Shown here in pieces: positions 1-64,000 of a stretch of DNA of 64,000 nt (positions within the stretch are counted from its first letter, which is position 1; the number at the start of each line of letters is the position of its first letter). A program made the translations under genes and the position numbers. Source of the DNA: Waddliaceae bacterium (GTDB lineage Bacteria; Chlamydiota; Chlamydiia; Chlamydiales; SLFE01); NCBI GenBank assembly GCA_963771045.1, contig CAVYRW010000004.1, positions 128,001-192,000 on the forward strand, written 5' to 3'. A model generated the notes under the pieces. That model worked only from the letters and a program-made list of their open reading frames with translations. It was not told where the DNA came from and made no database searches.

Positions 1-513
1 GGCTATGCTTTTTGGGAATTCCGCACCGAGAAAGGGCGCATCAGGGTCGAGAAGCTGCTGATGAGAATCCCGATCATTAGCACTCTGATGGTTCAGGCCG
101 CTGTGGCCCGTTTTTCAAGAACTATGGCATCTCTGCAGCAGGGAGGTCTGACGCTTATCGAATCGCTCCGAATGTCCAGGGAGGTGCTAAACAACCGGCT
201 GCTCGAGGGAGAAATGCTCGAGGCGGAAAAAAGCATCATTGACGGAAGTTCTCTTAGCGCCGAGATCAAAAAATCGCGCTACATACCTTCGATGGTTTCC
301 CGAATGCTCGCCATCGGAGAAGATTCCGGAAGCACCGTTGCCATGCTGAGCAGCATAGCCGACATGTACGAGGAGTCGCTGGACAAAACCTTAAACCGCG
401 TCGTCGCGCTCGCCCAGCCGGTCATCCTTATCATTATGGGGGGCATCATCGGCCTCGTCATGATGGCCATACTCCTCCCCCTCTCGGATATCGCCTCATT
501 CACTGCGGGCTGA
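1..513 (+). CDS. gspF: Type II secretion system inner-membrane platform protein F, 3' part (5' end outside window)
   Basis: T2SSF domain motifs ARFSRTMASLQQGG, MLAIGEDSG, then QP and a C-terminal TM ending ILLPL; followed by pseudopilins. Confidence 0.92.
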   Translation, partial: GYAFWEFRTEKGRIRVEKLLMRIPIISTLMVQAAVARFSRTMASLQQGGLTLIESLRMSREVLNNRLLEGEMLEAEKSIIDGSSLSAEIKKSRYIPSMVSRMLAIGEDSGSTVAMLSSIADMYEESLDKTLNRVVALAQPVILIIMGGIIGLVMMAILLPLSDIASFTAG

Positions 514-684
514 TTTAAACCCGTGATTGTGACCTAATCTGAGGCTGGGCACTACAGCTGAAGGTCATTTTTCGATAAATTTCTCCTCCGGCATGTCTCA
601 AGACATGCCTCTCGTCAAGACTTTTGAAATCTAACCTCCATCTGTAGCGCCCAGCCTCAGATTAGGTCACAATCATGAGTTAAA
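514..684. repeat. ~171-bp palindromic MITE/REP-like element
   Basis: ~50-bp imperfect inverted arms (514-565 / 634-684, perfect core TGATTGTGACCTAATCTGAGGCTGGGC) enclosing the hairpin GGCATGTCT-ca-AGACATGCC (590-609). Confidence 0.85.
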
Positions 685-800
685 GAAAATATTTGACAAA
701 TTTCGTTAAATTAAAGTTTGTCTTACATATAAGATATTTAAAAAAAATCCGAGAATAGTGTATTATTAAACTTTATCATTTAATTAAGAGGTATTTCACT

Positions 801-1203
801 ATGAAGAAAGTCGCTAAAAGATTTGTCACCCTCATCGAAATGATGATTGTTATGTTTTTAATTGCTCTTATCATCGGCGTCGTGGCTTATAACTATCAGG
901 GGACCCTTGAAGAAGGAAAAGCCTTCAAAACAAAGACAGGAAAGGAAAAGCTCGAAACAATTCTTAATCTCGTTGTATCAGAAAGGCCTGAAGCCGAAGA
1001 TGATATCGAAATTAGATGGGCCGATTATGTCAAAGTCTTCTCCCCTTGTTCAAAATGCCGACACATTGATGAAAGACGGCTGGGGACAAAAATACGTTGT
1101 GAAATATGAAGACGGGAAGATAAAAGTTTCATCCAGGCGCTACGAAGAATACAAAAAGAAGAATCCTGCAACGATGTTTAGCGATAATTCTGAGCAAGAG
1201 TGA
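801..1203 (+). CDS. T2SS pseudopilin (GspG-like), one apparent frameshift near 1033
   Basis: Prepilin-like N-terminus KRFVTLIEMMIVM; the second frame continues with DGWGQKY, resembling the GspG D-x-WG motif. Confidence 0.8.
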
Positions 1204-1780
1204 TGGTTCGTAAAAAATTCTTTACAATGATGGAAATGCTGATCGTTTTGGCCATCCTGACGCTTGTGGCCGGCGCTGCGGGGTACAACGTTCTGAAAAT
1301 GCGGCAGCAGCAGCAATTCCAAGCCGGGACCGTCTTGGTAGAACAGAAACTTCAGGCGGCGCTCGAAACCATGTTGATTCATCATAACAATGTCCGCGTG
1401 ATCTTTGACACTGAAGGTAATAAGCTGAAAGTTACAGCCGAGACTGAAACTCCCTTGGAAAAGGGGATGGGAAAGCTTCTTATTGCCAATCCGGTCATCG
1501 AAGGTGTGAGACAGGCGGTTTGGGAGCCTTATGGCAGCCAGCGGCCAAGCGGGAAGCCGATTCTGGTTCTTTTCCGCGGCAGCGGCAGCTACTCCAAAGG
1601 GCACTCTATATCTCTTATGGTCGGGACGCCTCTGACAAAAAAACCATCGTGCTGAAAGGGTATCCGCATTCTATTAAAATCACAGATGATGCGATTTATG
1701 AGCCGAAAGAAGAGCTTGCCAGTGAAGAAATGTATCCTAAAGAGGTCCGCCAGCTTTGGAGATCGGAAATCAAGCAGTGA
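1200..1780 (+). CDS. T2SS minor pseudopilin (GspH-like), apparent frameshift near 1600-1640
   Basis: KKFFTMMEMLIVLAIL prepilin motif; continues in ORF 1520-1780 (LYISYGRDASDKKTIVLKGYP). Confidence 0.72.
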
Positions 1781-2227
1781 AGATAAAAAAAAGACATATC
1801 CTTTTACTTGAAGTTCTCATTGCGCTTGTATTGGTCTCCCTATGCGCTTTTCCGCTGCTTGCTCCTCACTTTATGATGATTAACCAGGAAAAACTTCTAC
1901 TCGGGGAAATCGAGGCCGATAGGTTGGCAAATGAGATTTTTGTCAACATCGCGGAAAAAATGTACACCGGAGAAATTTCCTGGGAAGCGCTAGGCAGCCG
2001 GGAATCCAGGAGGGTGGATGGAGCCTTGTTAAATGAAGTCGCCATTCCGCCGCATTGGCCTTATGAGATGACCTATCATTTTGGCGATCCTAAGCTGAAA
2101 CCTGATAAAAAGAATCCCCGGTTAGGCCTTTTTCCACTGTGGATTGAAATGACGCCAAAAAAAGGAAAGGCAATCCGGCTGTTTTATGAAGTCTTTGTAG
2201 AAAAAGGGAAAGCGGAGGCGGCAATGA
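1777..2227 (+). CDS. T2SS minor pseudopilin (GspI-like); as sequenced it reads in frame into the next pseudopilin
   Basis: GTG start overlapping the upstream stop; KRHILLLEVLIAL prepilin-like motif; the 3' end is inferred. Confidence 0.6.
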
Positions 2228-2914
2228 AGAGGGTTAAAAAACACTTTGTCACATTGCTCGAGCTGCTTATTGCTCTTGGTTTGACCGCGGTTTTGCTGGC
2301 GGCTCTTCTCGGATATTATCAGCAGGCTTCCTACGCCCAGCTTGAAGTTCATAAAAAACAGGAGAAGAATTTCGAGCTTCTCTATGCTCAGTATCGCTTG
2401 AACCGCATCATTCCGACAATATTGAATCCCTCTCACAAGGATAATAAAAATCTGGGAATTTTCTTTTACACAAAACCGAGCAGAGACGCCTCAAGAAAAG
2501 TCAGGCAGTCTGATCTTCGATTACGACAACGGCACAGGGGCCGGATCGCTGTTTTCCAATGAAGTGCTGGCAAAGCTTTTTGTTGACAGCGAGGGGCAGC
2601 TCACGCTTTTGACCTGGCCTGTTCCGGCGCGCTTCGAGGATCCCGAACCTCCCATGAGGCAGGAGGTGCTGCTTTCAAATGTCGAAGATGTAAAATTTTG
2701 GTTGTACCGAGCTATTCCCAGGGATAAAAAAGGACTGGAAACCAACCCTGAAGCAAAAACCGGAGAGTATAATCAGTGGTTTTCCGAATGGCCGGTTGAA
2801 GAGAGGGAGCTGCCTGCTCTCCTAAAAATAGTTGTGGTCATAAAAGGCAAAGAAGAGCCTGTCGTATACGCGTTTATGCTGCCCAACGCCTCGGAGCATA
2901 TTTTTTACCCATGA
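2224..2914 (+). CDS. T2SS minor pseudopilin (GspJ-like), apparent frameshift near 2490-2520
   Basis: GGAGG just upstream of ATG 2224; KKHFVTLLELLIAL motif; continues in ORF 2564-2914 ending with GspJ-like LPALLKIVV. Confidence 0.68.
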
Positions 2915-3810
2915 ATGTTTTACCCATAGTCTTTTCTATCCTGATGCTTTTGGCGATTATGACATACAGCCAGCTGCAGACATTTTTGTTTCGAAGCCAA
3001 ATCCGTAAGGAGTATACCTGCTATCTGGAGAACCGCTCCCGAAATTCTGTCAATTCCCTTCAGGAAAATCTGTACGACTCCCTCAATGTAAAAGGAAAAA
3101 GCAATAAGAATCCCTCAGATCATGCAACAGCTTTAAGTTTCATCAGCATCCACTGGTTTTTGGATGAGCCGCGCAGCGATCAGCATTGGAGCTATCTTCA
3201 GGCAAACAACGAAATCGTCAGAAGGCTTTTCGACATCATCTATGGAGATCGGAAATTTTATCGGGAAGCCGAAGAGAAAAGACCAGATATCGTCAATGAA
3301 GTCTGGCAGGCGGTGATTGAAGAACTCAAGGAAAAAAAAGCGCATAATGAGACCCTTGGAAAAATTCAACATATTGCCAATCTCCAACTTCAGGATCCTG
3401 TGCTGGCGCAATTTTGGGCTCAGCTTTTGAAGTATGATGAAACACCGGAAAGCATTGAAGCGGAATGCGGATCCAAAGAGGTAAAGGATGTCCAGAAGAC
3501 GGTATCCTACTATCCCAACCTGCTCGATTTTTTAACAAATAAAAAGATCACATCCCAATCCTACCGTGTATGGCTTCTTAAAAAACCGCTCCTTATGGCG
3601 ATTTTTCAGGATGAAGGCGTTGCCAATGACATCATCAGGGATAGGCGGGTGTTTTATAATGAACTTGACAAAGCCGAGAAGAACCACAGAGGGGAGCGTA
3701 AACAGGATTTGGAGATAAAATTCGAAAACTTGTTTAAGAACAAAATTCCCTCCGATATACCTCAAGGCATGGTGAATTTTCAGGTTTCTTTGTCTCGTCC
3801 CCCGAAATGA
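2911..3810 (+). CDS. Hypothetical protein at the end of the T2SS cluster (GspK-like position), N-terminal TM
   Basis: 299-aa ORF coupled by ATGA overlap; hydrophobic N-terminus. Confidence 0.65.
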   Translation: MNVLPIVFSILMLLAIMTYSQLQTFLFRSQIRKEYTCYLENRSRNSVNSLQENLYDSLNVKGKSNKNPSDHATALSFISIHWFLDEPRSDQHWSYLQANNEIVRRLFDIIYGDRKFYREAEEKRPDIVNEVWQAVIEELKEKKAHNETLGKIQHIANLQLQDPVLAQFWAQLLKYDETPESIEAECGSKEVKDVQKTVSYYPNLLDFLTNKKITSQSYRVWLLKKPLLMAIFQDEGVANDIIRDRRVFYNELDKAEKNHRGERKQDLEIKFENLFKNKIPSDIPQGMVNFQVSLSRPPK

Positions 3811-3839
3811 ACGGGGAGATTTCTTTTCTCCCCGTTTTT
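3810..3839. terminator. Intrinsic terminator between convergent genes
   Basis: AACGGGGAGA-tttctt-TTCTCCCCGTT hairpin followed by a T-run. Confidence 0.8.
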
Positions 3840-3849
3840 GTCGTTAAAC

Positions 3850-5307
3850 CTAATCAATCTCGATCTCAGCTGAGAGGATCATCTCATTGCTGACTATCCA
3901 TCCCTTCTTATGGTCGAGCAGATCGTCAATACGGATCAACTTCTTGCCGATTTTAAGTTTCGAATCCTCTTCTGCCAAATTGTCCGGACATTCCCCGTCT
4001 TGAATTTTGGTTGTGATACATTTGTTAATATGTTTTTCTCTATCAAATTGATTGACCAAGCTCAATTTTAGGGCAACACAAAAGTCTTCCTGATTACCGT
4101 CTTCAGTTGTTAAAAGGTCGTTGCTCTCAAGGAAAAATTGCAGGTAGTTGTCGGATGTAACCGAACACGTTAAAATGTATTCATGCTTATATAAACATTT
4201 ACGTTCAAATCCCGTAGTTTTCTTGACTTTTCCCTCTTTCATATTTTCGATTAAGTAGTTCATGTCGTCAAGTCTCCAGAAAGTCTTGACCCTGTTGCCG
4301 TCAAATTCCGACTTCTCATTGTAATTATTCGGCTTCCAATCGGTTGGAAAATAAGACGACTCGACAAACGCCCTTTTGCAATGATCTTTTTCATAGAGAT
4401 CGCATTTCGTTTTATATTGTTTATATGATGGACTGCTTGCAAGTTTTTCGGTGAAAGTCTTAGCAAAGTTTTGTAATTCTTTATTGGACAAAAGATTAAT
4501 TCCTATAACATCCAGCATGTGCATTGGGTGTATCGAAGAGAAGTCGATCGTGTCGATGAGCCGCCGTCCATTCTCTGAAGTCAGTGAGCGGAGAAATTCT
4601 CCTAGCAATTTATCATCAGGACAATTTGTCTTTCCCCATATTAGTATCAAATTAAGCAGCTCATATTCCGTTTTAACATTGATAGAAGAATTTTCCAGAA
4701 GCTCAAAAAGATGATCGAGTGAAATGTGGGGGAATAGAGGTGATTTCTTCAGGCTTTGAGCATTGTTTAATAAAAAGTTGAGTACATATTTATTTAAGAA
4801 CGGAATGCCCTTCTTCCACAACTTTAAACAAATATCGATATGGCCTGCTGATTCGATAAAGTTGACACATTCATACAAAACATCTTCGACTTTCCACTTA
4901 TGAGCGACTCGGGCAATCGCCTCAATGTTTTGATCCGTCAATTCAATTTTGCCGGAATATAAATATTCGATAATCGGCCTCGCACCTTCGACAGGCTGAT
5001 TGACTGTTGCCGCATTGTCCAGAAGGCCGCCCCCTCCAAGTACGGAAACTTTGTCTGCAATTTCCTCATGGCATCGGATAAATTTCCCATTGTTTAAATA
5101 GATCGTGAAATCAGCTCTCTTTTCCGTCCATTCCTCTGGCAGATCAAGGCGGACCTCTTCAGGTGTATAGCGCTTTATCCTTTTGTTGTTGACACCCTCC
5201 GGCTGTTTCTGCTTTATGATTTCTCGCTTTTTAAACTGATTGATTTTGTCGGGCTCTTGTTGCTTTTCTTTATATTTCTCGCTAAATAACCAACTAATCG
5301 GATTCAT
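3850..5307 (-). CDS. Eukaryotic-like BTB/POZ-BACK-MATH domain protein, putative effector
   Basis: BTB (ADFTIYL..CH; IIEYLYSGKIEL; AHKWKVEDVLYECVNFI), BACK (LLENSSINVKTEYELLNLILIW), MATH-like end (LLDHKKGWIVSNEMILSAEIEI); GGAGG RBS. Confidence 0.8.
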   Translation of the reverse strand: MNPISWLFSEKYKEKQQEPDKINQFKKREIIKQKQPEGVNNKRIKRYTPEEVRLDLPEEWTEKRADFTIYLNNGKFIRCHEEIADKVSVLGGGGLLDNAATVNQPVEGARPIIEYLYSGKIELTDQNIEAIARVAHKWKVEDVLYECVNFIESAGHIDICLKLWKKGIPFLNKYVLNFLLNNAQSLKKSPLFPHISLDHLFELLENSSINVKTEYELLNLILIWGKTNCPDDKLLGEFLRSLTSENGRRLIDTIDFSSIHPMHMLDVIGINLLSNKELQNFAKTFTEKLASSPSYKQYKTKCDLYEKDHCKRAFVESSYFPTDWKPNNYNEKSEFDGNRVKTFWRLDDMNYLIENMKEGKVKKTTGFERKCLYKHEYILTCSVTSDNYLQFFLESNDLLTTEDGNQEDFCVALKLSLVNQFDREKHINKCITTKIQDGECPDNLAEEDSKLKIGKKLIRIDDLLDHKKGWIVSNEMILSAEIEID

Positions 5308-5466
5308 GATAACCTCCTGTTAAAATCTTTGGAGATTATCAAATTACATATTTAAAGTTATAGGAAAAAAAGTGAGAATTTGAACTAAAAACTTTTGGGA
5401 CTGGTTAAAGAATTATTTTTTCCTCTCTGCGCTCCTTAGGGAAAATTGCTTTAGCTCAGGCCATTG

Positions 5467-6264
5467 TCAATGTTTTTTTCCGGAGTTTGAATTTTTTTGG
5501 ATAGTCTTATCATCTTCGATCTGCTTGGAATAAGAAGCGGTTATTTTGTCAAAGATTTTGCTGCGAATACGATGCAGCACTTTAAGCTGGTAGTTTAAAA
5601 TTTCGCATAAATTCTTTTGCTTGTTTTTTTCAGCCGATTGAATTTTTTCATCAAGCAACTTTGTGTTTAATTTATCTTCTAGGAGTTGAACGGATTTCTT
5701 AATCTGTTGAGCCTCTATATAAGAAAAACAAACTTTTTTATATAATTTATATTGAGTTATCAGATATCGAATTCTACCTATATATTCATTGGCATTTGCT
5801 ACACATTTCTTCTCAAGACAGATTTTGGCAGCCTGTTTGTATAGCGGGTCACTGAGCTTAGAGGAGCGGATTTGTTCTATAATTCCCACTGCTTTTTTAA
5901 CGTTTGCCTTCTTAAAATAATGTTTGGCAACTTGCGCGTACAGAGGATCGCGCCGGTCGGGTGATGGGATTTTTCCTATGATAGCAATAGCCTTGAGAAT
6001 TTTCCCTTTTTTAAAATATTCTATAACTTGTTCATTTAACGAAAGATTTGCTTTTACTGACGCGATGCCTCTTGTGTTGAGTTCCGGCATACAATGAGTA
6101 ATTCGAACACTTCCTTTGACAGTATATGTTTTGCTATTTCTTAAAGGCGACTGGTATTGGCATCCCGGTTTAAGCTGAATGCTTTTGGCTTCAGGAAATT
6201 TTTTTTGCAATATATTTCTTGTCTGATTGACTAATGGATCCTGATGAAAAAGTGTTGTACCCAT
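5467..6264 (-). CDS. Hypothetical protein with ~33-aa helical (TPR-like) repeats
   Basis: Repeated units KAIAIIGKI..DPLYAQVAK / KAVGIIEQI..DPLYKQAAK; likely start MGTTLF at 6264. Confidence 0.6.
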   Translation of the reverse strand: MGTTLFHQDPLVNQTRNILQKKFPEAKSIQLKPGCQYQSPLRNSKTYTVKGSVRITHCMPELNTRGIASVKANLSLNEQVIEYFKKGKILKAIAIIGKIPSPDRRDPLYAQVAKHYFKKANVKKAVGIIEQIRSSKLSDPLYKQAAKICLEKKCVANANEYIGRIRYLITQYKLYKKVCFSYIEAQQIKKSVQLLEDKLNTKLLDEKIQSAEKNKQKNLCEILNYQLKVLHRIRSKIFDKITASYSKQIEDDKTIQKNSNSGKKH

Positions 6265-6320
6265 AATTTCCTTAAAGTAAATTTTTTTCGTGTTATGATA
6301 CTCAATATAATAAATTTTTA

Positions 6321-7322
6321 TCAAGAACAGATTAACTGGGCGCATCTTTTCGCGGCATAGGTGAGGATGAAGTCCGCTCCGGCTCTTTTTATTGAAAGCA
6401 GGTGTTCCATTAAAACTTTGTCTGCATCAAGCCACCCCTTCTCCGCGGCTGCCAGAACCATCGCGTACTCCCCGCTTACATGGTAGGCGGCGACGGGCAG
6501 GTTTGTCCTTTCTCTTACTTTTGCGATGACGTCCAGGTAGCTAAGCGCCGGTTTGATCAGAAGAAAATCGGCGCCTTCTTCCTCATCCAGGGCGCTCTCT
6601 ATGAGAGCTTCTCTGATATTTGCGGGATTCATCTGGTAGGTTTTTTTGTCTCCAAATTTCAGGCTTGAACCCAGAGCGTCTCGGAAAGGGCCGTAGAGCG
6701 ATGAAGCATATTTTGCCGCGTAGGACAAAATGCCAACGTGTGTCAATCCCTCTGCATCCAGACGTTTTCGGATATGGCCCACCCTTCCGTCCATCATATC
6801 GCTCGGCGCGATCACATCGGCGCCGGACTCTGCGGCAAGAACAGACATGTCCGCAAGGACCTGAAGGGTCCGGTCATTGTCAATTTCTCCTTGTTCGGTC
6901 GCAAGGCCGTCGTGGCCGTGATCCGTATAGGGATCGAGGGCAATATCGGCCATCAGGCACATTTCGGGAATTTCGCTTTTCAGCCTCTTTAAGGATTGCT
7001 CCAAAAGATTGCCGGGCCGCACAGCCTCGGAGCCGGCAGCATCTTTTCTTTCGTAAGGGATAACGGGGAAAAGGTCGACCGCCCGAATTCCCAGCCTGTA
7101 AAGTTCGATGGCCTCTTTCACTAGTCCGTCCGGAGAATAGCGAAAAACTCCCGGAAGAGAAGCAATCGGCTCTTTATTATTGGAAATTTCAGCAACAAAA
7201 AGCGGAGCGGCAAGATTTGCCGGAATCAATGCCGTTTCCTGAGTAAGGGATCTGATCGCTGGAGATCTGCGGCCTCGCCTTGGGCGGCGTATGAGAAACT
7301 CGGGAGCTGATGTTTTAATCAT
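6321..7322 (-). CDS. hemB: Porphobilinogen synthase (ALA dehydratase)
   Basis: RPRRGR N-terminus, ALDPYTDHGHDG, APSDMMDGRV, YGPFRDA, IKPALSYLD, SGEYAM. Confidence 0.98.
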   Translation of the reverse strand: MIKTSAPEFLIRRPRRGRRSPAIRSLTQETALIPANLAAPLFVAEISNNKEPIASLPGVFRYSPDGLVKEAIELYRLGIRAVDLFPVIPYERKDAAGSEAVRPGNLLEQSLKRLKSEIPEMCLMADIALDPYTDHGHDGLATEQGEIDNDRTLQVLADMSVLAAESGADVIAPSDMMDGRVGHIRKRLDAEGLTHVGILSYAAKYASSLYGPFRDALGSSLKFGDKKTYQMNPANIREALIESALDEEEGADFLLIKPALSYLDVIAKVRERTNLPVAAYHVSGEYAMVLAAAEKGWLDADKVLMEHLLSIKRAGADFILTYAAKRCAQLICS

Positions 7323-7343
7323 GGTTTGCTATACTCCAAGTTG

Positions 7344-8087
7344 ATGATAAGTATTACTATACTAACGAAAAACAGTGAAAAGCATCTAGAAAAAGTTTTA
7401 GATGCGCTTGCCGATTTCGACGAAGTGCTGATCTACGATACCGGCTCGGGAGATAAAACACTGGAAATCGTCTCGAGGTATTCCAATACTCGAGTATTTG
7501 AAGGTCCGTTTGAAGGTTTTGGAGCCGCTCATAATCAAGCTTCGCAAATGGCCAGTCACGACTGGATTTTGTCGATCGACAGCGACGAGGTTCTCACTCC
7601 CGAATTAAAAGAAGAGATCTTCAATCTGCAACTGGATCCTTTAGCCGTCTATTCATTTCCTCGCAAGAATTACTACAACGGGAAGTGGATCAAATGGTGC
7701 GGCTGGCATCCGGACCGCGTCGTTCGTTTATACAACAAAAAGAAGACAAGGTTTACCTCTTCCAATGTTCATGAAAGGGTGGTTGCCGACGGGTTCAAGC
7801 ATTGCCGGCTGAAGGAAGCTGTGAAGCATTACCCCTACGGCGGCACGGCGGATTTTCTCTCAAAAATGCAGCATTATTCGGAATTGTTCGCCCGCCAAAA
7901 TGCCGGGAAAAAAAAGTCGTCGTTTTTTAAGGCTCTCTTCCGCTGCTGGTTTGCCTTCTTTAAAAGTTTTTTTCTCAAGCGGGGATTTCTTGGCGGAAAG
8001 GAGGGTTTCATCATTTCCCTCTATAACGCCAATACCGCGTTTTACAAGTATGTAAAACTTAGTGAAGCGAATCAACGAGAATCTTGA
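7344..8087 (+). CDS. Glycosyltransferase family 2 (KdtX/WaaE-like)
   Basis: ILTKNSE, DTGSGDKT, WILSIDSDE, VHE and GFL motifs. Confidence 0.88.
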   Translation: MISITILTKNSEKHLEKVLDALADFDEVLIYDTGSGDKTLEIVSRYSNTRVFEGPFEGFGAAHNQASQMASHDWILSIDSDEVLTPELKEEIFNLQLDPLAVYSFPRKNYYNGKWIKWCGWHPDRVVRLYNKKKTRFTSSNVHERVVADGFKHCRLKEAVKHYPYGGTADFLSKMQHYSELFARQNAGKKKSSFFKALFRCWFAFFKSFFLKRGFLGGKEGFIISLYNANTAFYKYVKLSEANQRES

Positions 8088-9102
8088 GTATTTTCCTATG
8101 TCCCGATGAAAAAGGAAGGCGTTGGATCTCTGTTTGGGAAACCCAAAAATAATCTGTGCATTCGGGAGTTTCAGTGACCCGGTAAACAAGCGGGGTCAAT
8201 TCGGCTCGAAATCTGGTAAAAGAATGTTTGACTTTCGGAAGTTTTTGTTTGAACCGAGGCACAAGGCGCCATCGTTTTTTTATGCACCTCAATGCTTCTT
8301 TGGGTTCAAGCCCTTTTTCTTCGGTTTCAATGTAGGGAAATTCATGCAGGTCCTGCATAACCTTTCCTTCGGCGCCTTTTGTTATGAGTATCTTGTCCTT
8401 TGACTGAAGAATGAAGACGGTACGGTTTAACTTTTCATATTTGATTTTTGCCGCTTTCACGGGAAATTCTTTTTCTCTCCCCAGTTTATAAGCCTGGCAG
8501 CCGCTCTGTAGAGGGCACCCTTCGCATTCGGGCTTTTTTCGGCAGACAGTGGCCCCCAGTTCAATGAGCGCTTCCATGGCTTCCCAAGGCTTGTCTTCGG
8601 GAAGGAGGCTTAAGACATGATTTTTTATGGCGGCATAAGTCTTTGGTTTGTCGATATCTTCCTCGATAGCAAAAAGACGCGCGATCACCCGTTTGACATT
8701 GCCGTCGACAGCAGCCTCCTTTTGTTTGAATGCAAAGCTTAAAATCGCTCCGGCTGTATAATCTCCGATCCCTTTAATTTTAAGAAGGGCGTCCTTTTTT
8801 TTCGGAAGCTCGCCGCTGTGCTGCCGGAGAATCATTTTGGCACCGGCATGAAGATTTCTGGCTCTTGAATAATACCCTAAACCCTCCCACGTTTTAATTA
8901 CCGCATCCATCGGAGCTTCAGCTAAATCTTTGACTGTTGGATAAACAGCCATCCATTTTTCAAAGTAAGGAATGACGACCGGCGCGAGAGTTTGCTGGAG
9001 CATCACTTCAGAGATCCAGACGCGGTAGGGAGTCGGAGAAACTCTCCAGGGGAGGGCTCGTTTATTTCTTTCAAACCATTTTTTTAATTTCTCGATTTCC
9101 AT
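8059..9102 (-). CDS. mutY: A/G-specific adenine glycosylase
   Basis: PYRVWISEVMLQQT, WEGLGYYSRARNLH, HhH motif GIGDYTAGAI, Cys cluster CRKKPECEGCPLQSGC. Confidence 0.97.
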   Translation of the reverse strand: MEIEKLKKWFERNKRALPWRVSPTPYRVWISEVMLQQTLAPVVIPYFEKWMAVYPTVKDLAEAPMDAVIKTWEGLGYYSRARNLHAGAKMILRQHSGELPKKKDALLKIKGIGDYTAGAILSFAFKQKEAAVDGNVKRVIARLFAIEEDIDKPKTYAAIKNHVLSLLPEDKPWEAMEALIELGATVCRKKPECEGCPLQSGCQAYKLGREKEFPVKAAKIKYEKLNRTVFILQSKDKILITKGAEGKVMQDLHEFPYIETEEKGLEPKEALRCIKKRWRLVPRFKQKLPKVKHSFTRFRAELTPLVYRVTETPECTDYFWVSQTEIQRLPFSSGHRKILKILVDSLH

Positions 9103-9234
9103 AAGGACAAATGTTAACAATCCAAGAACTTTTTTTTCTAAACATATTTCTGTTTGAATTTTAAGAGTATAAACGATACTCTCGTTAGGTAGTATTTCAG
9201 TAAGTATTCCAAAAATTATTGCGAGGTTGTGTGA

Positions 9235-11391
9235 ATGCCCTATCTTGAGGAGTTCAAAAATCGAATCCATCAAAATGACTTTCCAGGGTTCTTGCAGCTA
9301 TGGGAAGAATATGCGAATGGAGATAGCGTCAGTCCTGATGAATTTAACGAGATTCTTGAGAGGATTCAGGGCTCGGACTTTGCATCAAAATTCGGACAGT
9401 ATGTCGAGACAGCGCTGCCGCTTTGGTCGATTATTGAAGAAAAGGAAGCATCTTATACTATTCTCAGACGGTTGCTTGATTTGCAAAGCACTAATACCCC
9501 TCTTTTTCAGGAATTGGCCATTAAAGCTTTGCAGCAAAGGTATGGAGACACCCCCCAGTTCGACATACGCCTTCGCCTAGTCGGCCTAAGGGGCGTGGGA
9601 AATTTCCAGGGGGCTCTTTCCAATTTCGACCTGCTGGTTCATATGGGCAAAGGAAAATTTGTTTATCATACCGCTGGCTGGGGAACGGGGGAGATTATTG
9701 AAATTTCTCTGATAAGAGAACAGTTGGTCATTGAATTTGAAAATGTTTTGGGAAAAAGGGATCTTTCGTTTGAAAATGCTTTTAAAACATTGAAGCCCTT
9801 GCCAGACGATCATTTTCTTGCACGTCGTTTTGGGAATCCCGACAAATTTGAAGGAGAGGCCAGAAAAGATCCGACTGAGGCAGTCAAGCGCATTTTGAAA
9901 GATCTTGGTCCGAAAACAGCCTCGGAGATCAAGGACGAGTTGTGCGAGCTGGTCATACCGGAAGAAGATTGGACAAAATGGTGGCAAAGCGCCAGGCAGA
10001 AGCTCAAGAAAGACACTATGATAGCAGTGCCCGCCTCTTTGCAGGAGCCTTTTTTCTTAAGGGATGCGGAGGTTTCTCATGAAGACAGGTTCCATAAAGA
10101 GATTTTTCAGGCAAAACAAGCCGGAGATATCATTCTGGCGACTTATAATTTTGTCAGGGATTTTCCGAATATGCTTAGCAAAGACGATGTGACATCATCG
10201 ATCAGGGAAAAACTTATGGAATTATTGAATCTGCCCGATCTGACGATCGATCAGGAAATTCAGATATTGCTGTTTTTCGAAAATTTTCTCAATTCTTCCA
10301 TTAAAGATAAACCCTTGAAAGATGCGGTCCAATCTTTAGATAATCCTGGAAAAATTGTCGAGGATATCCAAATATTAGCTTTAAAAAAACGGCTGCTATC
10401 AGCGATTCGCAATTTCCGGCCCGATTGGGAGGAGATCTTTTTGGATGCTCTTTTCAATCTCCAACAGAATCAGCTTCGCGATTACATATTAAAAGAACTA
10501 TCCGGCAAGGAGACAATCAGAAAACTCGAGCACAAATTGGAAGAACTCCTCTATCATCCATTCAAATATCCCGAAGCTTTTGTCTGGTATTTTCAAAAGC
10601 TTGTTTCGCAACCCGGCGAGCTTTTTGCCGACAAGAGCGCTCAATGCGAATTTTTAGAGGCTTTCCTGATTTTGCTGCATCAGATCGAACAAAAATTGAA
10701 ATACCGGGATCTGGTGAAAAAGATGTACCATATTCTGACTAACAAACGTTTTCAGGTCGTCCGCCAGATAATTGAAGGATCGAGTCTAGAGTTCATACAG
10801 GAATTCATTCTTCTTGTGACTAAATGTCAAACGTTTAACAACCACGATCTCAAGATTATGCGAGCTCTTGCCGAAGTGGTTCATCCTTCGATTGCCGAAG
10901 ATAAGAAACAAGTCAGCCGAGAAGAGGAGCATTTCATCTGGACGACAGAAGATGGATATCGAAGAACCCATAATCGAATCGAACAGCTTGGAACTGTGGA
11001 AATTGTGGAAAATGCCAGAGAGATTGAGAAAGCCAGGTCTCTAGGAGATTTGAGAGAGAATTCCGAGTATAAATTTGCTCTGGAAAAGCGGGCCCGCCTT
11101 CAAGGGGAGCTGAAAATGTTGTCAGACCAATTAAATCGTGCTAGGATCATAACGACACAGGATGTTCCCTCAAACGAGATAGGAGTAGGCACTGTCGCCG
11201 AACTGGTCAATTCCCAGGGAGAGAAGTTGACTTATACAATATTAGGTCCCTGGGATGCCGATCCCGACCGAAATATTTTGTCTTTCCAATCCAAACTTGC
11301 CCAGGAAATGAGAGGGCTCAAATCGGGGGACAAGTTTACTTTCCGGCACGAAACATATACTGTGTCAAGTATTCAGAGTTTTATGAAATAA
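9235..11391 (+). CDS. greA: Transcription elongation factor GreA, long chlamydial form
   Basis: C-terminal ARSLGDLRENSEY and TYTILGPWDADP..SFQSKLA, with a ~560-aa N-terminal extension. Confidence 0.95.
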   Translation: MPYLEEFKNRIHQNDFPGFLQLWEEYANGDSVSPDEFNEILERIQGSDFASKFGQYVETALPLWSIIEEKEASYTILRRLLDLQSTNTPLFQELAIKALQQRYGDTPQFDIRLRLVGLRGVGNFQGALSNFDLLVHMGKGKFVYHTAGWGTGEIIEISLIREQLVIEFENVLGKRDLSFENAFKTLKPLPDDHFLARRFGNPDKFEGEARKDPTEAVKRILKDLGPKTASEIKDELCELVIPEEDWTKWWQSARQKLKKDTMIAVPASLQEPFFLRDAEVSHEDRFHKEIFQAKQAGDIILATYNFVRDFPNMLSKDDVTSSIREKLMELLNLPDLTIDQEIQILLFFENFLNSSIKDKPLKDAVQSLDNPGKIVEDIQILALKKRLLSAIRNFRPDWEEIFLDALFNLQQNQLRDYILKELSGKETIRKLEHKLEELLYHPFKYPEAFVWYFQKLVSQPGELFADKSAQCEFLEAFLILLHQIEQKLKYRDLVKKMYHILTNKRFQVVRQIIEGSSLEFIQEFILLVTKCQTFNNHDLKIMRALAEVVHPSIAEDKKQVSREEEHFIWTTEDGYRRTHNRIEQLGTVEIVENAREIEKARSLGDLRENSEYKFALEKRARLQGELKMLSDQLNRARIITTQDVPSNEIGVGTVAELVNSQGEKLTYTILGPWDADPDRNILSFQSKLAQEMRGLKSGDKFTFRHETYTVSSIQSFMK

Positions 11392-11400
11392 AGAGGTTTC

Positions 11401-12012
11401 ATGGAAATTGTCCTTGCCAGCCGCAATGTTCACAAAATACGTGAATTTCGCGACATGTTGCGTCTCATTCTCGGTTTGGATGTCGACTCATTGCTCAGCT
11501 TTCCCGATTATTCCCCTCCTCCCGAAACAGGTGAAACATTTGAGGAGAATGCCGAGATCAAGGCGGTGCATGCCGCTAAGGCTTTGGATAAAATTGTCCT
11601 TGCCGACGACTCGGGCCTTGTTGTCCCTGTTTTACAGGGGGCGCCCGGAGTGTACTCAAGGCGTTTTGCAGGCGACGAGGCAACAGATAGAGAAAACCGG
11701 CTCAAGTTGTTGGATAAACTGAAAGGAAAAACGGGAATCGAACGGCAGGCGTATTTCGAATGCAGCCTGGTCCTGGCTGGTCCCGAAGGGGTGCTGAAAA
11801 AAGCCAGGGGCCACGTTGAGGGATACATTGCCGAAGAGGAAAAAGGAAGAAACGGCTTTGGGTACGACATGATTTTCATCAAGCACGATTATGATAAAAC
11901 CTTTGGCGAGCTTAGCGAAGATGTAAAAAACCGCATTTCACACCGCAGCAAAGCCATTTCAATGCTTTCTCCCGTTCTTGGAAAGCCTAGCGCTCCGACA
12001 AGTTTAAACTGA
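11401..12012 (+). CDS. rdgB: Non-canonical purine NTP pyrophosphatase (HAM1/RdgB)
   Basis: LADDSGL, GAPGVYSRRF, GFGYD, KNRISHR. Confidence 0.96.
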   Translation: MEIVLASRNVHKIREFRDMLRLILGLDVDSLLSFPDYSPPPETGETFEENAEIKAVHAAKALDKIVLADDSGLVVPVLQGAPGVYSRRFAGDEATDRENRLKLLDKLKGKTGIERQAYFECSLVLAGPEGVLKKARGHVEGYIAEEEKGRNGFGYDMIFIKHDYDKTFGELSEDVKNRISHRSKAISMLSPVLGKPSAPTSLN

Positions 12013-12473
12013 TGGTATCTTACCACATAGATCTGTGTTTAAATTTGGTTCTTCACAAGAACCAAAAATCCTCACTACTCACTAAGTATTTTTCAACCAA
12101 CTTTCAATCGCATATATTAAGTATTTTTCTTATTTAGAAAGCCGACTTTTTGCTATTGCCTGCTAATTTAATTTTTAGGTAAGATGCTTCATAAACCACA
12201 GGAGGTTTCGCAAATGCAAGTTACAGAAAGTTTTGATATCAAGGATGCCCTTCACAATCAATATCACTCACTTCCGGAAAATAGCGGCAGCAATAGAAAA
12301 ACCTATTTAATGCTTGAAAAAGGAACTACAAAAATTGGCGTGGAAATGTTAAAAAAAGCTCCGGAAAAAGTACCGGAAGGGTGGCACGCCCCCCTCTCTA
12401 AGCAAATTGCGGAAGTGGAAGTAACACCTTCCAACGACAGCGTCGAAAAAGCTGTCGGTTCGTGGTTCAAATC

Positions 12474-13712
12474 CAGGGAAATTGCATGAAGAAATGATTT
12501 GACATGTCAAGCCAGATTTTGAAGACTTTACCTTCTTAAAATGGAGGTATATAATGTCATCTCAAAATCTTATAAGTGAGACATCAATCATGATTAGCTT
12601 TTCCGTCCTGCCTGATCCTAGGGAATCGAGAAATCAAAAATATCCGTTATTCGATATTTTAACTATAGCCATACTCGGGGTTCTTTGTGGTGCCGATGAC
12701 TGGGTTGATGTCGCCTTATGGGGCGAATCTAACCAAGACTGGCTTAAACAGTACGGCATTGGAGAAAATGGTACTCCTTCACATGATACTTTTAGTCGTT
12801 TTTTCCGCTATGTAGACCCTGTTGCATTCGAAAAATGTTTCCTCTCTTGGACCCAGAAAATTTCTAAAGCCGTTGAAGGTGTCATAGCTTTGGATGGAAA
12901 GACTATTTGCAACTCTAAAAGTTGCGGTACACAAGCTATTCATTTGGTAAGCGCATTCTCAGCCGAGAATGATCTTGTATTAGGGCAATTGGCCACTGAG
13001 GCCAAATCAAATGAGATAACAGCATTTCCATTATTGATTGAGATGTTGGATTTAAAAAAAGCTACTGTGACAATAGATGCAGCTGGCTGCCAAAAAACAA
13101 TCGCATCTCTAATCCGCGAAAAAGGAGGCGATTACGTATTCGGACTTAAGAGGAATCAGGAAAATTTATACGCTGAAGCGGAACATTTTTTTAATCAAGC
13201 GCTTAACCTTAAGCCGGAAGAAGCTGAATGTGAATACTATATAACGGAGGAAAAATCAAGAAATCGTTTTGAGAAAAGAGAGGTGTGGGTAACATCGAAT
13301 CTTGATTGGTTGCCGCAAGTGGAAGAATGGAAAGGTTTATCATCTCTGGCTTGTGTAAGGAGCACAAGGATTGTAAAAGAGAAAGAGACAGTAGAGCTAA
13401 GGTATTATATATCAAGTATAAAGGGCGATGCGGAAAGAATAGGAAAAGCCATAAGGAGTCATTGGTCGATTGAAAACAAACTTCATTGGCAGCTTGATGT
13501 TTCTTATGGAGAAGATGGAAGCAAAGTTCGAAAAGATAATGGTGCGGAAAATTTTTCGATAATTCGACGATCAACTTTGAATTTACTTAAAGCAGACAAG
13601 AAAACAAAAGCAGGTATCAAAAATAAGCGATCAAAAGCAGGTTGGAATAAGCAGTATATGATAAATATTTTGACGGGAAAGTGTTAAATAATTTCTTCAT
13701 GCAATTTCCCTG
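12474..13712 (+). mobile_element. ISAs1-family insertion sequence
   Basis: 22-bp perfect terminal IRs CAGGGAAATTGCATGAAGAAAT; 10-bp TSD GGTTCAAATC (12464-12473, 13713-13722). Confidence 0.96.
12554..13687 (+). CDS. ISAs1-family transposase
   Basis: DPR, PSHDTF, IALDGKT, KSNEIT, TIDAAGCQ, HWSIENKLHWQLDV. Confidence 0.97.
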   Translation: MSSQNLISETSIMISFSVLPDPRESRNQKYPLFDILTIAILGVLCGADDWVDVALWGESNQDWLKQYGIGENGTPSHDTFSRFFRYVDPVAFEKCFLSWTQKISKAVEGVIALDGKTICNSKSCGTQAIHLVSAFSAENDLVLGQLATEAKSNEITAFPLLIEMLDLKKATVTIDAAGCQKTIASLIREKGGDYVFGLKRNQENLYAEAEHFFNQALNLKPEEAECEYYITEEKSRNRFEKREVWVTSNLDWLPQVEEWKGLSSLACVRSTRIVKEKETVELRYYISSIKGDAERIGKAIRSHWSIENKLHWQLDVSYGEDGSKVRKDNGAENFSIIRRSTLNLLKADKKTKAGIKNKRSKAGWNKQYMINILTGKC

Positions 13713-14009
13713 GGTTCAAATCCCAGTTGAGATGGTATCCGAGTATCTACGATTATAGAAATGCTTTTTATAAGGTTACAATTAATAACAAGGAACTTGA
13801 ATTGCCGAAACCGGCCAAATATGAAGAATAGATTTTATGAAAAAATGTGCATTTTTTGTTCTATGAGGAGACAAACAACATTGGATTTTAACATTTTTTT
13901 ACCAATATTTACCCCACGACAGGAAATTGCCTGCTGGCCTAAATGATTTTCTCTCCAAGGCGACGATGACGATATGACATAAATCACGGCCAATTTAAAG
14001 TTCTACTTT

Positions 14010-14078
14010 AGAGCCACTTGCAAAACTTCGGCAAAATAGCTCAAAATTCGGTTTTGCCGGAGTTTTGCAAGTGGCTCT
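14010..14078. repeat. ~69-bp palindromic element (REP/MITE-like; may double as a terminator)
   Basis: 28-bp arms AGAGCCACTTGCAAAACTTCGGCAAAAT / GTTTTGCCGGAGTTTTGCAAGTGGCTCT. Confidence 0.85.
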
Positions 14079-14105
14079 TTAGATTAGCCGTGATTGTTTA
14101 ATTTG

Positions 14106-14651
14106 TTAACACCGTTGGAACCGGTGCAGTTTCGTCAGGCCATAGGTCCTGATATCGAGAAGAATCAATGTCTCAAAGGACTCGGAATTGATATCGGTTC
14201 CCTCTTCAATGAAGAGAAGCCCTCCTTTGGCAAGGAGGGAGGATCGGTCGAGGGCGTGGAGGAGTTTTTCCCCGATCCCTTGGCTATAGGGGGGGTCGGC
14301 GTAGATGATGTCGAAGGTCTCGGCCCCTTCCATCTTAGAGAGATGTTTTAATACATCGCCGAATAGTAGCCTGGTTTGATCCCGCAGGGAAAGGGCATCG
14401 ATATTTTGAAGGATGCTCTGCTTTGCGTCGCGGCTGCTTTCGATAAGCACCGCTGACTCGGCTCCCCGGCTTAAGGCTTCAAAAGACATGACGCCTGATC
14501 CGGCAAACAGATCCAAAAATCGGGCTTGGTCAATTTTCGACTGGCAAATGTTGAAAATCGCTTCCCGAACTTTAGATGGAGTGGGTCTGGTTTTCCGCCC
14601 CTTCGGGGTGACTATTTTTCGATTCTTGAACCGGCCGGCTGTGATTCTCAT
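14106..14651 (-). CDS. rsmD: 16S rRNA (guanine966-N2)-methyltransferase
   Basis: MRITAG, TRPT..VREAIFN, LDLFAGSG, FDIIYADPPY. Confidence 0.95.
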   Translation of the reverse strand: MRITAGRFKNRKIVTPKGRKTRPTPSKVREAIFNICQSKIDQARFLDLFAGSGVMSFEALSRGAESAVLIESSRDAKQSILQNIDALSLRDQTRLLFGDVLKHLSKMEGAETFDIIYADPPYSQGIGEKLLHALDRSSLLAKGGLLFIEEGTDINSESFETLILLDIRTYGLTKLHRFQRC

Positions 14652-16864
14652 ATTTTTTTACGTTGAACTCAACTACTTTAGTTTCTCCCGAAGGCGAGCT
14701 GATATGCAGCAGGTATTTTCCGGTCGGCCAGCCTTGGGATGGCGCTGTAAACACATAGTTTACCACAGATTCTCCCGGTTTGTCGAGTACGGCCGATACC
14801 GGCGGGATGTTCGAATTGGATTTGACATGCTCTAAAACCGCCTCAACTTGATCTCCTCTATCGCCGTTTTCGTATAAAAACATTGACTGTGATTTCCTTA
14901 TCCTGAGGGGAAAAAACAACTTTTGGATCGGTCACAATGCCGTCGAGTCCAATTTCGGTTCCCATCTGCACTTTTGAAATCTCAAGGGGGTTTTGGTTTT
15001 TGCGAATGTCGTCTTTATCCCTGTACATTTTTATGCTCAGGATTTTCCACTGATTATTTTCTCGGATCAGACGATATTGATAAGTATTTTTATCTCCGGA
15101 TAGCCCCTCGGCGACGACTGCTGCTGAGATGAAACTAGGCTTAAAGCTAAGGTCGATTACCTGGATCTCTTTATTTTTTCCCAGTTCCGGATGCCTGGAG
15201 ACATATTTCTGAAAGGCGTCAAAGGAGGCCGCTTCCTGGAATTGTTTAGAAACAAAAGCGTAGTAGGCTTTCGACAGGTCGTCTGCTCTTAGGGCTTTGA
15301 ATTGGTCATCGATCAACTGTTTGATTTCTTTTTCATTTTCAGGCGTGTCCTGAACATTGGTCAGGATTTGTATGCCCCAGATTTTCCAGTCGCCGTCCTG
15401 CTTGATCAGCCGATAGTCAACCTCGGAGGTTTCATCATTAGATTGAAGAGCTATTCGGATCAATCTTAACTTCCCCTCTTGCATGCCTTGGCCGATCGTG
15501 GCTTCCTTTTGTTTGGTAAAGATAGGATAATCTTTGAGAAATGCCTGAAAATCTTCAAATGAAGTGTTATTTTGAAAGTCCTGAGCGGTAAAGGCATAGT
15601 AGGCTTTGGAGATGTCCTCTTCCCTTAAAGCTTTCAACTGGCTTTCGATGACGTCGACTAGCTCGGCTTTTTCCTTGTCTGTAATCGGAGGATGATAAGC
15701 CGATTCCTCAACTCTTATCCCCCAGATTTTCCAATCTCCGTCTTGCTTTGCCAGCCAATAGTCGACATCGCTGTCCCCTTTTTCAGTGGTCAGAATAATC
15801 ATAAAATGCACTAGGCCGTCTTTTTCCGTTTGACTTTCAACTTTCATGGAACTGAATTTGACAAATTCAGGATAATTTTTAATAAATTTTTCAAAATCCT
15901 CTTCAGATGTCGCTTTGGTAAATTCATGAGAGACATAGTCGCTGTAGGCTTTGGGAATGTCGCCTTTTTTAAGATCCTGAAGTTGGTCATTAATTGTTTT
16001 GAGCGCGCCGCTCACCGTGCTTTGAGATTGATTCTTTTCATAGTCTGCGTTGTCGCTCACTTCATAAGCATCTACCGGCTTCGGCCCATTTACTTCAATG
16101 GCCCAAATTTTCCATTGTCCTCTGTCTTTCTCCAGCCAATATTGTAAATCTTGAATATCTTCATCCGATATCAATGATAAGTTAAGCTGTTTGAGTCCGT
16201 TGTCTTCCTTAATTTCTCCAAATCGAATTGAGTCGAATTGGACAAGCTCGGGATTTTCCCGGACGATAGTCTCAAATTCTTCATAGGGAACAATTTTTTT
16301 AAATTCTTCCGAGAGATAATTTTTATAAGCTCCTTTGATATTTCGATATTTTAAGTCAAGAAGATGGTCCTGAACGACTTTTACCAGGTGTTCGCTGTTG
16401 GCATTCTGCGACTGTATTCTGGGCTTTTGTTCGAAGGACATTGCGATCTGTTCCGACATTGTCTGGATGCTGTCGATTTTCCATTCCCCATACTCTTTGC
16501 TCATCCGATAAATAATTGGAACTAAAGAGCCTTCATTTGTTTTAAGCTCTCCAGACAGAGTGGCATGATCCCCCCGTATGTTTTCTCCGAAGAAATCGAC
16601 CGAGTCATTATCTGTTAAAATGGGGCGGGCTTTGACCCAATTTCGGAATTGTTCGAGGGTATTTTGTTCCTGATAGTTATCCGAGGTGTAAAGATAATAG
16701 CCCCGGGAGTAATTGCCTCTCTTTAATGCAGTCAGTTGATTTTTCGCTGTTTGAGTCAAGGTCTGCTTGGATTCCTCCAGAACATAATAGCCGACGCCGG
16801 CTATGATCATGAGGGCGATGATAAAGAATCCAAACCAGAAGATTGTATGCTTTTTTTGCTTCAT
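14650..16864 (-). CDS. Membrane-anchored protein with five tandem DUF4864-like domains; frameshift near 14870, 3' end uncertain
   Basis: N-terminal TM; five ~120-aa repeats (QLxAL..D.SKAY...S..F...F...WKI); C-terminus continues in ORF 14572-14919. Confidence 0.72.
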
Positions 16865-16938
16865 ATGGGGGAAATCCTATTGGGTCATGTTTATTTAAGA
16901 TAAATGCCGAAGGACAATTAATTTTGCAAGGGGCTCGC

Positions 16939-17958
16939 TTAAGAAAGTTCGGAGTTTTGGGCATCCCCATAGTGTTGAATGAGCGTCTCGGCTTTCCCCG
17001 GATCGATGTTTTTGAGTTTTTCATAGATTGCAAGTCCTTTAGCGTTTTCTCCTTGCTGTAAATACAGAGTTCCCAGCTTATAGAGAACTTCATCTTCGGA
17101 GGGAAGCAGCGATAAGAGAATTTCGTATTCTTTTATCTCTTCCTCAGGCATTTGCAGATCATGATAGCTATAAGCGAGCTGCTGATGGATCCAAGGGTCA
17201 TTCGGGGCATATTCATTGAGTATTTTAAATTCTTCAATTGCTCTTTTCGATGCGCGGGTGAATTTTTCCTGAAAGATTGGATATTTCCACGCTCCTTTAT
17301 GGTGATAGAGTCCGGAGAGCATCACATAGGCATTAGCAAGGGCTGCATGCAGCTCAAGGTCAGTCGGTTCCTGCTTTATGAGTTCGATATATTCTTTCAC
17401 TGAGCGGTGCAAAAGGCATTCTTTCATTTTATAGACGTCGTGCCAGTGCCACCAGAAACTGAGTTTCGCTGAGGCGGGCGATAAGAATTTCAAGAGTCTT
17501 GGGACAGGGTAATATTTGTATTCTTTGCCCTGAAGGGCCCCGGCCATGCGGGCAAAGCCGTTTGCTAGTTCGATATGATATTCAGGTTCATCGGGATGGT
17601 GTGATGAGTGGCGCGCAAATTCTTCGGAAAATGTGTCGCAGATCTCTTCGAATTTGTCTTGTTTTTGCGTGAGTTTATGGAGACGGAGAATAAAATAGGC
17701 AAAGAAGGTGGCGAATATCAGAGCCAGGTTCACAGCCAGGATTGCCGATTCTACAAGAAAGGTAAAAAATATGACAAAGGCGACCACTTCGATTGCCAGA
17801 AGAAGCCAGAAGAAGTAATTAAAAAAGGCGTAGTTTCTTGTGAATCTAAAAAAACGGGTAAGTATTGGTGTCCGGATCTTTGTTTTGTCCGATTTTATCC
17901 CGGATTGCTTAGCTGCGGCCGGTTCAATGAGAGAATTCTGAATATCCGAAAGTGACAT
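16939..17958 (-). CDS. Membrane protein with C-terminal TPR repeats
   Basis: Two N-terminal TM segments; TPR-like units PNDPWIHQQLAYSY and EVLYKLGTLYLQQG. Confidence 0.75.
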   Translation of the reverse strand: MSLSDIQNSLIEPAAAKQSGIKSDKTKIRTPILTRFFRFTRNYAFFNYFFWLLLAIEVVAFVIFFTFLVESAILAVNLALIFATFFAYFILRLHKLTQKQDKFEEICDTFSEEFARHSSHHPDEPEYHIELANGFARMAGALQGKEYKYYPVPRLLKFLSPASAKLSFWWHWHDVYKMKECLLHRSVKEYIELIKQEPTDLELHAALANAYVMLSGLYHHKGAWKYPIFQEKFTRASKRAIEEFKILNEYAPNDPWIHQQLAYSYHDLQMPEEEIKEYEILLSLLPSEDEVLYKLGTLYLQQGENAKGLAIYEKLKNIDPGKAETLIQHYGDAQNSELS

Positions 17959-17979
17959 TTGACTAAACAATCGCTGATA

Positions 17980-18906
17980 TCAGATTTTTTTTCCATCAGA
18001 TACTCTGGTTTTGGAAGGATATTCCAGTTCTTCCCGATGGAAAAGATAAAGGCCCGAAAAAACGACAGCGACGGAAACAAAGAACGGCCACCCGGCAGAC
18101 TCTCCAAGGAAAATCCAGCCGAAAAGCGCGGCAAACATTGGAGTCGTGAAACCCGCAAAGGACATAAAAGTCGGGCTGTAGCGCTTCAGTAAAAAGCCGT
18201 AGAGGTTGTAAGCCAGGAAATTCGATATAATCATCAGCATAAGGGCGCATTCAAAAAAAGGAATGATATTTGTGACTGGAATTGGATTCCAATTTTCATA
18301 AGCTAAAGAGTGTCCAAGAGCAAGGGTTCCGCCAAAAAGCATGCAGACCCCATTGATCATTAAAGGTGAGTAGCCCTCTTTCATCATTTGGCTTAAGAGA
18401 ATCCAGCCATAGACGCTGCTGAGGGCGGCGACGATGACTGCGAATTCAGCGGAGGTTAAGAAAAAGAAGTTTCCTGAAAGCTCTTCGCTTCCTTTCTGGA
18501 CGACGAGTATAGGAATAAATCCGACAAAACCGATAACCAGGCCAATCCATTTCATTTTGGTCAGTTTTTCTTTAAACAGCAAGTAGCAGAGCAGAGCGGA
18601 TGCAAAAGGGGAGAGGCTGTAAATGAAGCAGGTTTTGAAAGACGTTAGGTATTGCAGTCCCCAAAATTCGCAGACATTTGTCAAATAGATCGCGATAAAT
18701 CCTAAAAAAAGAATTTTTCCGATATGCTGTTTTTTGATATAAAATTGTTCTCTTTTGAAAAACCACTGATAACCAAGCAGAATAATGCCTGCCAGGGTCA
18801 TGCGGGTCCCGACCAGGAAAAACGGGGCGGCATCGATGCCAAGGGCTGTTTTCCCCAAGGTGAAGACGCTGGCGAACAGGGCGTATAGGATAAAAACTAA
18901 AATCAT
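17980..18906 (-). CDS. DMT/EamA family transporter
   Basis: ~10 TM segments in two EamA-like halves; FAALFGWIFLGE. Confidence 0.88.
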   Translation of the reverse strand: MILVFILYALFASVFTLGKTALGIDAAPFFLVGTRMTLAGIILLGYQWFFKREQFYIKKQHIGKILFLGFIAIYLTNVCEFWGLQYLTSFKTCFIYSLSPFASALLCYLLFKEKLTKMKWIGLVIGFVGFIPILVVQKGSEELSGNFFFLTSAEFAVIVAALSSVYGWILLSQMMKEGYSPLMINGVCMLFGGTLALGHSLAYENWNPIPVTNIIPFFECALMLMIISNFLAYNLYGFLLKRYSPTFMSFAGFTTPMFAALFGWIFLGESAGWPFFVSVAVVFSGLYLFHREELEYPSKTRVSDGKKI

Positions 18907-19070
18907 AACGTTTATTTTAAAGGATTTACCAATTAAACGAAAGATTTTTGATAACCTATGAGGCCGCATCGAATTAGTTGAATAATATAAGATATTTTGA
19001 TAAAATTTATTTAAATTGAAAATATATTAAGTGTTTAATATAATTTAGATATAAAAAAAGGGGTTTAAAA

Positions 19071-19760
19071 ATGCAAAAGATTAACGTTCTCTTGATAGAA
19101 GACGAGCAAGATATTGCCGACTTGATTAAATTGAATGCAGAACTATCTGATTTTAAAGTTGTTGTTGAAAATGACGGACTCAATGGATATATGGCGGCTG
19201 AACGAGAAAAGCCCGATATTATTGTCTTAGACATTATGCTTCCGGGGATGAATGGGCTCGATGTTTGCCGAAAGGTCAAAAACAATCCGGCGCTCATGGG
19301 CATTCCGATAATTATGATCTCGGCAAAAAGCGAAGAGCTTGATGTGGTACTCGGATTGGAGCTTGGGGCCGACGACTATGTGACCAAGCCATTTTCTCCG
19401 AAAATTCTCCTATCCCGCATAAAAGCGGTTCTGAGGAGGAAAAGCGAGCCGAAAAAAGAGCCTAAGAGGCTCGGATTCGGTAAATTTATGATGGATATCG
19501 ACAGCTACCAGCTGCGTAAGGGTGAAAAGCTTATCCCCCTGACGTTGTCTGAATTCGGAATCCTCAAGCGGCTTGTCGCCAATCAGGGCAAGGTCCTTAC
19601 AAGAAACCAGCTTCTTGACGATCTGCACGGGGACGAGTCTTACGTCGTTGACAGGAATATCGATGTGCATATCGCTTCTCTCCGTAAAAAATTGGGTCCT
19701 AACTTCAACTGGATCGAGACGGTTCGCGGCGTCGGCTACCGCTTCAAGGATGAAGCTTAA
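19071..19760 (+). CDS. OmpR/PhoB-family response regulator
   Basis: IEDE, LDIMLPG, GADDYVTKPFS, RNIDVHI, IETVRGVGY. Confidence 0.96.
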   Translation: MQKINVLLIEDEQDIADLIKLNAELSDFKVVVENDGLNGYMAAEREKPDIIVLDIMLPGMNGLDVCRKVKNNPALMGIPIIMISAKSEELDVVLGLELGADDYVTKPFSPKILLSRIKAVLRRKSEPKKEPKRLGFGKFMMDIDSYQLRKGEKLIPLTLSEFGILKRLVANQGKVLTRNQLLDDLHGDESYVVDRNIDVHIASLRKKLGPNFNWIETVRGVGYRFKDEA

Positions 19761-19774
19761 TTTATATTTTCTTT

Positions 19775-19820
19775 TTAAAAATAAATGGGTTTAGAGTATT
19801 CTAAACCCATTTATTTTTAA
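19775..19820. terminator. Perfect 21-bp inverted repeat, probable terminator
   Basis: TTAAAAATAAATGGGTTTAGA-gtat-TCTAAACCCATTTATTTTTAA right after the regulator stop. Confidence 0.7.
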
Positions 19821-19824
19821 TTTA

Positions 19825-19833
19825 TGGTATAAT
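19825..19833 (+). promoter_or_regulatory. Extended -10 promoter element
   Basis: TGGTATAAT (TGnTATAAT) ~30 nt upstream of ATG 19866. Confidence 0.5.
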
Positions 19834-19865
19834 AAGGTGTATAAATTACTTTTTAATTTAAAATT

Positions 19866-22355
19866 ATGAGCCGTTTTAAAGAATTACAATCGATCGTGAG
19901 TCAGCAGGTAAAATTCAGAACCCCTGCCGAGATGTCCCCCTCTAAGCAATTGGGGAAAACGGACGAATCCGTAAGCGGCAAGGCGCTAGGAGTTTTGGAA
20001 GACACCGGCTCTGTCAAAGAGGTTCAACTCAACAGAAGTCTTACAGTACCCAAATCTTTAAATTCCGAAGCTGTCAAAGCCAGCCAAACAGCAAAAGATT
20101 TTTTCGGGGATCAATTATCGGGGCTCGCTCGGAGGGCGAGCAAGGTATTTTCTTCGGTTTTTTTCTTGGTCTTTATCAGTGAAAAAATCGGCGGCAGGGT
20201 TAGCAGTCAGCGCCTCAGTCAAAAAATGGGATCGGAAATTAGAAAGAGTGAGTCGCAAGTTGCCAAAAATATTCGTGGATGGCCGGACGAAGTAGCCCAA
20301 TCGACCAGCATTTTTGAAGAAGCTAACAAACCCCCTCCCGGCCGTGGAACGCTGGATAAATATTTTGCTAAAGTTCTTGAGAAAGGGGTCGGCGAATTAT
20401 TAGAGGAAATTCATAAGTTGAAAACCCAGCCTTTCAGCTCTTCTGTCGGGAATCCTACACAAAAATTACAAGAAAATAATGCCGAAGAAGCCCAGCTATG
20501 CTTGGATATTGTGAGTGGCGTAAGAACAATAGCCGACCTAAAAGAATCAGAAGACAGCTCGGGAATTAAAACTTTTTTATTCACTCATGAAGGCCTAGAC
20601 TACGAGATCAATCACAGCCAAGATCCCCATGTCTATAATGGAGTCAAGAACAAAGATTTGATCAGAAGAGCGGAGCTGATTTTCGACGCGGCAAATGATC
20701 CTAAATTAAATGTCTTGAAAAAGAAAACGCTCGAGAATCTCTCGGGGTTGTGCCGAAATCCCGATCAAATCGATGATGATTTAAAAAACGGATTGGACAT
20801 ACTGGCCGATGTTTTTTACCAGGTAGAAACCCGTATGAAAAAGGAAAATCCCAATTTTGATTTGCAAAGGGCTGAAGCTGAACATATCAGGGATCGGGGC
20901 AGGCCGATTATCGTCAATATTTTTGAAGTGGAAGCCGGAGGCGAAAGAAGAACGTTTGTGGGAATGCATAAACCGATGTCAGAGGAGACCATTCCCAGTT
21001 CAATGCAAAGCGAAAACAAGCTGGCCAACTATGTATCGACATCGGCGGGTGTCGTACGGGATGGAAAAGTGGAGATGAAGTATACAGGAATTCGTCATTC
21101 ACGCCCCTCTCCTATTGCGATTGAAGATAGTCATCAAAGACGGGCCATTTCCGCCTCGAATGTCAAACAGTCGATAGTCGATATCGCAAATAAAATGGAA
21201 GTCAATGAGAATAATTCAGAAAAAAATCCGCTTCCGGTTCCTCTGGCTCCCACGACGCTCCTCACTGCGAAAGTAGGGGACATCGTTCGAAACAGAAAGA
21301 AGAAAGTCGCCGGCAGTTGGATGGGAGATTCGGAATCCATGCAGCTGCAAGAAGCTATGCAGGCTTATCGTCTTTATGACGGTTGCGTTTTGAATGTCAA
21401 TGGCGTATGGATCAAACCGGTTATCCATCATATGAATTTTGGAGTGAATCCCCCTGGAGCTAATCATGGCTTAAAAGGAAAAGTTCCGGATGCTCCATTT
21501 CAGAATGAACTCAATGCCCACGGCATGATGGCGCAGCATCAGCTTGTGAAAGATTTTTTTAGCGAAAATATTTCCGATGAAGGTTTAAAGAACCGGGTTT
21601 TTGAATTCTTATCCGGCGATTTGACAAAACTGGAAGGTCAATACAAAGATCTCAAAGAAGTCATCCATCGCAATTTGCAGAAAGATCAAGAGGCTCTTGC
21701 ATCCCATTATGAAAATTATAGCCGGAAGCCTTCTCGAAAAATAGAAAAAGAAATTGTCAAATTGGAGAAAAGAATTGCCGGCGAATACAAAAGATTGGAC
21801 ATCATTGCAAGGGGGCTTGTCAAAAAGCAGAAAGAGGCTTTCTTGGGACAGCCAAATCGTCATGAAGTGCTGGAGAGTTTAAAGGAAGAACTCAATCCCG
21901 CTCTCGCTTCTCTCCTTCAAGATCATGAGGACTTTAGACGCGCAATCTTTACGATGGCTCATAAAAATACTGCGACAGTTGTCGATGTACCAGCGATGCG
22001 GAATATGATTTATCAGAAATTGGGGATTCTCAGTCTCTTTTACTGCAAGAGCGCCGAAGACCGTACCGGCAATGTCGAAATTGAAACCTTTCAAAGAATG
22101 ATATTTGAAGAAATGTCAGGAAAACCACCGGGCATCGTCGACTGCAAAGAAACGGGCATTACGAATGAGATATTCAGACAAGTCTTTAACGCCTCCCCGT
22201 CTTTAAACAACACCGAGCACAACTCCGACTCCCGTGGCCTGCAGATCAGCCCCGAGGTAAATCCTCCAGATATGGAGCAGCAGATCAAGCAGCAAAAGAA
22301 AATGGCGGAATTTGCCAAAGAAGTCCCAAAAAAAGCCAGAGAAAAGGTTCAGTGA
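19866..22355 (+). CDS. SopB/IpgD-like inositol/phosphoinositide phosphatase, putative T3SS effector
   Basis: CX5R motif CKSAEDRTG (22044-22070), GIRHS and NFGVN motifs in SopB order; Ser-rich N-terminus. Confidence 0.78.
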   Translation: MSRFKELQSIVSQQVKFRTPAEMSPSKQLGKTDESVSGKALGVLEDTGSVKEVQLNRSLTVPKSLNSEAVKASQTAKDFFGDQLSGLARRASKVFSSVFFLVFISEKIGGRVSSQRLSQKMGSEIRKSESQVAKNIRGWPDEVAQSTSIFEEANKPPPGRGTLDKYFAKVLEKGVGELLEEIHKLKTQPFSSSVGNPTQKLQENNAEEAQLCLDIVSGVRTIADLKESEDSSGIKTFLFTHEGLDYEINHSQDPHVYNGVKNKDLIRRAELIFDAANDPKLNVLKKKTLENLSGLCRNPDQIDDDLKNGLDILADVFYQVETRMKKENPNFDLQRAEAEHIRDRGRPIIVNIFEVEAGGERRTFVGMHKPMSEETIPSSMQSENKLANYVSTSAGVVRDGKVEMKYTGIRHSRPSPIAIEDSHQRRAISASNVKQSIVDIANKMEVNENNSEKNPLPVPLAPTTLLTAKVGDIVRNRKKKVAGSWMGDSESMQLQEAMQAYRLYDGCVLNVNGVWIKPVIHHMNFGVNPPGANHGLKGKVPDAPFQNELNAHGMMAQHQLVKDFFSENISDEGLKNRVFEFLSGDLTKLEGQYKDLKEVIHRNLQKDQEALASHYENYSRKPSRKIEKEIVKLEKRIAGEYKRLDIIARGLVKKQKEAFLGQPNRHEVLESLKEELNPALASLLQDHEDFRRAIFTMAHKNTATVVDVPAMRNMIYQKLGILSLFYCKSAEDRTGNVEIETFQRMIFEEMSGKPPGIVDCKETGITNEIFRQVFNASPSLNNTEHNSDSRGLQISPEVNPPDMEQQIKQQKKMAEFAKEVPKKAREKVQ

Positions 22356-22370
22356 GTGTATAATTGAACC

Positions 22371-23195
22371 ATGTCTGATTATGAATTGCTAGACAGCGGC
22401 AACGGGAGAAAATTGGAGCGCTTCGGCCGCTACATTCTGGACCGGCCGTCTCTTCAAGCTCTATGGCGCCCGAAGCTTCCCCTTGAAGAGTGGAAAAGGG
22501 CCCATGCCGTTTTTACTCGGGAGCCGGGCGGCCTTTGGAAGAAAAGCCGGGGATTTCCCGAAGAGTGGATCATTGAAGTGGAGGGCATCAAATTTACACT
22601 GTCTCCAACTGATTTCGGCCATTTGGGCATTTTCCCCGAGCAGAGCCCTTCCTGGAAATGGATAAAAAAAGAGGTGCGAAATGAGGCGAATGTACTCAAT
22701 TTGTTTGCTTACTCCGGAGGTTCGACGCTTGCTGCGGCGCTATCCGGAGCGAGAGTCACCCACCTTGACGCATCAAAGAAGATGGCGGCCTGGGCGCGGG
22801 AAAACGCCCGGATTAACGGGCTTGAAGAAGCTCCTGTGCGCTGGATTGTCGATGACGTTAAAAAGTTTTTAAAACGAGAGATTCGGCGCAGCAGCCGCTA
22901 CGATGCGATCATATTGGACCCCCCGAGCTTCGGAAGGGGGGCAAAAGGGGAAGTGTTTAAAATCGAAAAAGACATCCAGGGAATCTTAAGCGACTGCAGC
23001 GAGCTTCTTAGCGGCCGGCCGCTTTTTGTCCTTTTGACATGCCACAGCCCAGGTTTTACTCCGATAGCTGCGAGCCATTTGCTGACTCAATTTTTTGGCG
23101 GCGGCAAGGTGGAAACGGGCGAGATGATTCTTAAAGGGCAGGAAAATGTCTTCTCTCTTCCAAGCGGCAGTTTCGCGAGGTGGAGTCCATGCTGA
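22371..23195 (+). CDS. Class I SAM-dependent methyltransferase (RlmI/K-like)
   Basis: YELLDSG..KLERFG, VLNLFAYSGGST, ILDPPSFG. Confidence 0.88.
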   Translation: MSDYELLDSGNGRKLERFGRYILDRPSLQALWRPKLPLEEWKRAHAVFTREPGGLWKKSRGFPEEWIIEVEGIKFTLSPTDFGHLGIFPEQSPSWKWIKKEVRNEANVLNLFAYSGGSTLAAALSGARVTHLDASKKMAAWARENARINGLEEAPVRWIVDDVKKFLKREIRRSSRYDAIILDPPSFGRGAKGEVFKIEKDIQGILSDCSELLSGRPLFVLLTCHSPGFTPIAASHLLTQFFGGGKVETGEMILKGQENVFSLPSGSFARWSPC

Positions 23196-23974
23196 TTACA
23201 AGTTTGCAAAACCCGAAAATTAAAAATCTGGTCCGCCTTCGAGAAAGGAGGCAGCGAGATAAAAGCGTCCTTTTTTTAATCGAAGGCTATCGCGAGCTTT
23301 TGAGGGCTGTCGACTCGGGCATTGAAATTGATGAATTTTATTTTTGCCCTGAACTGTTTTTAGGGGAAAATGAAGAGGCGCTCATTCAAAGAATCGGAGG
23401 GCAGTCATTTACGTGTACCCGGCAGGTGTTTAAAAAAATATCCTATCGGGATCGACCAGACGGTCTTCTCGGCGTTGCCCGCCAGATGAAACGGCAGTTA
23501 AACGATATTCGGTTTCAAGCGGTCCCTTTTGTCGTGATTGCCGAAAGCATTGAAAAACCGGGCAATTTGGGAACGATTCTCCGCACATCGGACGCTGCCT
23601 GTGTCGACGCGCTGATTGTTTGCGACCGCTGCACCGATATTTACAATCCCAATGTTGTGCGGGCGAGCGTCGGCACACTCTTTACTGTTCCTGTTGTCGA
23701 AGCAAAAAGCGAAGAGGTCTCAATTTGGCTGAAAAGCTGCGGCATTTCAGTGGTTGCCGCGGCTCCCTCCGCAGAAAAGATCTATACTCAGGCCGATTTG
23801 ACAAAGCCGATAGCTGTTGCGTTCGGAACCGAACAATACGGCCTCTCGGATTATTGGATGGAGGCGGCCGAAACCAAGGTGAAAATTCCGATGCGTGGCG
23901 TCGCCGACTCTCTTAACGTGGCGCTGTCGACCGGAGTGCTGCTTTATGAGGTTCTCCGGCAGCGAGGTTTCTGA
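23189..23974 (+). CDS. TrmH/SpoU-family RNA methyltransferase
   Basis: ITSLQNP, KPGNLGTILRT, FGTEQYGL, IPMRGVADSLNV. Confidence 0.93.
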   Translation: MLITSLQNPKIKNLVRLRERRQRDKSVLFLIEGYRELLRAVDSGIEIDEFYFCPELFLGENEEALIQRIGGQSFTCTRQVFKKISYRDRPDGLLGVARQMKRQLNDIRFQAVPFVVIAESIEKPGNLGTILRTSDAACVDALIVCDRCTDIYNPNVVRASVGTLFTVPVVEAKSEEVSIWLKSCGISVVAAAPSAEKIYTQADLTKPIAVAFGTEQYGLSDYWMEAAETKVKIPMRGVADSLNVALSTGVLLYEVLRQRGF

Positions 23975-24582
23975 TGGACATTGTGTATGAAGACAACCAT
24001 GTGATTGCCGTGAAAAAGCCGGCGGGACTGCTCACCCAGCCAAGCGGTACCGAAGAGGATAACCTTGAAGACCGGCTCAAAGCTTATATCAAAAAACGGG
24101 ATGCGAAGCCTTCAAATGTCTTTCTTGAAGCGGTCCACCGCCTTGATAAGCCGGCTTTCGGGCTGGTTGTGTTTGCCAAAACAAGCAAAGCCCTTTCCCG
24201 GCTGAATGCAGCTCAAAGAGAGAAGAAATTCCGTAAATTTTATCGGGCAGGGATAGAAGGGACTCTCCCTGCGAAAAAAGGGACTCTTGCCAATACCCTC
24301 TACCACGATCATCACAGAGCCCGTGTTGTCGCTTCCGGCTATCCCGGGGGTAAGGAAGCGATTTTGCACTACAGGGAGGTAGGTCCTCAACTAGTTGAAA
24401 TAGAATTAGTTACAGGACGCTATCATCAAATTAGGGCTCAATTGTCCCATATAGGCTGTCCTATTTTGGGAGATAAAAAATACGGAAGTGTAAAGTCCTT
24501 TTCTTCAGGCATTTATCTTGAACATTACCGGATAGAATTTCCTCACCCCATAAGTAACAATTCTTTATTAATTATAATTTAA
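23974..24582 (+). CDS. RluA-family pseudouridine synthase
   Basis: KPAGLLTQ, HRLD, TGRYHQIR, PILGDKKYG. Confidence 0.93.
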   Translation: MDIVYEDNHVIAVKKPAGLLTQPSGTEEDNLEDRLKAYIKKRDAKPSNVFLEAVHRLDKPAFGLVVFAKTSKALSRLNAAQREKKFRKFYRAGIEGTLPAKKGTLANTLYHDHHRARVVASGYPGGKEAILHYREVGPQLVEIELVTGRYHQIRAQLSHIGCPILGDKKYGSVKSFSSGIYLEHYRIEFPHPISNNSLLIII

Positions 24583-24596
24583 ATTATAAATTATAA

Positions 24597-24605
24597 TGGT
24601 ATAAT
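24597..24605 (+). promoter_or_regulatory. Extended -10 promoter element
   Basis: TGGTATAAT in an AT-rich intergenic region upstream of ATG 24643. Confidence 0.45.
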
Positions 24606-24642
24606 GTAATTAAGCATTGTTTATTTATGGGTTAATAATTGT

Positions 24643-25479
24643 ATGTATAATAATACAAAGAAGAAAAAAAGCTCTATCTGGGGAAAAATAAGGTCGGCAT
24701 ATTTAAACTGTATCCGACTCTACGTCAAATACTTAAAAAGACGCAATGTCGTTGTCTTTGGGCTTGTTTCGGCAACTTTTCTCACAGAACCGCTTAACGC
24801 CTTCAAAGGGGCGTTTATGACTCCATATGGGTGGAAACGGCATTTCGACTATTTCGATTTAAATCCTAAAGAGCTTACAAGTAGTCAGCTAAGAGAAAAT
24901 CCAGTTCTTCTTATTCATGGGAATTACGATAATCAAAGGGCCTGGCTGCAATTGGCTGAAAAACTGCAGAAAGAAGGCATTCCCGCTTTTACCCTCAACC
25001 TTCCCCCTGGAAAAGTGTCCCGCTGGGATAAATGTCTGCTAGAAAGAAAATGGGATGAGATTCGAAACCTTTATCACCGCTATGGCCGTAAAGATGCGGC
25101 TATCAATATCGTCGGTCACTCCAGAGGGGCTTATCTTTCTGTCATGATGGGCGTCAACAAGGAAGGGTGGGAAATCAGGAAACGAGGGGTTCTTTCCACC
25201 GACTTAATGAAAAGACATCAAAGACCCGATATTGGCAAAATTATTCAAATCGGCCAGTACTTTTCCTTAAATGAATTTCAGGATGAAGTCGCTACCGCTC
25301 TGAACCTTAAAGAGAGAATTTTCAGCATTACCGGAACTAGGGATATCCTGGCGCCTTCTAATTCCAATGCCTTGCCTCCTGATCATAAATTTACCTTTGA
25401 CGAGGGGCATTTGGGATTGATTTTTTCCGACGAGGTGGATCAGAAAATCATTGATATTGCTCAAATCTCCTTAACATAA
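24643..25479 (+). CDS. Alpha/beta-hydrolase (lipase/esterase)
   Basis: PVLLIHG, nucleophile elbow GHSRG, D in TRDILAP, H in GHLGL. Confidence 0.85.
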   Translation: MYNNTKKKKSSIWGKIRSAYLNCIRLYVKYLKRRNVVVFGLVSATFLTEPLNAFKGAFMTPYGWKRHFDYFDLNPKELTSSQLRENPVLLIHGNYDNQRAWLQLAEKLQKEGIPAFTLNLPPGKVSRWDKCLLERKWDEIRNLYHRYGRKDAAINIVGHSRGAYLSVMMGVNKEGWEIRKRGVLSTDLMKRHQRPDIGKIIQIGQYFSLNEFQDEVATALNLKERIFSITGTRDILAPSNSNALPPDHKFTFDEGHLGLIFSDEVDQKIIDIAQISLT

Positions 25480-25512
25480 ACTCCCTATTATGATTTTAAT
25501 GTAAAGAGAGAA

Positions 25513-26722
25513 TTGAAAATCGGCTCAACCTTAATTTTCAATTCCCTTTTGAAGAGGTACCTCATGTTGGCAACGCTTGTTTCGATCATTTTGGTGGTCG
25601 TCTTTACTCTGATGTTTCAGGTCCCTGCGCTGGGTTTTTTTCCCATCTTGGCCTTGGTAGTCGGAGCCTTGATGATTTTGATCACCCCTTTGATCAAAGG
25701 GCTGACACTGCTTCCTTTGCAGGCGGCCAGTGTTGAAACATCTTCGCGCGCGATGAATATGGCGAGGAAGGATCCTCTGCAAATTGCGCTGACTTTTGTG
25801 TGGATCTCTTTTGCCCTTTTTTCTTTTATTTCCGCAGCATTCGGAACCGAGATTTTATTCATTATCTGGATGATATGGCTGGGGCTTTCTCTTGACGCTA
25901 TCTTTTTTTATACCTGGCGCCAGACCGGTTTCTCCGATCCGCTGCATTTGATTGTCTTGCTTGTCCGAAATGGAAAGAGAAATTTTTCCGCAAATAGGCA
26001 GAAAGAGCTTTGTTCATCAATTGATGCGCTGGGCGAAGTCAGCCTGAAGGCGCTGTTTCAAAAAAGCCTGCCGCTTTCAGAAGAAGTTGTCTCTTCAATG
26101 GAAGGTTTGGCAAAAGATTACCTTAAGAGTTTCGGGGCAGATCCTACAGAAGATGCGGCAAATCGTGTCAATTACACTCTGGGTTTTTTGCTCCACCGCA
26201 TGCAAATGCTGTTTAACCACGCAGCCGAAGATAATCTGGAGCCTTTGGCGAATCAGATTATTTTGAGCGTATCGAAACTCACGATCAATGTGGCTAAATT
26301 CGATACGTCTCTGACAAGCCTTCCTCTGCATTTTCTCGAAAATTTCTTCAAAAAAGCGCATGAGTACGAGTTAACAGAGGTGGCCATCAACAGTTCGATC
26401 GTTTTACAGGAAATGGCAAAATCCATGATCGAAGATCCAAGCCTTCGCGACCGGAACTTAAGTCGCTGTTCTTTTTTCCCTTATTGAACGGATGGAGGAG
26501 CTTGCGAAAGACACATTTAAGAAAGATAAAAGCACTCCCATTTCTTTGCTGATCAAGCCATTCGAGGAGCTCAAATCCCTTTTGGAGGAAAAAATTCCCG
26601 AATTTTCCGACTCCAAAGCGGTGATTGCCAATCTTCAAAAAGTCATCGCCCAATTTCAGGCTCTTCAGGGCGTCCTTCAGTCCGTTCCCAATATCCCCGG
26701 ATATTCCGAATCCGAAGAATAA
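25513..26722 (+). CDS. Hypothetical membrane protein (four N-terminal TMs), apparent frameshift near 26460-26485
   Basis: Long ORF continued by ORF 26492-26722 beyond a T-run; start uncertain. Confidence 0.6.
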
Positions 26723-26749
26723 TGTTGTATCTGGGGCTTTGGATTTGTT

Positions 26750-27349
26750 ATGATCCGGCACATGATTCTCGCTCTTCTAAATAAAGGTGTTGAAGACGCT
26801 GTTTCGGCTGTTGGCCAGCTCGGGAACGAAGAGTCGCTTCAGTTTATGATGAAGTCTGCCGAGCTCATTTCCTGCGCGTTTGAGAGCGGCAATAAAGTTA
26901 TCATTGCCGGCAACGGGGGGAGCCTTTGCGACGCTATGCATTTTGCCGAGGAGCTGACTGGCTTTTTCCGAGGTGAAAGAAAGGCTCTTCCGGCTATCGC
27001 CTTGTCCGAGCCTGGGCATATCACCTGCACCGGCAACGATCTTGGGTTCGATTACATTTTTTCCCGCGGGGTCGAAGCTTACGGGCAGCCCGGCGATGTT
27101 TTTGCTTGGTCTGACAACAAGCGGCAACTCCCCAAATATTGTCAATGCGGTTTTGCGAAGGCCAAGAAGCAAAATCTCAAAACCGTGGCTTTCCTGGGCA
27201 AAGGAGGGGGAAGATTGAGGGGCGAGGCCGATCTTGAGCTCATTATCGACGGTTTCAAAACCTCAGACCGCATTCAAGAGGCCCATATGGCCGCCATACA
27301 CCTCATTATCGAACTTGTCGAGCACAGGATGTTCGTTTCCCACAACTGA
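26750..27349 (+). CDS. gmhA: Phosphoheptose isomerase (SIS domain) with two compensating frameshifts
   Basis: AGNGGS, HFAEEL, GNDLGFD, RIQEAH; the conserved GLTTSGNSPNI lies in an alternative frame (~27105-27150). Confidence 0.92.
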   Translation: MIRHMILALLNKGVEDAVSAVGQLGNEESLQFMMKSAELISCAFESGNKVIIAGNGGSLCDAMHFAEELTGFFRGERKALPAIALSEPGHITCTGNDLGFDYIFSRGVEAYGQPGDVFAWSDNKRQLPKYCQCGFAKAKKQNLKTVAFLGKGGGRLRGEADLELIIDGFKTSDRIQEAHMAAIHLIIELVEHRMFVSHN

Positions 27350-27553
27350 TCAATCTACAGGTAAGCATTCTAGTGTCTTGCATGCCGTCGCCCGCGCTGC
27401 GTTCTCGAGAGGGGCGTAACCGAACAATCTTTACAAAAATCCCAATTTTTGGTAAAATTCTAATTAATTATTAACATTTTAAGTAAATAATAGCAATTTT
27501 TTTAAAAATGGAACAAGAGCGGACATTCGCTTTTTCTCCCCTTAGATTTAACC

Positions 27554-28663
27554 ATGAAAAAACGGTGCGAACGATACATTTTGGACGTGATCCAGGGAAA
27601 AAAACGGGGATTTCTCTCCGGAGCAGCCTCTCATGGGTTGAAATTCTTAAGTTTCGGCTTCCAGGCCGCCGTCAATGCTCGAAATTGGGCGTTTAATCAA
27701 GGTCTGCTGACAAGTTACTACCCTCCGGTCCCGGTTGTAGTTAGTATCGGCAATATCGTTGCAGGAGGCACAGGAAAGACCCCTGCGGCCCTTATGCTGG
27801 CCGAATCCTTGAGTGAAACCCACAAAATCGCCTTCCTTTTAAGAGGCTATAGAAGCCCCTCTGAACTGCGCAGCTCCCCCCTCGTTCTGTCGCTGGGAAA
27901 AGGGCCTGAATATTCGGCATCGTACTCGGGAGATGAGGCCTATCTCTTATCGCGGCGCCTTCCTGAAGCGTTAGTATTTGTGGGAAAGAACCGAGTCCGC
28001 TCATCGATACTGGCTGCCCAAAATGGAGCGGAGATTATCATTTTGGACGACGGATTGCAGCATAGGCGTTTGGCCAGGGAATTTGAGATTATCGTTGTGG
28101 ACGCCAAGGATCCGCTGGGTCAGGGGCATTTTCTTCCTCGAGGCTTTCTGCGCGACCACCCAAAGACTCTCGGAAGGGCCGACCTCATCATTGCCAACCA
28201 CGTTAGGGACAGCGAGGATCTGGACGTCCTCCGGGAAAAAATCGGCCCTTATTCCACGGCGCCTATCGTGGGGGTTTGTCCCCAGATCAGTTCGATTGAG
28301 TCAATTGCCGGCGAGGGCGTTTCTTCGCTCAGCGGAAAAAAAGCCGGACTTTTCTGCGGGATCGCCAAACCCGAAAAATTCAAAACTCTTATTGAAAGCC
28401 AGGGAGTTTCAATCGTCTCGGAGCTCATCTCTTTGGACCACGCTATTCCCGGTAAAAAAAGATTGAGGAAATTTTCCGAAGAGTGCGCAAAACAAGGAGC
28501 CGAGTACTTGATCTGCACAGAAAAGGACAAGGTTAAATTATCCGAGGATGAGGGTACCGCGCTGCCGATCATCAGCGTCAATATACGTTTAAAGATTTCC
28601 GCCGGCAGCTTGCATTGGGAAAACTTGTTGGAACAAATAAAAACGAAGGTGGGGGCGAAATGA
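27554..28663 (+). CDS. lpxK: Tetraacyldisaccharide 4'-kinase
   Basis: SIGNIVAGGTGKTP, GDEA, LDDGLQH, LPRGFLR, TEKD. Confidence 0.96.
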   Translation: MKKRCERYILDVIQGKKRGFLSGAASHGLKFLSFGFQAAVNARNWAFNQGLLTSYYPPVPVVVSIGNIVAGGTGKTPAALMLAESLSETHKIAFLLRGYRSPSELRSSPLVLSLGKGPEYSASYSGDEAYLLSRRLPEALVFVGKNRVRSSILAAQNGAEIIILDDGLQHRRLAREFEIIVVDAKDPLGQGHFLPRGFLRDHPKTLGRADLIIANHVRDSEDLDVLREKIGPYSTAPIVGVCPQISSIESIAGEGVSSLSGKKAGLFCGIAKPEKFKTLIESQGVSIVSELISLDHAIPGKKRLRKFSEECAKQGAEYLICTEKDKVKLSEDEGTALPIISVNIRLKISAGSLHWENLLEQIKTKVGAK

Positions 28664-29901
28664 AGTTGTGGCTCCAAATATTTATCGCGATGATTGCGGG
28701 AACGGTTGTTGGAACGATCATGAAGCTGACCGGTTTCGACGCAAAAGCTCTGCAGCCTTTGGGAACGATATTCCTTGAGCTGATCCGCATGCTTGTGGTG
28801 CTTCTTATCTTCGCGTCCATGACATTGGGAGTGTGCGGTGTTCATGACCCGAAAAAGCTCGGAAGGCTTGGGATCAAAACGCTCCTTTTTTATCTGCTTA
28901 CGACGATTTTGAGCATCGGAGTCGGCATAGCCTTTGCCACTTATTTTCAACCGGGAGTTGGTTTTTCCGATGAAATGGCAAAAACTCCGATTACGATCAC
29001 CGAACCGCAAAGCCTGGTGGATATTTTTAAGTCCATTGTTCCTTCGAATCCCTTTGCTTCGCTTGTTTCGGGCAACGCTCTTCAGATTATTGTCTTTTCG
29101 GCATTTTTGGGCGTGGCTATTAATTTAGCCGGAGAAAAGGGCCGGCCGCTTCGCGAGGCGATCGAATCGCTTGCCGAAGTGATGTATCAGCTCACTTCGG
29201 TTGTTATGAAATTCGCTCCCATCGGCGTTTTCGGAATTATGGCCTATGTTGCGGGATCGCTCGGGTTTGAGGCAATCAAAAGGCTGGCTCTTTTTGTGCT
29301 GATTTATTATGCCGCCTGTTTTTTGTTTGTCGGGATTGTTTTTTTCGGGATTTTACGGTTTATCGCAGGATTGAATCCCATTTACTTTATAAAAGGGCTT
29401 TGGTCGGCCATAGTCGTAGCCTTTAGCACCGGCAGCAGCTCTGCAAGCCTTCCGGTATCTTTGCAATGCGTTCATGAAAACCTGGGCGTTTCGAAAAACA
29501 TCACGAATTTCGTTCTTCCTCTCGGCTCGACAATCAATATGAACGGCACGGCGATTTTTCAGGGGATGGCAGCAATTTTCGTCTCGCAGGCTTATGGAAT
29601 CCATCTCGACATGTATTCGATTTTAACGATTGTGATTACCGCCACATTGTCGGCAGTGGGAACTGCTGGAATACCTGGCCAGGGTTTCATTATGTTGTCT
29701 GCTGTGTTAACATCGGTTGGGCTGCCATTCGAGGGACTTTCCGTGTTCATGGCCATTGACCGTCTGCGCGACATGGTCGGCACATCGCTTAACGTTATGG
29801 GCGATGCGGTCGTTGCTGTGACTATTGCCAAGCAGGAAGGAGAACTTGATTTGAATTGCTACCGGCAGTCTTATGTAGAATTGGAGGAAAGCGAAGCTTA
29901 A
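28660..29901 (+). CDS. Dicarboxylate/amino acid:cation symporter (GltP-like), copy 1
   Basis: STGSSSASLP, PLGSTINMNGTA, GTAGIPG, IDRLRDM. Confidence 0.93.
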   Translation: MKLWLQIFIAMIAGTVVGTIMKLTGFDAKALQPLGTIFLELIRMLVVLLIFASMTLGVCGVHDPKKLGRLGIKTLLFYLLTTILSIGVGIAFATYFQPGVGFSDEMAKTPITITEPQSLVDIFKSIVPSNPFASLVSGNALQIIVFSAFLGVAINLAGEKGRPLREAIESLAEVMYQLTSVVMKFAPIGVFGIMAYVAGSLGFEAIKRLALFVLIYYAACFLFVGIVFFGILRFIAGLNPIYFIKGLWSAIVVAFSTGSSSASLPVSLQCVHENLGVSKNITNFVLPLGSTINMNGTAIFQGMAAIFVSQAYGIHLDMYSILTIVITATLSAVGTAGIPGQGFIMLSAVLTSVGLPFEGLSVFMAIDRLRDMVGTSLNVMGDAVVAVTIAKQEGELDLNCYRQSYVELEESEA

Positions 29902-29902
29902 G

Positions 29903-31138
29903 ATGAAACTTTGGGTTAAGATTATTATCGCCATGTTTGCCGGAATGGTAGTCGGCTGGGGGATTGGTCCCCGAGCTGAAATGCTGTATCCTATCGGCGA
30001 GGTGTTTCTCAAGCTCATCAGCATGATTATCGTTCCTCTGGTTTTAGCCTCGATGACTGTCGGCATCACCAGCATTCACGATCCGAAAAAGCTCGGACGC
30101 GTCGGACTGAAAACGTTGGGATTTTATTTGATCACAACCATCATCAGCATAGCTTTGGGACTTTCTTTTGCCTATCTCTTCAACGTCGGGACCGGGATTG
30201 AAATTTCCACTCAGCAGCCCGTGGCACAAGTTGAGCCCATGGGCCTTGGGCAGATTTTTTCCAATCTTATCCCTACCAATCCGTTTGCCTCGCTTATTTC
30301 CAACCATCACATTCTGCAGGTGATCATTTTTGCGATTTTTTTGGGGATTGCGATCAATTTTGCAGGAGAAAAGGGAAGGCCTCTTTTGGACATTATGGAA
30401 GCGACATCGGAAGTTATGTACTCGCTTACCTCCATCGTCATGGAACTCTCTCCCATAGGAGTATTTGCGATTATGGCCTGGGTGGCGGGCCGTTTTGACA
30501 AGGAAGTCCTCTTTTCGCTCGCCAAATTTTTAACGGTTTATTATGCCGCCTGCTTCATTCAGCTGTTCATCGTTTTCGGGGGCATGCTTGTTTTTGTGGC
30601 CAAGCTGAATCCCCGTCCTTTTTTCAAAGGGATGTGGGATGCGATGACTGTGGCGTTTGGGACATGCAGCAGTTCCGCAACCCTGCCGGTTTCCATGCAA
30701 TGCGTCCAGGAGCATTTGGGCGTGTCGAAAAATATTTCCAGTTTTGTACTTCCTCTCGGCTCCACGATCAATATGGCCGGAGCGGCTATCTTTCAGGGAA
30801 TGGCTGCCATTTTCATTTCCAATGCTTACGGCATCCACCTCGATTTCATGACAATCATCACAGTGGTCATCACGGCCGTGCTTTCCGCAGTCGGCGCCGC
30901 GGGCATCCCCGGTTCGGGGATTTTGATGCTCTCTGCTGTTTTGGCCTCTGCGGGCCTTCCGCTTGAAGGGGTTGGCGTTCTTTTTGGCATCGACCGTGTT
31001 CGCGAAATGATCTCAGCAGTCGTCAACAGCATGGGCGACGCTGTGGTTGCTGTCACCATCGCCAAACAGGAAGGCGAGCTTGACGAACTTCAGTACTACG
31101 AAGCCAAGCTTGTCGAACTTGAAGAGTCTGAAGCTTAG
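29903..31138 (+). CDS. Dicarboxylate/amino acid:cation symporter (GltP-like), copy 2
   Basis: TCSSSATLP, PLGSTINMAGAA, GAAGIPG, IDRVREM. Confidence 0.93.
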   Translation: MKLWVKIIIAMFAGMVVGWGIGPRAEMLYPIGEVFLKLISMIIVPLVLASMTVGITSIHDPKKLGRVGLKTLGFYLITTIISIALGLSFAYLFNVGTGIEISTQQPVAQVEPMGLGQIFSNLIPTNPFASLISNHHILQVIIFAIFLGIAINFAGEKGRPLLDIMEATSEVMYSLTSIVMELSPIGVFAIMAWVAGRFDKEVLFSLAKFLTVYYAACFIQLFIVFGGMLVFVAKLNPRPFFKGMWDAMTVAFGTCSSSATLPVSMQCVQEHLGVSKNISSFVLPLGSTINMAGAAIFQGMAAIFISNAYGIHLDFMTIITVVITAVLSAVGAAGIPGSGILMLSAVLASAGLPLEGVGVLFGIDRVREMISAVVNSMGDAVVAVTIAKQEGELDELQYYEAKLVELEESEA

Positions 31139-31165
31139 CCGGTTAAATTTGAAGATTTTTGTTTT

Positions 31166-31666
31166 TTATGACTGCTTAAAATGATCTGAACCTCTGTAAA
31201 TCGGTTGTTCAATAAAATTCACCTGCAATTCTTCCGAGTATTCTTCCCGCATGAATGTGACCCTCACGTGGTCATTTTCAAGGATTTTTTTGTCGACATT
31301 TTGATTGATCAAGTATTGACGAAGCAGATGTTCTTCTTGCTTGGTATTTGAAATGATGCGTGGAATACATGTCAGCAGGCGAACTGGGAAGGTCAAAACA
31401 TCCAAAGGCAGCGCGGCTAAAACGGCGAAAATTTTGTCTACAATGTTTTGCACTTTGACCGCATGATTAATGGTTGTTGGGAGAAAGAAATCTTTTGAAA
31501 AATTCTTTAGGTTGTTTGTACGCACAGGGATGACAGTTGCAGCAACAATTGAAGCCGTTCGGTGTCCTGCGCCCCAGTTCTTTACCTTGTTGAACTCCTG
31601 CTCTGTCAGATTGCTTTCCCAAACTAAGCTGTTTTCTATATTTTGTACTTTTATGTAATATGCCAT
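31166..31666 (-). CDS. Hypothetical protein
   Basis: 166-aa ORF with an RBS-like AGGTGG and an AT-rich upstream region. Confidence 0.6.
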   Translation of the reverse strand: MAYYIKVQNIENSLVWESNLTEQEFNKVKNWGAGHRTASIVAATVIPVRTNNLKNFSKDFFLPTTINHAVKVQNIVDKIFAVLAALPLDVLTFPVRLLTCIPRIISNTKQEEHLLRQYLINQNVDKKILENDHVRVTFMREEYSEELQVNFIEQPIYRGSDHFKQS

Positions 31667-31928
31667 ACTATACCACCTACATTTATAAAAAAATATTATA
31701 TACTAAATAGATATTTGTTGTAAATAATATTTTTTTTTAATTTTAGGGCCAGCTCAATGGACAACTTCTCATAACGTAACGAAAATAGAGCAGTTCCCGC
31801 TGGGATTTTTTAAGAGCCCTTAGCTTCGTTTTTCGGGAACGTAGACCGCCGAATACTTATGGAAATTCTTGACTCATTAATTTTAAAAAACTAATATTTA
31901 TGTTTAATCTGAAACCAAGGAAGTCTTT

Positions 31929-32105
31929 ATGAAGGAAATAAGCCTGACCATTCTAGCATCAGTAATCACTTTTTCAGTATGCGCAGAAAGATCTCCGGGA
32001 GTGTCAAAGTCCGATGATAAAGAATTGCCTCATCTCGTGTCTTATGTCGGTGTCAACCCCTTGCAAGCAGCGTCAGGAACCGAAAGGTTGACAAAAGCCG
32101 ATTAA
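31929..32105 (+). CDS. Small ORF (58 aa) with signal-peptide-like N-terminus
   Basis: MKEISLTILASVITFSVCA...; AAGGAAG upstream; below the ORF-track cutoff. Confidence 0.4.
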   Translation: MKEISLTILASVITFSVCAERSPGVSKSDDKELPHLVSYVGVNPLQAASGTERLTKAD

Positions 32106-33535
32106 TATTCGCCTTGAGAATAGGCGGGTTTGCCGTTGTATTTATGCAAATGAATCGTTTGCGTGAAGTCGACGCTTGAGTCTGCAAGCCTCTTTTGCAG
32201 ATCGATGATTTGATCGTGGGTAGCTGTGTTGCCTTTTGCTTTGAATCTGCAGCGCCAGTGGTCGACAGTGAGTGTTTCCGGCATGGGATCGGGCCACATT
32301 TTCGCTCCCCGGTTGGTGATTAGGGTTAAGTTGAAGTCTTTCCCGGCCAGCATTTCCATCAGTCTTTGCAAATCGGCAACTGATTGATCCCACTTGATGT
32401 ATATATCGACACCTACAAGCTCTTTATTGACATGCGGAGTCTCCAGAAGAGGTTTGGGTTTTACGGGTTTTTGCGGTTTTGCGGGTTTTAACGTTTCGGG
32501 TTTCCGGCCAAGACGTTTGATGACGGCATCGCCAAATTCTTTGGTTCCGACTTTTTCCGTGCTCTTTTCCTCATTATAGATGTCATAGGTGTGGATGCCG
32601 TCTTCCAGGGTTTTGAGCCAGGCGTTTTGGATGAGGGAGGCTGCCTCCCCTTGTTTTAAGTGATTGAGCATCATAATGGCGGCGAGAATAATTCCCGACG
32701 GATTGGCTAGATTTTGCCCTGCTCTTCTAGGGGCGGATCCGTGAATGGCCTCGAACATGGCTTGCGAGAGGCCGATGTTGGCCGATCCCGCGAGGCCGAC
32801 CGATCCGGCGATTTGCGCGGCGACGTCGGAGAGGATGTCTCCGTAGAGGTTCGGCATCACGACAACGTCGAAATTTTCGGGTGTATCGGCCAGTTTTGCC
32901 GCTCCGATATCGATGATCCAATGCTCGTTTTCTATGTTGGGGTAATCTTTTGCGATTTCTTCAAATATATTGTGAAAAAGGCCGTCGCTGATTTTTAAAA
33001 TATTGTCTTTTGTAAAGCAGGTCACCTTCTGCCTGCCGTTGGCATCGGCATATTCAAAAGCATAGCGGATAATCCTTTCAGAGCCGCTTCGGGTGATGAG
33101 CTTGATCGCTTCTGTGGAGTCCGGAGTATTCTGATATTCGATGCCTGTGTAAAGATCCTCTTCATTTTCCCGAATCACGACGATATTCATGTCAGGGTGT
33201 TTATTTTCTATAATGGGGTAGTAGGAAACACACGGGCGTACATTGGCATAGAGGCTGAAAGCTCCTCTGATTGTCACATTCAGGCTTTCAAATCCTCCCC
33301 CTTGGGGGGTGGTGATGGGCGCTTTTAAAAATGCCTGGGTATTGCGCAGCACATCCCATGTTTCGGGCTCAATGCCCGTTTTGATGCCTCTCAGATAAAC
33401 TTCTTCGCCGATTTTCACTTCATGAATATCAAGATCGGCTCCGGATTCTTTTAAAATGTTTAGCGTCGCGTCCATAATTTCCGGACCGATGCCGTCCCCT
33501 CGAGCGACAGCGATACTTGCCTTATTTGATGCCAT
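32102..33535 (-). CDS. icd: NADP-dependent isocitrate dehydrogenase
   Basis: GDGIGPEIM, LKAPITTPQGGG, MPNLYGDILSD, FEAIHGSAP, long C-terminal extension. Confidence 0.95.
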   Translation of the reverse strand: MASNKASIAVARGDGIGPEIMDATLNILKESGADLDIHEVKIGEEVYLRGIKTGIEPETWDVLRNTQAFLKAPITTPQGGGFESLNVTIRGAFSLYANVRPCVSYYPIIENKHPDMNIVVIRENEEDLYTGIEYQNTPDSTEAIKLITRSGSERIIRYAFEYADANGRQKVTCFTKDNILKISDGLFHNIFEEIAKDYPNIENEHWIIDIGAAKLADTPENFDVVVMPNLYGDILSDVAAQIAGSVGLAGSANIGLSQAMFEAIHGSAPRRAGQNLANPSGIILAAIMMLNHLKQGEAASLIQNAWLKTLEDGIHTYDIYNEEKSTEKVGTKEFGDAVIKRLGRKPETLKPAKPQKPVKPKPLLETPHVNKELVGVDIYIKWDQSVADLQRLMEMLAGKDFNLTLITNRGAKMWPDPMPETLTVDHWRCRFKAKGNTATHDQIIDLQKRLADSSVDFTQTIHLHKYNGKPAYSQGEY

Positions 33536-33624
33536 AATTACCGACCTTGTGTATAATTCGCTTTAATTAAGGACTATCGTGCATTAAAGCAGCGATTTTT
33601 AGCAACCTGCACCGGAGCCTGGCG

Positions 33625-34581
33625 ATGTTAAAAGACCTTTTTCGAGAGCAGAAAGACGAAATTAACTATTTCTTTGAGCATGTTGATCTTGCGGCAGCAG
33701 AAGATCTTTTGAGCATGTTTTACAATTGCAGGGGGGTGATTTTTTTTACCGGTGTCGGCAAAAGCGGGTTTATCGCTCAAAAAATCGCCACGACGATGAC
33801 ATCTGTCAACGTCAAGTCGCTTTTTCTTTCTTCGGTCGATGCCCTGCATGGAGATATTGGGATCTTATCAAAAGACGATATTTTTGTTTTGCTCAGCCGA
33901 AGCGGCGAGAGCGATGAGCTTTTGCAGCTGGTTCCGTTTTTAAGAAACAAGGGGGTACGGCTTGCGGCTCTTGTCTGCGAGAAAAACAGCCGTCTTGGAA
34001 AAGCGTGCGATTTTGAAATGTTTCTGCCGATACAACAAGAAATTTGTCCTTTCGGCCTTATGCCGACAACCTCTTCGGCAGTACAAATGATTTTTTGCGA
34101 CATTCTCGCCACTGAACTTATGATTAAAAAACAATTAAAGATCGATGATTACCGATTGAATCATCCGGCGGGCCGCATCGGAAAAAGAATGACGCTTAAG
34201 GTCAAAGACCTCATGCTGACCGGGGACAGGATTCCCACATGCTCGCCGAATAATAAAATTATGGATACGCTCGTGAGTTTATCGAGCAGACAGTGCGGCT
34301 GCGTAATCGTTGTAGATGATGACGGAAAAATGCTCGGGATCTTTACCGATGGAGATCTAAGAAGAACTTTGCAGGACCTAGGGTCGGAAGCTTTGCAGCA
34401 GACGATACGGGAAGTTATGACAGAGCCTGCCAGGTGGACAACGGCCGACCGGCTTGTCTTCGATGCGATGAAACAAATGGAAGAAGACCAGAAGCATCCC
34501 ATTACGGTTCTTCCTGTACTCGAGGATAAAAAGCTTGTCGGTGTGATTAAGATTCACGATATCCTTCAATCAGGGGTTTAA
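33625..34581 (+). CDS. kdsD: Arabinose-5-phosphate isomerase (KpsF/GutQ family)
   Basis: TGVGKSG, HGDIG, PTTSS, HPAGRIG, two CBS domains. Confidence 0.93.
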   Translation: MLKDLFREQKDEINYFFEHVDLAAAEDLLSMFYNCRGVIFFTGVGKSGFIAQKIATTMTSVNVKSLFLSSVDALHGDIGILSKDDIFVLLSRSGESDELLQLVPFLRNKGVRLAALVCEKNSRLGKACDFEMFLPIQQEICPFGLMPTTSSAVQMIFCDILATELMIKKQLKIDDYRLNHPAGRIGKRMTLKVKDLMLTGDRIPTCSPNNKIMDTLVSLSSRQCGCVIVVDDDGKMLGIFTDGDLRRTLQDLGSEALQQTIREVMTEPARWTTADRLVFDAMKQMEEDQKHPITVLPVLEDKKLVGVIKIHDILQSGV

Positions 34582-34582
34582 T

Positions 34583-35695
34583 ATGATAATAGGTATGCCA
34601 AAAGAAGTAAAAGAGCTGGAATTTCGAGTCGGGCTGACACCCGCTTGCGTCGCAATATTGACAAGCGACGGCCATGAAGTCCTCTGCCAATCGGGAGCCG
34701 GAGAGCCCATTGGATTTACAGACGATCATTATCGCAAAGCGGGAGCGAAAATTGTCGCCACTCCCGAAGAAGTTTACCGGGCAGACATGGTCATCAAAGT
34801 GAAAGAGCCGATTGAAAGCGAATATCCCCTGATTAGGGAAGGGCAGATTTTGTTTTGCTATCTCCATCTGGCTCCTAATTTAGCTTTGACGGAGAAACTT
34901 GTTGAAAGCGGATGTGTCGCCATCGCCTATGAAACTGTGACCGACAAGCAAGGACGCCTTCCCCTCCTTGTACCCATGAGCGAAATCGCCGGACGGGTCG
35001 GCGTGCAGGAGGGAGCCCATGCTCTTCAGATGATCGGCGGGGGCAAAGGGGTGCTTCTCGGGGGAGCGCCCGGAGTCCTTCCTGGCAAAGTTGTTGTGAT
35101 TGGAGGGGGTGCGGCCGGTACTGAAGCCGCGCGGATCGCCATTGGAATGGGCGCCGACGCCACTATCCTCGACAACAACCTCGCCCGTCTTAAAGAGCTC
35201 GAGCTGAGCTACTCTCCCATGCTCAAAACCCTGTATTCCAATCCTGTTTCGGTCGCCGACTCAATCGCCGAGGCCGATCTTGTGATCGGAGCGGTGCTGA
35301 TTCCCGGAAAGACGGCTCCCAAACTGATCACCAAGGAGATGCTGAAGCGGATGGATCCGGGGTCGGTTATTGTCGATATCGCCATTGATCAGGGCGGATG
35401 CGCCGAGACATCCCGGCCGACGACCCATACCCGGCCGACTTACATTGAGGAAGGCGTGGTCCATTACTGCGTGACCAATATGCCCGCAGCCTGTTCGAGG
35501 ACATCATCCTTGGCTCTGACAAATGCCACCCTCAAATATGCCCGCGATTTAGCTAAATTCGGCTATAGAAAAGCCCTCAAATCGGATCCCGGTTTAAGAA
35601 ACGGACTCAATGTTTGCAAAGGACATGTCACCAATGAACATGTTGCAGGCGATTTGGGCTTCGACTTCAAACCCCCAATAGAGGCTTTGACATGA
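34583..35695 (+). CDS. ald: Alanine dehydrogenase
   Basis: IGMPKEVK..E.RV, KVKEP, YLHLA, PMSEIAGR, DIAIDQGG, YCVTNMP. Confidence 0.97.
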   Translation: MIIGMPKEVKELEFRVGLTPACVAILTSDGHEVLCQSGAGEPIGFTDDHYRKAGAKIVATPEEVYRADMVIKVKEPIESEYPLIREGQILFCYLHLAPNLALTEKLVESGCVAIAYETVTDKQGRLPLLVPMSEIAGRVGVQEGAHALQMIGGGKGVLLGGAPGVLPGKVVVIGGGAAGTEAARIAIGMGADATILDNNLARLKELELSYSPMLKTLYSNPVSVADSIAEADLVIGAVLIPGKTAPKLITKEMLKRMDPGSVIVDIAIDQGGCAETSRPTTHTRPTYIEEGVVHYCVTNMPAACSRTSSLALTNATLKYARDLAKFGYRKALKSDPGLRNGLNVCKGHVTNEHVAGDLGFDFKPPIEALT

Positions 35696-36447
35696 TTTTA
35701 GGCAGGGCAACGCAATATTTGCAAACCTACTCGCCGGATATCTTGTATCCTGTTCCCCGCTCCCTTCAGCGCGAGAATCTCAGAGTCATTGCCCCGGGCG
35801 GCTTTGATTTGTGGAGAGGGTGGGAGCTGTCGTGGCTGGATCCCAAAGGAAAGCCCGCCATACGTCTGCCGAGTTTTATTTTCCCCTCGAAACGCCGAAT
35901 ATTGTGGAATCAAAATCATTCAAATTTTATTTGAATTCTTTTAATCAGACCACTTTTGAAACTCCCGAAATTGTCCGCAAGACAATGGAAAGGGACCTTT
36001 CCCGCTCTGCCCGGAGGGCCTGTGGAAATTAAATTTTTTCCCCCAGAAGGGCCTCAGCCGTCTCTTCCTTTTAAGTTGCCTGGAATCTGCCTCGATAGCC
36101 TCGATATCGAGATAGATGCATACAACATTGATTCCGGTTTGCTCAAGACAACCCCTGAATTGGGAGAAGAAACCCTCTATAGCCATTTATTAAAATCCAA
36201 TTGCCTGGCGACCGGCCAGCCTGACTGGGGAATCTTTTTTATCCGCTACAGAGGACTTAAAATTGACCATGCATCTCTTCTCAAGTACATCGTCTCTTAC
36301 AGAAATCATTCGGGGTTTGCCGAACATTGCGTCGAGAGGATGTACAGCGACATAATGGCTAAATGCCGCCCGGAAAGGCTCTTTCTGTCAACCGCATACA
36401 CAAGGCGCGGCGGCCTTGACATCAACCCCGTTCGATCCAGTTGCTGA
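35692..36447 (+). CDS. queF: 7-cyano-7-deazaguanine reductase (long form) with two apparent frameshifts
   Basis: [39 protein letters not shown] and [10 protein letters not shown] spread over three frames. Confidence 0.92.
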
Positions 36448-36522
36448 TTTTAATGAAAGTTCCCTTAGATCATAAGGAAAGTGTTGTCCCTCTGTAGCAA
36501 CCAACTTAATGTTAATTATTTA

Positions 36523-36616
36523 TTTACCACGGAGCTCTCAGAGAGAGGTTTCTGTTTTATAATTTGTTTTAAAACCCAAATCATCCTCTGTGATTTCTGG
36601 GGGCTCCGTAGTGAAA
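36523..36616. repeat. Free-standing hairpin resembling the repeats that flank the GxxExxY-carrying IS
   Basis: TTTACCACGGAGCTCTCAGAG pairs with TTCTGGGGGCTCCGTAGTGAA (several G-T pairs); CTCTGTG units nearby. Confidence 0.6.
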
Positions 36617-36681
36617 AATTCCGGCGGGAACTCTCTGTGAGGAATTCATATTCGTATTTGTGCTATAATATTGGAGTTGCT

Positions 36682-37146
36682 GTGAAACTTTGTATTTTCA
36701 GACTGGTGGGGGTTATGAGAGCTGTTTGTGCTGTGCGAAGGGGGGCCGAGATTGCCTCAAAACCTTTTGTATTCGGAGCAAAATTGGGGTATCGGGGGGT
36801 CAGCGGGTTTATTGAGCATTCGAGACCGCGAAATAAATGGGTTTGGGGGGCTTGCGTTGCGGCCGGAATCTGGGCCCATCGGATGACTGAGGTCTACGCG
36901 CCTAAATTTATTGCCGATATCATTGTAGCGCACACCGTCAGCAACTGGGGGTCGTTTTTGGGAACGATATATGGAGCGTATATCCTTGCTCCCGGGTTGA
37001 TTCCGTCAATCGTCCCTTTTGCGGCTTACGGCGCCGGGGTTTTGGGCGGGCTGGCGGCTGTGCTGGCCATCAACACCATTTGCCTGTTAATTTTAAGAAA
37101 ACCATCAAGAAAAAATGATGCTGCCAAAACGTTTAAAAGCTTATGA
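36682..37146 (+). CDS. Hypothetical membrane protein
   Basis: GGAG before GTG 36682 (alternative ATG 36715); hydrophobic C-terminal half; TGCTATAAT upstream. Confidence 0.55.
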   Translation: MKLCIFRLVGVMRAVCAVRRGAEIASKPFVFGAKLGYRGVSGFIEHSRPRNKWVWGACVAAGIWAHRMTEVYAPKFIADIIVAHTVSNWGSFLGTIYGAYILAPGLIPSIVPFAAYGAGVLGGLAAVLAINTICLLILRKPSRKNDAAKTFKSL

Positions 37147-40100
37147 GGAAAAGGCCAAGCTCCTTCTGGAAAAGGGGGCTGTGGGGGAAATCGAATTTTC
37201 CGAAGGGACCTATCAAATCCAGATTGCCGAAAAAGACGGAATGGAAGAAAGAGTGGACTTTTCTGCAATTGGATCCCCAGGGCCGGATTCTCGACTGTTT
37301 TTGCACTTGCGATGAGCAGGGCGAGGGACTGTCATGCGTTCATTTGGCCGCGGCTTATTTAAGAGTTTTCAATCAGGGCAAATATCCCCTTCACCTTCGT
37401 TTTACCCAATCTCTTGTGGAATATCCTTTGTCAAATTTTTGCCGAACGTTTAGGTGAATCGGCCATCGATATTAAAGGAACTGAAAAAGAACAGATTCGG
37501 TTTCGAGTCGCCGTCTGGAAAAGTGATCGTCGAGATAGAAGGATTGAACGCCCGGGGCAAGGAGTGGCTAAGAGGCATCATCGACGATTGGGAGCCCGCA
37601 ACAGAAGAAACATCGATCAAATTTTCCCACTTGTCTGCTGAAGAAATGGCTCTTTGGCATGAGGGAAGGCCCAGTAAACACCTTCAATACGAACTTTCTT
37701 TCTGGAGCGATATCGCCAAAAAAATGTTTCTTTTGCAGGATGAAAACAGCCCCTACTCTCTCAGGTTCCACTATAGCGAAAAAAAACTGCCCGATTGGAT
37801 TGAGGCCTCTTTTAAAGATTTTAAAATAGGATTTTATCTCTCGGAAGCAAACCTTCCCTTAGTCATTTCTGCACTTGCGGCTGTTGCCTCTCCTTTGAAA
37901 GTTTATGGGATCGAACAGGAAGAGACGGTTGAACTCCACTTTAACCGGGAAGAAGGGACAATGGATGTTCGCTTGAAGAAGCCCTCCCGGTCAAAAGTTG
38001 AGGTTCCCCAGGCAGAGGAAGGAATCGTAGTCGGCGACTGGCTTTTTGTTCCGGAAGACGGCTTTTACGCTTTGGCAAAAACGGGTTTGTTTTCGGAGTC
38101 AAAGCTTGGGAAAGAGCAGATTGAAGAGCTGCTTGCGCGGCACTTTCAGACAGTTCAATCGCATATTGTCGGAGAGAAAATATCCAAAGAATTCGTTCAG
38201 CCTTTTTATGAGCTGTTTTTCGATTCTTCCTACAATCTGCACATAAGGGCCTATATTTTCGAACCCGGAGATCTGGGAAGCCCTGAGGCGCACATATTCG
38301 GAGACTGGCTTTACCTACCCGCAAAAGGATTCATGCATTTTGAAGGGCTTCGTTTTTCGGATATTGAAACAGTTGTTCCCGCCGATAAAATCAACAATTT
38401 TATTTCCAAGAATCGTTATTGGCTGAATGAACAGCCGGGTTTTGAGACTCATCAGGTCAATATTGAGGCGCAGCTTGTTTATGAACTCGACGATGGAGAT
38501 TACCTGCACTTTTCGAGCCGGGCCGTCAGGGAAGAGGGACTTGAGGGAGAGGTGGATTTCGGACAATGGATTTATATCCCCGATGAGGGATTTTATCAGA
38601 AATCGACCGCTCAAATTGGACTTCCGGTGAGGCCCGGCGTGATGATCAAGCCCGGCCAGGTGCCTCTTTTTATCAAAGCAAACAGCGATGAACTGGCGAT
38701 GGTGCCGGGATTTTTTAGCCGGAAATGTCCGATAAAAACATCCGGTTTGTCGGCTCGGATCAATGAACTTGGCAATATTGTTATTGAATTGATTCATGAG
38801 AGGCATCCGGACTATAAAAATGTCGATCTGAAGTTTTTTGATGATTATGTGTTTGTTCCGCATGAGGGGTTTCACAAACTCCCCATCGATCCGAGAATTC
38901 CGGAACAGTATCATACATCTTTGGAAATGAATCCTGAAAGAGAAGCCTTGTTTCTGGCTTATGAGATCGATCAGTTGAAGCCTTTTATCGTCGACCTTGA
39001 CCCAAGGCTTGAAAAAGATATTGACCCGAAGTTGGTTTTTCAAAATCTTGCGGAAGAAGATGATGGCGTGTCTGTCAAAATGATTTACCGGACGCGCATC
39101 GGAGAGGCGGACGTCCGCCTGCTGCTTCAAGCTGTCTTGAGAAAAGAGCGTTTTGTCAAAACAGATGGAGGACTCTTCGATCTGAAGCAGGATCGTTTCG
39201 GCTGGCTCTATCAGGTTGGTAAAAAAGCTTTGGGAAGCGAGAGAAAAGGCTTAAGCCTGAAAACGATTGATTTGCTCAGGCTTTTGGCTTTCGAGAGTGT
39301 TGAAATTCCTCCTGGAAAAGGAAAAAAGGCGAAAGCCGTACGCAATCATCTGGAAAATCTGCTTGAGTTTAGAACTCCATCCAAGCCTTTGCCAGAAGGG
39401 TTTTACGCTCATCTTCGTCCTTACCAGCAAACGGGTCTTGAATGGCTTTGGTTTCTTTATCATCAACATTTGTCCGGCCTTCTTTGTGACGACATGGGCC
39501 TTGGAAAAACACTGCAGGCCATGGCTTTGATCGCTTCGGTAAAGAACATCAAAAAAACCAGGACTCATTTTCTGGTCTTATGTCCAACTTCGGTCATCTA
39601 CCACTGGCAGGATAAGTTTCGAGAGTTTCTTCCCGGATGCAAAGTCTTTACCTTTTACGGCGCCAAGAGAAGTCTGGAAGGATTTCGTGAAGAATATGAC
39701 GTTCTTCTTACCTCTTATGGCATTTGGAGACGGGAAAAGGAGCTTCTCAGTCAAATTAATTTTGAGATTGCCATTTTGGATGAAATTCAGATGGCAAAGA
39801 ATTACCGGAGCAAACTGCATGCCTCGCTGCTTTCTCTTAAGGCCCGCATGCGGGTGGGTTTGACCGGCACACCTATTGAAAATTATCTCAGGGAACTCAA
39901 GTCGATTTTCGATATTGTGCTGCCCACCTATATGCCGGGGGCTACCGATTTCCGTGAATTCTTTATCCTCCCCATTGAAAAAAATCAAGACGAGAAGAGG
40001 AGGCGGCTGCTTTCCCGTTTCATCCGTCCTTTTATCTTAAGAAGAAGAAAAGAGGACGTGTTAACCGATCTTCCCGAAAAGATTGAAGAAATTGCCTACT

Positions 40101-40855
40101 GCCCTCTATTGCCTCAGCAGCAGCAGCTTTACCGGGAAACACTGGAGCAGTCGCGCTCGGCTATTTTGCGGGAGATGGGCGAAGAGGGAAGCCGGGTTCC
40201 TTACCTGCATGTTTTTGCCCTTCTGGCCAGGCTGAAACAAATTTGCAACCATCCTGCCGTCTATTATCAAAATCCGGAAAACTATGAACAATATCAGTCC
40301 GGGAAGTGGGAGCGTTTTGTCGAGCTCATCGAAGAGGTGCTGGGCGGCGGTCAGAAAATGGTTGTTTTTTCCCAATACTTATTCCAGCTCGATATTATTG
40401 AGGACTTTCTGAAAGCAAAAGGGATTGGATTTGCCGGCATACGGGGTGCGACGGTAAAGCGGGGAGAGGAGGTCAAACGTTTTCAGGAAGACTCAAATTG
40501 CGCAGTGTTTGTCGCCTCGTTACAGGCAGCCGGGTTGGGCATAGATCTGACAGCGGCTTCGGTTGTGATTCATTACGACCGCTGGTGGAATGCCGCCAGG
40601 GAAAATCAAGCGACAGACCGGGTTCACCGTATCGGCCAGCTGCGGGGAGTGCAGGTTTTTAAATTTGTGACCCGCGGAACGTTTGAAGAAAAAATCCACA
40701 AAATGATTGTGAGGAAAGGGCGTTTGATGGAAGATGTCGTCGGTGTCGATGACCAGGAAATAATCAAAAGATTGAGCCGCGATGAGATTCTGGAATTACT
40801 CAAAGATGTTGAAATCGGCAAAGAAGATCAGATGGATGTGATTCGGGATGAGTAG
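37115..40855 (+). CDS. SWIM zinc-finger SNF2-family helicase; N-terminus split by apparent frameshifts
   Basis: SWIM CFCTC..CVHLAA; LRPYQ, LCDDMGLGKT, DEIQ, TGTPIEN, YDRWWN, DRVHRIGQ. Confidence 0.92.
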
Positions 40856-40935
40856 AAAAGTTTTGATCAAGGAGGGAATGGCTTTGGCTCTGGCAGACTG
40901 CTTTGCCTTAGCTTTGTAATTCTCTCAAAAAATAG

Positions 40936-41502
40936 TTACTCGATTCTGCCTAGGGAAAAATAATCCATCCAGTCCTGGCGGGTTTCATCATCGATCTTTG
41001 GAGATTTTTCCGTATAGACAAGGGTGTGGATTCCTTTGCCGGATTTGATGAGGCGAACAAGATGGGTTTGCGCCGGAATCCGATAGTGCCCCTGCGGGAT
41101 GGACCACTCATAAACCGCTTCGTTGTCTCCGGTTTTATGGAGAGTCCAGGTGACATAGGAATGGCGGTGGGCGTCGAACACTTGGTTTTTTGTTATTTCC
41201 AAAAGTTTGGGAATGGTATGCGCGGTGTCGGAGGAAAAGGTAATGTTGATCATCTGCTCCCAGCCTCTTAAGATTTGATCGTCTGGAATGTATTCGCAAA
41301 CGGCGTAGGAATTGTCAGGGTGCGCAGACTGGTGAACGCGCTTCCACTTAACCCCTTCTTCTTTAGGAAGGTATAAAACGACGGTTTCGGGAAATCTCTC
41401 TTTTTTCCTCAGGCTGAGCTGATGCTTTTCCCAATGGGCGCTCAAAGGTGAAAGAATAAGCAGGAAAACTATAGAAGCTGTGATATATCTCATGTGAAAC
41501 AT
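40936..41502 (-). CDS. Hypothetical exported protein
   Basis: Signal peptide (..LLILSPLSA); 188 aa. Confidence 0.65.
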   Translation of the reverse strand: MFHMRYITASIVFLLILSPLSAHWEKHQLSLRKKERFPETVVLYLPKEEGVKWKRVHQSAHPDNSYAVCEYIPDDQILRGWEQMINITFSSDTAHTIPKLLEITKNQVFDAHRHSYVTWTLHKTGDNEAVYEWSIPQGHYRIPAQTHLVRLIKSGKGIHTLVYTEKSPKIDDETRQDWMDYFSLGRIE

Positions 41503-41667
41503 AATAACTCATGAGGCAATTTTTGACAAAATAAGAAAGAATTGCGGCATTGTGAGTGATGAAAGCCTTGTTTTAGCATTGGTTTATCTCTTGAGTCATC
41601 CCTAGGGGACGTCCTCAAAATCGCAGAATATAAATAAATCAATCGGCTGTGGTAAAACAAAACTTAG

Positions 41668-43752
41668 ATGATTAAACGTGTTTTGCTACAGCTATTTGTA
41701 CTTTTTCTCCTTGCCGCTTCCCTTGAGGCTCAAGAAAAAAAGGAGAAGAAATCGAACCCTTCTCCTCCGAATCCCGTTGATCTTGAAATTTCGTGGTGGA
41801 AATATTTTTCCGAAGGGGAGGACCTTCCGGATCGTATTGATCGCATGATTAACGAGCTTAAGGAATTAAAGGCGAGCCTTAAAAATCAATCCCAAGCTTT
41901 TGAGTCTACTCAAGTCGACAGGCTGATCCTTTCTTTGAAAACTTTAAAGGAAGAAGAGCAAAAGGAGGTGGAGTATCATCCGGAGCATCCTCTTTATCTA
42001 AACACCTATCATCTAACCGATTGGTTGAAAATAGCCAGAAATATCCGAAATCTGGAAAGAGCGCGCTCGCACAAAGAGTTGGAACAGAAACAAATTCAAT
42101 CCACTAAAGATTTGCTTAGGCAGGACTTAGACATTTTACAGACGAAGTATCAGGTTTTGCCGGCATCGACTGTCGATAAGCTCAAGGTTGGATTGACTAT
42201 AGTGAACAGCCGCGTCAAAATTGAACTTTTTGAGCTCAAATACAAAAGAAATCAAAAGATTTTGACCCATATTGACCAGAACCTTAAAGAACTGACAAAA
42301 GAAAAACAATTTGCCGAAGATCATCTCGATCTCACTAATCTTCAGCCTTCTGAATTAAAGGCAAAAATAGAAGAATCGCAAAAAATTGTCGACCAGGCCG
42401 AAGAGAAACTGCTCGGCGAGGAAAAGGAGCAGTTCCAAAACCCTGAAGAAGACAATAGCGTGGAAATCCTCCTTTCTAAAGTTTTGCTTCTAAAAGCTCA
42501 AATACAACTTCTTTTTCATAATGTGATCTATGCCTACGATGATGCTCTCGACCACGGAGATTCCGCGAAACCTATAGACGATAAGCTCTCGGGGTGGAGA
42601 AATGAAATCAACCGCGCTCAGGCAAAAATTGATGAGTGGCACAGCATTACAGAGACGGCAGCCGAGAAAATCAACAAAGAATACATTCCGAAGGAAGAAG
42701 CAGAGATTAAAAATGAATCTCAAAAAATGATTTTGGATAAATATGCCGCCTTGCAGCAAATTCAAGGGGCATTAAATGACATTTCCTCAGTAGCCTCCGA
42801 TATCAAAATCATTTTGAGAAAGTTCGAACAACTGACTCTTGAGAAATCAAGCTACTTTAAGCAGGTTGTTTTTGGAATTTGGCAAAGCATCAAAAATTTC
42901 TTTTTCGCAATTTCCCACTACTTTTCTTTTACCCTTTTTCGAATCAATGACTATCCCGTCACTCCCTGGGTTTTTTTAAGATCGCTTATTATTCTGATCG
43001 TTTCGATATTTTTCGCGAAAATCATTCTTCGTGAAACAAAAAGACGGCCGGGACTCAAAAAGAAAATCGGATCTGCCAACCTCTATATTATTGCCCGGCT
43101 GGTCTATTATTTGATCATAATCGCTGGCGTTGCGATAGCATTTTTCAGCATCGGTTTTGACATCACGAACTTTGTCATTATAGCAGGCGCACTGGGCGTC
43201 GGTATCGGTCTTGGCTTGCAGTCCCTTGTCAATAATTTCATTTCGGGACTCTTGATTCTTTTTGAAAAGAACATCCGTGTCGGCGATATTTTGGAGCTTG
43301 AGAACGGACACAAAGGAAGGGTCACTTCGATCAGCATACGCAGCAGCCGGATCAGGTCTTTCAACGGACTGGATATCATTGTTCCGAATTCAGAGCTGAT
43401 CAGCAAATCTGTGGTCAATTGGACGATGAAAGATCAGTATATCAGAATAGAAATTCCTTTTGGGGTTGGCTATGGATCGGATAAAAAGCAGGTGCGCGAT
43501 ATCGTTTTGGAAGCGATTAAAGGCATTCCCTATGTTATGGAGGACGGGCTCAAGTGTCCCAAGCCTCAACTTTGGCTGATAGAATTCGGGGAAAGCTCCC
43601 TGAACTTTCAACTTGTCGCCTGGGTGGATTTGAATATTACCCAGTCATATAGCAGCATGAACTCGGAATTTCTTTGGCAGATCGAAACGGCCCTGACGAA
43701 AAACGGCATTGAAATCCCTTTCCCTCAAAGAGATGTCCACATCAAAAATTAA
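41668..43752 (+). CDS. MscS-family mechanosensitive channel with periplasmic coiled-coil region
   Basis: Signal peptide; GALGVGIGLGLQ..NNFISG, RVGD, IIVPNS, IEIPFPQRDVH. Confidence 0.93.
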   Translation: MIKRVLLQLFVLFLLAASLEAQEKKEKKSNPSPPNPVDLEISWWKYFSEGEDLPDRIDRMINELKELKASLKNQSQAFESTQVDRLILSLKTLKEEEQKEVEYHPEHPLYLNTYHLTDWLKIARNIRNLERARSHKELEQKQIQSTKDLLRQDLDILQTKYQVLPASTVDKLKVGLTIVNSRVKIELFELKYKRNQKILTHIDQNLKELTKEKQFAEDHLDLTNLQPSELKAKIEESQKIVDQAEEKLLGEEKEQFQNPEEDNSVEILLSKVLLLKAQIQLLFHNVIYAYDDALDHGDSAKPIDDKLSGWRNEINRAQAKIDEWHSITETAAEKINKEYIPKEEAEIKNESQKMILDKYAALQQIQGALNDISSVASDIKIILRKFEQLTLEKSSYFKQVVFGIWQSIKNFFFAISHYFSFTLFRINDYPVTPWVFLRSLIILIVSIFFAKIILRETKRRPGLKKKIGSANLYIIARLVYYLIIIAGVAIAFFSIGFDITNFVIIAGALGVGIGLGLQSLVNNFISGLLILFEKNIRVGDILELENGHKGRVTSISIRSSRIRSFNGLDIIVPNSELISKSVVNWTMKDQYIRIEIPFGVGYGSDKKQVRDIVLEAIKGIPYVMEDGLKCPKPQLWLIEFGESSLNFQLVAWVDLNITQSYSSMNSEFLWQIETALTKNGIEIPFPQRDVHIKN

Positions 43753-45067
43753 TTTTTTTATCTTTTTTCTTGAGATAGAAAAAGAGCGGCACTCCGGTAA
43801 AGCCATATTGCTTTCGGAATTGATTGTAGAGGTATCTTTTATAGGCGCCGGTGAGAAGATCGGGATAGTTGATAAAATAGACGAATTTGGGCGGCGTTGT
43901 GTCGACTTGGGCCATGTAATAGATGCGGAGTCGTTTTCCCATAATCATCGGGGGATGATTCCGCTGCATAGCTTCGGTTAAAAATTTGTTGAGCTGGTGT
44001 GTCGAGATGCGGCGGCTGTAATTTTCATAGACCTTAGTGATCTCCTCGAAGATTTTTTCGACATTGCGTCCTGAAAGAGCGGATAAGAAAATTTTCGGAC
44101 AATGTTCAAGGAATGGAACCTCTTCACGAATGGCGCGCATGCAATGTTCCATTGGCACACCCTTGATCAGGTCCCACTTGTTAACCAAAAGGATGCATCC
44201 CTTCCCTTTTTCTTCGATCATGTTGGCGATCTTTTTGTCTTCTCTGGTAATTCCTTCTTGAGCGTCGATCATCAGCAGACAGATCTCCGACCGCTCAACC
44301 GCCCTGTTGGTTCTAATCGCGGCGAATTTGTCCACCACTTCATGCTCGGATTTTTTCCTTCTGATGCCCGCAGTATCAATGAAAGTGTAATCCTGATTCC
44401 CTTTTTTAAAGACGACATCAATACTGTCTCTTGTCGTCCCCGCAATCTCGCTGACGCAGAGCCTCTCTTCCTGCAGCAGAAAATTGACAAGCGACGACTT
44501 GCCGACATTCGGGCGGCCTACGATAGACACTTTGATTCCCATGTCGGTTTCTTCGAGGACTTGGTCTTTATCAAATGTTTCAAAAGCTGTTTCCAGAAGT
44601 TCGGCGATTTGATAGCCGTGTTCGGCCGAAACAGGAATCACTTTGTCTATGCCGAGTTCATGGAAGGGATAAATATGCTCCGCCTGATTGGGGTTGTCGA
44701 TTTTATTGACGGCAACGCAAAGAGGCTTGTTGGTTTTTTTTAACGTTTTGGCCACTTCGAGGTCAAGCGCTGTCACTCCCAGCTGAAAATCGACGACCAA
44801 CACAAGGGTGTCGGCTTCCTCGATGGCGATTTCCGCCTGCTTTTTAATGACTTCATGGAACAGCGCTTTTGATTGGGGGTCTATGCCTCCAGTATCGATC
44901 ACTTCGAATTGAAAACCGAATAATTCTGCATCTGAGTACAGTCTGTCGCGGGTGATGCCCTCTGCTTCATCGACTATGGCCAGTCTTTTGCCCGCGATAC
45001 GGTTAAACAGAGCTGATTTTCCCACATTGGGGCGACCCACAAGGGCTAATTTCGGTTTTCGAGTCAT
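43742..45067 (-). CDS. der: Ribosome biogenesis GTPase Der
   Basis: Two GRPNVGKS G-domains, DTGG/DTAG, KH-like C-terminus. Confidence 0.98.
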   Translation of the reverse strand: MTRKPKLALVGRPNVGKSALFNRIAGKRLAIVDEAEGITRDRLYSDAELFGFQFEVIDTGGIDPQSKALFHEVIKKQAEIAIEEADTLVLVVDFQLGVTALDLEVAKTLKKTNKPLCVAVNKIDNPNQAEHIYPFHELGIDKVIPVSAEHGYQIAELLETAFETFDKDQVLEETDMGIKVSIVGRPNVGKSSLVNFLLQEERLCVSEIAGTTRDSIDVVFKKGNQDYTFIDTAGIRRKKSEHEVVDKFAAIRTNRAVERSEICLLMIDAQEGITREDKKIANMIEEKGKGCILLVNKWDLIKGVPMEHCMRAIREEVPFLEHCPKIFLSALSGRNVEKIFEEITKVYENYSRRISTHQLNKFLTEAMQRNHPPMIMGKRLRIYYMAQVDTTPPKFVYFINYPDLLTGAYKRYLYNQFRKQYGFTGVPLFFYLKKKDKKINF

Positions 45068-45187
45068 GGGTGTAAACTTATTTTTTTAAAGGTTTATTAT
45101 GCAAATATTAATATTATTAAATTATTGAAATTATATGTCAATAAATGTTATAATTTTTTTCAATGTACAACATGCTAGTATGACGAT

Positions 45188-47069
45188 ATGAGTGGATTCC
45201 GTTATCAAAATATTGCCGACGATCTTTCTTTCGCCTCGATTAAAGAGGATATTAAAAAATATTCTTGGCAGAAGCTGAAGCAAGACCTGTTTGCGGGGCT
45301 GACAGTTGCTTTTATTACGGTGCCGCAGGCCATGGCTTTTGCTCTAGTTGCGGGTTTGCCTTTAAGCTGCGGTCTTTTTGCCGCTATCTATTCGGCAATC
45401 ATCGCCTCTTTGTTCGGCTCGTGCCGCCATTTGATTGTCGGCCCGAATAATACGATCGCCATTTTAATACAGTTTGCAACCGCTTCTATCCTTTATTCTC
45501 ATTTTCGCGATGTGACGGGACCCGAAAGGGATGCGATAGCTCTGCAAATTCTGACGCAGCTGACATTTTTGATCGCTATTTTTCAAGCCCTTGCAGCCTT
45601 GTTCAAATTGGGACGGCTGACGCAATATGTGAGCCACTCTGTCGTTGTCGGTTATCTGACAGGAACCGCTCTGGCTCTTGTGATCAATCAGCTTTTTATC
45701 TTTTTAGGGATTGCCTCGCCGGAAAATCCCGCTTCACTGTTTACCAAGATTGTGTACCTTGTCGAAGCATTTGCCTGAAATACATCTTCCGACGACGTTG
45801 ATCGGCTTGGGGAGTCTGATAATGCTTGTGGCCTTAAGCCGAACGAAGAAAGTTCCCGGTGCAGTGATTGTTCTTTTGATTGCAGGACTTGTCGTGCATT
45901 TTTTCGGGATGTCCACCTACTCCGATTGGGGATTCTTCTTTGACGCCGGCAAGGTGGGCAGCAATGTGATTCTTCTTGGCGATACAGGAATGCTCCAGGA
46001 TATTTTCCCCACTCTACGATTTCCTTTTCTCGACTTTTCTCTAATGAATGAACTAATTCCGATGGCTTTTGCCATCGCGCTGCTCAGTTCTGTTGAAACC
46101 AGCCTGGTCGCTAAATCGGTATCTGCCTCCACAGGACAGTCCCTTTCGGTGAATCAGGAAATTCTAGGGCTTGGCCTTGCCAACCTATTCTCTTCGATTA
46201 TCGGGGCTTTGCCGTCTTCTGGAAGCATCGCGCGCAGCAAGCTGATTTATATTAACGGCGGAAAGACCCATTTTGCCGGCGTCTTCAGCGCTTTGGCGGT
46301 GGGAGTGATTATGTTTGTCTTCGGGTATTTTGTGCAAAGGATTCCGCTGACTGCCCTTTCCGCGATTCTTCTTTTGGCCTCCACGCGGATTGTGAATTTT
46401 CAGGATTTTCTTCTCTGTTTAAAAACCACCCTTGCCGACCGCCTTGTCCTGATACTGACTGTTGTTTCGTGTCTTTTCTTCGGACTCGATGTCGCCTTTT
46501 ATGTCGGTGTAGTCCTTTCGGTGACATTTTATTTGAAGAAAGCGGCAGTTCCCTATTTTGTCGAATGCAGCTATGACGAAAGCGGGCAGATCGACTCGAC
46601 CCATCCGACAAGCAAAGGGAGAGGGGAAATACGGGTCATCAATGTTCAGGGGGAGCTTTTTTTCGGCGCCGCCGATCTCTTCCAAAATACGTTAAAGTCG
46701 ATCACGAGAAATTCCGAGGACTTAAAAGTGATCATTTTACGCCTTAAAAACGCGCGGGACATCGACGCTACGGCTTGCCTGGCGATACAGCATCTGCATC
46801 AATACCTGAAAGAGTCGGGCCGCCACCTTCTGCTTTGCGGACTCACCTATTCGACGTGGGATATTCTCTGTAAATCCGGAACCGTCAATGCTATCGGTAA
46901 AGACAATCTCTTTGTGACAGATGAACATCAGCCGAGGCTTCCTCTGCAAAAGGCTCTTATGAGGGCTAAGCGGCTCATTGCTTTAGAAGAAAAAGCTATA
47001 TCATCCAGCCAGACGGAGGGCAAGCTAAAGTCTGCCGCCAGCTCTTCCCAGAGTTTACAAGTTCAGTAA
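45188..47069 (+). CDS. SulP-family anion transporter with STAS domain; apparent frameshift near 45765
   Basis: DLFAGLTVA..VPQAMAFA, NQEILGLG, GSIARS, GELFFGAA. Confidence 0.92.
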
Positions 47070-47100
47070 AATCGGATATTGTCACTCAGTATGGATTAGT

Positions 47101-47955
47101 GTGGCTGGACTCATGTTTTTGCATCATTTAAATTCTGCAGCTATTGCAGGTAGAGCGACTATGAAAGAGCTGCAAGAGACGTCTCGGAAGCTGGAAAATG
47201 TTCGCTGCAATTCAATTAGTTGTGACCTCGACCGGATAAACAATATATCCATGCAGCTTTGTTATGAGAATATTTGCTGTCTGCAAACGAATAAGAAGTT
47301 AGCAAAGTATATTTACCGGAAAACCAGTCCGAAATATTTCCCAATTTCCCAATTATTTCAGTGCTTTTGTGTTCGGTCAGTTGCGTTTCATGAACTAATC
47401 AGGGAAGAATATTTAAGCCTTCAACAAGATCTAAGCGGTCTCATAGACCAAAATCAGTATCAGTTGGAGGAGAGCTTTATAAATTTTATCGGAACTTCTG
47501 ATTCTATCACAGATCCCATAGAATTGGGTGTTCTTTTTATTTATGGCTGTCAGAGGAAGTACAAAAGCTGCACTTTTCGGGAGACTCTGAATAACATTTA
47601 TCCAAGAATTGCCGGATTTGTCCGAGAGGGAAAGTATTCTTTGAAGATGGTAAGACATATCGCCTATGCCAGCCGAAGATTTTTTCCTCGCCAAGACTGG
47701 CAGGTTGAAGTTCAGGTTGGACTGACAACCTTTTATTGTCACCATCTTCTTCTCGAGCATCAATGCAGCTTTTTTCGGGGGAAGACCGATGAGAGGCGTT
47801 ACTTTCATTTTTCGGATCTCGATCCTCGGGCTTTTCGATTAATTAATGAGTTCACTGAATATAATCGCATGGCCGACTTTAACGCAGTAGAGAAAAAAGA
47901 GCTTTCATCTTGCTTAAGAAAGCTTGAGTTTTTGCCCCCCCATGGCGAAAGGTAA
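47101..47955 (+). CDS. Hypothetical protein with C-terminal BTB/POZ-like domain
   Basis: VQVGLTTFYCHHLLLEHQCSFF..FSDLDPRAFRLINEFTEY fits the BTB pattern; start uncertain. Confidence 0.6.
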   Translation: MAGLMFLHHLNSAAIAGRATMKELQETSRKLENVRCNSISCDLDRINNISMQLCYENICCLQTNKKLAKYIYRKTSPKYFPISQLFQCFCVRSVAFHELIREEYLSLQQDLSGLIDQNQYQLEESFINFIGTSDSITDPIELGVLFIYGCQRKYKSCTFRETLNNIYPRIAGFVREGKYSLKMVRHIAYASRRFFPRQDWQVEVQVGLTTFYCHHLLLEHQCSFFRGKTDERRYFHFSDLDPRAFRLINEFTEYNRMADFNAVEKKELSSCLRKLEFLPPHGER

Positions 47956-47995
47956 AGCCTTACAATTGTGGAAGCTCGCAGCACTCTCTTGCAGC

Positions 47996-48099
47996 TATTA
48001 GCGTCTGCTGTCGCTAATACGGGTATGTCAACACTGAGGTGGTAGCGTCGGTTTCGACTGACAGTTACAAGCTCCTTCCTTTAGGAAGGTGCAGTTGAC
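47996..48099 (+). mobile_element. Orphan IS200/IS605-type right end (omegaRNA-like remnant), no tnpA/tnpB adjacent
   Basis: GTTACAAGC-TCCTTCC-TTTA-GGAAGG-TGCAGTTGAC end, upstream complementary GTCAAC (48027-48032), two further hairpins. Confidence 0.6.
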
Positions 48100-48226
48100 A
48101 GATAGAGTAATATTATCTTGGTAATTAAATCAAGTTCAAATCATTGTGTGTAAGAGCAATACAGAAATAAGGTGAAAATTGCTCTTAGGCCACAGTAATT
48201 CCCGTTAAAATTTTAAGTACACTGCT

Positions 48227-49057
48227 TTAGCTTAAGATTAAGAGAAACTTTTCAGTAAAAAGTGAAGGATGTTCAGATAAGGTTCGACAATGAAGCGGAT
48301 GAGTCGACTGGTTTTGAGATCCGGCCCGTTTGGCCTGTCCGTGTTTTGGAGGCACTGCCAGGCTGAAGGGTTTTGATGATATCTTTGGATTAAATCGCCC
48401 TGAAAAGAGAGCGGCCAACTCTTTTGTCTGGCATTGAGAAAATCATACGGGGTTTTGGGGCTCAGGTATGGGAACGGGTTTTGCAAGGTTGACAGCAACA
48501 GGAGGGGACAAGCGGCGCCTGATTCCTTTGAAGATAGGGGCGCACTGGTCGTAAATCATCCCTTCCCCCCTTTCGTCGATGTTGGTGAAATATCCCGGTG
48601 AGTTTATGAGATAATGTTCTGCAGCGGAAGCTCTTTTGCGGTTGAAACGGCGGTCGTGGAGGATCCAAACGGTTTGAAACCCTTCGCTTAAATAATCTCG
48701 GTTTCTTCGGGCGATTTCTTCGGCGGTAATGGGAGAGCATTGAACTTCAAAGACCAGGCGTTTCGGCAGCCAGGCAATATCGGCGATGCGGCTTATCGCA
48801 GCAAAGCGGCACTCAAGGACAGCTTCGCCGGCGGGAAGTAGTTCGCTGAGCTTTTGCTGTATGCGAAGGTGGACGACGCTTTTTCCGCTTTGCCGGCACC
48901 GTCGATTGTGGGAAAGATGGAAGAAGTGGGGTTGGCGGCGGGATCCCGCCCTCACTCTTAAGGGAGACCGGCATTCGGGGCAAAAATAGGTTTTTCCTTT
49001 GGCGGCCAGCGCGGCAATGACGACCTGCTCATGGGAATCTAAGGCATAAAGCTGCAT
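48227..49057 (-). CDS. Competence CoiA-like nuclease family protein; C-terminus frameshifted
   Basis: YFCPEC..LRVRAG..PHFFH, H..Q, RIADI, FEVQCSPI. Confidence 0.82.
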
Positions 49058-49461
49058 TACATCATGTATTTTTCCAGGATGTCGCCCAGGATCTTAGGCA
49101 CGGGAATTTTTTTTCGAGTGGGGTTGTCTAAGGTGACGTGCACTGTTTTGCCTGTTCCGGTCAGCGTGCCGTCTGTTTTGAATATTTGATAAGCCATAGT
49201 AAACGAGGTGGTTCCGATGTGCGAGACATGCACTTTGATCTCAAGCTCGTCGCCGACTCTTAAGGGAGACATATAGTCCGATTCAGCATGAACAATGACA
49301 AAAACGAAGTTCTCTTTATTGAAGAGGGTGTCGAAATCCAGACCTTCTGCGGCCATCAGATCTTCCCAAGCATCATGTATAAAGCGGAATTGCCGGGGAA
49401 AATAAAGAATCCCCGCCATATCGGTATCGTGCATCCGAACTTTGTTTTTTGCTGTGAACAT
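49057..49461 (-). CDS. Acyl-CoA thioesterase (4HBT/hotdog fold)
   Basis: VRMHDTDMAGILYF, VHAESDYMSPLRVGD. Confidence 0.9.
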   Translation of the reverse strand: MFTAKNKVRMHDTDMAGILYFPRQFRFIHDAWEDLMAAEGLDFDTLFNKENFVFVIVHAESDYMSPLRVGDELEIKVHVSHIGTTSFTMAYQIFKTDGTLTGTGKTVHVTLDNPTRKKIPVPKILGDILEKYMM

Positions 49462-49520
49462 AGATTTAATTTAATGAATCGACGTTTAAAAGAAAAGCCG
49501 TTTTCAGTATCACTAAGGCG

Positions 49521-50594
49521 ATGGAGACTCTTCAATACTTAAGCGAAGACGGCGAGCTTGCCGCAGGCTATGTTCCCGAGACGAGTGAGGAGGCGATTGT
49601 GCGTGCCTATAAGGCGATGAGGCTCTCGCGCCATATTGATAAGAAAATGATCACGCTTCAAAGGCAGGGAAGAATCACATTCGCTATGAGTTCTTTAGGA
49701 GAGGAGTGCTGCTCGGTAGCCGCCGCGGCGGCTTTGGATCTTGGCGACTGGATTTATCCGCAATACAGAGAAAACGGGGCTCTTTTCTACAGAGGGTTTT
49801 CAGCAGTGGATTATGTCCACCATATGTTTGGCAATGAAAAGGACTTAAGCAAGGGAAGGCAAATGCCCAACCACTTCGGCTGCCGCAAGCTGAATGTGGT
49901 GACCGTTTCGTCTCCTATCGGGACAAAAATTCCCCATGCTGCAGGCTGCGCCTATGCGATGAAACTACAGAAGGATCCCCATCTGGCCCTGGTTTTTTTT
50001 GGCGAGGGGGCCGCGTCCGAGGGCGATTTTCATGCCGGTGTCAATTTCGCCGCAGTGCTTGAGGCGCCGGCCATCTTTTTTTGCCGCAACAATCAATACG
50101 CCATCTCCACAAAGGCGGCCGGCCAGTATCATTCCGACGGTATCGCTCCCAAGGGAGAGGGGTATGGCATTGCAGCCTATCGGATTGACGGCAACGATTT
50201 TTTCGCAGTCTACGATACCGTCAAAAAATCCCGAAAGCGCTGCCTTGAGGGGAAAGGGCCGGTTCTGATCGAGGCGATGACCTATCGAAGGGGCGCTCAC
50301 TCGACCTCGGACGATCCGTCCCGCTACCGCCCGAAAGAAGAAGTTCTTGAGTGGGAAAAAAAAGATCCGGTGCTGAGGCTTAAGCGGTATATGGAAAAAG
50401 AGAAGCTTTGGAATGAAGATCAGGAGAAAGAGCTCCTCCAGCAGATTGAAAGCGATGTGAGAGAAGCTGTCGAAACTGCGGAAAAAACACCCCGCCCCCC
50501 ATTAATTTCCCTTGTTGAAGATGTTTACGATGAAGTCCCCAAATCTTTAATGGAACAATACGAAGATGCCTGTCAACATCATACAAGCTCTTAA
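49521..50594 (+). CDS. 2-oxoacid (branched-chain type) dehydrogenase E1 alpha
   Basis: KGRQMPNH, TPP motif GEGAASEGDFHAGVN, HSTSDDPSRYR. Confidence 0.92.
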   Translation: METLQYLSEDGELAAGYVPETSEEAIVRAYKAMRLSRHIDKKMITLQRQGRITFAMSSLGEECCSVAAAAALDLGDWIYPQYRENGALFYRGFSAVDYVHHMFGNEKDLSKGRQMPNHFGCRKLNVVTVSSPIGTKIPHAAGCAYAMKLQKDPHLALVFFGEGAASEGDFHAGVNFAAVLEAPAIFFCRNNQYAISTKAAGQYHSDGIAPKGEGYGIAAYRIDGNDFFAVYDTVKKSRKRCLEGKGPVLIEAMTYRRGAHSTSDDPSRYRPKEEVLEWEKKDPVLRLKRYMEKEKLWNEDQEKELLQQIESDVREAVETAEKTPRPPLISLVEDVYDEVPKSLMEQYEDACQHHTSS

Positions 50595-51537
50595 CAAGAC
50601 TCTGCACGAGCAATTTGAAAAAAATGATCAGTTGCTCGCCTTTGGAGAGGACTGCGGCTTTTTCGGAGGAGTTTTTCGTGTCACTGAAGGGTTGCAGGAA
50701 AAATTCGGGAAAGAGAGGTGTTTTGATACGCCGTTAAGCGAACAGGGGATCGTAGGATTTGCGATCGGCGTCGCTCAAAAGGGGCTCAAGCCCATATGCG
50801 AGATTCAATTTGCCGATTACATTTTTCCCGCCTATGACCAGATTGTCAATGAGCTGGCTAAGATGCGTTATCGAACGGGGGGGCAGTACACCGCTCCTGT
50901 GATCATCCGCGCCCCTTGCGGCGGCGGGATTCACGGCGGCCACTATCATTCGCAGTCGCCGGAAGCTCAGTTTCTCCATACCCCCGGCCTGAATGTCGTG
51001 GCGGTTTCGTCTCCCTACGACGCGAAGGGTTTGCTGATCAGCGCCATCCGTTCGGGCGATCCCGTCCTCTTTCTGGAACCGAAACGGATTTATCGCGCCG
51101 TCAAAGAAGAAATACCCGAGGGCGATTATGAAATCCCCTTCGGAAAAGCCGACATCGCCCGCGAGGGAACCGACATCACCTTAATCGGATGGGGAGCCCA
51201 GCATCATCAAAATCTTCAAGCGGCAGATGAACTTGCCGAAGAAGGCATCCGGGTGGAAGTTCTCAACTTGAGATCCTTAAACCCCCTGGATATTGAGGCT
51301 GTCAAAGCTTCGGCGCAAAAAACCCAGCGGGTTGTCGTGGCTCATGAGGCGCCGAAAACACAAGGGTTCGGGGCGGAAATTTCCGCCCTTGTGATGGAAA
51401 CCTGTTTTTTATATCTTAAAGCTCCTGTGAAGAGGTGCTGCGGGCTCGATACCCCCTTCCCCCACACTTTGGAGTCTGAATATCTGCCCGATGCCGCCAG
51501 AGTGAAAAGGGCGGTGGTGGAAACAATGGAATTTTAA
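50566..51537 (+). CDS. 2-oxoacid (branched-chain type) dehydrogenase E1 beta
   Basis: GGVFR, DTPLSEQGI, EIQFADY, GGHYHSQSPE. Confidence 0.93.
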   Translation: MPVNIIQALNKTLHEQFEKNDQLLAFGEDCGFFGGVFRVTEGLQEKFGKERCFDTPLSEQGIVGFAIGVAQKGLKPICEIQFADYIFPAYDQIVNELAKMRYRTGGQYTAPVIIRAPCGGGIHGGHYHSQSPEAQFLHTPGLNVVAVSSPYDAKGLLISAIRSGDPVLFLEPKRIYRAVKEEIPEGDYEIPFGKADIAREGTDITLIGWGAQHHQNLQAADELAEEGIRVEVLNLRSLNPLDIEAVKASAQKTQRVVVAHEAPKTQGFGAEISALVMETCFLYLKAPVKRCCGLDTPFPHTLESEYLPDAARVKRAVVETMEF

Positions 51538-51539
51538 AC

Positions 51540-52646
51540 ATGAGCGAGATTTTTACAGTGACTCTGCCCGATATCGGCGAGGGTGTCGTCGAGGGGGAAG
51601 TGATCGAGTGGTTGAAAAAGGAAGGAGACTCTCTCAAGCAAGACGAACCTGTGGTTGTGGTCATGACGGACAAAGCGACTGTGGAACTTCCCGCCCCTTA
51701 TCCGGGAACGCTTTCCAAACAGTATAAAAAGCCCGGCGATATCGCAATCAAGGACAAGCCCCTTTACGATATCGCAGTTGAAAAAAAGCCGACAAAAGAA
51801 GAAACAGCGACTCTTGCTGCCCCCGCGACAAGGGAGCTGGCAAAAGAGCTGGGTGTGGATATCGATCTAATCCCGGGAACCGGGCAGGACGGCCGCGTCA
51901 CCGACTCCGATGTTGTGAAGTTTCACGCCCGCGGCGAATCCAAGCCCGAAAGCTTAGATGATGAAGAAGTGCCGATCATCGGCATACCCCACATGATGGC
52001 CGAAAAGATGGCCGAGTCCAAGCACATCATCCCCCACTTCTCCTTCTTCGACCAGCTCGATGCCGGCCGCGTAATCCAGCTCCGCGAAAACATCGGAAAA
52101 CGCGCGGAAATCGAAGGGTTCAGGCTCACCTATATGCCTTTTTTCATCAAAGCCCTGTCTAAAACACTGACCGAATTTCCTCAAGCGAACGCGTCCGTCG
52201 CATCCGACGCGAAATCCCTCATACTTCACAAGCACCACCATATCGGCATCGCCTCGAAAACAGAAGAGGGCCTCGTTGTTTTTGTCCTTCGCGATGTTCA
52301 AGTCAAGACGCTCGAGCAGATCATCAAAGAGTACGACCTGCTGGCAAAAAAAATGAAAGAGAAAAAACTGACAAGAGAGGATATGGTCGGCTCCACGATC
52401 ACCATCAGTAATTTCGGCCCATTGGGAGGCGTATGGGCTACCCCGATAATCAATTTTCCCGAGGTGGCGATATTAGGGACGGCAAAAATCAGAAAAACCC
52501 CTGTCGTAAAAAACGACGAGATTGTGATACGGTCTATACTCAATCTGTCTTGGAGCTTCGACCACCGTGTCATCGACGGAGACCTCGCCGCGAAGGTCTC
52601 GAATCGCTTCATTCATCTTTTGGAAAATCCCGCCCAGCTTCTTTAG
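51540..52646 (+). CDS. Dihydrolipoamide acyltransferase E2
   Basis: Lipoyl motif VMTDKAT, E3-binding GTGQDGRV, catalytic DHRVIDG. Confidence 0.95.
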   Translation: MSEIFTVTLPDIGEGVVEGEVIEWLKKEGDSLKQDEPVVVVMTDKATVELPAPYPGTLSKQYKKPGDIAIKDKPLYDIAVEKKPTKEETATLAAPATRELAKELGVDIDLIPGTGQDGRVTDSDVVKFHARGESKPESLDDEEVPIIGIPHMMAEKMAESKHIIPHFSFFDQLDAGRVIQLRENIGKRAEIEGFRLTYMPFFIKALSKTLTEFPQANASVASDAKSLILHKHHHIGIASKTEEGLVVFVLRDVQVKTLEQIIKEYDLLAKKMKEKKLTREDMVGSTITISNFGPLGGVWATPIINFPEVAILGTAKIRKTPVVKNDEIVIRSILNLSWSFDHRVIDGDLAAKVSNRFIHLLENPAQLL

Positions 52647-52735
52647 ATAACGAGAGTTTTTTGACAAGAAAATCTCTTGCCTGACCTATTCTTTGCTAAG
52701 TTGAATTTATTTAAATATTTTTTAACGTCCGCTCG

Positions 52736-53602
52736 GGCTGTGTTGAATAACTTAAATTTTTAAATTGTCTAACCCAAGTTTTCTTATCTGATAATCATGC
52801 TGTTATCATAGCGTTCAGAATTTGAAGCTTGAGTGAATTCTCAACTCTTTGTCTTTCATATGTTTTTGAAAATAGTCGACCTCCAAAGAGTCGTTTATAC
52901 CTAGAGAAAAAGGTTTCAACAAGCACTCTTCTACTGTAGCCTGTCAGCTTACCCCATAACGATCTGGCTCGCTCATCATTTCCAAGCCCCATTATCTCGA
53001 GTGCTGCATTATCACGCTCAGCTCTATCATACCTTACTTTTGCATTGCGAGGCGGCGGAATTATTGGTTTAGCTCCGCGCTTTTTTATGCTGGTTCGACA
53101 TTTTTGTTTATCATAGGCTCCGTCTGCTTTTACCTCGTCAATCTTGCCATTAATTTGATCAAGCAAGTCCTCGACTACAGAGGAATCACTAATGTTCGAA
53201 TCAGTCAATGATTCTGCAACTACTTCTTGAGTATCCTCATCTAAAGCTACATGGAGTTTCAACCACTTGTTGATCTCTTGAAATACTGAACGCGCAAATC
53301 CTTCAAGAGCACGATAACCAAGGTTAAATCGAATCTTCACAACCAGGAGAAGTTCAATGAGGGCATCGAGATATTTTGTAGGTCTTCCATTTTTGGATTT
53401 TGGCTTAAATTTCTGAATCTCCCGAACGGTTTTTTGATGGATCATGAAAGTTACACTTCCACGTTGAACGAGTTTTCTGTTATATTCACTCCAGATGCGC
53501 TTTTGCATTCGAAACTCCTTGCTGGTTTTGTCGTTAGCTAAGGAGTTTCTTTCTTTTAGGGGATATTTATCAAGTCTTTTCTAGAGGTTTTTCAACACAG
53601 CC
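52736..53602 (-). mobile_element. IS5 family (IS903 group) element, internally deleted
   Basis: IRs GGCTGTGTTGAATAAC / GTTTTTCAACACAGCC; 9-bp TSD GTCCGCTCG (52727-52735, 53603-53611); 867 bp. Confidence 0.92.
52795..53508 (-). pseudogene. IS903-group transposase with in-frame internal deletion
   Basis: WSEYNRKLVQRGS, KLHVA, ADGAYD and GYSRRVLVET present; the ~60-aa segment holding the IDSTG Asp of the neighbouring intact transposase is absent. Confidence 0.85.
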
Positions 53603-53686
53603 GTCCGCTCGTTAAAGCTCGCTCAAGACGCAAAGTTTTAGAGAATATTCAAACAATAATTTGAATAAAATTTTATTTAAATTGGT

Positions 53687-53746
53687 GGCGTTGTTGCATA
53701 AATCACCACTGAGACCACCGAGCTCACTGAGAGATTATGAGAGAGG
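53687..53746. repeat. Left extended inverted repeat with 9-nt periodic units
   Basis: ACCACTGAG-ACCACCGAG-CTCACTGAG-AGATTATGAGAGA immediately inside the TIR. Confidence 0.85.
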
Positions 53747-53748
53747 AA

Positions 53749-54156
53749 TTAAATGATTAGACGCCTAATCCCATTTTTTAGAAGTTTTACATTGAAATTG
53801 ATGAGCAAACCTCTGCCACCACCATTATGCTTAAGATAGGATAGAAGTTGGGCCTCATGAACAGGCAAGAAATTGGCCACAGATTTTATCTCCAAAATAA
53901 CCTTATCTTCCACTATCATATCGATCCGGTAGCCTGAGTCTAGCTTTTTATCACGATAAATAATAGGTACTGGTATCTGCCGGTTAACTTTCAAACCCGC
54001 AAGGTTCAACTCGTAGCAAAGACAAGTTTCGTATGTCGATTCAAGCAAGCCTGGACCTAATCTTCGATGAACTTCAATCGCAGCACCTATGATTTCCCCT
54101 GTTAAAAGGTCATTTCTTTTTTGGTTGGCTTCTTCAGTTGTGTGGGTACTAGTCAT
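53749..54156 (-). CDS. GxxExxY protein (PD-(D/E)xK nuclease family)
   Basis: IIGAAIEVHRRLGPGLLESTYE, RIDMIVEDKVILEIKS, HEAQLLSYLK, GLLINFN. Confidence 0.96.
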   Translation of the reverse strand: MTSTHTTEEANQKRNDLLTGEIIGAAIEVHRRLGPGLLESTYETCLCYELNLAGLKVNRQIPVPIIYRDKKLDSGYRIDMIVEDKVILEIKSVANFLPVHEAQLLSYLKHNGGGRGLLINFNVKLLKNGIRRLII

Positions 54157-54240
54157 CTTTTCTCCAAAAAGGGCGAATGCGAGCTTGCCGACAAATACCT
54201 AATACTCTAATTTTTAGTTGCAACAAATTGGAGGATCAAG

Positions 54241-55185
54241 ATGAAGGCAAAATATCGCATTCGCAACTGGAACGACTATAACAAATCTCTTATTCAAAGG
54301 GGAAGCATAACTGTTTGGTTTTCTGAAGATGCTATCAATAAGTGGATGGCTCCAAAAGAAATAGGAAAAAAGGGGCGTCCAAAACTCTATTCTGATGACG
54401 CTATTCTCACCGCGCTCATTATTCGATCGGTTTTTCATCTTCCATTGAGAGCACTCGAAGGATTTTTGACATCTCTTGTTATGATTTTATCTGTTGGTTT
54501 ATCGATTCCTTCTTATACTCAAATTTGTCGGAGAGCTAAGTTGTTGGGGCAAGAGTTGAAGAAACTTTCGAAAAAAAAAGTCACCAATATTGTAATCGAT
54601 TCAACCGGTTTGAAAGTGTACGGAGAGGGTGAATGGAAAGTTAGGCAGCATGGAATCAGTAAAAGGCGAACATGGAGAAAGCTCCATCTGGCAGTCTGCC
54701 CTGACTCTCACGAAATTATTTTCGAAATTCTTACTGAAAATAACGTTGCAGATTGTGAAGTGTATCCAAAACTTCTCGAGGTAATGCCGAAATCAGTTAA
54801 GCGCACATATGGAGATGGGGCTTATGATACTAAGCGATGCTATGCTGCAAATGTAGTTCACGGCTCAATTCCTATTATTCCACCCAATAGGAATGCTGTT
54901 TTTCGAGAAAACATATCTCCTTCTTGGAAGATGCGGAATATCAGTTTGCTGGAAATTTCAGGTTTAGGAGGTGATGATGATGCAAGAAAATTATGGAAAA
55001 AGTTGAAAGGTTATCATCGTCGATCACTTGCAGAAACAGCCATGTTTAGATTTAAACGATTCTTTGGAAATGATTTAAGAAGTAGAACTCTGGAAACCCA
55101 AAGGGCTGAATCAAGGGCAAAATGTGAAGCACTAAATATAATGACAAAGCTGGGAATGCCTGAAAGTGAATTAATAGCAGCTTAA
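54241..55185 (+). CDS. IS5 family (IS903 group) transposase, apparently intact
   Basis: NWNDYNKSLIQRGS, IDSTGLKVYGEGEW, WRKLHLA, GDGAYD, GYHRRSLAETAMFR. Confidence 0.97.
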   Translation: MKAKYRIRNWNDYNKSLIQRGSITVWFSEDAINKWMAPKEIGKKGRPKLYSDDAILTALIIRSVFHLPLRALEGFLTSLVMILSVGLSIPSYTQICRRAKLLGQELKKLSKKKVTNIVIDSTGLKVYGEGEWKVRQHGISKRRTWRKLHLAVCPDSHEIIFEILTENNVADCEVYPKLLEVMPKSVKRTYGDGAYDTKRCYAANVVHGSIPIIPPNRNAVFRENISPSWKMRNISLLEISGLGGDDDARKLWKKLKGYHRRSLAETAMFRFKRFFGNDLRSRTLETQRAESRAKCEALNIMTKLGMPESELIAA

Positions 55186-55191
55186 ATCAAA

Positions 55192-55250
55192 TCTCTCATA
55201 TTCTCTCTGTGCGCTCTTGTGAGCTCTGTGGTTAATTACGCAACAAAGCC
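55192..55250. repeat. Right extended inverted repeat with 9-nt periodic units
   Basis: TCTCTCATATTCT-CTCTGTGCG-CTCTTGTGAG-CTCTGTGGT-TAATTACGCAACAAAGCC, an imperfect inverted copy of the left end. Confidence 0.85.
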
Positions 55251-55416
55251 TAAATTGGTAATAAAATTACTTACATTTTCTAAAACATATTAAAAATAAT
55301 TGAGTTAAATTAATTAATAAGTTATAACTATAACTTAGTTAAAAACTTAATGGAGTTGATCAGACAAAATTCAACCGGATTTTTCGGTCATAGATCTTAA
55401 TATTTAAGAAGTCGTT

Positions 55417-56020
55417 ATGGATGTTAAAGGAGTAGGACCTTCATTTCAGCAGAAATTACTAAAGGTTGAAGCACGTATAGATACTCTTCCTTATGAATTA
55501 TTGTTCCAAATTTATTCTTATCTTGAATTTAAGGATCTTCAAAACCTTGCATTGGTTAATACAATAACTGGAGGGGTGACACGAGATAACAAATTTTTAG
55601 GAGTAAAAATAAGCCAAAAAGCCTTTAAAATACTCAGTTTGCCATCTGATGACAAAGAAAAAAAAACGCTGAAAACTTCTTGAATTCAGAAGCACCGCGG
55701 TCGATTACTGAACTCGATCTTTCAAATTTACAAATGACAGATGACCTTATAGATAAGTTGGTCGGCAAATTTCCAAATCTCGTAACAATTAACTTGTCTA
55801 ATACTCAGCTTTCAGCTCAGCAAGTACAAAAGCTTTTAAAGTTAAAAAATCTAAGATTTCTAAATTTATATGTAAAATCGGCGCTGAAGGGGCAAAAGAA
55901 CTTGCCGAAGCGCTGAAAAAGAATAAAACCCTCATAGCACTTGATTTGAGGCTTAACAGCATCGGTATTGAAGAAAAACGTGCTTTAAGAAAATTGGGTA
56001 TCGAAAGATTGATTCTTTGA
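55417..56020 (+). pseudogene. F-box / leucine-rich-repeat protein split over three segments
   Basis: F-box IDTLPYELLFQIYSYL; LRRs ITELDLSN, LVTINLSN; last segment KIGAEGAKELAEALKKNKTLIALDLRLNSIG (RNI-like LRR). Confidence 0.75.
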
Positions 56021-56115
56021 CAGCTGAAAGTCACATGTGTTGTTGAGCTTTAACCAATTTATGGCGAAAAATCAGAGCTATTTTGTCCGAAAATTGGCGC
56101 TTTTTCAAGGTTTAA

Positions 56116-56589
56116 CTAAATATGCCGGCCGATGTCTCCCATGATAGGCTGGGTGATGTCGACGAAGTCGGATAAGTCCATTTTCACAACCTCGGTGTGC
56201 GATCCTCCGTTGAAAAAGATTTCGTCATTCTCTTCTATGGCTCTGTCAGCATAGACCTTGAGGCCATAGAGGTTGCCGAAAGGGGGCTCCGATCCCAATT
56301 CGTAATCGGGGAAGATTTTGACAAATTCGTCCTCGCTTGCTAGTTCCAGGTTCTTATCTTTGGTGAGCGCCGAAAGCTTGTCAAAGTCAACAAGTTTTGT
56401 CGAGGGAAGAACCACCATGATAAAGTCTTTGCCGCTTTTTTTGACGATAACGGATTTTAACAGCTGGGCGCCGGGAACATGCTGAGCACCGGCGATCTCT
56501 TGAGCGGTGTAGGCGGCAGGGTGTTCTTTGACTTCATATCGGATTCCTTTTTCATCAAGGATCCCTTTCAGTTTTTTTGATAAGGCCAT
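56116..56589 (-). CDS. YbaK/ProX aminoacyl-tRNA editing domain protein
   Basis: HPAAYTAQE, KSVIVK, LASEDEF..FPDYELGSEPPFG, FNGGSH. Confidence 0.9.
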   Translation of the reverse strand: MALSKKLKGILDEKGIRYEVKEHPAAYTAQEIAGAQHVPGAQLLKSVIVKKSGKDFIMVVLPSTKLVDFDKLSALTKDKNLELASEDEFVKIFPDYELGSEPPFGNLYGLKVYADRAIEENDEIFFNGGSHTEVVKMDLSDFVDITQPIMGDIGRHI

Positions 56590-56820
56590 ATAATCCTCGC
56601 TAGGGGTTTAGCTTTTAAACTTGATTTGTTTGGATTTTGTTTCCACCTTTTTCGGGAATGTAATTTTCATCAGCCCGTATTTAAATAAAGTTTTCTTCTA
56701 ACTATACGATGCAGCTGAAATCTTCCTCAGCGAAAGAAGGGAACCGAAAGAGCGATTCCGGAAGCAAAGCTTTTCCTTCTTTTCTGCAGACATAGCTGCT
56801 CTCCTATATTGCAAATTATA

Positions 56821-56847
56821 GAGGGAAAGGATTACCTTTCCTTCTTT
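56821..56847 (+). terminator. Terminator-like hairpin upstream of the LOG-family gene
   Basis: GAGGGAAAGG-atta-CCTTTCCTTC followed by TTT. Confidence 0.4.
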
Positions 56848-56876
56848 AACAAGATATAACATATATTTGAATTTTT

Positions 56877-57902
56877 ATGGAGACTCCAAGACTATCCAGC
56901 GACGAGTTAAAAAAGCGCATCAACCACCTGGTCAGCGACTTAGGTATTGACAAAGATTCTTTTGAAGCCCGGCTGCTGGGAGAGATGATCTATACCTGCT
57001 GCAACCTGCACTACGATGAGCACAATACGGCTCAGTTAAAGCTTATCAACCAAAGTTTAAGGGAGTTGCGTTATGCATTCAAGGTGTTTAACCAATATCC
57101 TGCAGAACAGAGATTGAGTATTTTCGGATCGGCAAGGACTCCTGAAGATCATCCCGATTATCTTGCTGCTAAAGAGTTTAGCGAAAAGATGGCAGGGGAT
57201 GGCTGGATGTGTATTACCGGAGCTGCCGGAGGAATTATGAAGGCCGGACATGAAGGTTCGACAAAAGACTCCATATTCGGCCTATCCATACGCCTCACAT
57301 TTGAGGAAGGGGCCAACATTCATATAGAAGGCGATCCCAAACATATTAATTTTAAGTACTTCTTTACACGAAAATTGATGTTTCTCGCTCACTCCGACGC
57401 TGTTGTGGTCTTCCCGGGAGGATTTGGCACGATGGATGAATTATTTGAAGTGCTCACCCTGATCCAGACAGGAAAATCCATCGTAATTCCGGTTGTCCTT
57501 CTCGAAGGGTCGGGGGGTGCTTATTGGAATAATTGGACGCATTATGTCAAAAGCTCTTTGCTAGCGAACAATACAATCAGTGCAGAAGACTTAAGTCTCT
57601 TTTATCAAGCTCCTTCAGTCGATGAGGCTGTAGGCTACATCGAAAAGTTCTATTCCCGCTACCACTCAAGCCGCTATGTCCATGATTTTTTTGTCATCAG
57701 ACTGCGCGCGCCATTAGCAGACGCAGAAATCGAGGACCTCAATGAAAAATTTTCCTCTCTGATCGCCAAAGGGAGAATCGAGCAAACTTCTGCGCTTCCC
57801 GAAGAAAAAGAGTATCAGGACCTTCCCAGGCTGGTTTTCCATTTTACCAGACACCATTTCGGACGTCTTAAGCAGATGATCGACCAGATCAACAGCTACT
57901 AA
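56877..57902 (+). CDS. LOG-family nucleotide monophosphate nucleosidase, long form
   Basis: IFGSAR, TGAAGGIM, FKYFFTRK, PGGFGTMDE. Confidence 0.92.
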   Translation: METPRLSSDELKKRINHLVSDLGIDKDSFEARLLGEMIYTCCNLHYDEHNTAQLKLINQSLRELRYAFKVFNQYPAEQRLSIFGSARTPEDHPDYLAAKEFSEKMAGDGWMCITGAAGGIMKAGHEGSTKDSIFGLSIRLTFEEGANIHIEGDPKHINFKYFFTRKLMFLAHSDAVVVFPGGFGTMDELFEVLTLIQTGKSIVIPVVLLEGSGGAYWNNWTHYVKSSLLANNTISAEDLSLFYQAPSVDEAVGYIEKFYSRYHSSRYVHDFFVIRLRAPLADAEIEDLNEKFSSLIAKGRIEQTSALPEEKEYQDLPRLVFHFTRHHFGRLKQMIDQINSY

Positions 57903-58013
57903 AATGCTTTAAATAAATTCTCAGAAAGTGTATATTTTGCCCTCGACAGTTTTACTCTTGTGAGATATTTTAAGCTCATTCAGGTATAATTATAACAACG
58001 GGTCAGTGAGAGA

Positions 58014-58487
58014 ATGAAGTGTCCATCCTGCCATGGAACAAATTTGAAGGTTATCGACTCCCGAGAAGCGGTTGAAACCAGTGCGATTCGCCGCAGACGA
58101 GAATGTCAGGACTGTCAAAAAAGGTTTACCACGTTTGAAACGATCGAACTTTTGATTCAGGTTCATAAAAGAGATGGACGTTTCGAGGATTTTCAGGAAC
58201 AAAAACTGATCAATGGACTTGACGCTGCCTGCCATCACACGAAAATTAGCCGCAATCAGGTCACTGGCCTCTCTGCGAAAATTACCGCTGAAATTATGCA
58301 GCGCCAAGAGAATGTTATTTCCACTCAGGAGCTTGGTGAGATTGTCATGAGTCATCTTAGGGAATTAGATCCTGTCGCCTATATACGTTTTGCTTGCGTC
58401 TATCGCCGTTTTCAGGATATTTACGATGTCATGAGGGAAATAAAATCGAATGTAAAGGAGGAAATGAATGCCCTTGAAGAAAATTGA
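58014..58487 (+). CDS. nrdR: Transcriptional repressor NrdR
   Basis: MKCPSC..KVIDSR, IRRRREC..C..RFTTFE, VAYIRFA. Confidence 0.98.
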   Translation: MKCPSCHGTNLKVIDSREAVETSAIRRRRECQDCQKRFTTFETIELLIQVHKRDGRFEDFQEQKLINGLDAACHHTKISRNQVTGLSAKITAEIMQRQENVISTQELGEIVMSHLRELDPVAYIRFACVYRRFQDIYDVMREIKSNVKEEMNALEEN

Positions 58488-58833
58488 AATTGATAAATTC
58501 AAAAAAAGACTGCAGGATATGCGCAGCCAGCTCACTAAACTCCTTCAGGGATCGACCGAGGAAGTGAAAAGGCCCGATGATGCGACGGGATATTCACAGC
58601 ATCAGGCGGATCAGGGAACCGATGATTTTGACCGTACGATAAGTTTGGAACTGACAGGCAAGGAATTTGAAACTTTGCGCCTCATCGACAGAGCATTGGA
58701 AAAAATCGAAGAAGATACCTATGGCATATGCGATATTACCGGCAAGGAAATTCCCAAAAAGCGGCTTGAAGCTGTCCCTTATGCGACGATGACCGTCGAG
58801 GCGCAGGAAAAGCATGAAAAAGGTTTATTGTAA
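58468..58833 (+). CDS. dksA: DksA/TraR-family protein
   Basis: HQADQGTDDF, YGICDITG.EI..RLEAVP; chlamydial nrdR-dksA-lspA order. Confidence 0.9.
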   Translation: MPLKKIEIDKFKKRLQDMRSQLTKLLQGSTEEVKRPDDATGYSQHQADQGTDDFDRTISLELTGKEFETLRLIDRALEKIEEDTYGICDITGKEIPKKRLEAVPYATMTVEAQEKHEKGLL

Positions 58834-58836
58834 ATT

Positions 58837-59352
58837 ATGCGGAAATCTTTTTCGTGGGGCATCTTCTTTGCCTTTCTTGTCATCACCATGGATCTGATTT
58901 CAAAATCGTATGTTTATCGTGAAATACCGCTGATAACGCATAGCAGCTGGCATTATCCTTATGGGGGAATCGGGATTTTTCAAAATTTTCTGGGGGTCAG
59001 CTTTTCCATTGTCCATGCCACCAACAAAGGGGCGGCGTGGGGGTCTTTGTCTGATTTCCAGATTCCTCTTCTTATTCTGCGGATTGGTTTGGTTGCGGGA
59101 CTATTGGGCTATCTGATTTTCTTCAATAAAAATCGCAAATACATCGTTCCTTTCTGTTTGCTGATCGCAGGAGCGTTTGGCAATGTGATCGATTATTTTC
59201 TTTACGGCGTTGTGATCGATATGTTTAAATTTGTCCTTTGGGGATACCATTATCCCATATTTAATATTGCCGATAGCGCTATCACCATAGGCATCGGCTG
59301 GATGATAGTTGCCTCATTTTTTCAACATGATACCTGTACTGAACTTAAATGA
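58837..59352 (+). CDS. lspA: Lipoprotein signal peptidase
   Basis: NKGAAWG, GAFGNVID, VIDM, IFNIADSAI. Confidence 0.96.
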   Translation: MRKSFSWGIFFAFLVITMDLISKSYVYREIPLITHSSWHYPYGGIGIFQNFLGVSFSIVHATNKGAAWGSLSDFQIPLLILRIGLVAGLLGYLIFFNKNRKYIVPFCLLIAGAFGNVIDYFLYGVVIDMFKFVLWGYHYPIFNIADSAITIGIGWMIVASFFQHDTCTELK

Positions 59353-60022
59353 TCAGCCTCCCTTTCAGGCTAGCAAGTGGATGCAAGTTCACGTCCTTCT
59401 GGGCATTGGCGAGTTAAAACGTTTATATGACGATCTCGGCGATTTTTTCTTGGTTCAAATCACCGGAGTGATTCCTCGAGGGGAGGGGGTGGTTTCTCAG
59501 GAGGATTTTATGGCAGTTTATGAGGGTTATATTCAAGAGCTTAAGGATGGCGGGGTTCCTGAAAAAGAAGACTATGGGAGGCTGTTCAGCTTTGCAATGA
59601 CAAGATCGTTAGATGATTTGTACGCCTCATTTGTCGGAGAGGATAAGCAATTGATCCGCATCAGGCGGCCGGTGATTCAGGTGCAAGAGCATACTCTCCA
59701 TTATTCGCCTTTCGACCGCAAATTCCGATCGATGGTTTTGGGATCGGACTGTATTACGTGGGGACTTCAATTTTCACTGCCGCAGCTCTATCACGATCCC
59801 GATAAAAATGAAGCGGTAAATGTCTTCGCATCGAAAGAATATGCCAATGGAGCCCTTTTCCGCTCTTTGCAAAAATGGATACGGCAACATACGATCCCGA
59901 CTCCTTTTGAAGTTGACGGGGAGGTCATAAAAACATCGGTTCGTTTAGGCAAGGATTGCTGCACATGGATCAACTGCCATCCGCAGCTTCAAAAGAAAGG
60001 GATAACTGTCTTATGTCTATAG
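59327..60022 (+). CDS. Hypothetical protein
   Basis: 231-aa ORF overlapping both neighbours in the operon. Confidence 0.7.
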   Translation: MIPVLNLNDQPPFQASKWMQVHVLLGIGELKRLYDDLGDFFLVQITGVIPRGEGVVSQEDFMAVYEGYIQELKDGGVPEKEDYGRLFSFAMTRSLDDLYASFVGEDKQLIRIRRPVIQVQEHTLHYSPFDRKFRSMVLGSDCITWGLQFSLPQLYHDPDKNEAVNVFASKEYANGALFRSLQKWIRQHTIPTPFEVDGEVIKTSVRLGKDCCTWINCHPQLQKKGITVLCL

Positions 60023-60471
60023 AAGAAGATCTGCAAAAAGTTTTTATCGATAAGAAAATAACTTTGAGCGTCGCAGAATCCTGCACAGGGGGAGCAATTT
60101 CATCAAAGCTCACAAAAATCTCCGACTCTTCCCGCTACTTCCTGGGCGGGGTGGTTGCCTATAGCAATTCGCTCAAAGTTGACTTGTTGAATGTGCCGCC
60201 GATGCTGATCGAAAAGACAGGCGCGGTCAGTCCCGAGACAGCCAGGGCCATGCTACAGGGAATTTTGGAGATCACGGCAAGTGATTATGGGATTGCTGTG
60301 ACGGGGATTGCAGGTCCTTTGGGTGGAACTTATGATAAGCCGGTCGGCACAGTTTGGATAGCTGTGGGACGTCGGGGGGAGGATCCCGAGGTTTGGAACC
60401 TGGCCGCAGAAGGGGCTCGCAAGAGCATTATCAATCAGTCTGTGGAAGCGAGTTTAAACGCAAGCTCTTAA
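60013..60471 (+). CDS. CinA/PncC-family nicotinamide-nucleotide amidohydrolase
   Basis: VAESCTGG, VAYSNSLK, GAVS, TGIAGP.GG..KPVGTV. Confidence 0.93.
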   Translation: MSIEEDLQKVFIDKKITLSVAESCTGGAISSKLTKISDSSRYFLGGVVAYSNSLKVDLLNVPPMLIEKTGAVSPETARAMLQGILEITASDYGIAVTGIAGPLGGTYDKPVGTVWIAVGRRGEDPEVWNLAAEGARKSIINQSVEASLNASS

Positions 60472-60478
60472 ACAAGCC

Positions 60479-61651
60479 TCAATGGTTTTTGACGGATAAC
60501 TCCCGAAGGATTTCCTCGACTTTGTTGGCGGTTTCCCAGGTAAATTCGGGATCTTCCCGTCCGAAATGACCCCCGAAAGCTGTTTTTTGATAGATCGGGC
60601 GGAGAAGATCGAGCTCTTTGATGATTCCTCCCGGAGATAGATCGAATACTTTGGGAATCATTTTTTCGAGTTCCCTTTCCGAGATTTTTCCCGTTCCGAA
60701 TGTGTCCACTTTAATAGACAGTGGATAAGGAACGCCGATGGCATAGGATATTTGCACTTCGCACGATTTTGCGAGCTTTGCCGCGACAATATTTTTTGCG
60801 ACCCAGCGCGCGGCATACGAGGCGGATCTGTCCACTTTGGTTGGATCCTTGCCCGAGAAAGCCCCACCGCCGTGGTGCCCTCTGCCGCCATAGGTATCGA
60901 CAATCGTTTTTCTTCCTGTCAGGCCGCAGTCTCCCGCGGGCCCCCCCACCACAAAGCGGCCGGTCGGGTTGATGAAATAGCGGGTATTGTCATCAAGCAG
61001 GTTTTGTGGAAGTGTCTCTTGAATCATTTTCGCCATATCTTCATAAATCTGCTCATGTTCGACATCTTCACTATGCTGGGTAGAGATGACGATGCTATGA
61101 ATGCGGACCGGCTCGTTATTTTCGTCGTATTCAATAGTCACTTGGGACTTTGAGTCGGGACGGAGATAGGGAAGGCGGTTTTGATCCTGGTATTTTTTCA
61201 GTGTGAGAACGAGTTTGTGGGCCAGCATGATCGGAAGGGGCATGAGCTGAGGAGTTTCGTCGCAGGCGTATCCGAACATGATTCCCTGATCGCCGGCGCC
61301 GATGTCGTCAAACAGAACTTTTTGTTTGGCAACTCCTCTGGCTATATCGGGAGATTGTTTGTGAATCGAGACAATAATACCGCACGAATGGTAGTCAAAG
61401 CCCAGCCGAAAGTCCCGGTAGCCGATATCCTGAATGGTTTTTCGGGCAATTTCTTGAAAGTCTATGCGGCTTTCGGTTGTGATTTCCCCGGCGAGAACCA
61501 CAAGGCCCGACCCCACTAGGACTTCGCACGCTACGCGCGAATGCGGATCCTGCCTGATGCATTCATCTAAAATGGCGTCGGAGATTTGGTCGCAAATTTT
61601 ATCGGGGTGGCCTATGCCAACAGATTCGGATGTGAAGAGATAGTTTCTCAT
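60479..61651 (-). CDS. metK: S-adenosylmethionine synthetase
   Basis: [37 protein letters not shown]. Confidence 0.98.
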
Positions 61652-61696
61652 AATTGCCTGAGATCATAGCAATATATTGAGCGTTGTTCAAGAAAA

Positions 61697-62266
61697 TTAT
61701 ACAGTTGGTTTGATATTTTGGTTGACTCGGAAGAGATTTTTTGGGTCATATTTGTTCTTCGCCTTAACAAACCTTTTCATAATTTTTTCGGTAGGTCGCT
61801 TTGATGCGGTCGTCTCCTTCTTCCATCATAAAATTGCAGTTCCGGAGGGTAGATTCCGTCAAACAACGATTGTAAAACAGGGAAGGGCAGTTGGCCGTAG
61901 GCCTCTCCTTGTGGGAGCCTCGGTCTCACTGAGAAAACTTTTTTCAGGTTTGGGACTTAACTTAAAAAGTCATTGGATCCTGTCCAACGTATGGGGTCCA
62001 CCTCATCTAGGAGGTTATCGACTGTCAGGCCACATTTTCGGCAGAGATAGCCGTGGCCTCCTCCAAGGGTGAGTCCGTCAACGCCCGTAGTGGAGACGAT
62101 TCCGCTGGATATCGGCCACGTCGTTGCAATAGGCAATGAGGGCTGGATGTTTGTCGATCATCGCATTGTAGATTTTACGGGCCTCGTTATAATTTTTATC
62201 TTCCGGCAAAACGATGAGGCCGCGGAATTGAGACTGAAACTTTTTGAGGTTTTCTTGTTTAATCAA
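61697..62266 (-). pseudogene. FAD-binding/BBE-domain oxidoreductase remnant with multiple internal deletions
   Basis: Ordered fragments in different frames: YNEARKIYNAMIDKHPALIAYC; SGIVSTTGVDGLTLGGGHGYL; LPFPVLQSLFDGIYPP; NFMMEEGDDRIKATY; KNKYDPKNLFRVNQNIKP*. Confidence 0.85.
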
Positions 62267-62285
62267 TTTGCAATCTTTATCAAAA

Positions 62286-62323
62286 ATAAAAAGCCCCCCC
62301 TTTTGCAAGGGGGGAGTAAAAAA
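62286..62323 (-). terminator. Intrinsic terminator of the alpha/beta-hydrolase gene
   Basis: C-run/G-run stem around TTTTGCAA, flanked by A-tracts on +. Confidence 0.7.
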
Positions 62324-62326
62324 CAA

Positions 62327-63451
62327 TTAGAGACTTTCTGAATCGTTATGATGTTCAGCCATTGGCAGGCAAATGCTGCAATTGGCGTCATCGCCGGTGA
62401 TGAAATCCCTTAAGTCGCGGTTGAATTTACGGCATGTAGTGACATGAGTTAGAGTGCCATGTCCCGGATAGGTAATGAACCTGGTGTTGGGGAATGGCGC
62501 TACATAGGTTCCACAGCCGCTTGTGCAGTCGCCGGGTATTGCCGGATTGCTGTATCCTGCGATTTTCCCGAAGAATGTTATGCCCACTCCCAATCTTGAA
62601 ATGGGATGGTTATCCCCTGTCGTCCCGTAGGTGTTGAGGGTGGGAATGGTAATGTTTGCCATTAGCGGCGAGACATCTTCTGTTAAGGTGCCGAGAAGCT
62701 GCCTTGCGAAGATATCGGGAGTCGTGGTTGTTACATAGTCCACGACAAGGTTGATGAGAACATTTTCGATGGCGGGGCAATTTTGTGTGATAAAGCTGCC
62801 TCCTAAAAACAATGTTGCCGCCTGCACAGGATCGACATAGAACAGCTGAACAATTTGCTGTATCTGGTCAAATGAGGCATAAGCCAAGGAGCAGGGATCG
62901 TTGCTGACAATGGCGTCTGCCGATGAATCTTCCATGGCCATTTTGGTAACGGCATAGGGGCCGTCGGGATAATCGGTTATATACCACATGCCGACCTGTG
63001 CCTGCAAATCGGTACCCACCCAAATTAAGGGTCCCTGAATATCCAGCTGCTGAACCAATTCGTGGGCGAAGGACGCTCTTTGCCTGAAGGAATAGCCTGT
63101 CTGGCCGTTCACTCCGTCGAGGTCGGTGGGGTCATTTTTACTCGAGAGTCCATAACCTACTCGATCATAGGCAATCGTATAAAAATCTTTGCCGAAAACG
63201 CGCTGCTGACGCTGCCAGCTATCGATTCCCAAATAGGGATCGCTAAAAAGGATGACTGGCCGTCCGTCGTTTTTTCCTACGGCTTTGTAGGCGACTTTAA
63301 CAGGATTTCCGGAGTTGTCCTGGGCAACTGTGACAATGCCTCTGACAACGTGTCTAAAACCCTCTGTCTGGCAGTCGTCGCAGTCGCAGGCATTTAATCC
63401 CCAACAACAGGCGATCATTGCACACAAAAGATATTTGAACAAAAATTTCAT
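62327..63451 (-). CDS. Exported alpha/beta-hydrolase fold protein
   Basis: Signal peptide; IAYDRVGYGLS; elbow WVGTDLQ; NITIPTL; YPGHG. Confidence 0.75.
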   Translation of the reverse strand: MKFLFKYLLCAMIACCWGLNACDCDDCQTEGFRHVVRGIVTVAQDNSGNPVKVAYKAVGKNDGRPVILFSDPYLGIDSWQRQQRVFGKDFYTIAYDRVGYGLSSKNDPTDLDGVNGQTGYSFRQRASFAHELVQQLDIQGPLIWVGTDLQAQVGMWYITDYPDGPYAVTKMAMEDSSADAIVSNDPCSLAYASFDQIQQIVQLFYVDPVQAATLFLGGSFITQNCPAIENVLINLVVDYVTTTTPDIFARQLLGTLTEDVSPLMANITIPTLNTYGTTGDNHPISRLGVGITFFGKIAGYSNPAIPGDCTSGCGTYVAPFPNTRFITYPGHGTLTHVTTCRKFNRDLRDFITGDDANCSICLPMAEHHNDSESL

Positions 63452-63544
63452 GAATTACTCCTTTTTGAAGTTTAATAATAAAAAATTCGTTATACTGTTT
63501 TTTTGATTTGGGTTCAAGGAGAAATCTGATTGTCTAGAAAGTAT

Positions 63545-64000
63545 ATGATACGAATTTTGTGTATCTTGGGTGTTATTGTCTTGTCTGATTTGTCATCGGA
63601 TGTTCAGGAGGTCTTTCTGACAGAGATTTCGGAGTTGAATGAACAGGACTTTGCCGGTCTTTTCGGAAAAACTGTGAAAATCAGAGGGTTTCTTTATGCC
63701 GACAGCCGTGGCCGTTTGATCCTCGATGCCTCTCCCAATCTAAAGAGCTGCTGCAGAGGCGTTTCAAGTAAAATCAAACAGCAAGTGGTCATAGACGGTT
63801 ATTTCGATTCACCGGATCATCGTACTCCTGTTTTGCTTCAGGGAACATTTTCTGTTCAGCCGGCATTCAGTGCCGATAGTGAGTTGATTCAATACGCTAT
63901 ACTCTCTGATCCCGAGATGATTGACGAATCTTCTTTTCGGGAAGTTGTTATACTTATAGCCATTGTTGCCATGGCCGTAGTTTTCTATCAGTTATATATG
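63545..64000 (+). CDS. Hypothetical membrane/exported protein, runs off the window end
   Basis: Open for 152 codons from ATG 63545 (MIRILCILG...GKTVKIRGFLY...PNLKSCC...), hydrophobic segment at the end. Confidence 0.65.
   Translation, partial: MIRILCILGVIVLSDLSSDVQEVFLTEISELNEQDFAGLFGKTVKIRGFLYADSRGRLILDASPNLKSCCRGVSSKIKQQVVIDGYFDSPDHRTPVLLQGTFSVQPAFSADSELIQYAILSDPEMIDESSFREVVILIAIVAMAVVFYQLYM

Follow-up and report, generated by a model that had tools for sequence, protein, structure and literature searches.

An insertion sequence (IS) of the IS903 group, located in the window that we analysed (a 64,000-nucleotide stretch of the Waddliaceae genome G000; other G and L numbers denote the genomes and loci compared with it), was found to carry a second gene, of the GxxExxY type, and periodic arrays that abut both of its terminal inverted repeats (TIRs). 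The element is real and recently active, and its two genes spread as one unit. We consider, with a probability of about 0.5, that GxxExxY and the arrays form a selfish module comparable to REP/RAYT systems, which rides on the IS and whose nuclease would act on the arrays. This fusion of a nuclease-repeat module to an IS903-group variant is apparently undescribed: our search of freely accessible article texts found neither GxxExxY cassettes nor this IS described. The element offers a candidate substrate for GxxExxY, the arrays; it is small and recently active, with each part removable, and an IS427-group element of genome G016 provides a natural filled and empty site for a GxxExxY cassette. The function of the GxxExxY family is therefore directly testable in the laboratory. 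Should the module mobilise its own repeats, it would be small mobile DNA of a new kind; should it work for the IS instead, DDE insertion sequences would have a novel nuclease as accessory.

Structure, proteins and mobility of the two-gene element

The original prediction described a 9-bp duplication bracketing IS903-type TIRs, a transposase gene and a divergent GxxExxY gene, and all of these features were found (Table 1). The element measures 1,564 bp between the duplications and has two ORFs, the starts of which are divergent and 84 nt apart. Its ends can be aligned over 58/59 nt with 79.7% identity, in agreement with the proposed extension of the inverted repeat to about 58 bp, and the similarity located inside the 18-bp TIRs gave a score that was reached by 0/5,000 shuffles. 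Each array lies just downstream of one of the genes, as had been noticed, starting 4–6 nt past a stop codon. Three CTCnGTGnn units per end had been claimed; this description suits the left array, in which the units (53725-31, 53716-22 and 53707-13) are clean 7-mers with a 9-nt period, but not the whole of the right one (55205-11, 55214-21 and 55224-30), in which the middle unit (CTCTTGTG) is longer by one base and the period is 9 then 10. In the end comparison, the core of the left TIR is that of plain relatives and of ISSod12, and the unit and tail of the left array are identical in kind to those found beside free-standing GxxExxY genes. No array is present upstream of the window GxxExxY gene, which is thus not part of a canonical cassette. 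A TIR-like TTGTTGCA word between the two genes was discarded, as it is not conserved in relatives.

Table 1. Positions of the element's features in the window
Feature	Position	Strand	Remarks
Left 9-bp target duplication	53678..53686	+	TAAATTGGT
Left IS903-type TIR, 18-bp	53687..53704	+	14/18 match to right TIR
Left array	53705..53744	-	TCTCTCATA lead, three units, GT tail entering TIR
GxxExxY gene, 135 aa	53749..54156	-	TIGR04256, PF13366 profile matches
Divergent intergenic region	54157..54240	.	alignment of 4 hybrid + 6 plain elements
IS5-family IS903-group DDE transposase, 314 aa	54241..55185	+	NF033579, PF13737, PF01609
Right array	55192..55232	+	TCTCTCATA lead, three units, GT tail
Right TIR, 18-bp	55233..55250	-	14/18 match to left TIR
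Right 9-bp target duplication	55251..55259	+	TAAATTGGT

The assignment of the transposase to the IS903 group was upheld by the NF033579 score (289 bits vs a cut-off of 140), with additional matches to PF13737 and PF01609. Its catalytic residues are D120, D192 and E265, the latter within Y258-R261-E265-K272, and the protein is ∼46% identical to ISSod12, ISVa2 and IS903B. The IS903 group (IS903B, ISSod12 and ISVa2; ISPam1, ISPko1 and ISPpa8) and the window element have the transposase family, the TIR core and the 9-bp duplication in common; however, group members are about 1,050 bp long with one gene, and it is the periodic arrays that lengthen the inverted ends to 58/59 nt in the window element. 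With its 1,564 bp and two ORFs, the latter is therefore a variant rather than a plain member of the group, for which TIRs of 15–27 bp, a 9-bp duplication and outward promoters are given in PMC3281130.

The GxxExxY protein scored 146.9 bits against TIGR04256 (cut-off 35), PF13366 being its sole Pfam match. It contains G36-E39-Y42, D79, E89-K91 and Q103-Y107; in an alignment of 45 homologues, E39, E89, K91, Q103 and Y107 are invariant and D79 is nearly so. We take E39, D79, E89, K91, Q103 and Y107 to be the catalytic residues of a PD-(D/E)xK enzyme, and the protein is a predicted nuclease. The GxxExxY/PF13366 family is very large, as 8,000/8,000 scored candidates were homologous. A PDB search gave no significant match, the only matches being to RelE (E 0.3–0.8), a relationship that we discarded as chance; an atlas search gave no usable match outside PF13366, the PHROGs search gave no matches, and PADLOC returned nothing beyond weak Cas4 scores (E 0.014–0.017). 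A single 217-nt contig from an RNA run, lying on GxxExxY, was rejected as evidence of expression. PMC3424549 lists the function of PF13366 as "Unknown" and records multiple transfers, and in 10.1101/2021.01.26.428298 GxxExxY is named in passing beside a reverse transcriptase.

Genome G000 contains 16 full-length copies that are 99.87–100% identical, 12 of them bordered by a perfect 9-bp duplication, different in each case, and four by none; the element is therefore not an assembly accident. The open reading frame is intact in 16/16 copies for GxxExxY and in 15/16 for the transposase. Near-identical copies are also present in G001, and the same transposase is found in the Waddliaceae bacterium records L151–L154. 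Most of the element was recovered from 19 DNA runs of soil and salt-marsh metagenomes, and the left flank was distinct from the 16 of this genome in one of the four runs examined; run X1, which has a flank common to this genome, was left out as independent evidence. These data demonstrate that both genes inserted as one unit, as had been proposed from the window. Copies were inserted in AT-rich targets (flank GC 0.31–0.42). No other arrays were present in the 30-nt flanks of the copies, free arrays being few in this genome, and the orientation relative to replication, 9 against 6 among the 15 copies of the main contig, gave no signal.

Arrays, captures and exchange of GxxExxY genes

Arrays were searched around other GxxExxY genes with an outward-pointing CT[CT]NG[CT]G pattern, in a metagenome set of 80 loci of which 75 were counted, five having been dropped for short flanks. 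Outward arrays were present on both sides at 49/75 loci, a count that is not blind as the detector was widened after the flanks had been inspected, and on at least one side at 62/75; inward arrays on both sides were found at 7/75. The stricter first detector (9-nt period, GTG only) found 14/75 loci. Among Chlamydiota loci, both sides were occupied at 13/30 and at least one side at 24/30. The controls, treated under the same rule, gave both-side values of 0.00 for shuffles and 4/420 (metagenome) or 1/107 (Chlamydiota) for distant windows. By tblastn, and by Pfam searches of one ORF on each side, the longest (135 ORFs, 79 loci), a transposase was found to adjoin GxxExxY at only 1/80 metagenome loci. 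The tabulation proposed with the original prediction places the arrays with the gene. The neighbours are mostly housekeeping genes, and free cassettes frequently lie between co-oriented genes. These counts indicate that the arrays are a property of the GxxExxY family at large and not of the IS.

The arrays are also dispersed. One array pattern occurs in 137/401 Chlamydiota genomes, with up to 194 matches; it was found in 104/154 genomes with GxxExxY vs 33/246 without, and at least 10 matches were found in 49/154 vs 6/246, these counts being made on related genomes and including the arrays beside the gene. About 190 matches are reached in genomes with one GxxExxY match. Free arrays form doublets, both head-to-head and tail-to-tail, which fold strongly (z -11 and -13 as DNA), whereas single arrays fold no better than shuffles (z 0.87, 0.50 and -0.55). 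Free doublets showed no consistent flanking duplication, and Rfam searches near them returned tRNAs only, in 6 loci.

The 110 loci retrieved by transposase make up a redundant set in which some flanks are short. GxxExxY is present at 0/98 loci whose transposase is <65% identical to that of the window, and two exact array units at 0/161 distinct ends of plain relatives. Transposases at least 68% identical form one branch (support 100/99), the members of which are G000, G001, G260, G011, G301, G288 and the metagenome locus L042. Two or more exact units are found at 10/12 main-branch ends, and base-interrupted units at the other two. The G288 copy is devoid of GxxExxY, and its transposase match starts at residue 56; no intact main-branch member without GxxExxY was found, this single copy appearing to have no transposase start. 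The TIR-array junction pattern was detected in 28/401 genomes (reversed control, 0); many of the matches are short derivatives, a perfect 9-bp duplication being present at 5/11 of those checked, and many relatives of the element are deleted or decayed. At the transposase end, arrays are retained even between copies whose synonymous distance is saturated, and the spacing from the 11-nt TIR core to the array is mostly 7–9 or 15–18 nt, that is, two classes ∼9–10 nt apart; persistence and spacing hint at a role in the IS itself. These comparisons indicate that the hybrid is an old lineage. In G157, arrays accompany a transposase outside the main branch (a single origin is not rejected, p-AU 0.065), and the trees suggest a second IS903 origin in this genome.

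How the two parts came together can be read at the left end. The hybrids keep a TTG-17-TAA(A/T)TT motif of plain elements (54185-54213 in the window; 4 hybrid and 6 plain elements aligned), which appears promoter-like; a sigma-70 scan did not detect it as a promoter. The GxxExxY start and an RBS-like GGAGA coincide with the site of the left TIR in plain elements. The retained upstream motif and the position of this start show that the module entered at the left TIR, either by insertion or by trimming of a composite transposon. The merging of a GxxExxY-plus-repeat module with a DDE IS, put forward in the original prediction, is thus supported by this entry site and by plain relatives that have neither GxxExxY nor the arrays. 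Conversely, the one-off capture that had been raised as the contrary case is at odds with the hybrid lineage, the junction pattern in 28/401 genomes and the low dN/dS values.

These values, obtained by simple codon counting and saturated for deeper pairs, are 0.04–0.25 for GxxExxY where dS is measurable and 0.06–0.19 for the transposase. The GxxExxY protein is under purifying selection, in the free and the IS-borne state. In the comparison of G000 with G260, the transposase gene gives a dS of 0.42, and GxxExxY, over 102 codons, a value of about 2.1, which is close to saturation: the two genes are without one common history. A GxxExxY gene 78% identical to that of the window is located in G002 behind an mreC-like gene (by translation), with an array doublet and with neither TIR nor transposase at the locus, and at L041 a free cassette is flanked on either side by arrays. 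Both genes nest among IS-borne ones, which therefore do not form one clade; monophyly was rejected with p-AU 0.007 for the main IS903 set and 4e-6 for all (135 columns, many forks weak). These trees indicate that GxxExxY exchanges between IS-borne and free-standing copies.

In G016, a different IS5-family element, assigned to the IS427 group by its split transposase and its ends (PF13340, PF13586), carries a complete cassette (array-GxxExxY-array) downstream of the stop codon of its transposase. The element is 1,395–1,415 bp long and is present as four full copies among the eight loci examined (G016:C15:161032-162426 (L262), L263, L264 and L268). The cassette lies inside the right TIR, at one end only; in four other genomes, 17/17 related loci have an empty site. 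Each side of the cassette shows a copy of the 14 innermost bp of this TIR (12/14 alike), an approximate duplication that counts as one imperfect event. Between two G016 variants, GxxExxY dN/dS is 0.10. We regard this element as the best evidence here that the cassette inserts as a unit and is indifferent to the type of transposase; on the sequences compared, the module was captured by ISs at least two, possibly three times.

Possible roles of the nuclease and the arrays

The IS903-group element would be moved at its outer TIRs by its own DDE transposase, as its group and the 9-bp duplications argue. The predicted nuclease would bind the arrays and act on them rather than on the transposase. 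It would nick DNA, and units bounded by arrays would in this way be copied into AT-rich sites, of which the inner half of an IS5-family TIR is an example; this is the mechanism proposed for RAYT and REPINs. The right array would have been copied from the left end and kept because the whole IS interior is now an array-bounded unit, and selection on the GxxExxY gene would arise from its own array-directed activity; binding or cleavage of the arrays is the activity that we infer for the module by analogy. The module would hitchhike independently of the transposase, because it is also found in an IS427-group element and has been swapped with free copies. As in RAYT-REPIN systems, defined in PMC5581495, a small enzyme gene is flanked by a repeat that is also dispersed as doublets, and the presence of both is correlated across genomes. 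In contrast, RAYT is an HUH (Y1) tyrosine transposase and GxxExxY a predicted PD-(D/E)xK nuclease with PF13366 only; the REPIN repeat is a palindromic hairpin and the single array a tandem run without folding; and the GxxExxY gene is multi-copy inside an IS. The six genomes with at least 10 arrays in which no GxxExxY was found run counter to the selfish-module reading. An extended form of it, which we advance tentatively, would make GxxExxY the mobilising enzyme of an undescribed, phylum-spanning repeat class, a PD-(D/E)xK counterpart of RAYT-REPIN. The IS itself would then be stable and have two enzymes and stacked ends, the nuclease acting at both of these to retain or propagate it.

The main rival reading, which we consider less likely, makes the nuclease an accessory factor recruited by the IS; it would be bound to the arrays and either aid end pairing or processing as TnsA does, or nick at the donor site and thereby restore the copy after excision, in the manner of TnpB. 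The abutment of arrays on both TIRs, with two or more exact units at 10/12 main-clade ends vs 0/161 in plain relatives, and the two TIR-array spacing classes speak for such a role; the finding of no intact main-clade member without GxxExxY is just as compatible with a benefit to the IS. TnpB of IS605/IS607 is an accessory RuvC nuclease that uses a guide RNA and is encoded beside a conserved non-coding end sequence. The window element is alike in that an IS encodes the nuclease and that conserved non-coding end sequence adjoins its gene, but its transposase is of the DDE and not of the Y1 or serine type, and no RuvC domain is present; an Rfam search of the element gave no match, which counts against an accessory role, although an undescribed RNA may exist. 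Tn7 has TnsB and repeated end sites, and in this type of heteromeric transposase the nuclease binds the DDE subunit and is required for excision. With TnsA, a PD-(D/E)xK protein serves a transposon and is encoded with a DDE transposase (PMC3424549); however, the window element has no TnsA Pfam match and no TnsC/D/E genes, and its nuclease can be exchanged and is missing in close plain relatives, which move without it. Three observations speak against a dedicated partner, whether TnpB-like, the loose analogy of the original prediction, or TnsA-like: plain relatives make 9-bp duplications with the transposase alone, an IS427-group element carries the module at a single end, and GxxExxY is swapped between lineages, with free genes nested among IS-borne ones.

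Purifying selection in both states and the location of free genes mostly between housekeeping genes would also suit a passenger that benefits the host in DNA repair or defence, its arrays being regulatory flanks and the far-end copy a functionless product of inverted-repeat homogenisation. This is unlikely given the weak Cas4 scores, the patchy distribution with varied neighbours, and the ∼190 array matches beside one GxxExxY match, as expected of a spreading repeat. In transporter ISs, passenger genes lie between one TIR pair; the window element resembles them by its extra gene, but here the passenger brings its own cis repeats, at both IS ends. Passengers of transporter ISs take no part in transposition, and on this point the comparisons made for the window element argue in both directions. 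More improbable still is a function of the arrays in RNA, in which paired arrays would form a long stem round the insert and read-through transcripts would be cut, with less harm in operons, a situation that may be likened to ORF-bearing rRNA intervening sequences. The strong folding of doublets, the ability of the two ends of this element to pair and the frequent location of free cassettes between co-oriented genes are in its favour, but a single array does not fold, each IS transcript would hold only one array, doublets occur in both orders, and the conserved nuclease residues are left unexplained. Finally, a neutral one-off capture that is now drifting would account for the many deleted or decayed relatives; it is largely refuted by dN/dS far below 1, and at least two, possibly three, captures and the retention of arrays at both ends leave it hardly credible.

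Derivatives and neighbourhoods

Directly to the left of the element lies an internally deleted IS5-family element with different ends (window 52795-53508, -), and to its right F-box plus leucine-rich-repeat ORFs in two pieces (55417-55916, +), which are of a eukaryote-like type common in chlamydiae. Elsewhere in G000, a chimeric copy (C4:1701314-1704285) consists of 349 nt identical to the main family on the left and a right part 78% identical, one 9-bp duplication enclosing the whole; a 1,398-bp multi-copy IS (IS256-like, by inspection) occupies the precise crossover point, within the codons of the GxxExxY motif. Deleted or partial derivatives are found at C2:86186-86491, C4:997659-998663 and C1:38398-38546. 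Outside IS copies, free arrays lie at C4:887880 and at C4:1320130-1320230, the latter being a divergent doublet that contains no gene and lies upstream of a guaA-like ORF. In other genomes, G334:C1 (L391–L393) has nested doublets of two array subtypes, with CTCTGTG inside and CTTTG[TC]G outside; G156:C5 and C7 (L396, L397) have array doublets that lie inwards of IS903-type TIRs by ∼40–45 nt and form a miniature element of longer TIR-array spacing; and the G016 array pattern is matched 111 times in that genome, in many cases within 285-bp units with a deleted GxxExxY.

Viral contigs contained five transposase relatives, all without GxxExxY, and seven array-pattern matches that we judged to be chance; no transposase of >60% identity was found among the best 5,000 plasmid records, and eight of the plasmid records searched carry GxxExxY. 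Ten of the 80 metagenome GxxExxY loci (L045, L046, L059, L062, L070, L074, L076, L082, L110 and L114) immediately follow a gene of the MoxR AAA type and in many cases precede DUF58, and others repeatedly follow tRNA-synthetase or methylmalonyl-CoA mutase genes; these recurrent neighbours suggest old insertions or hot spots.
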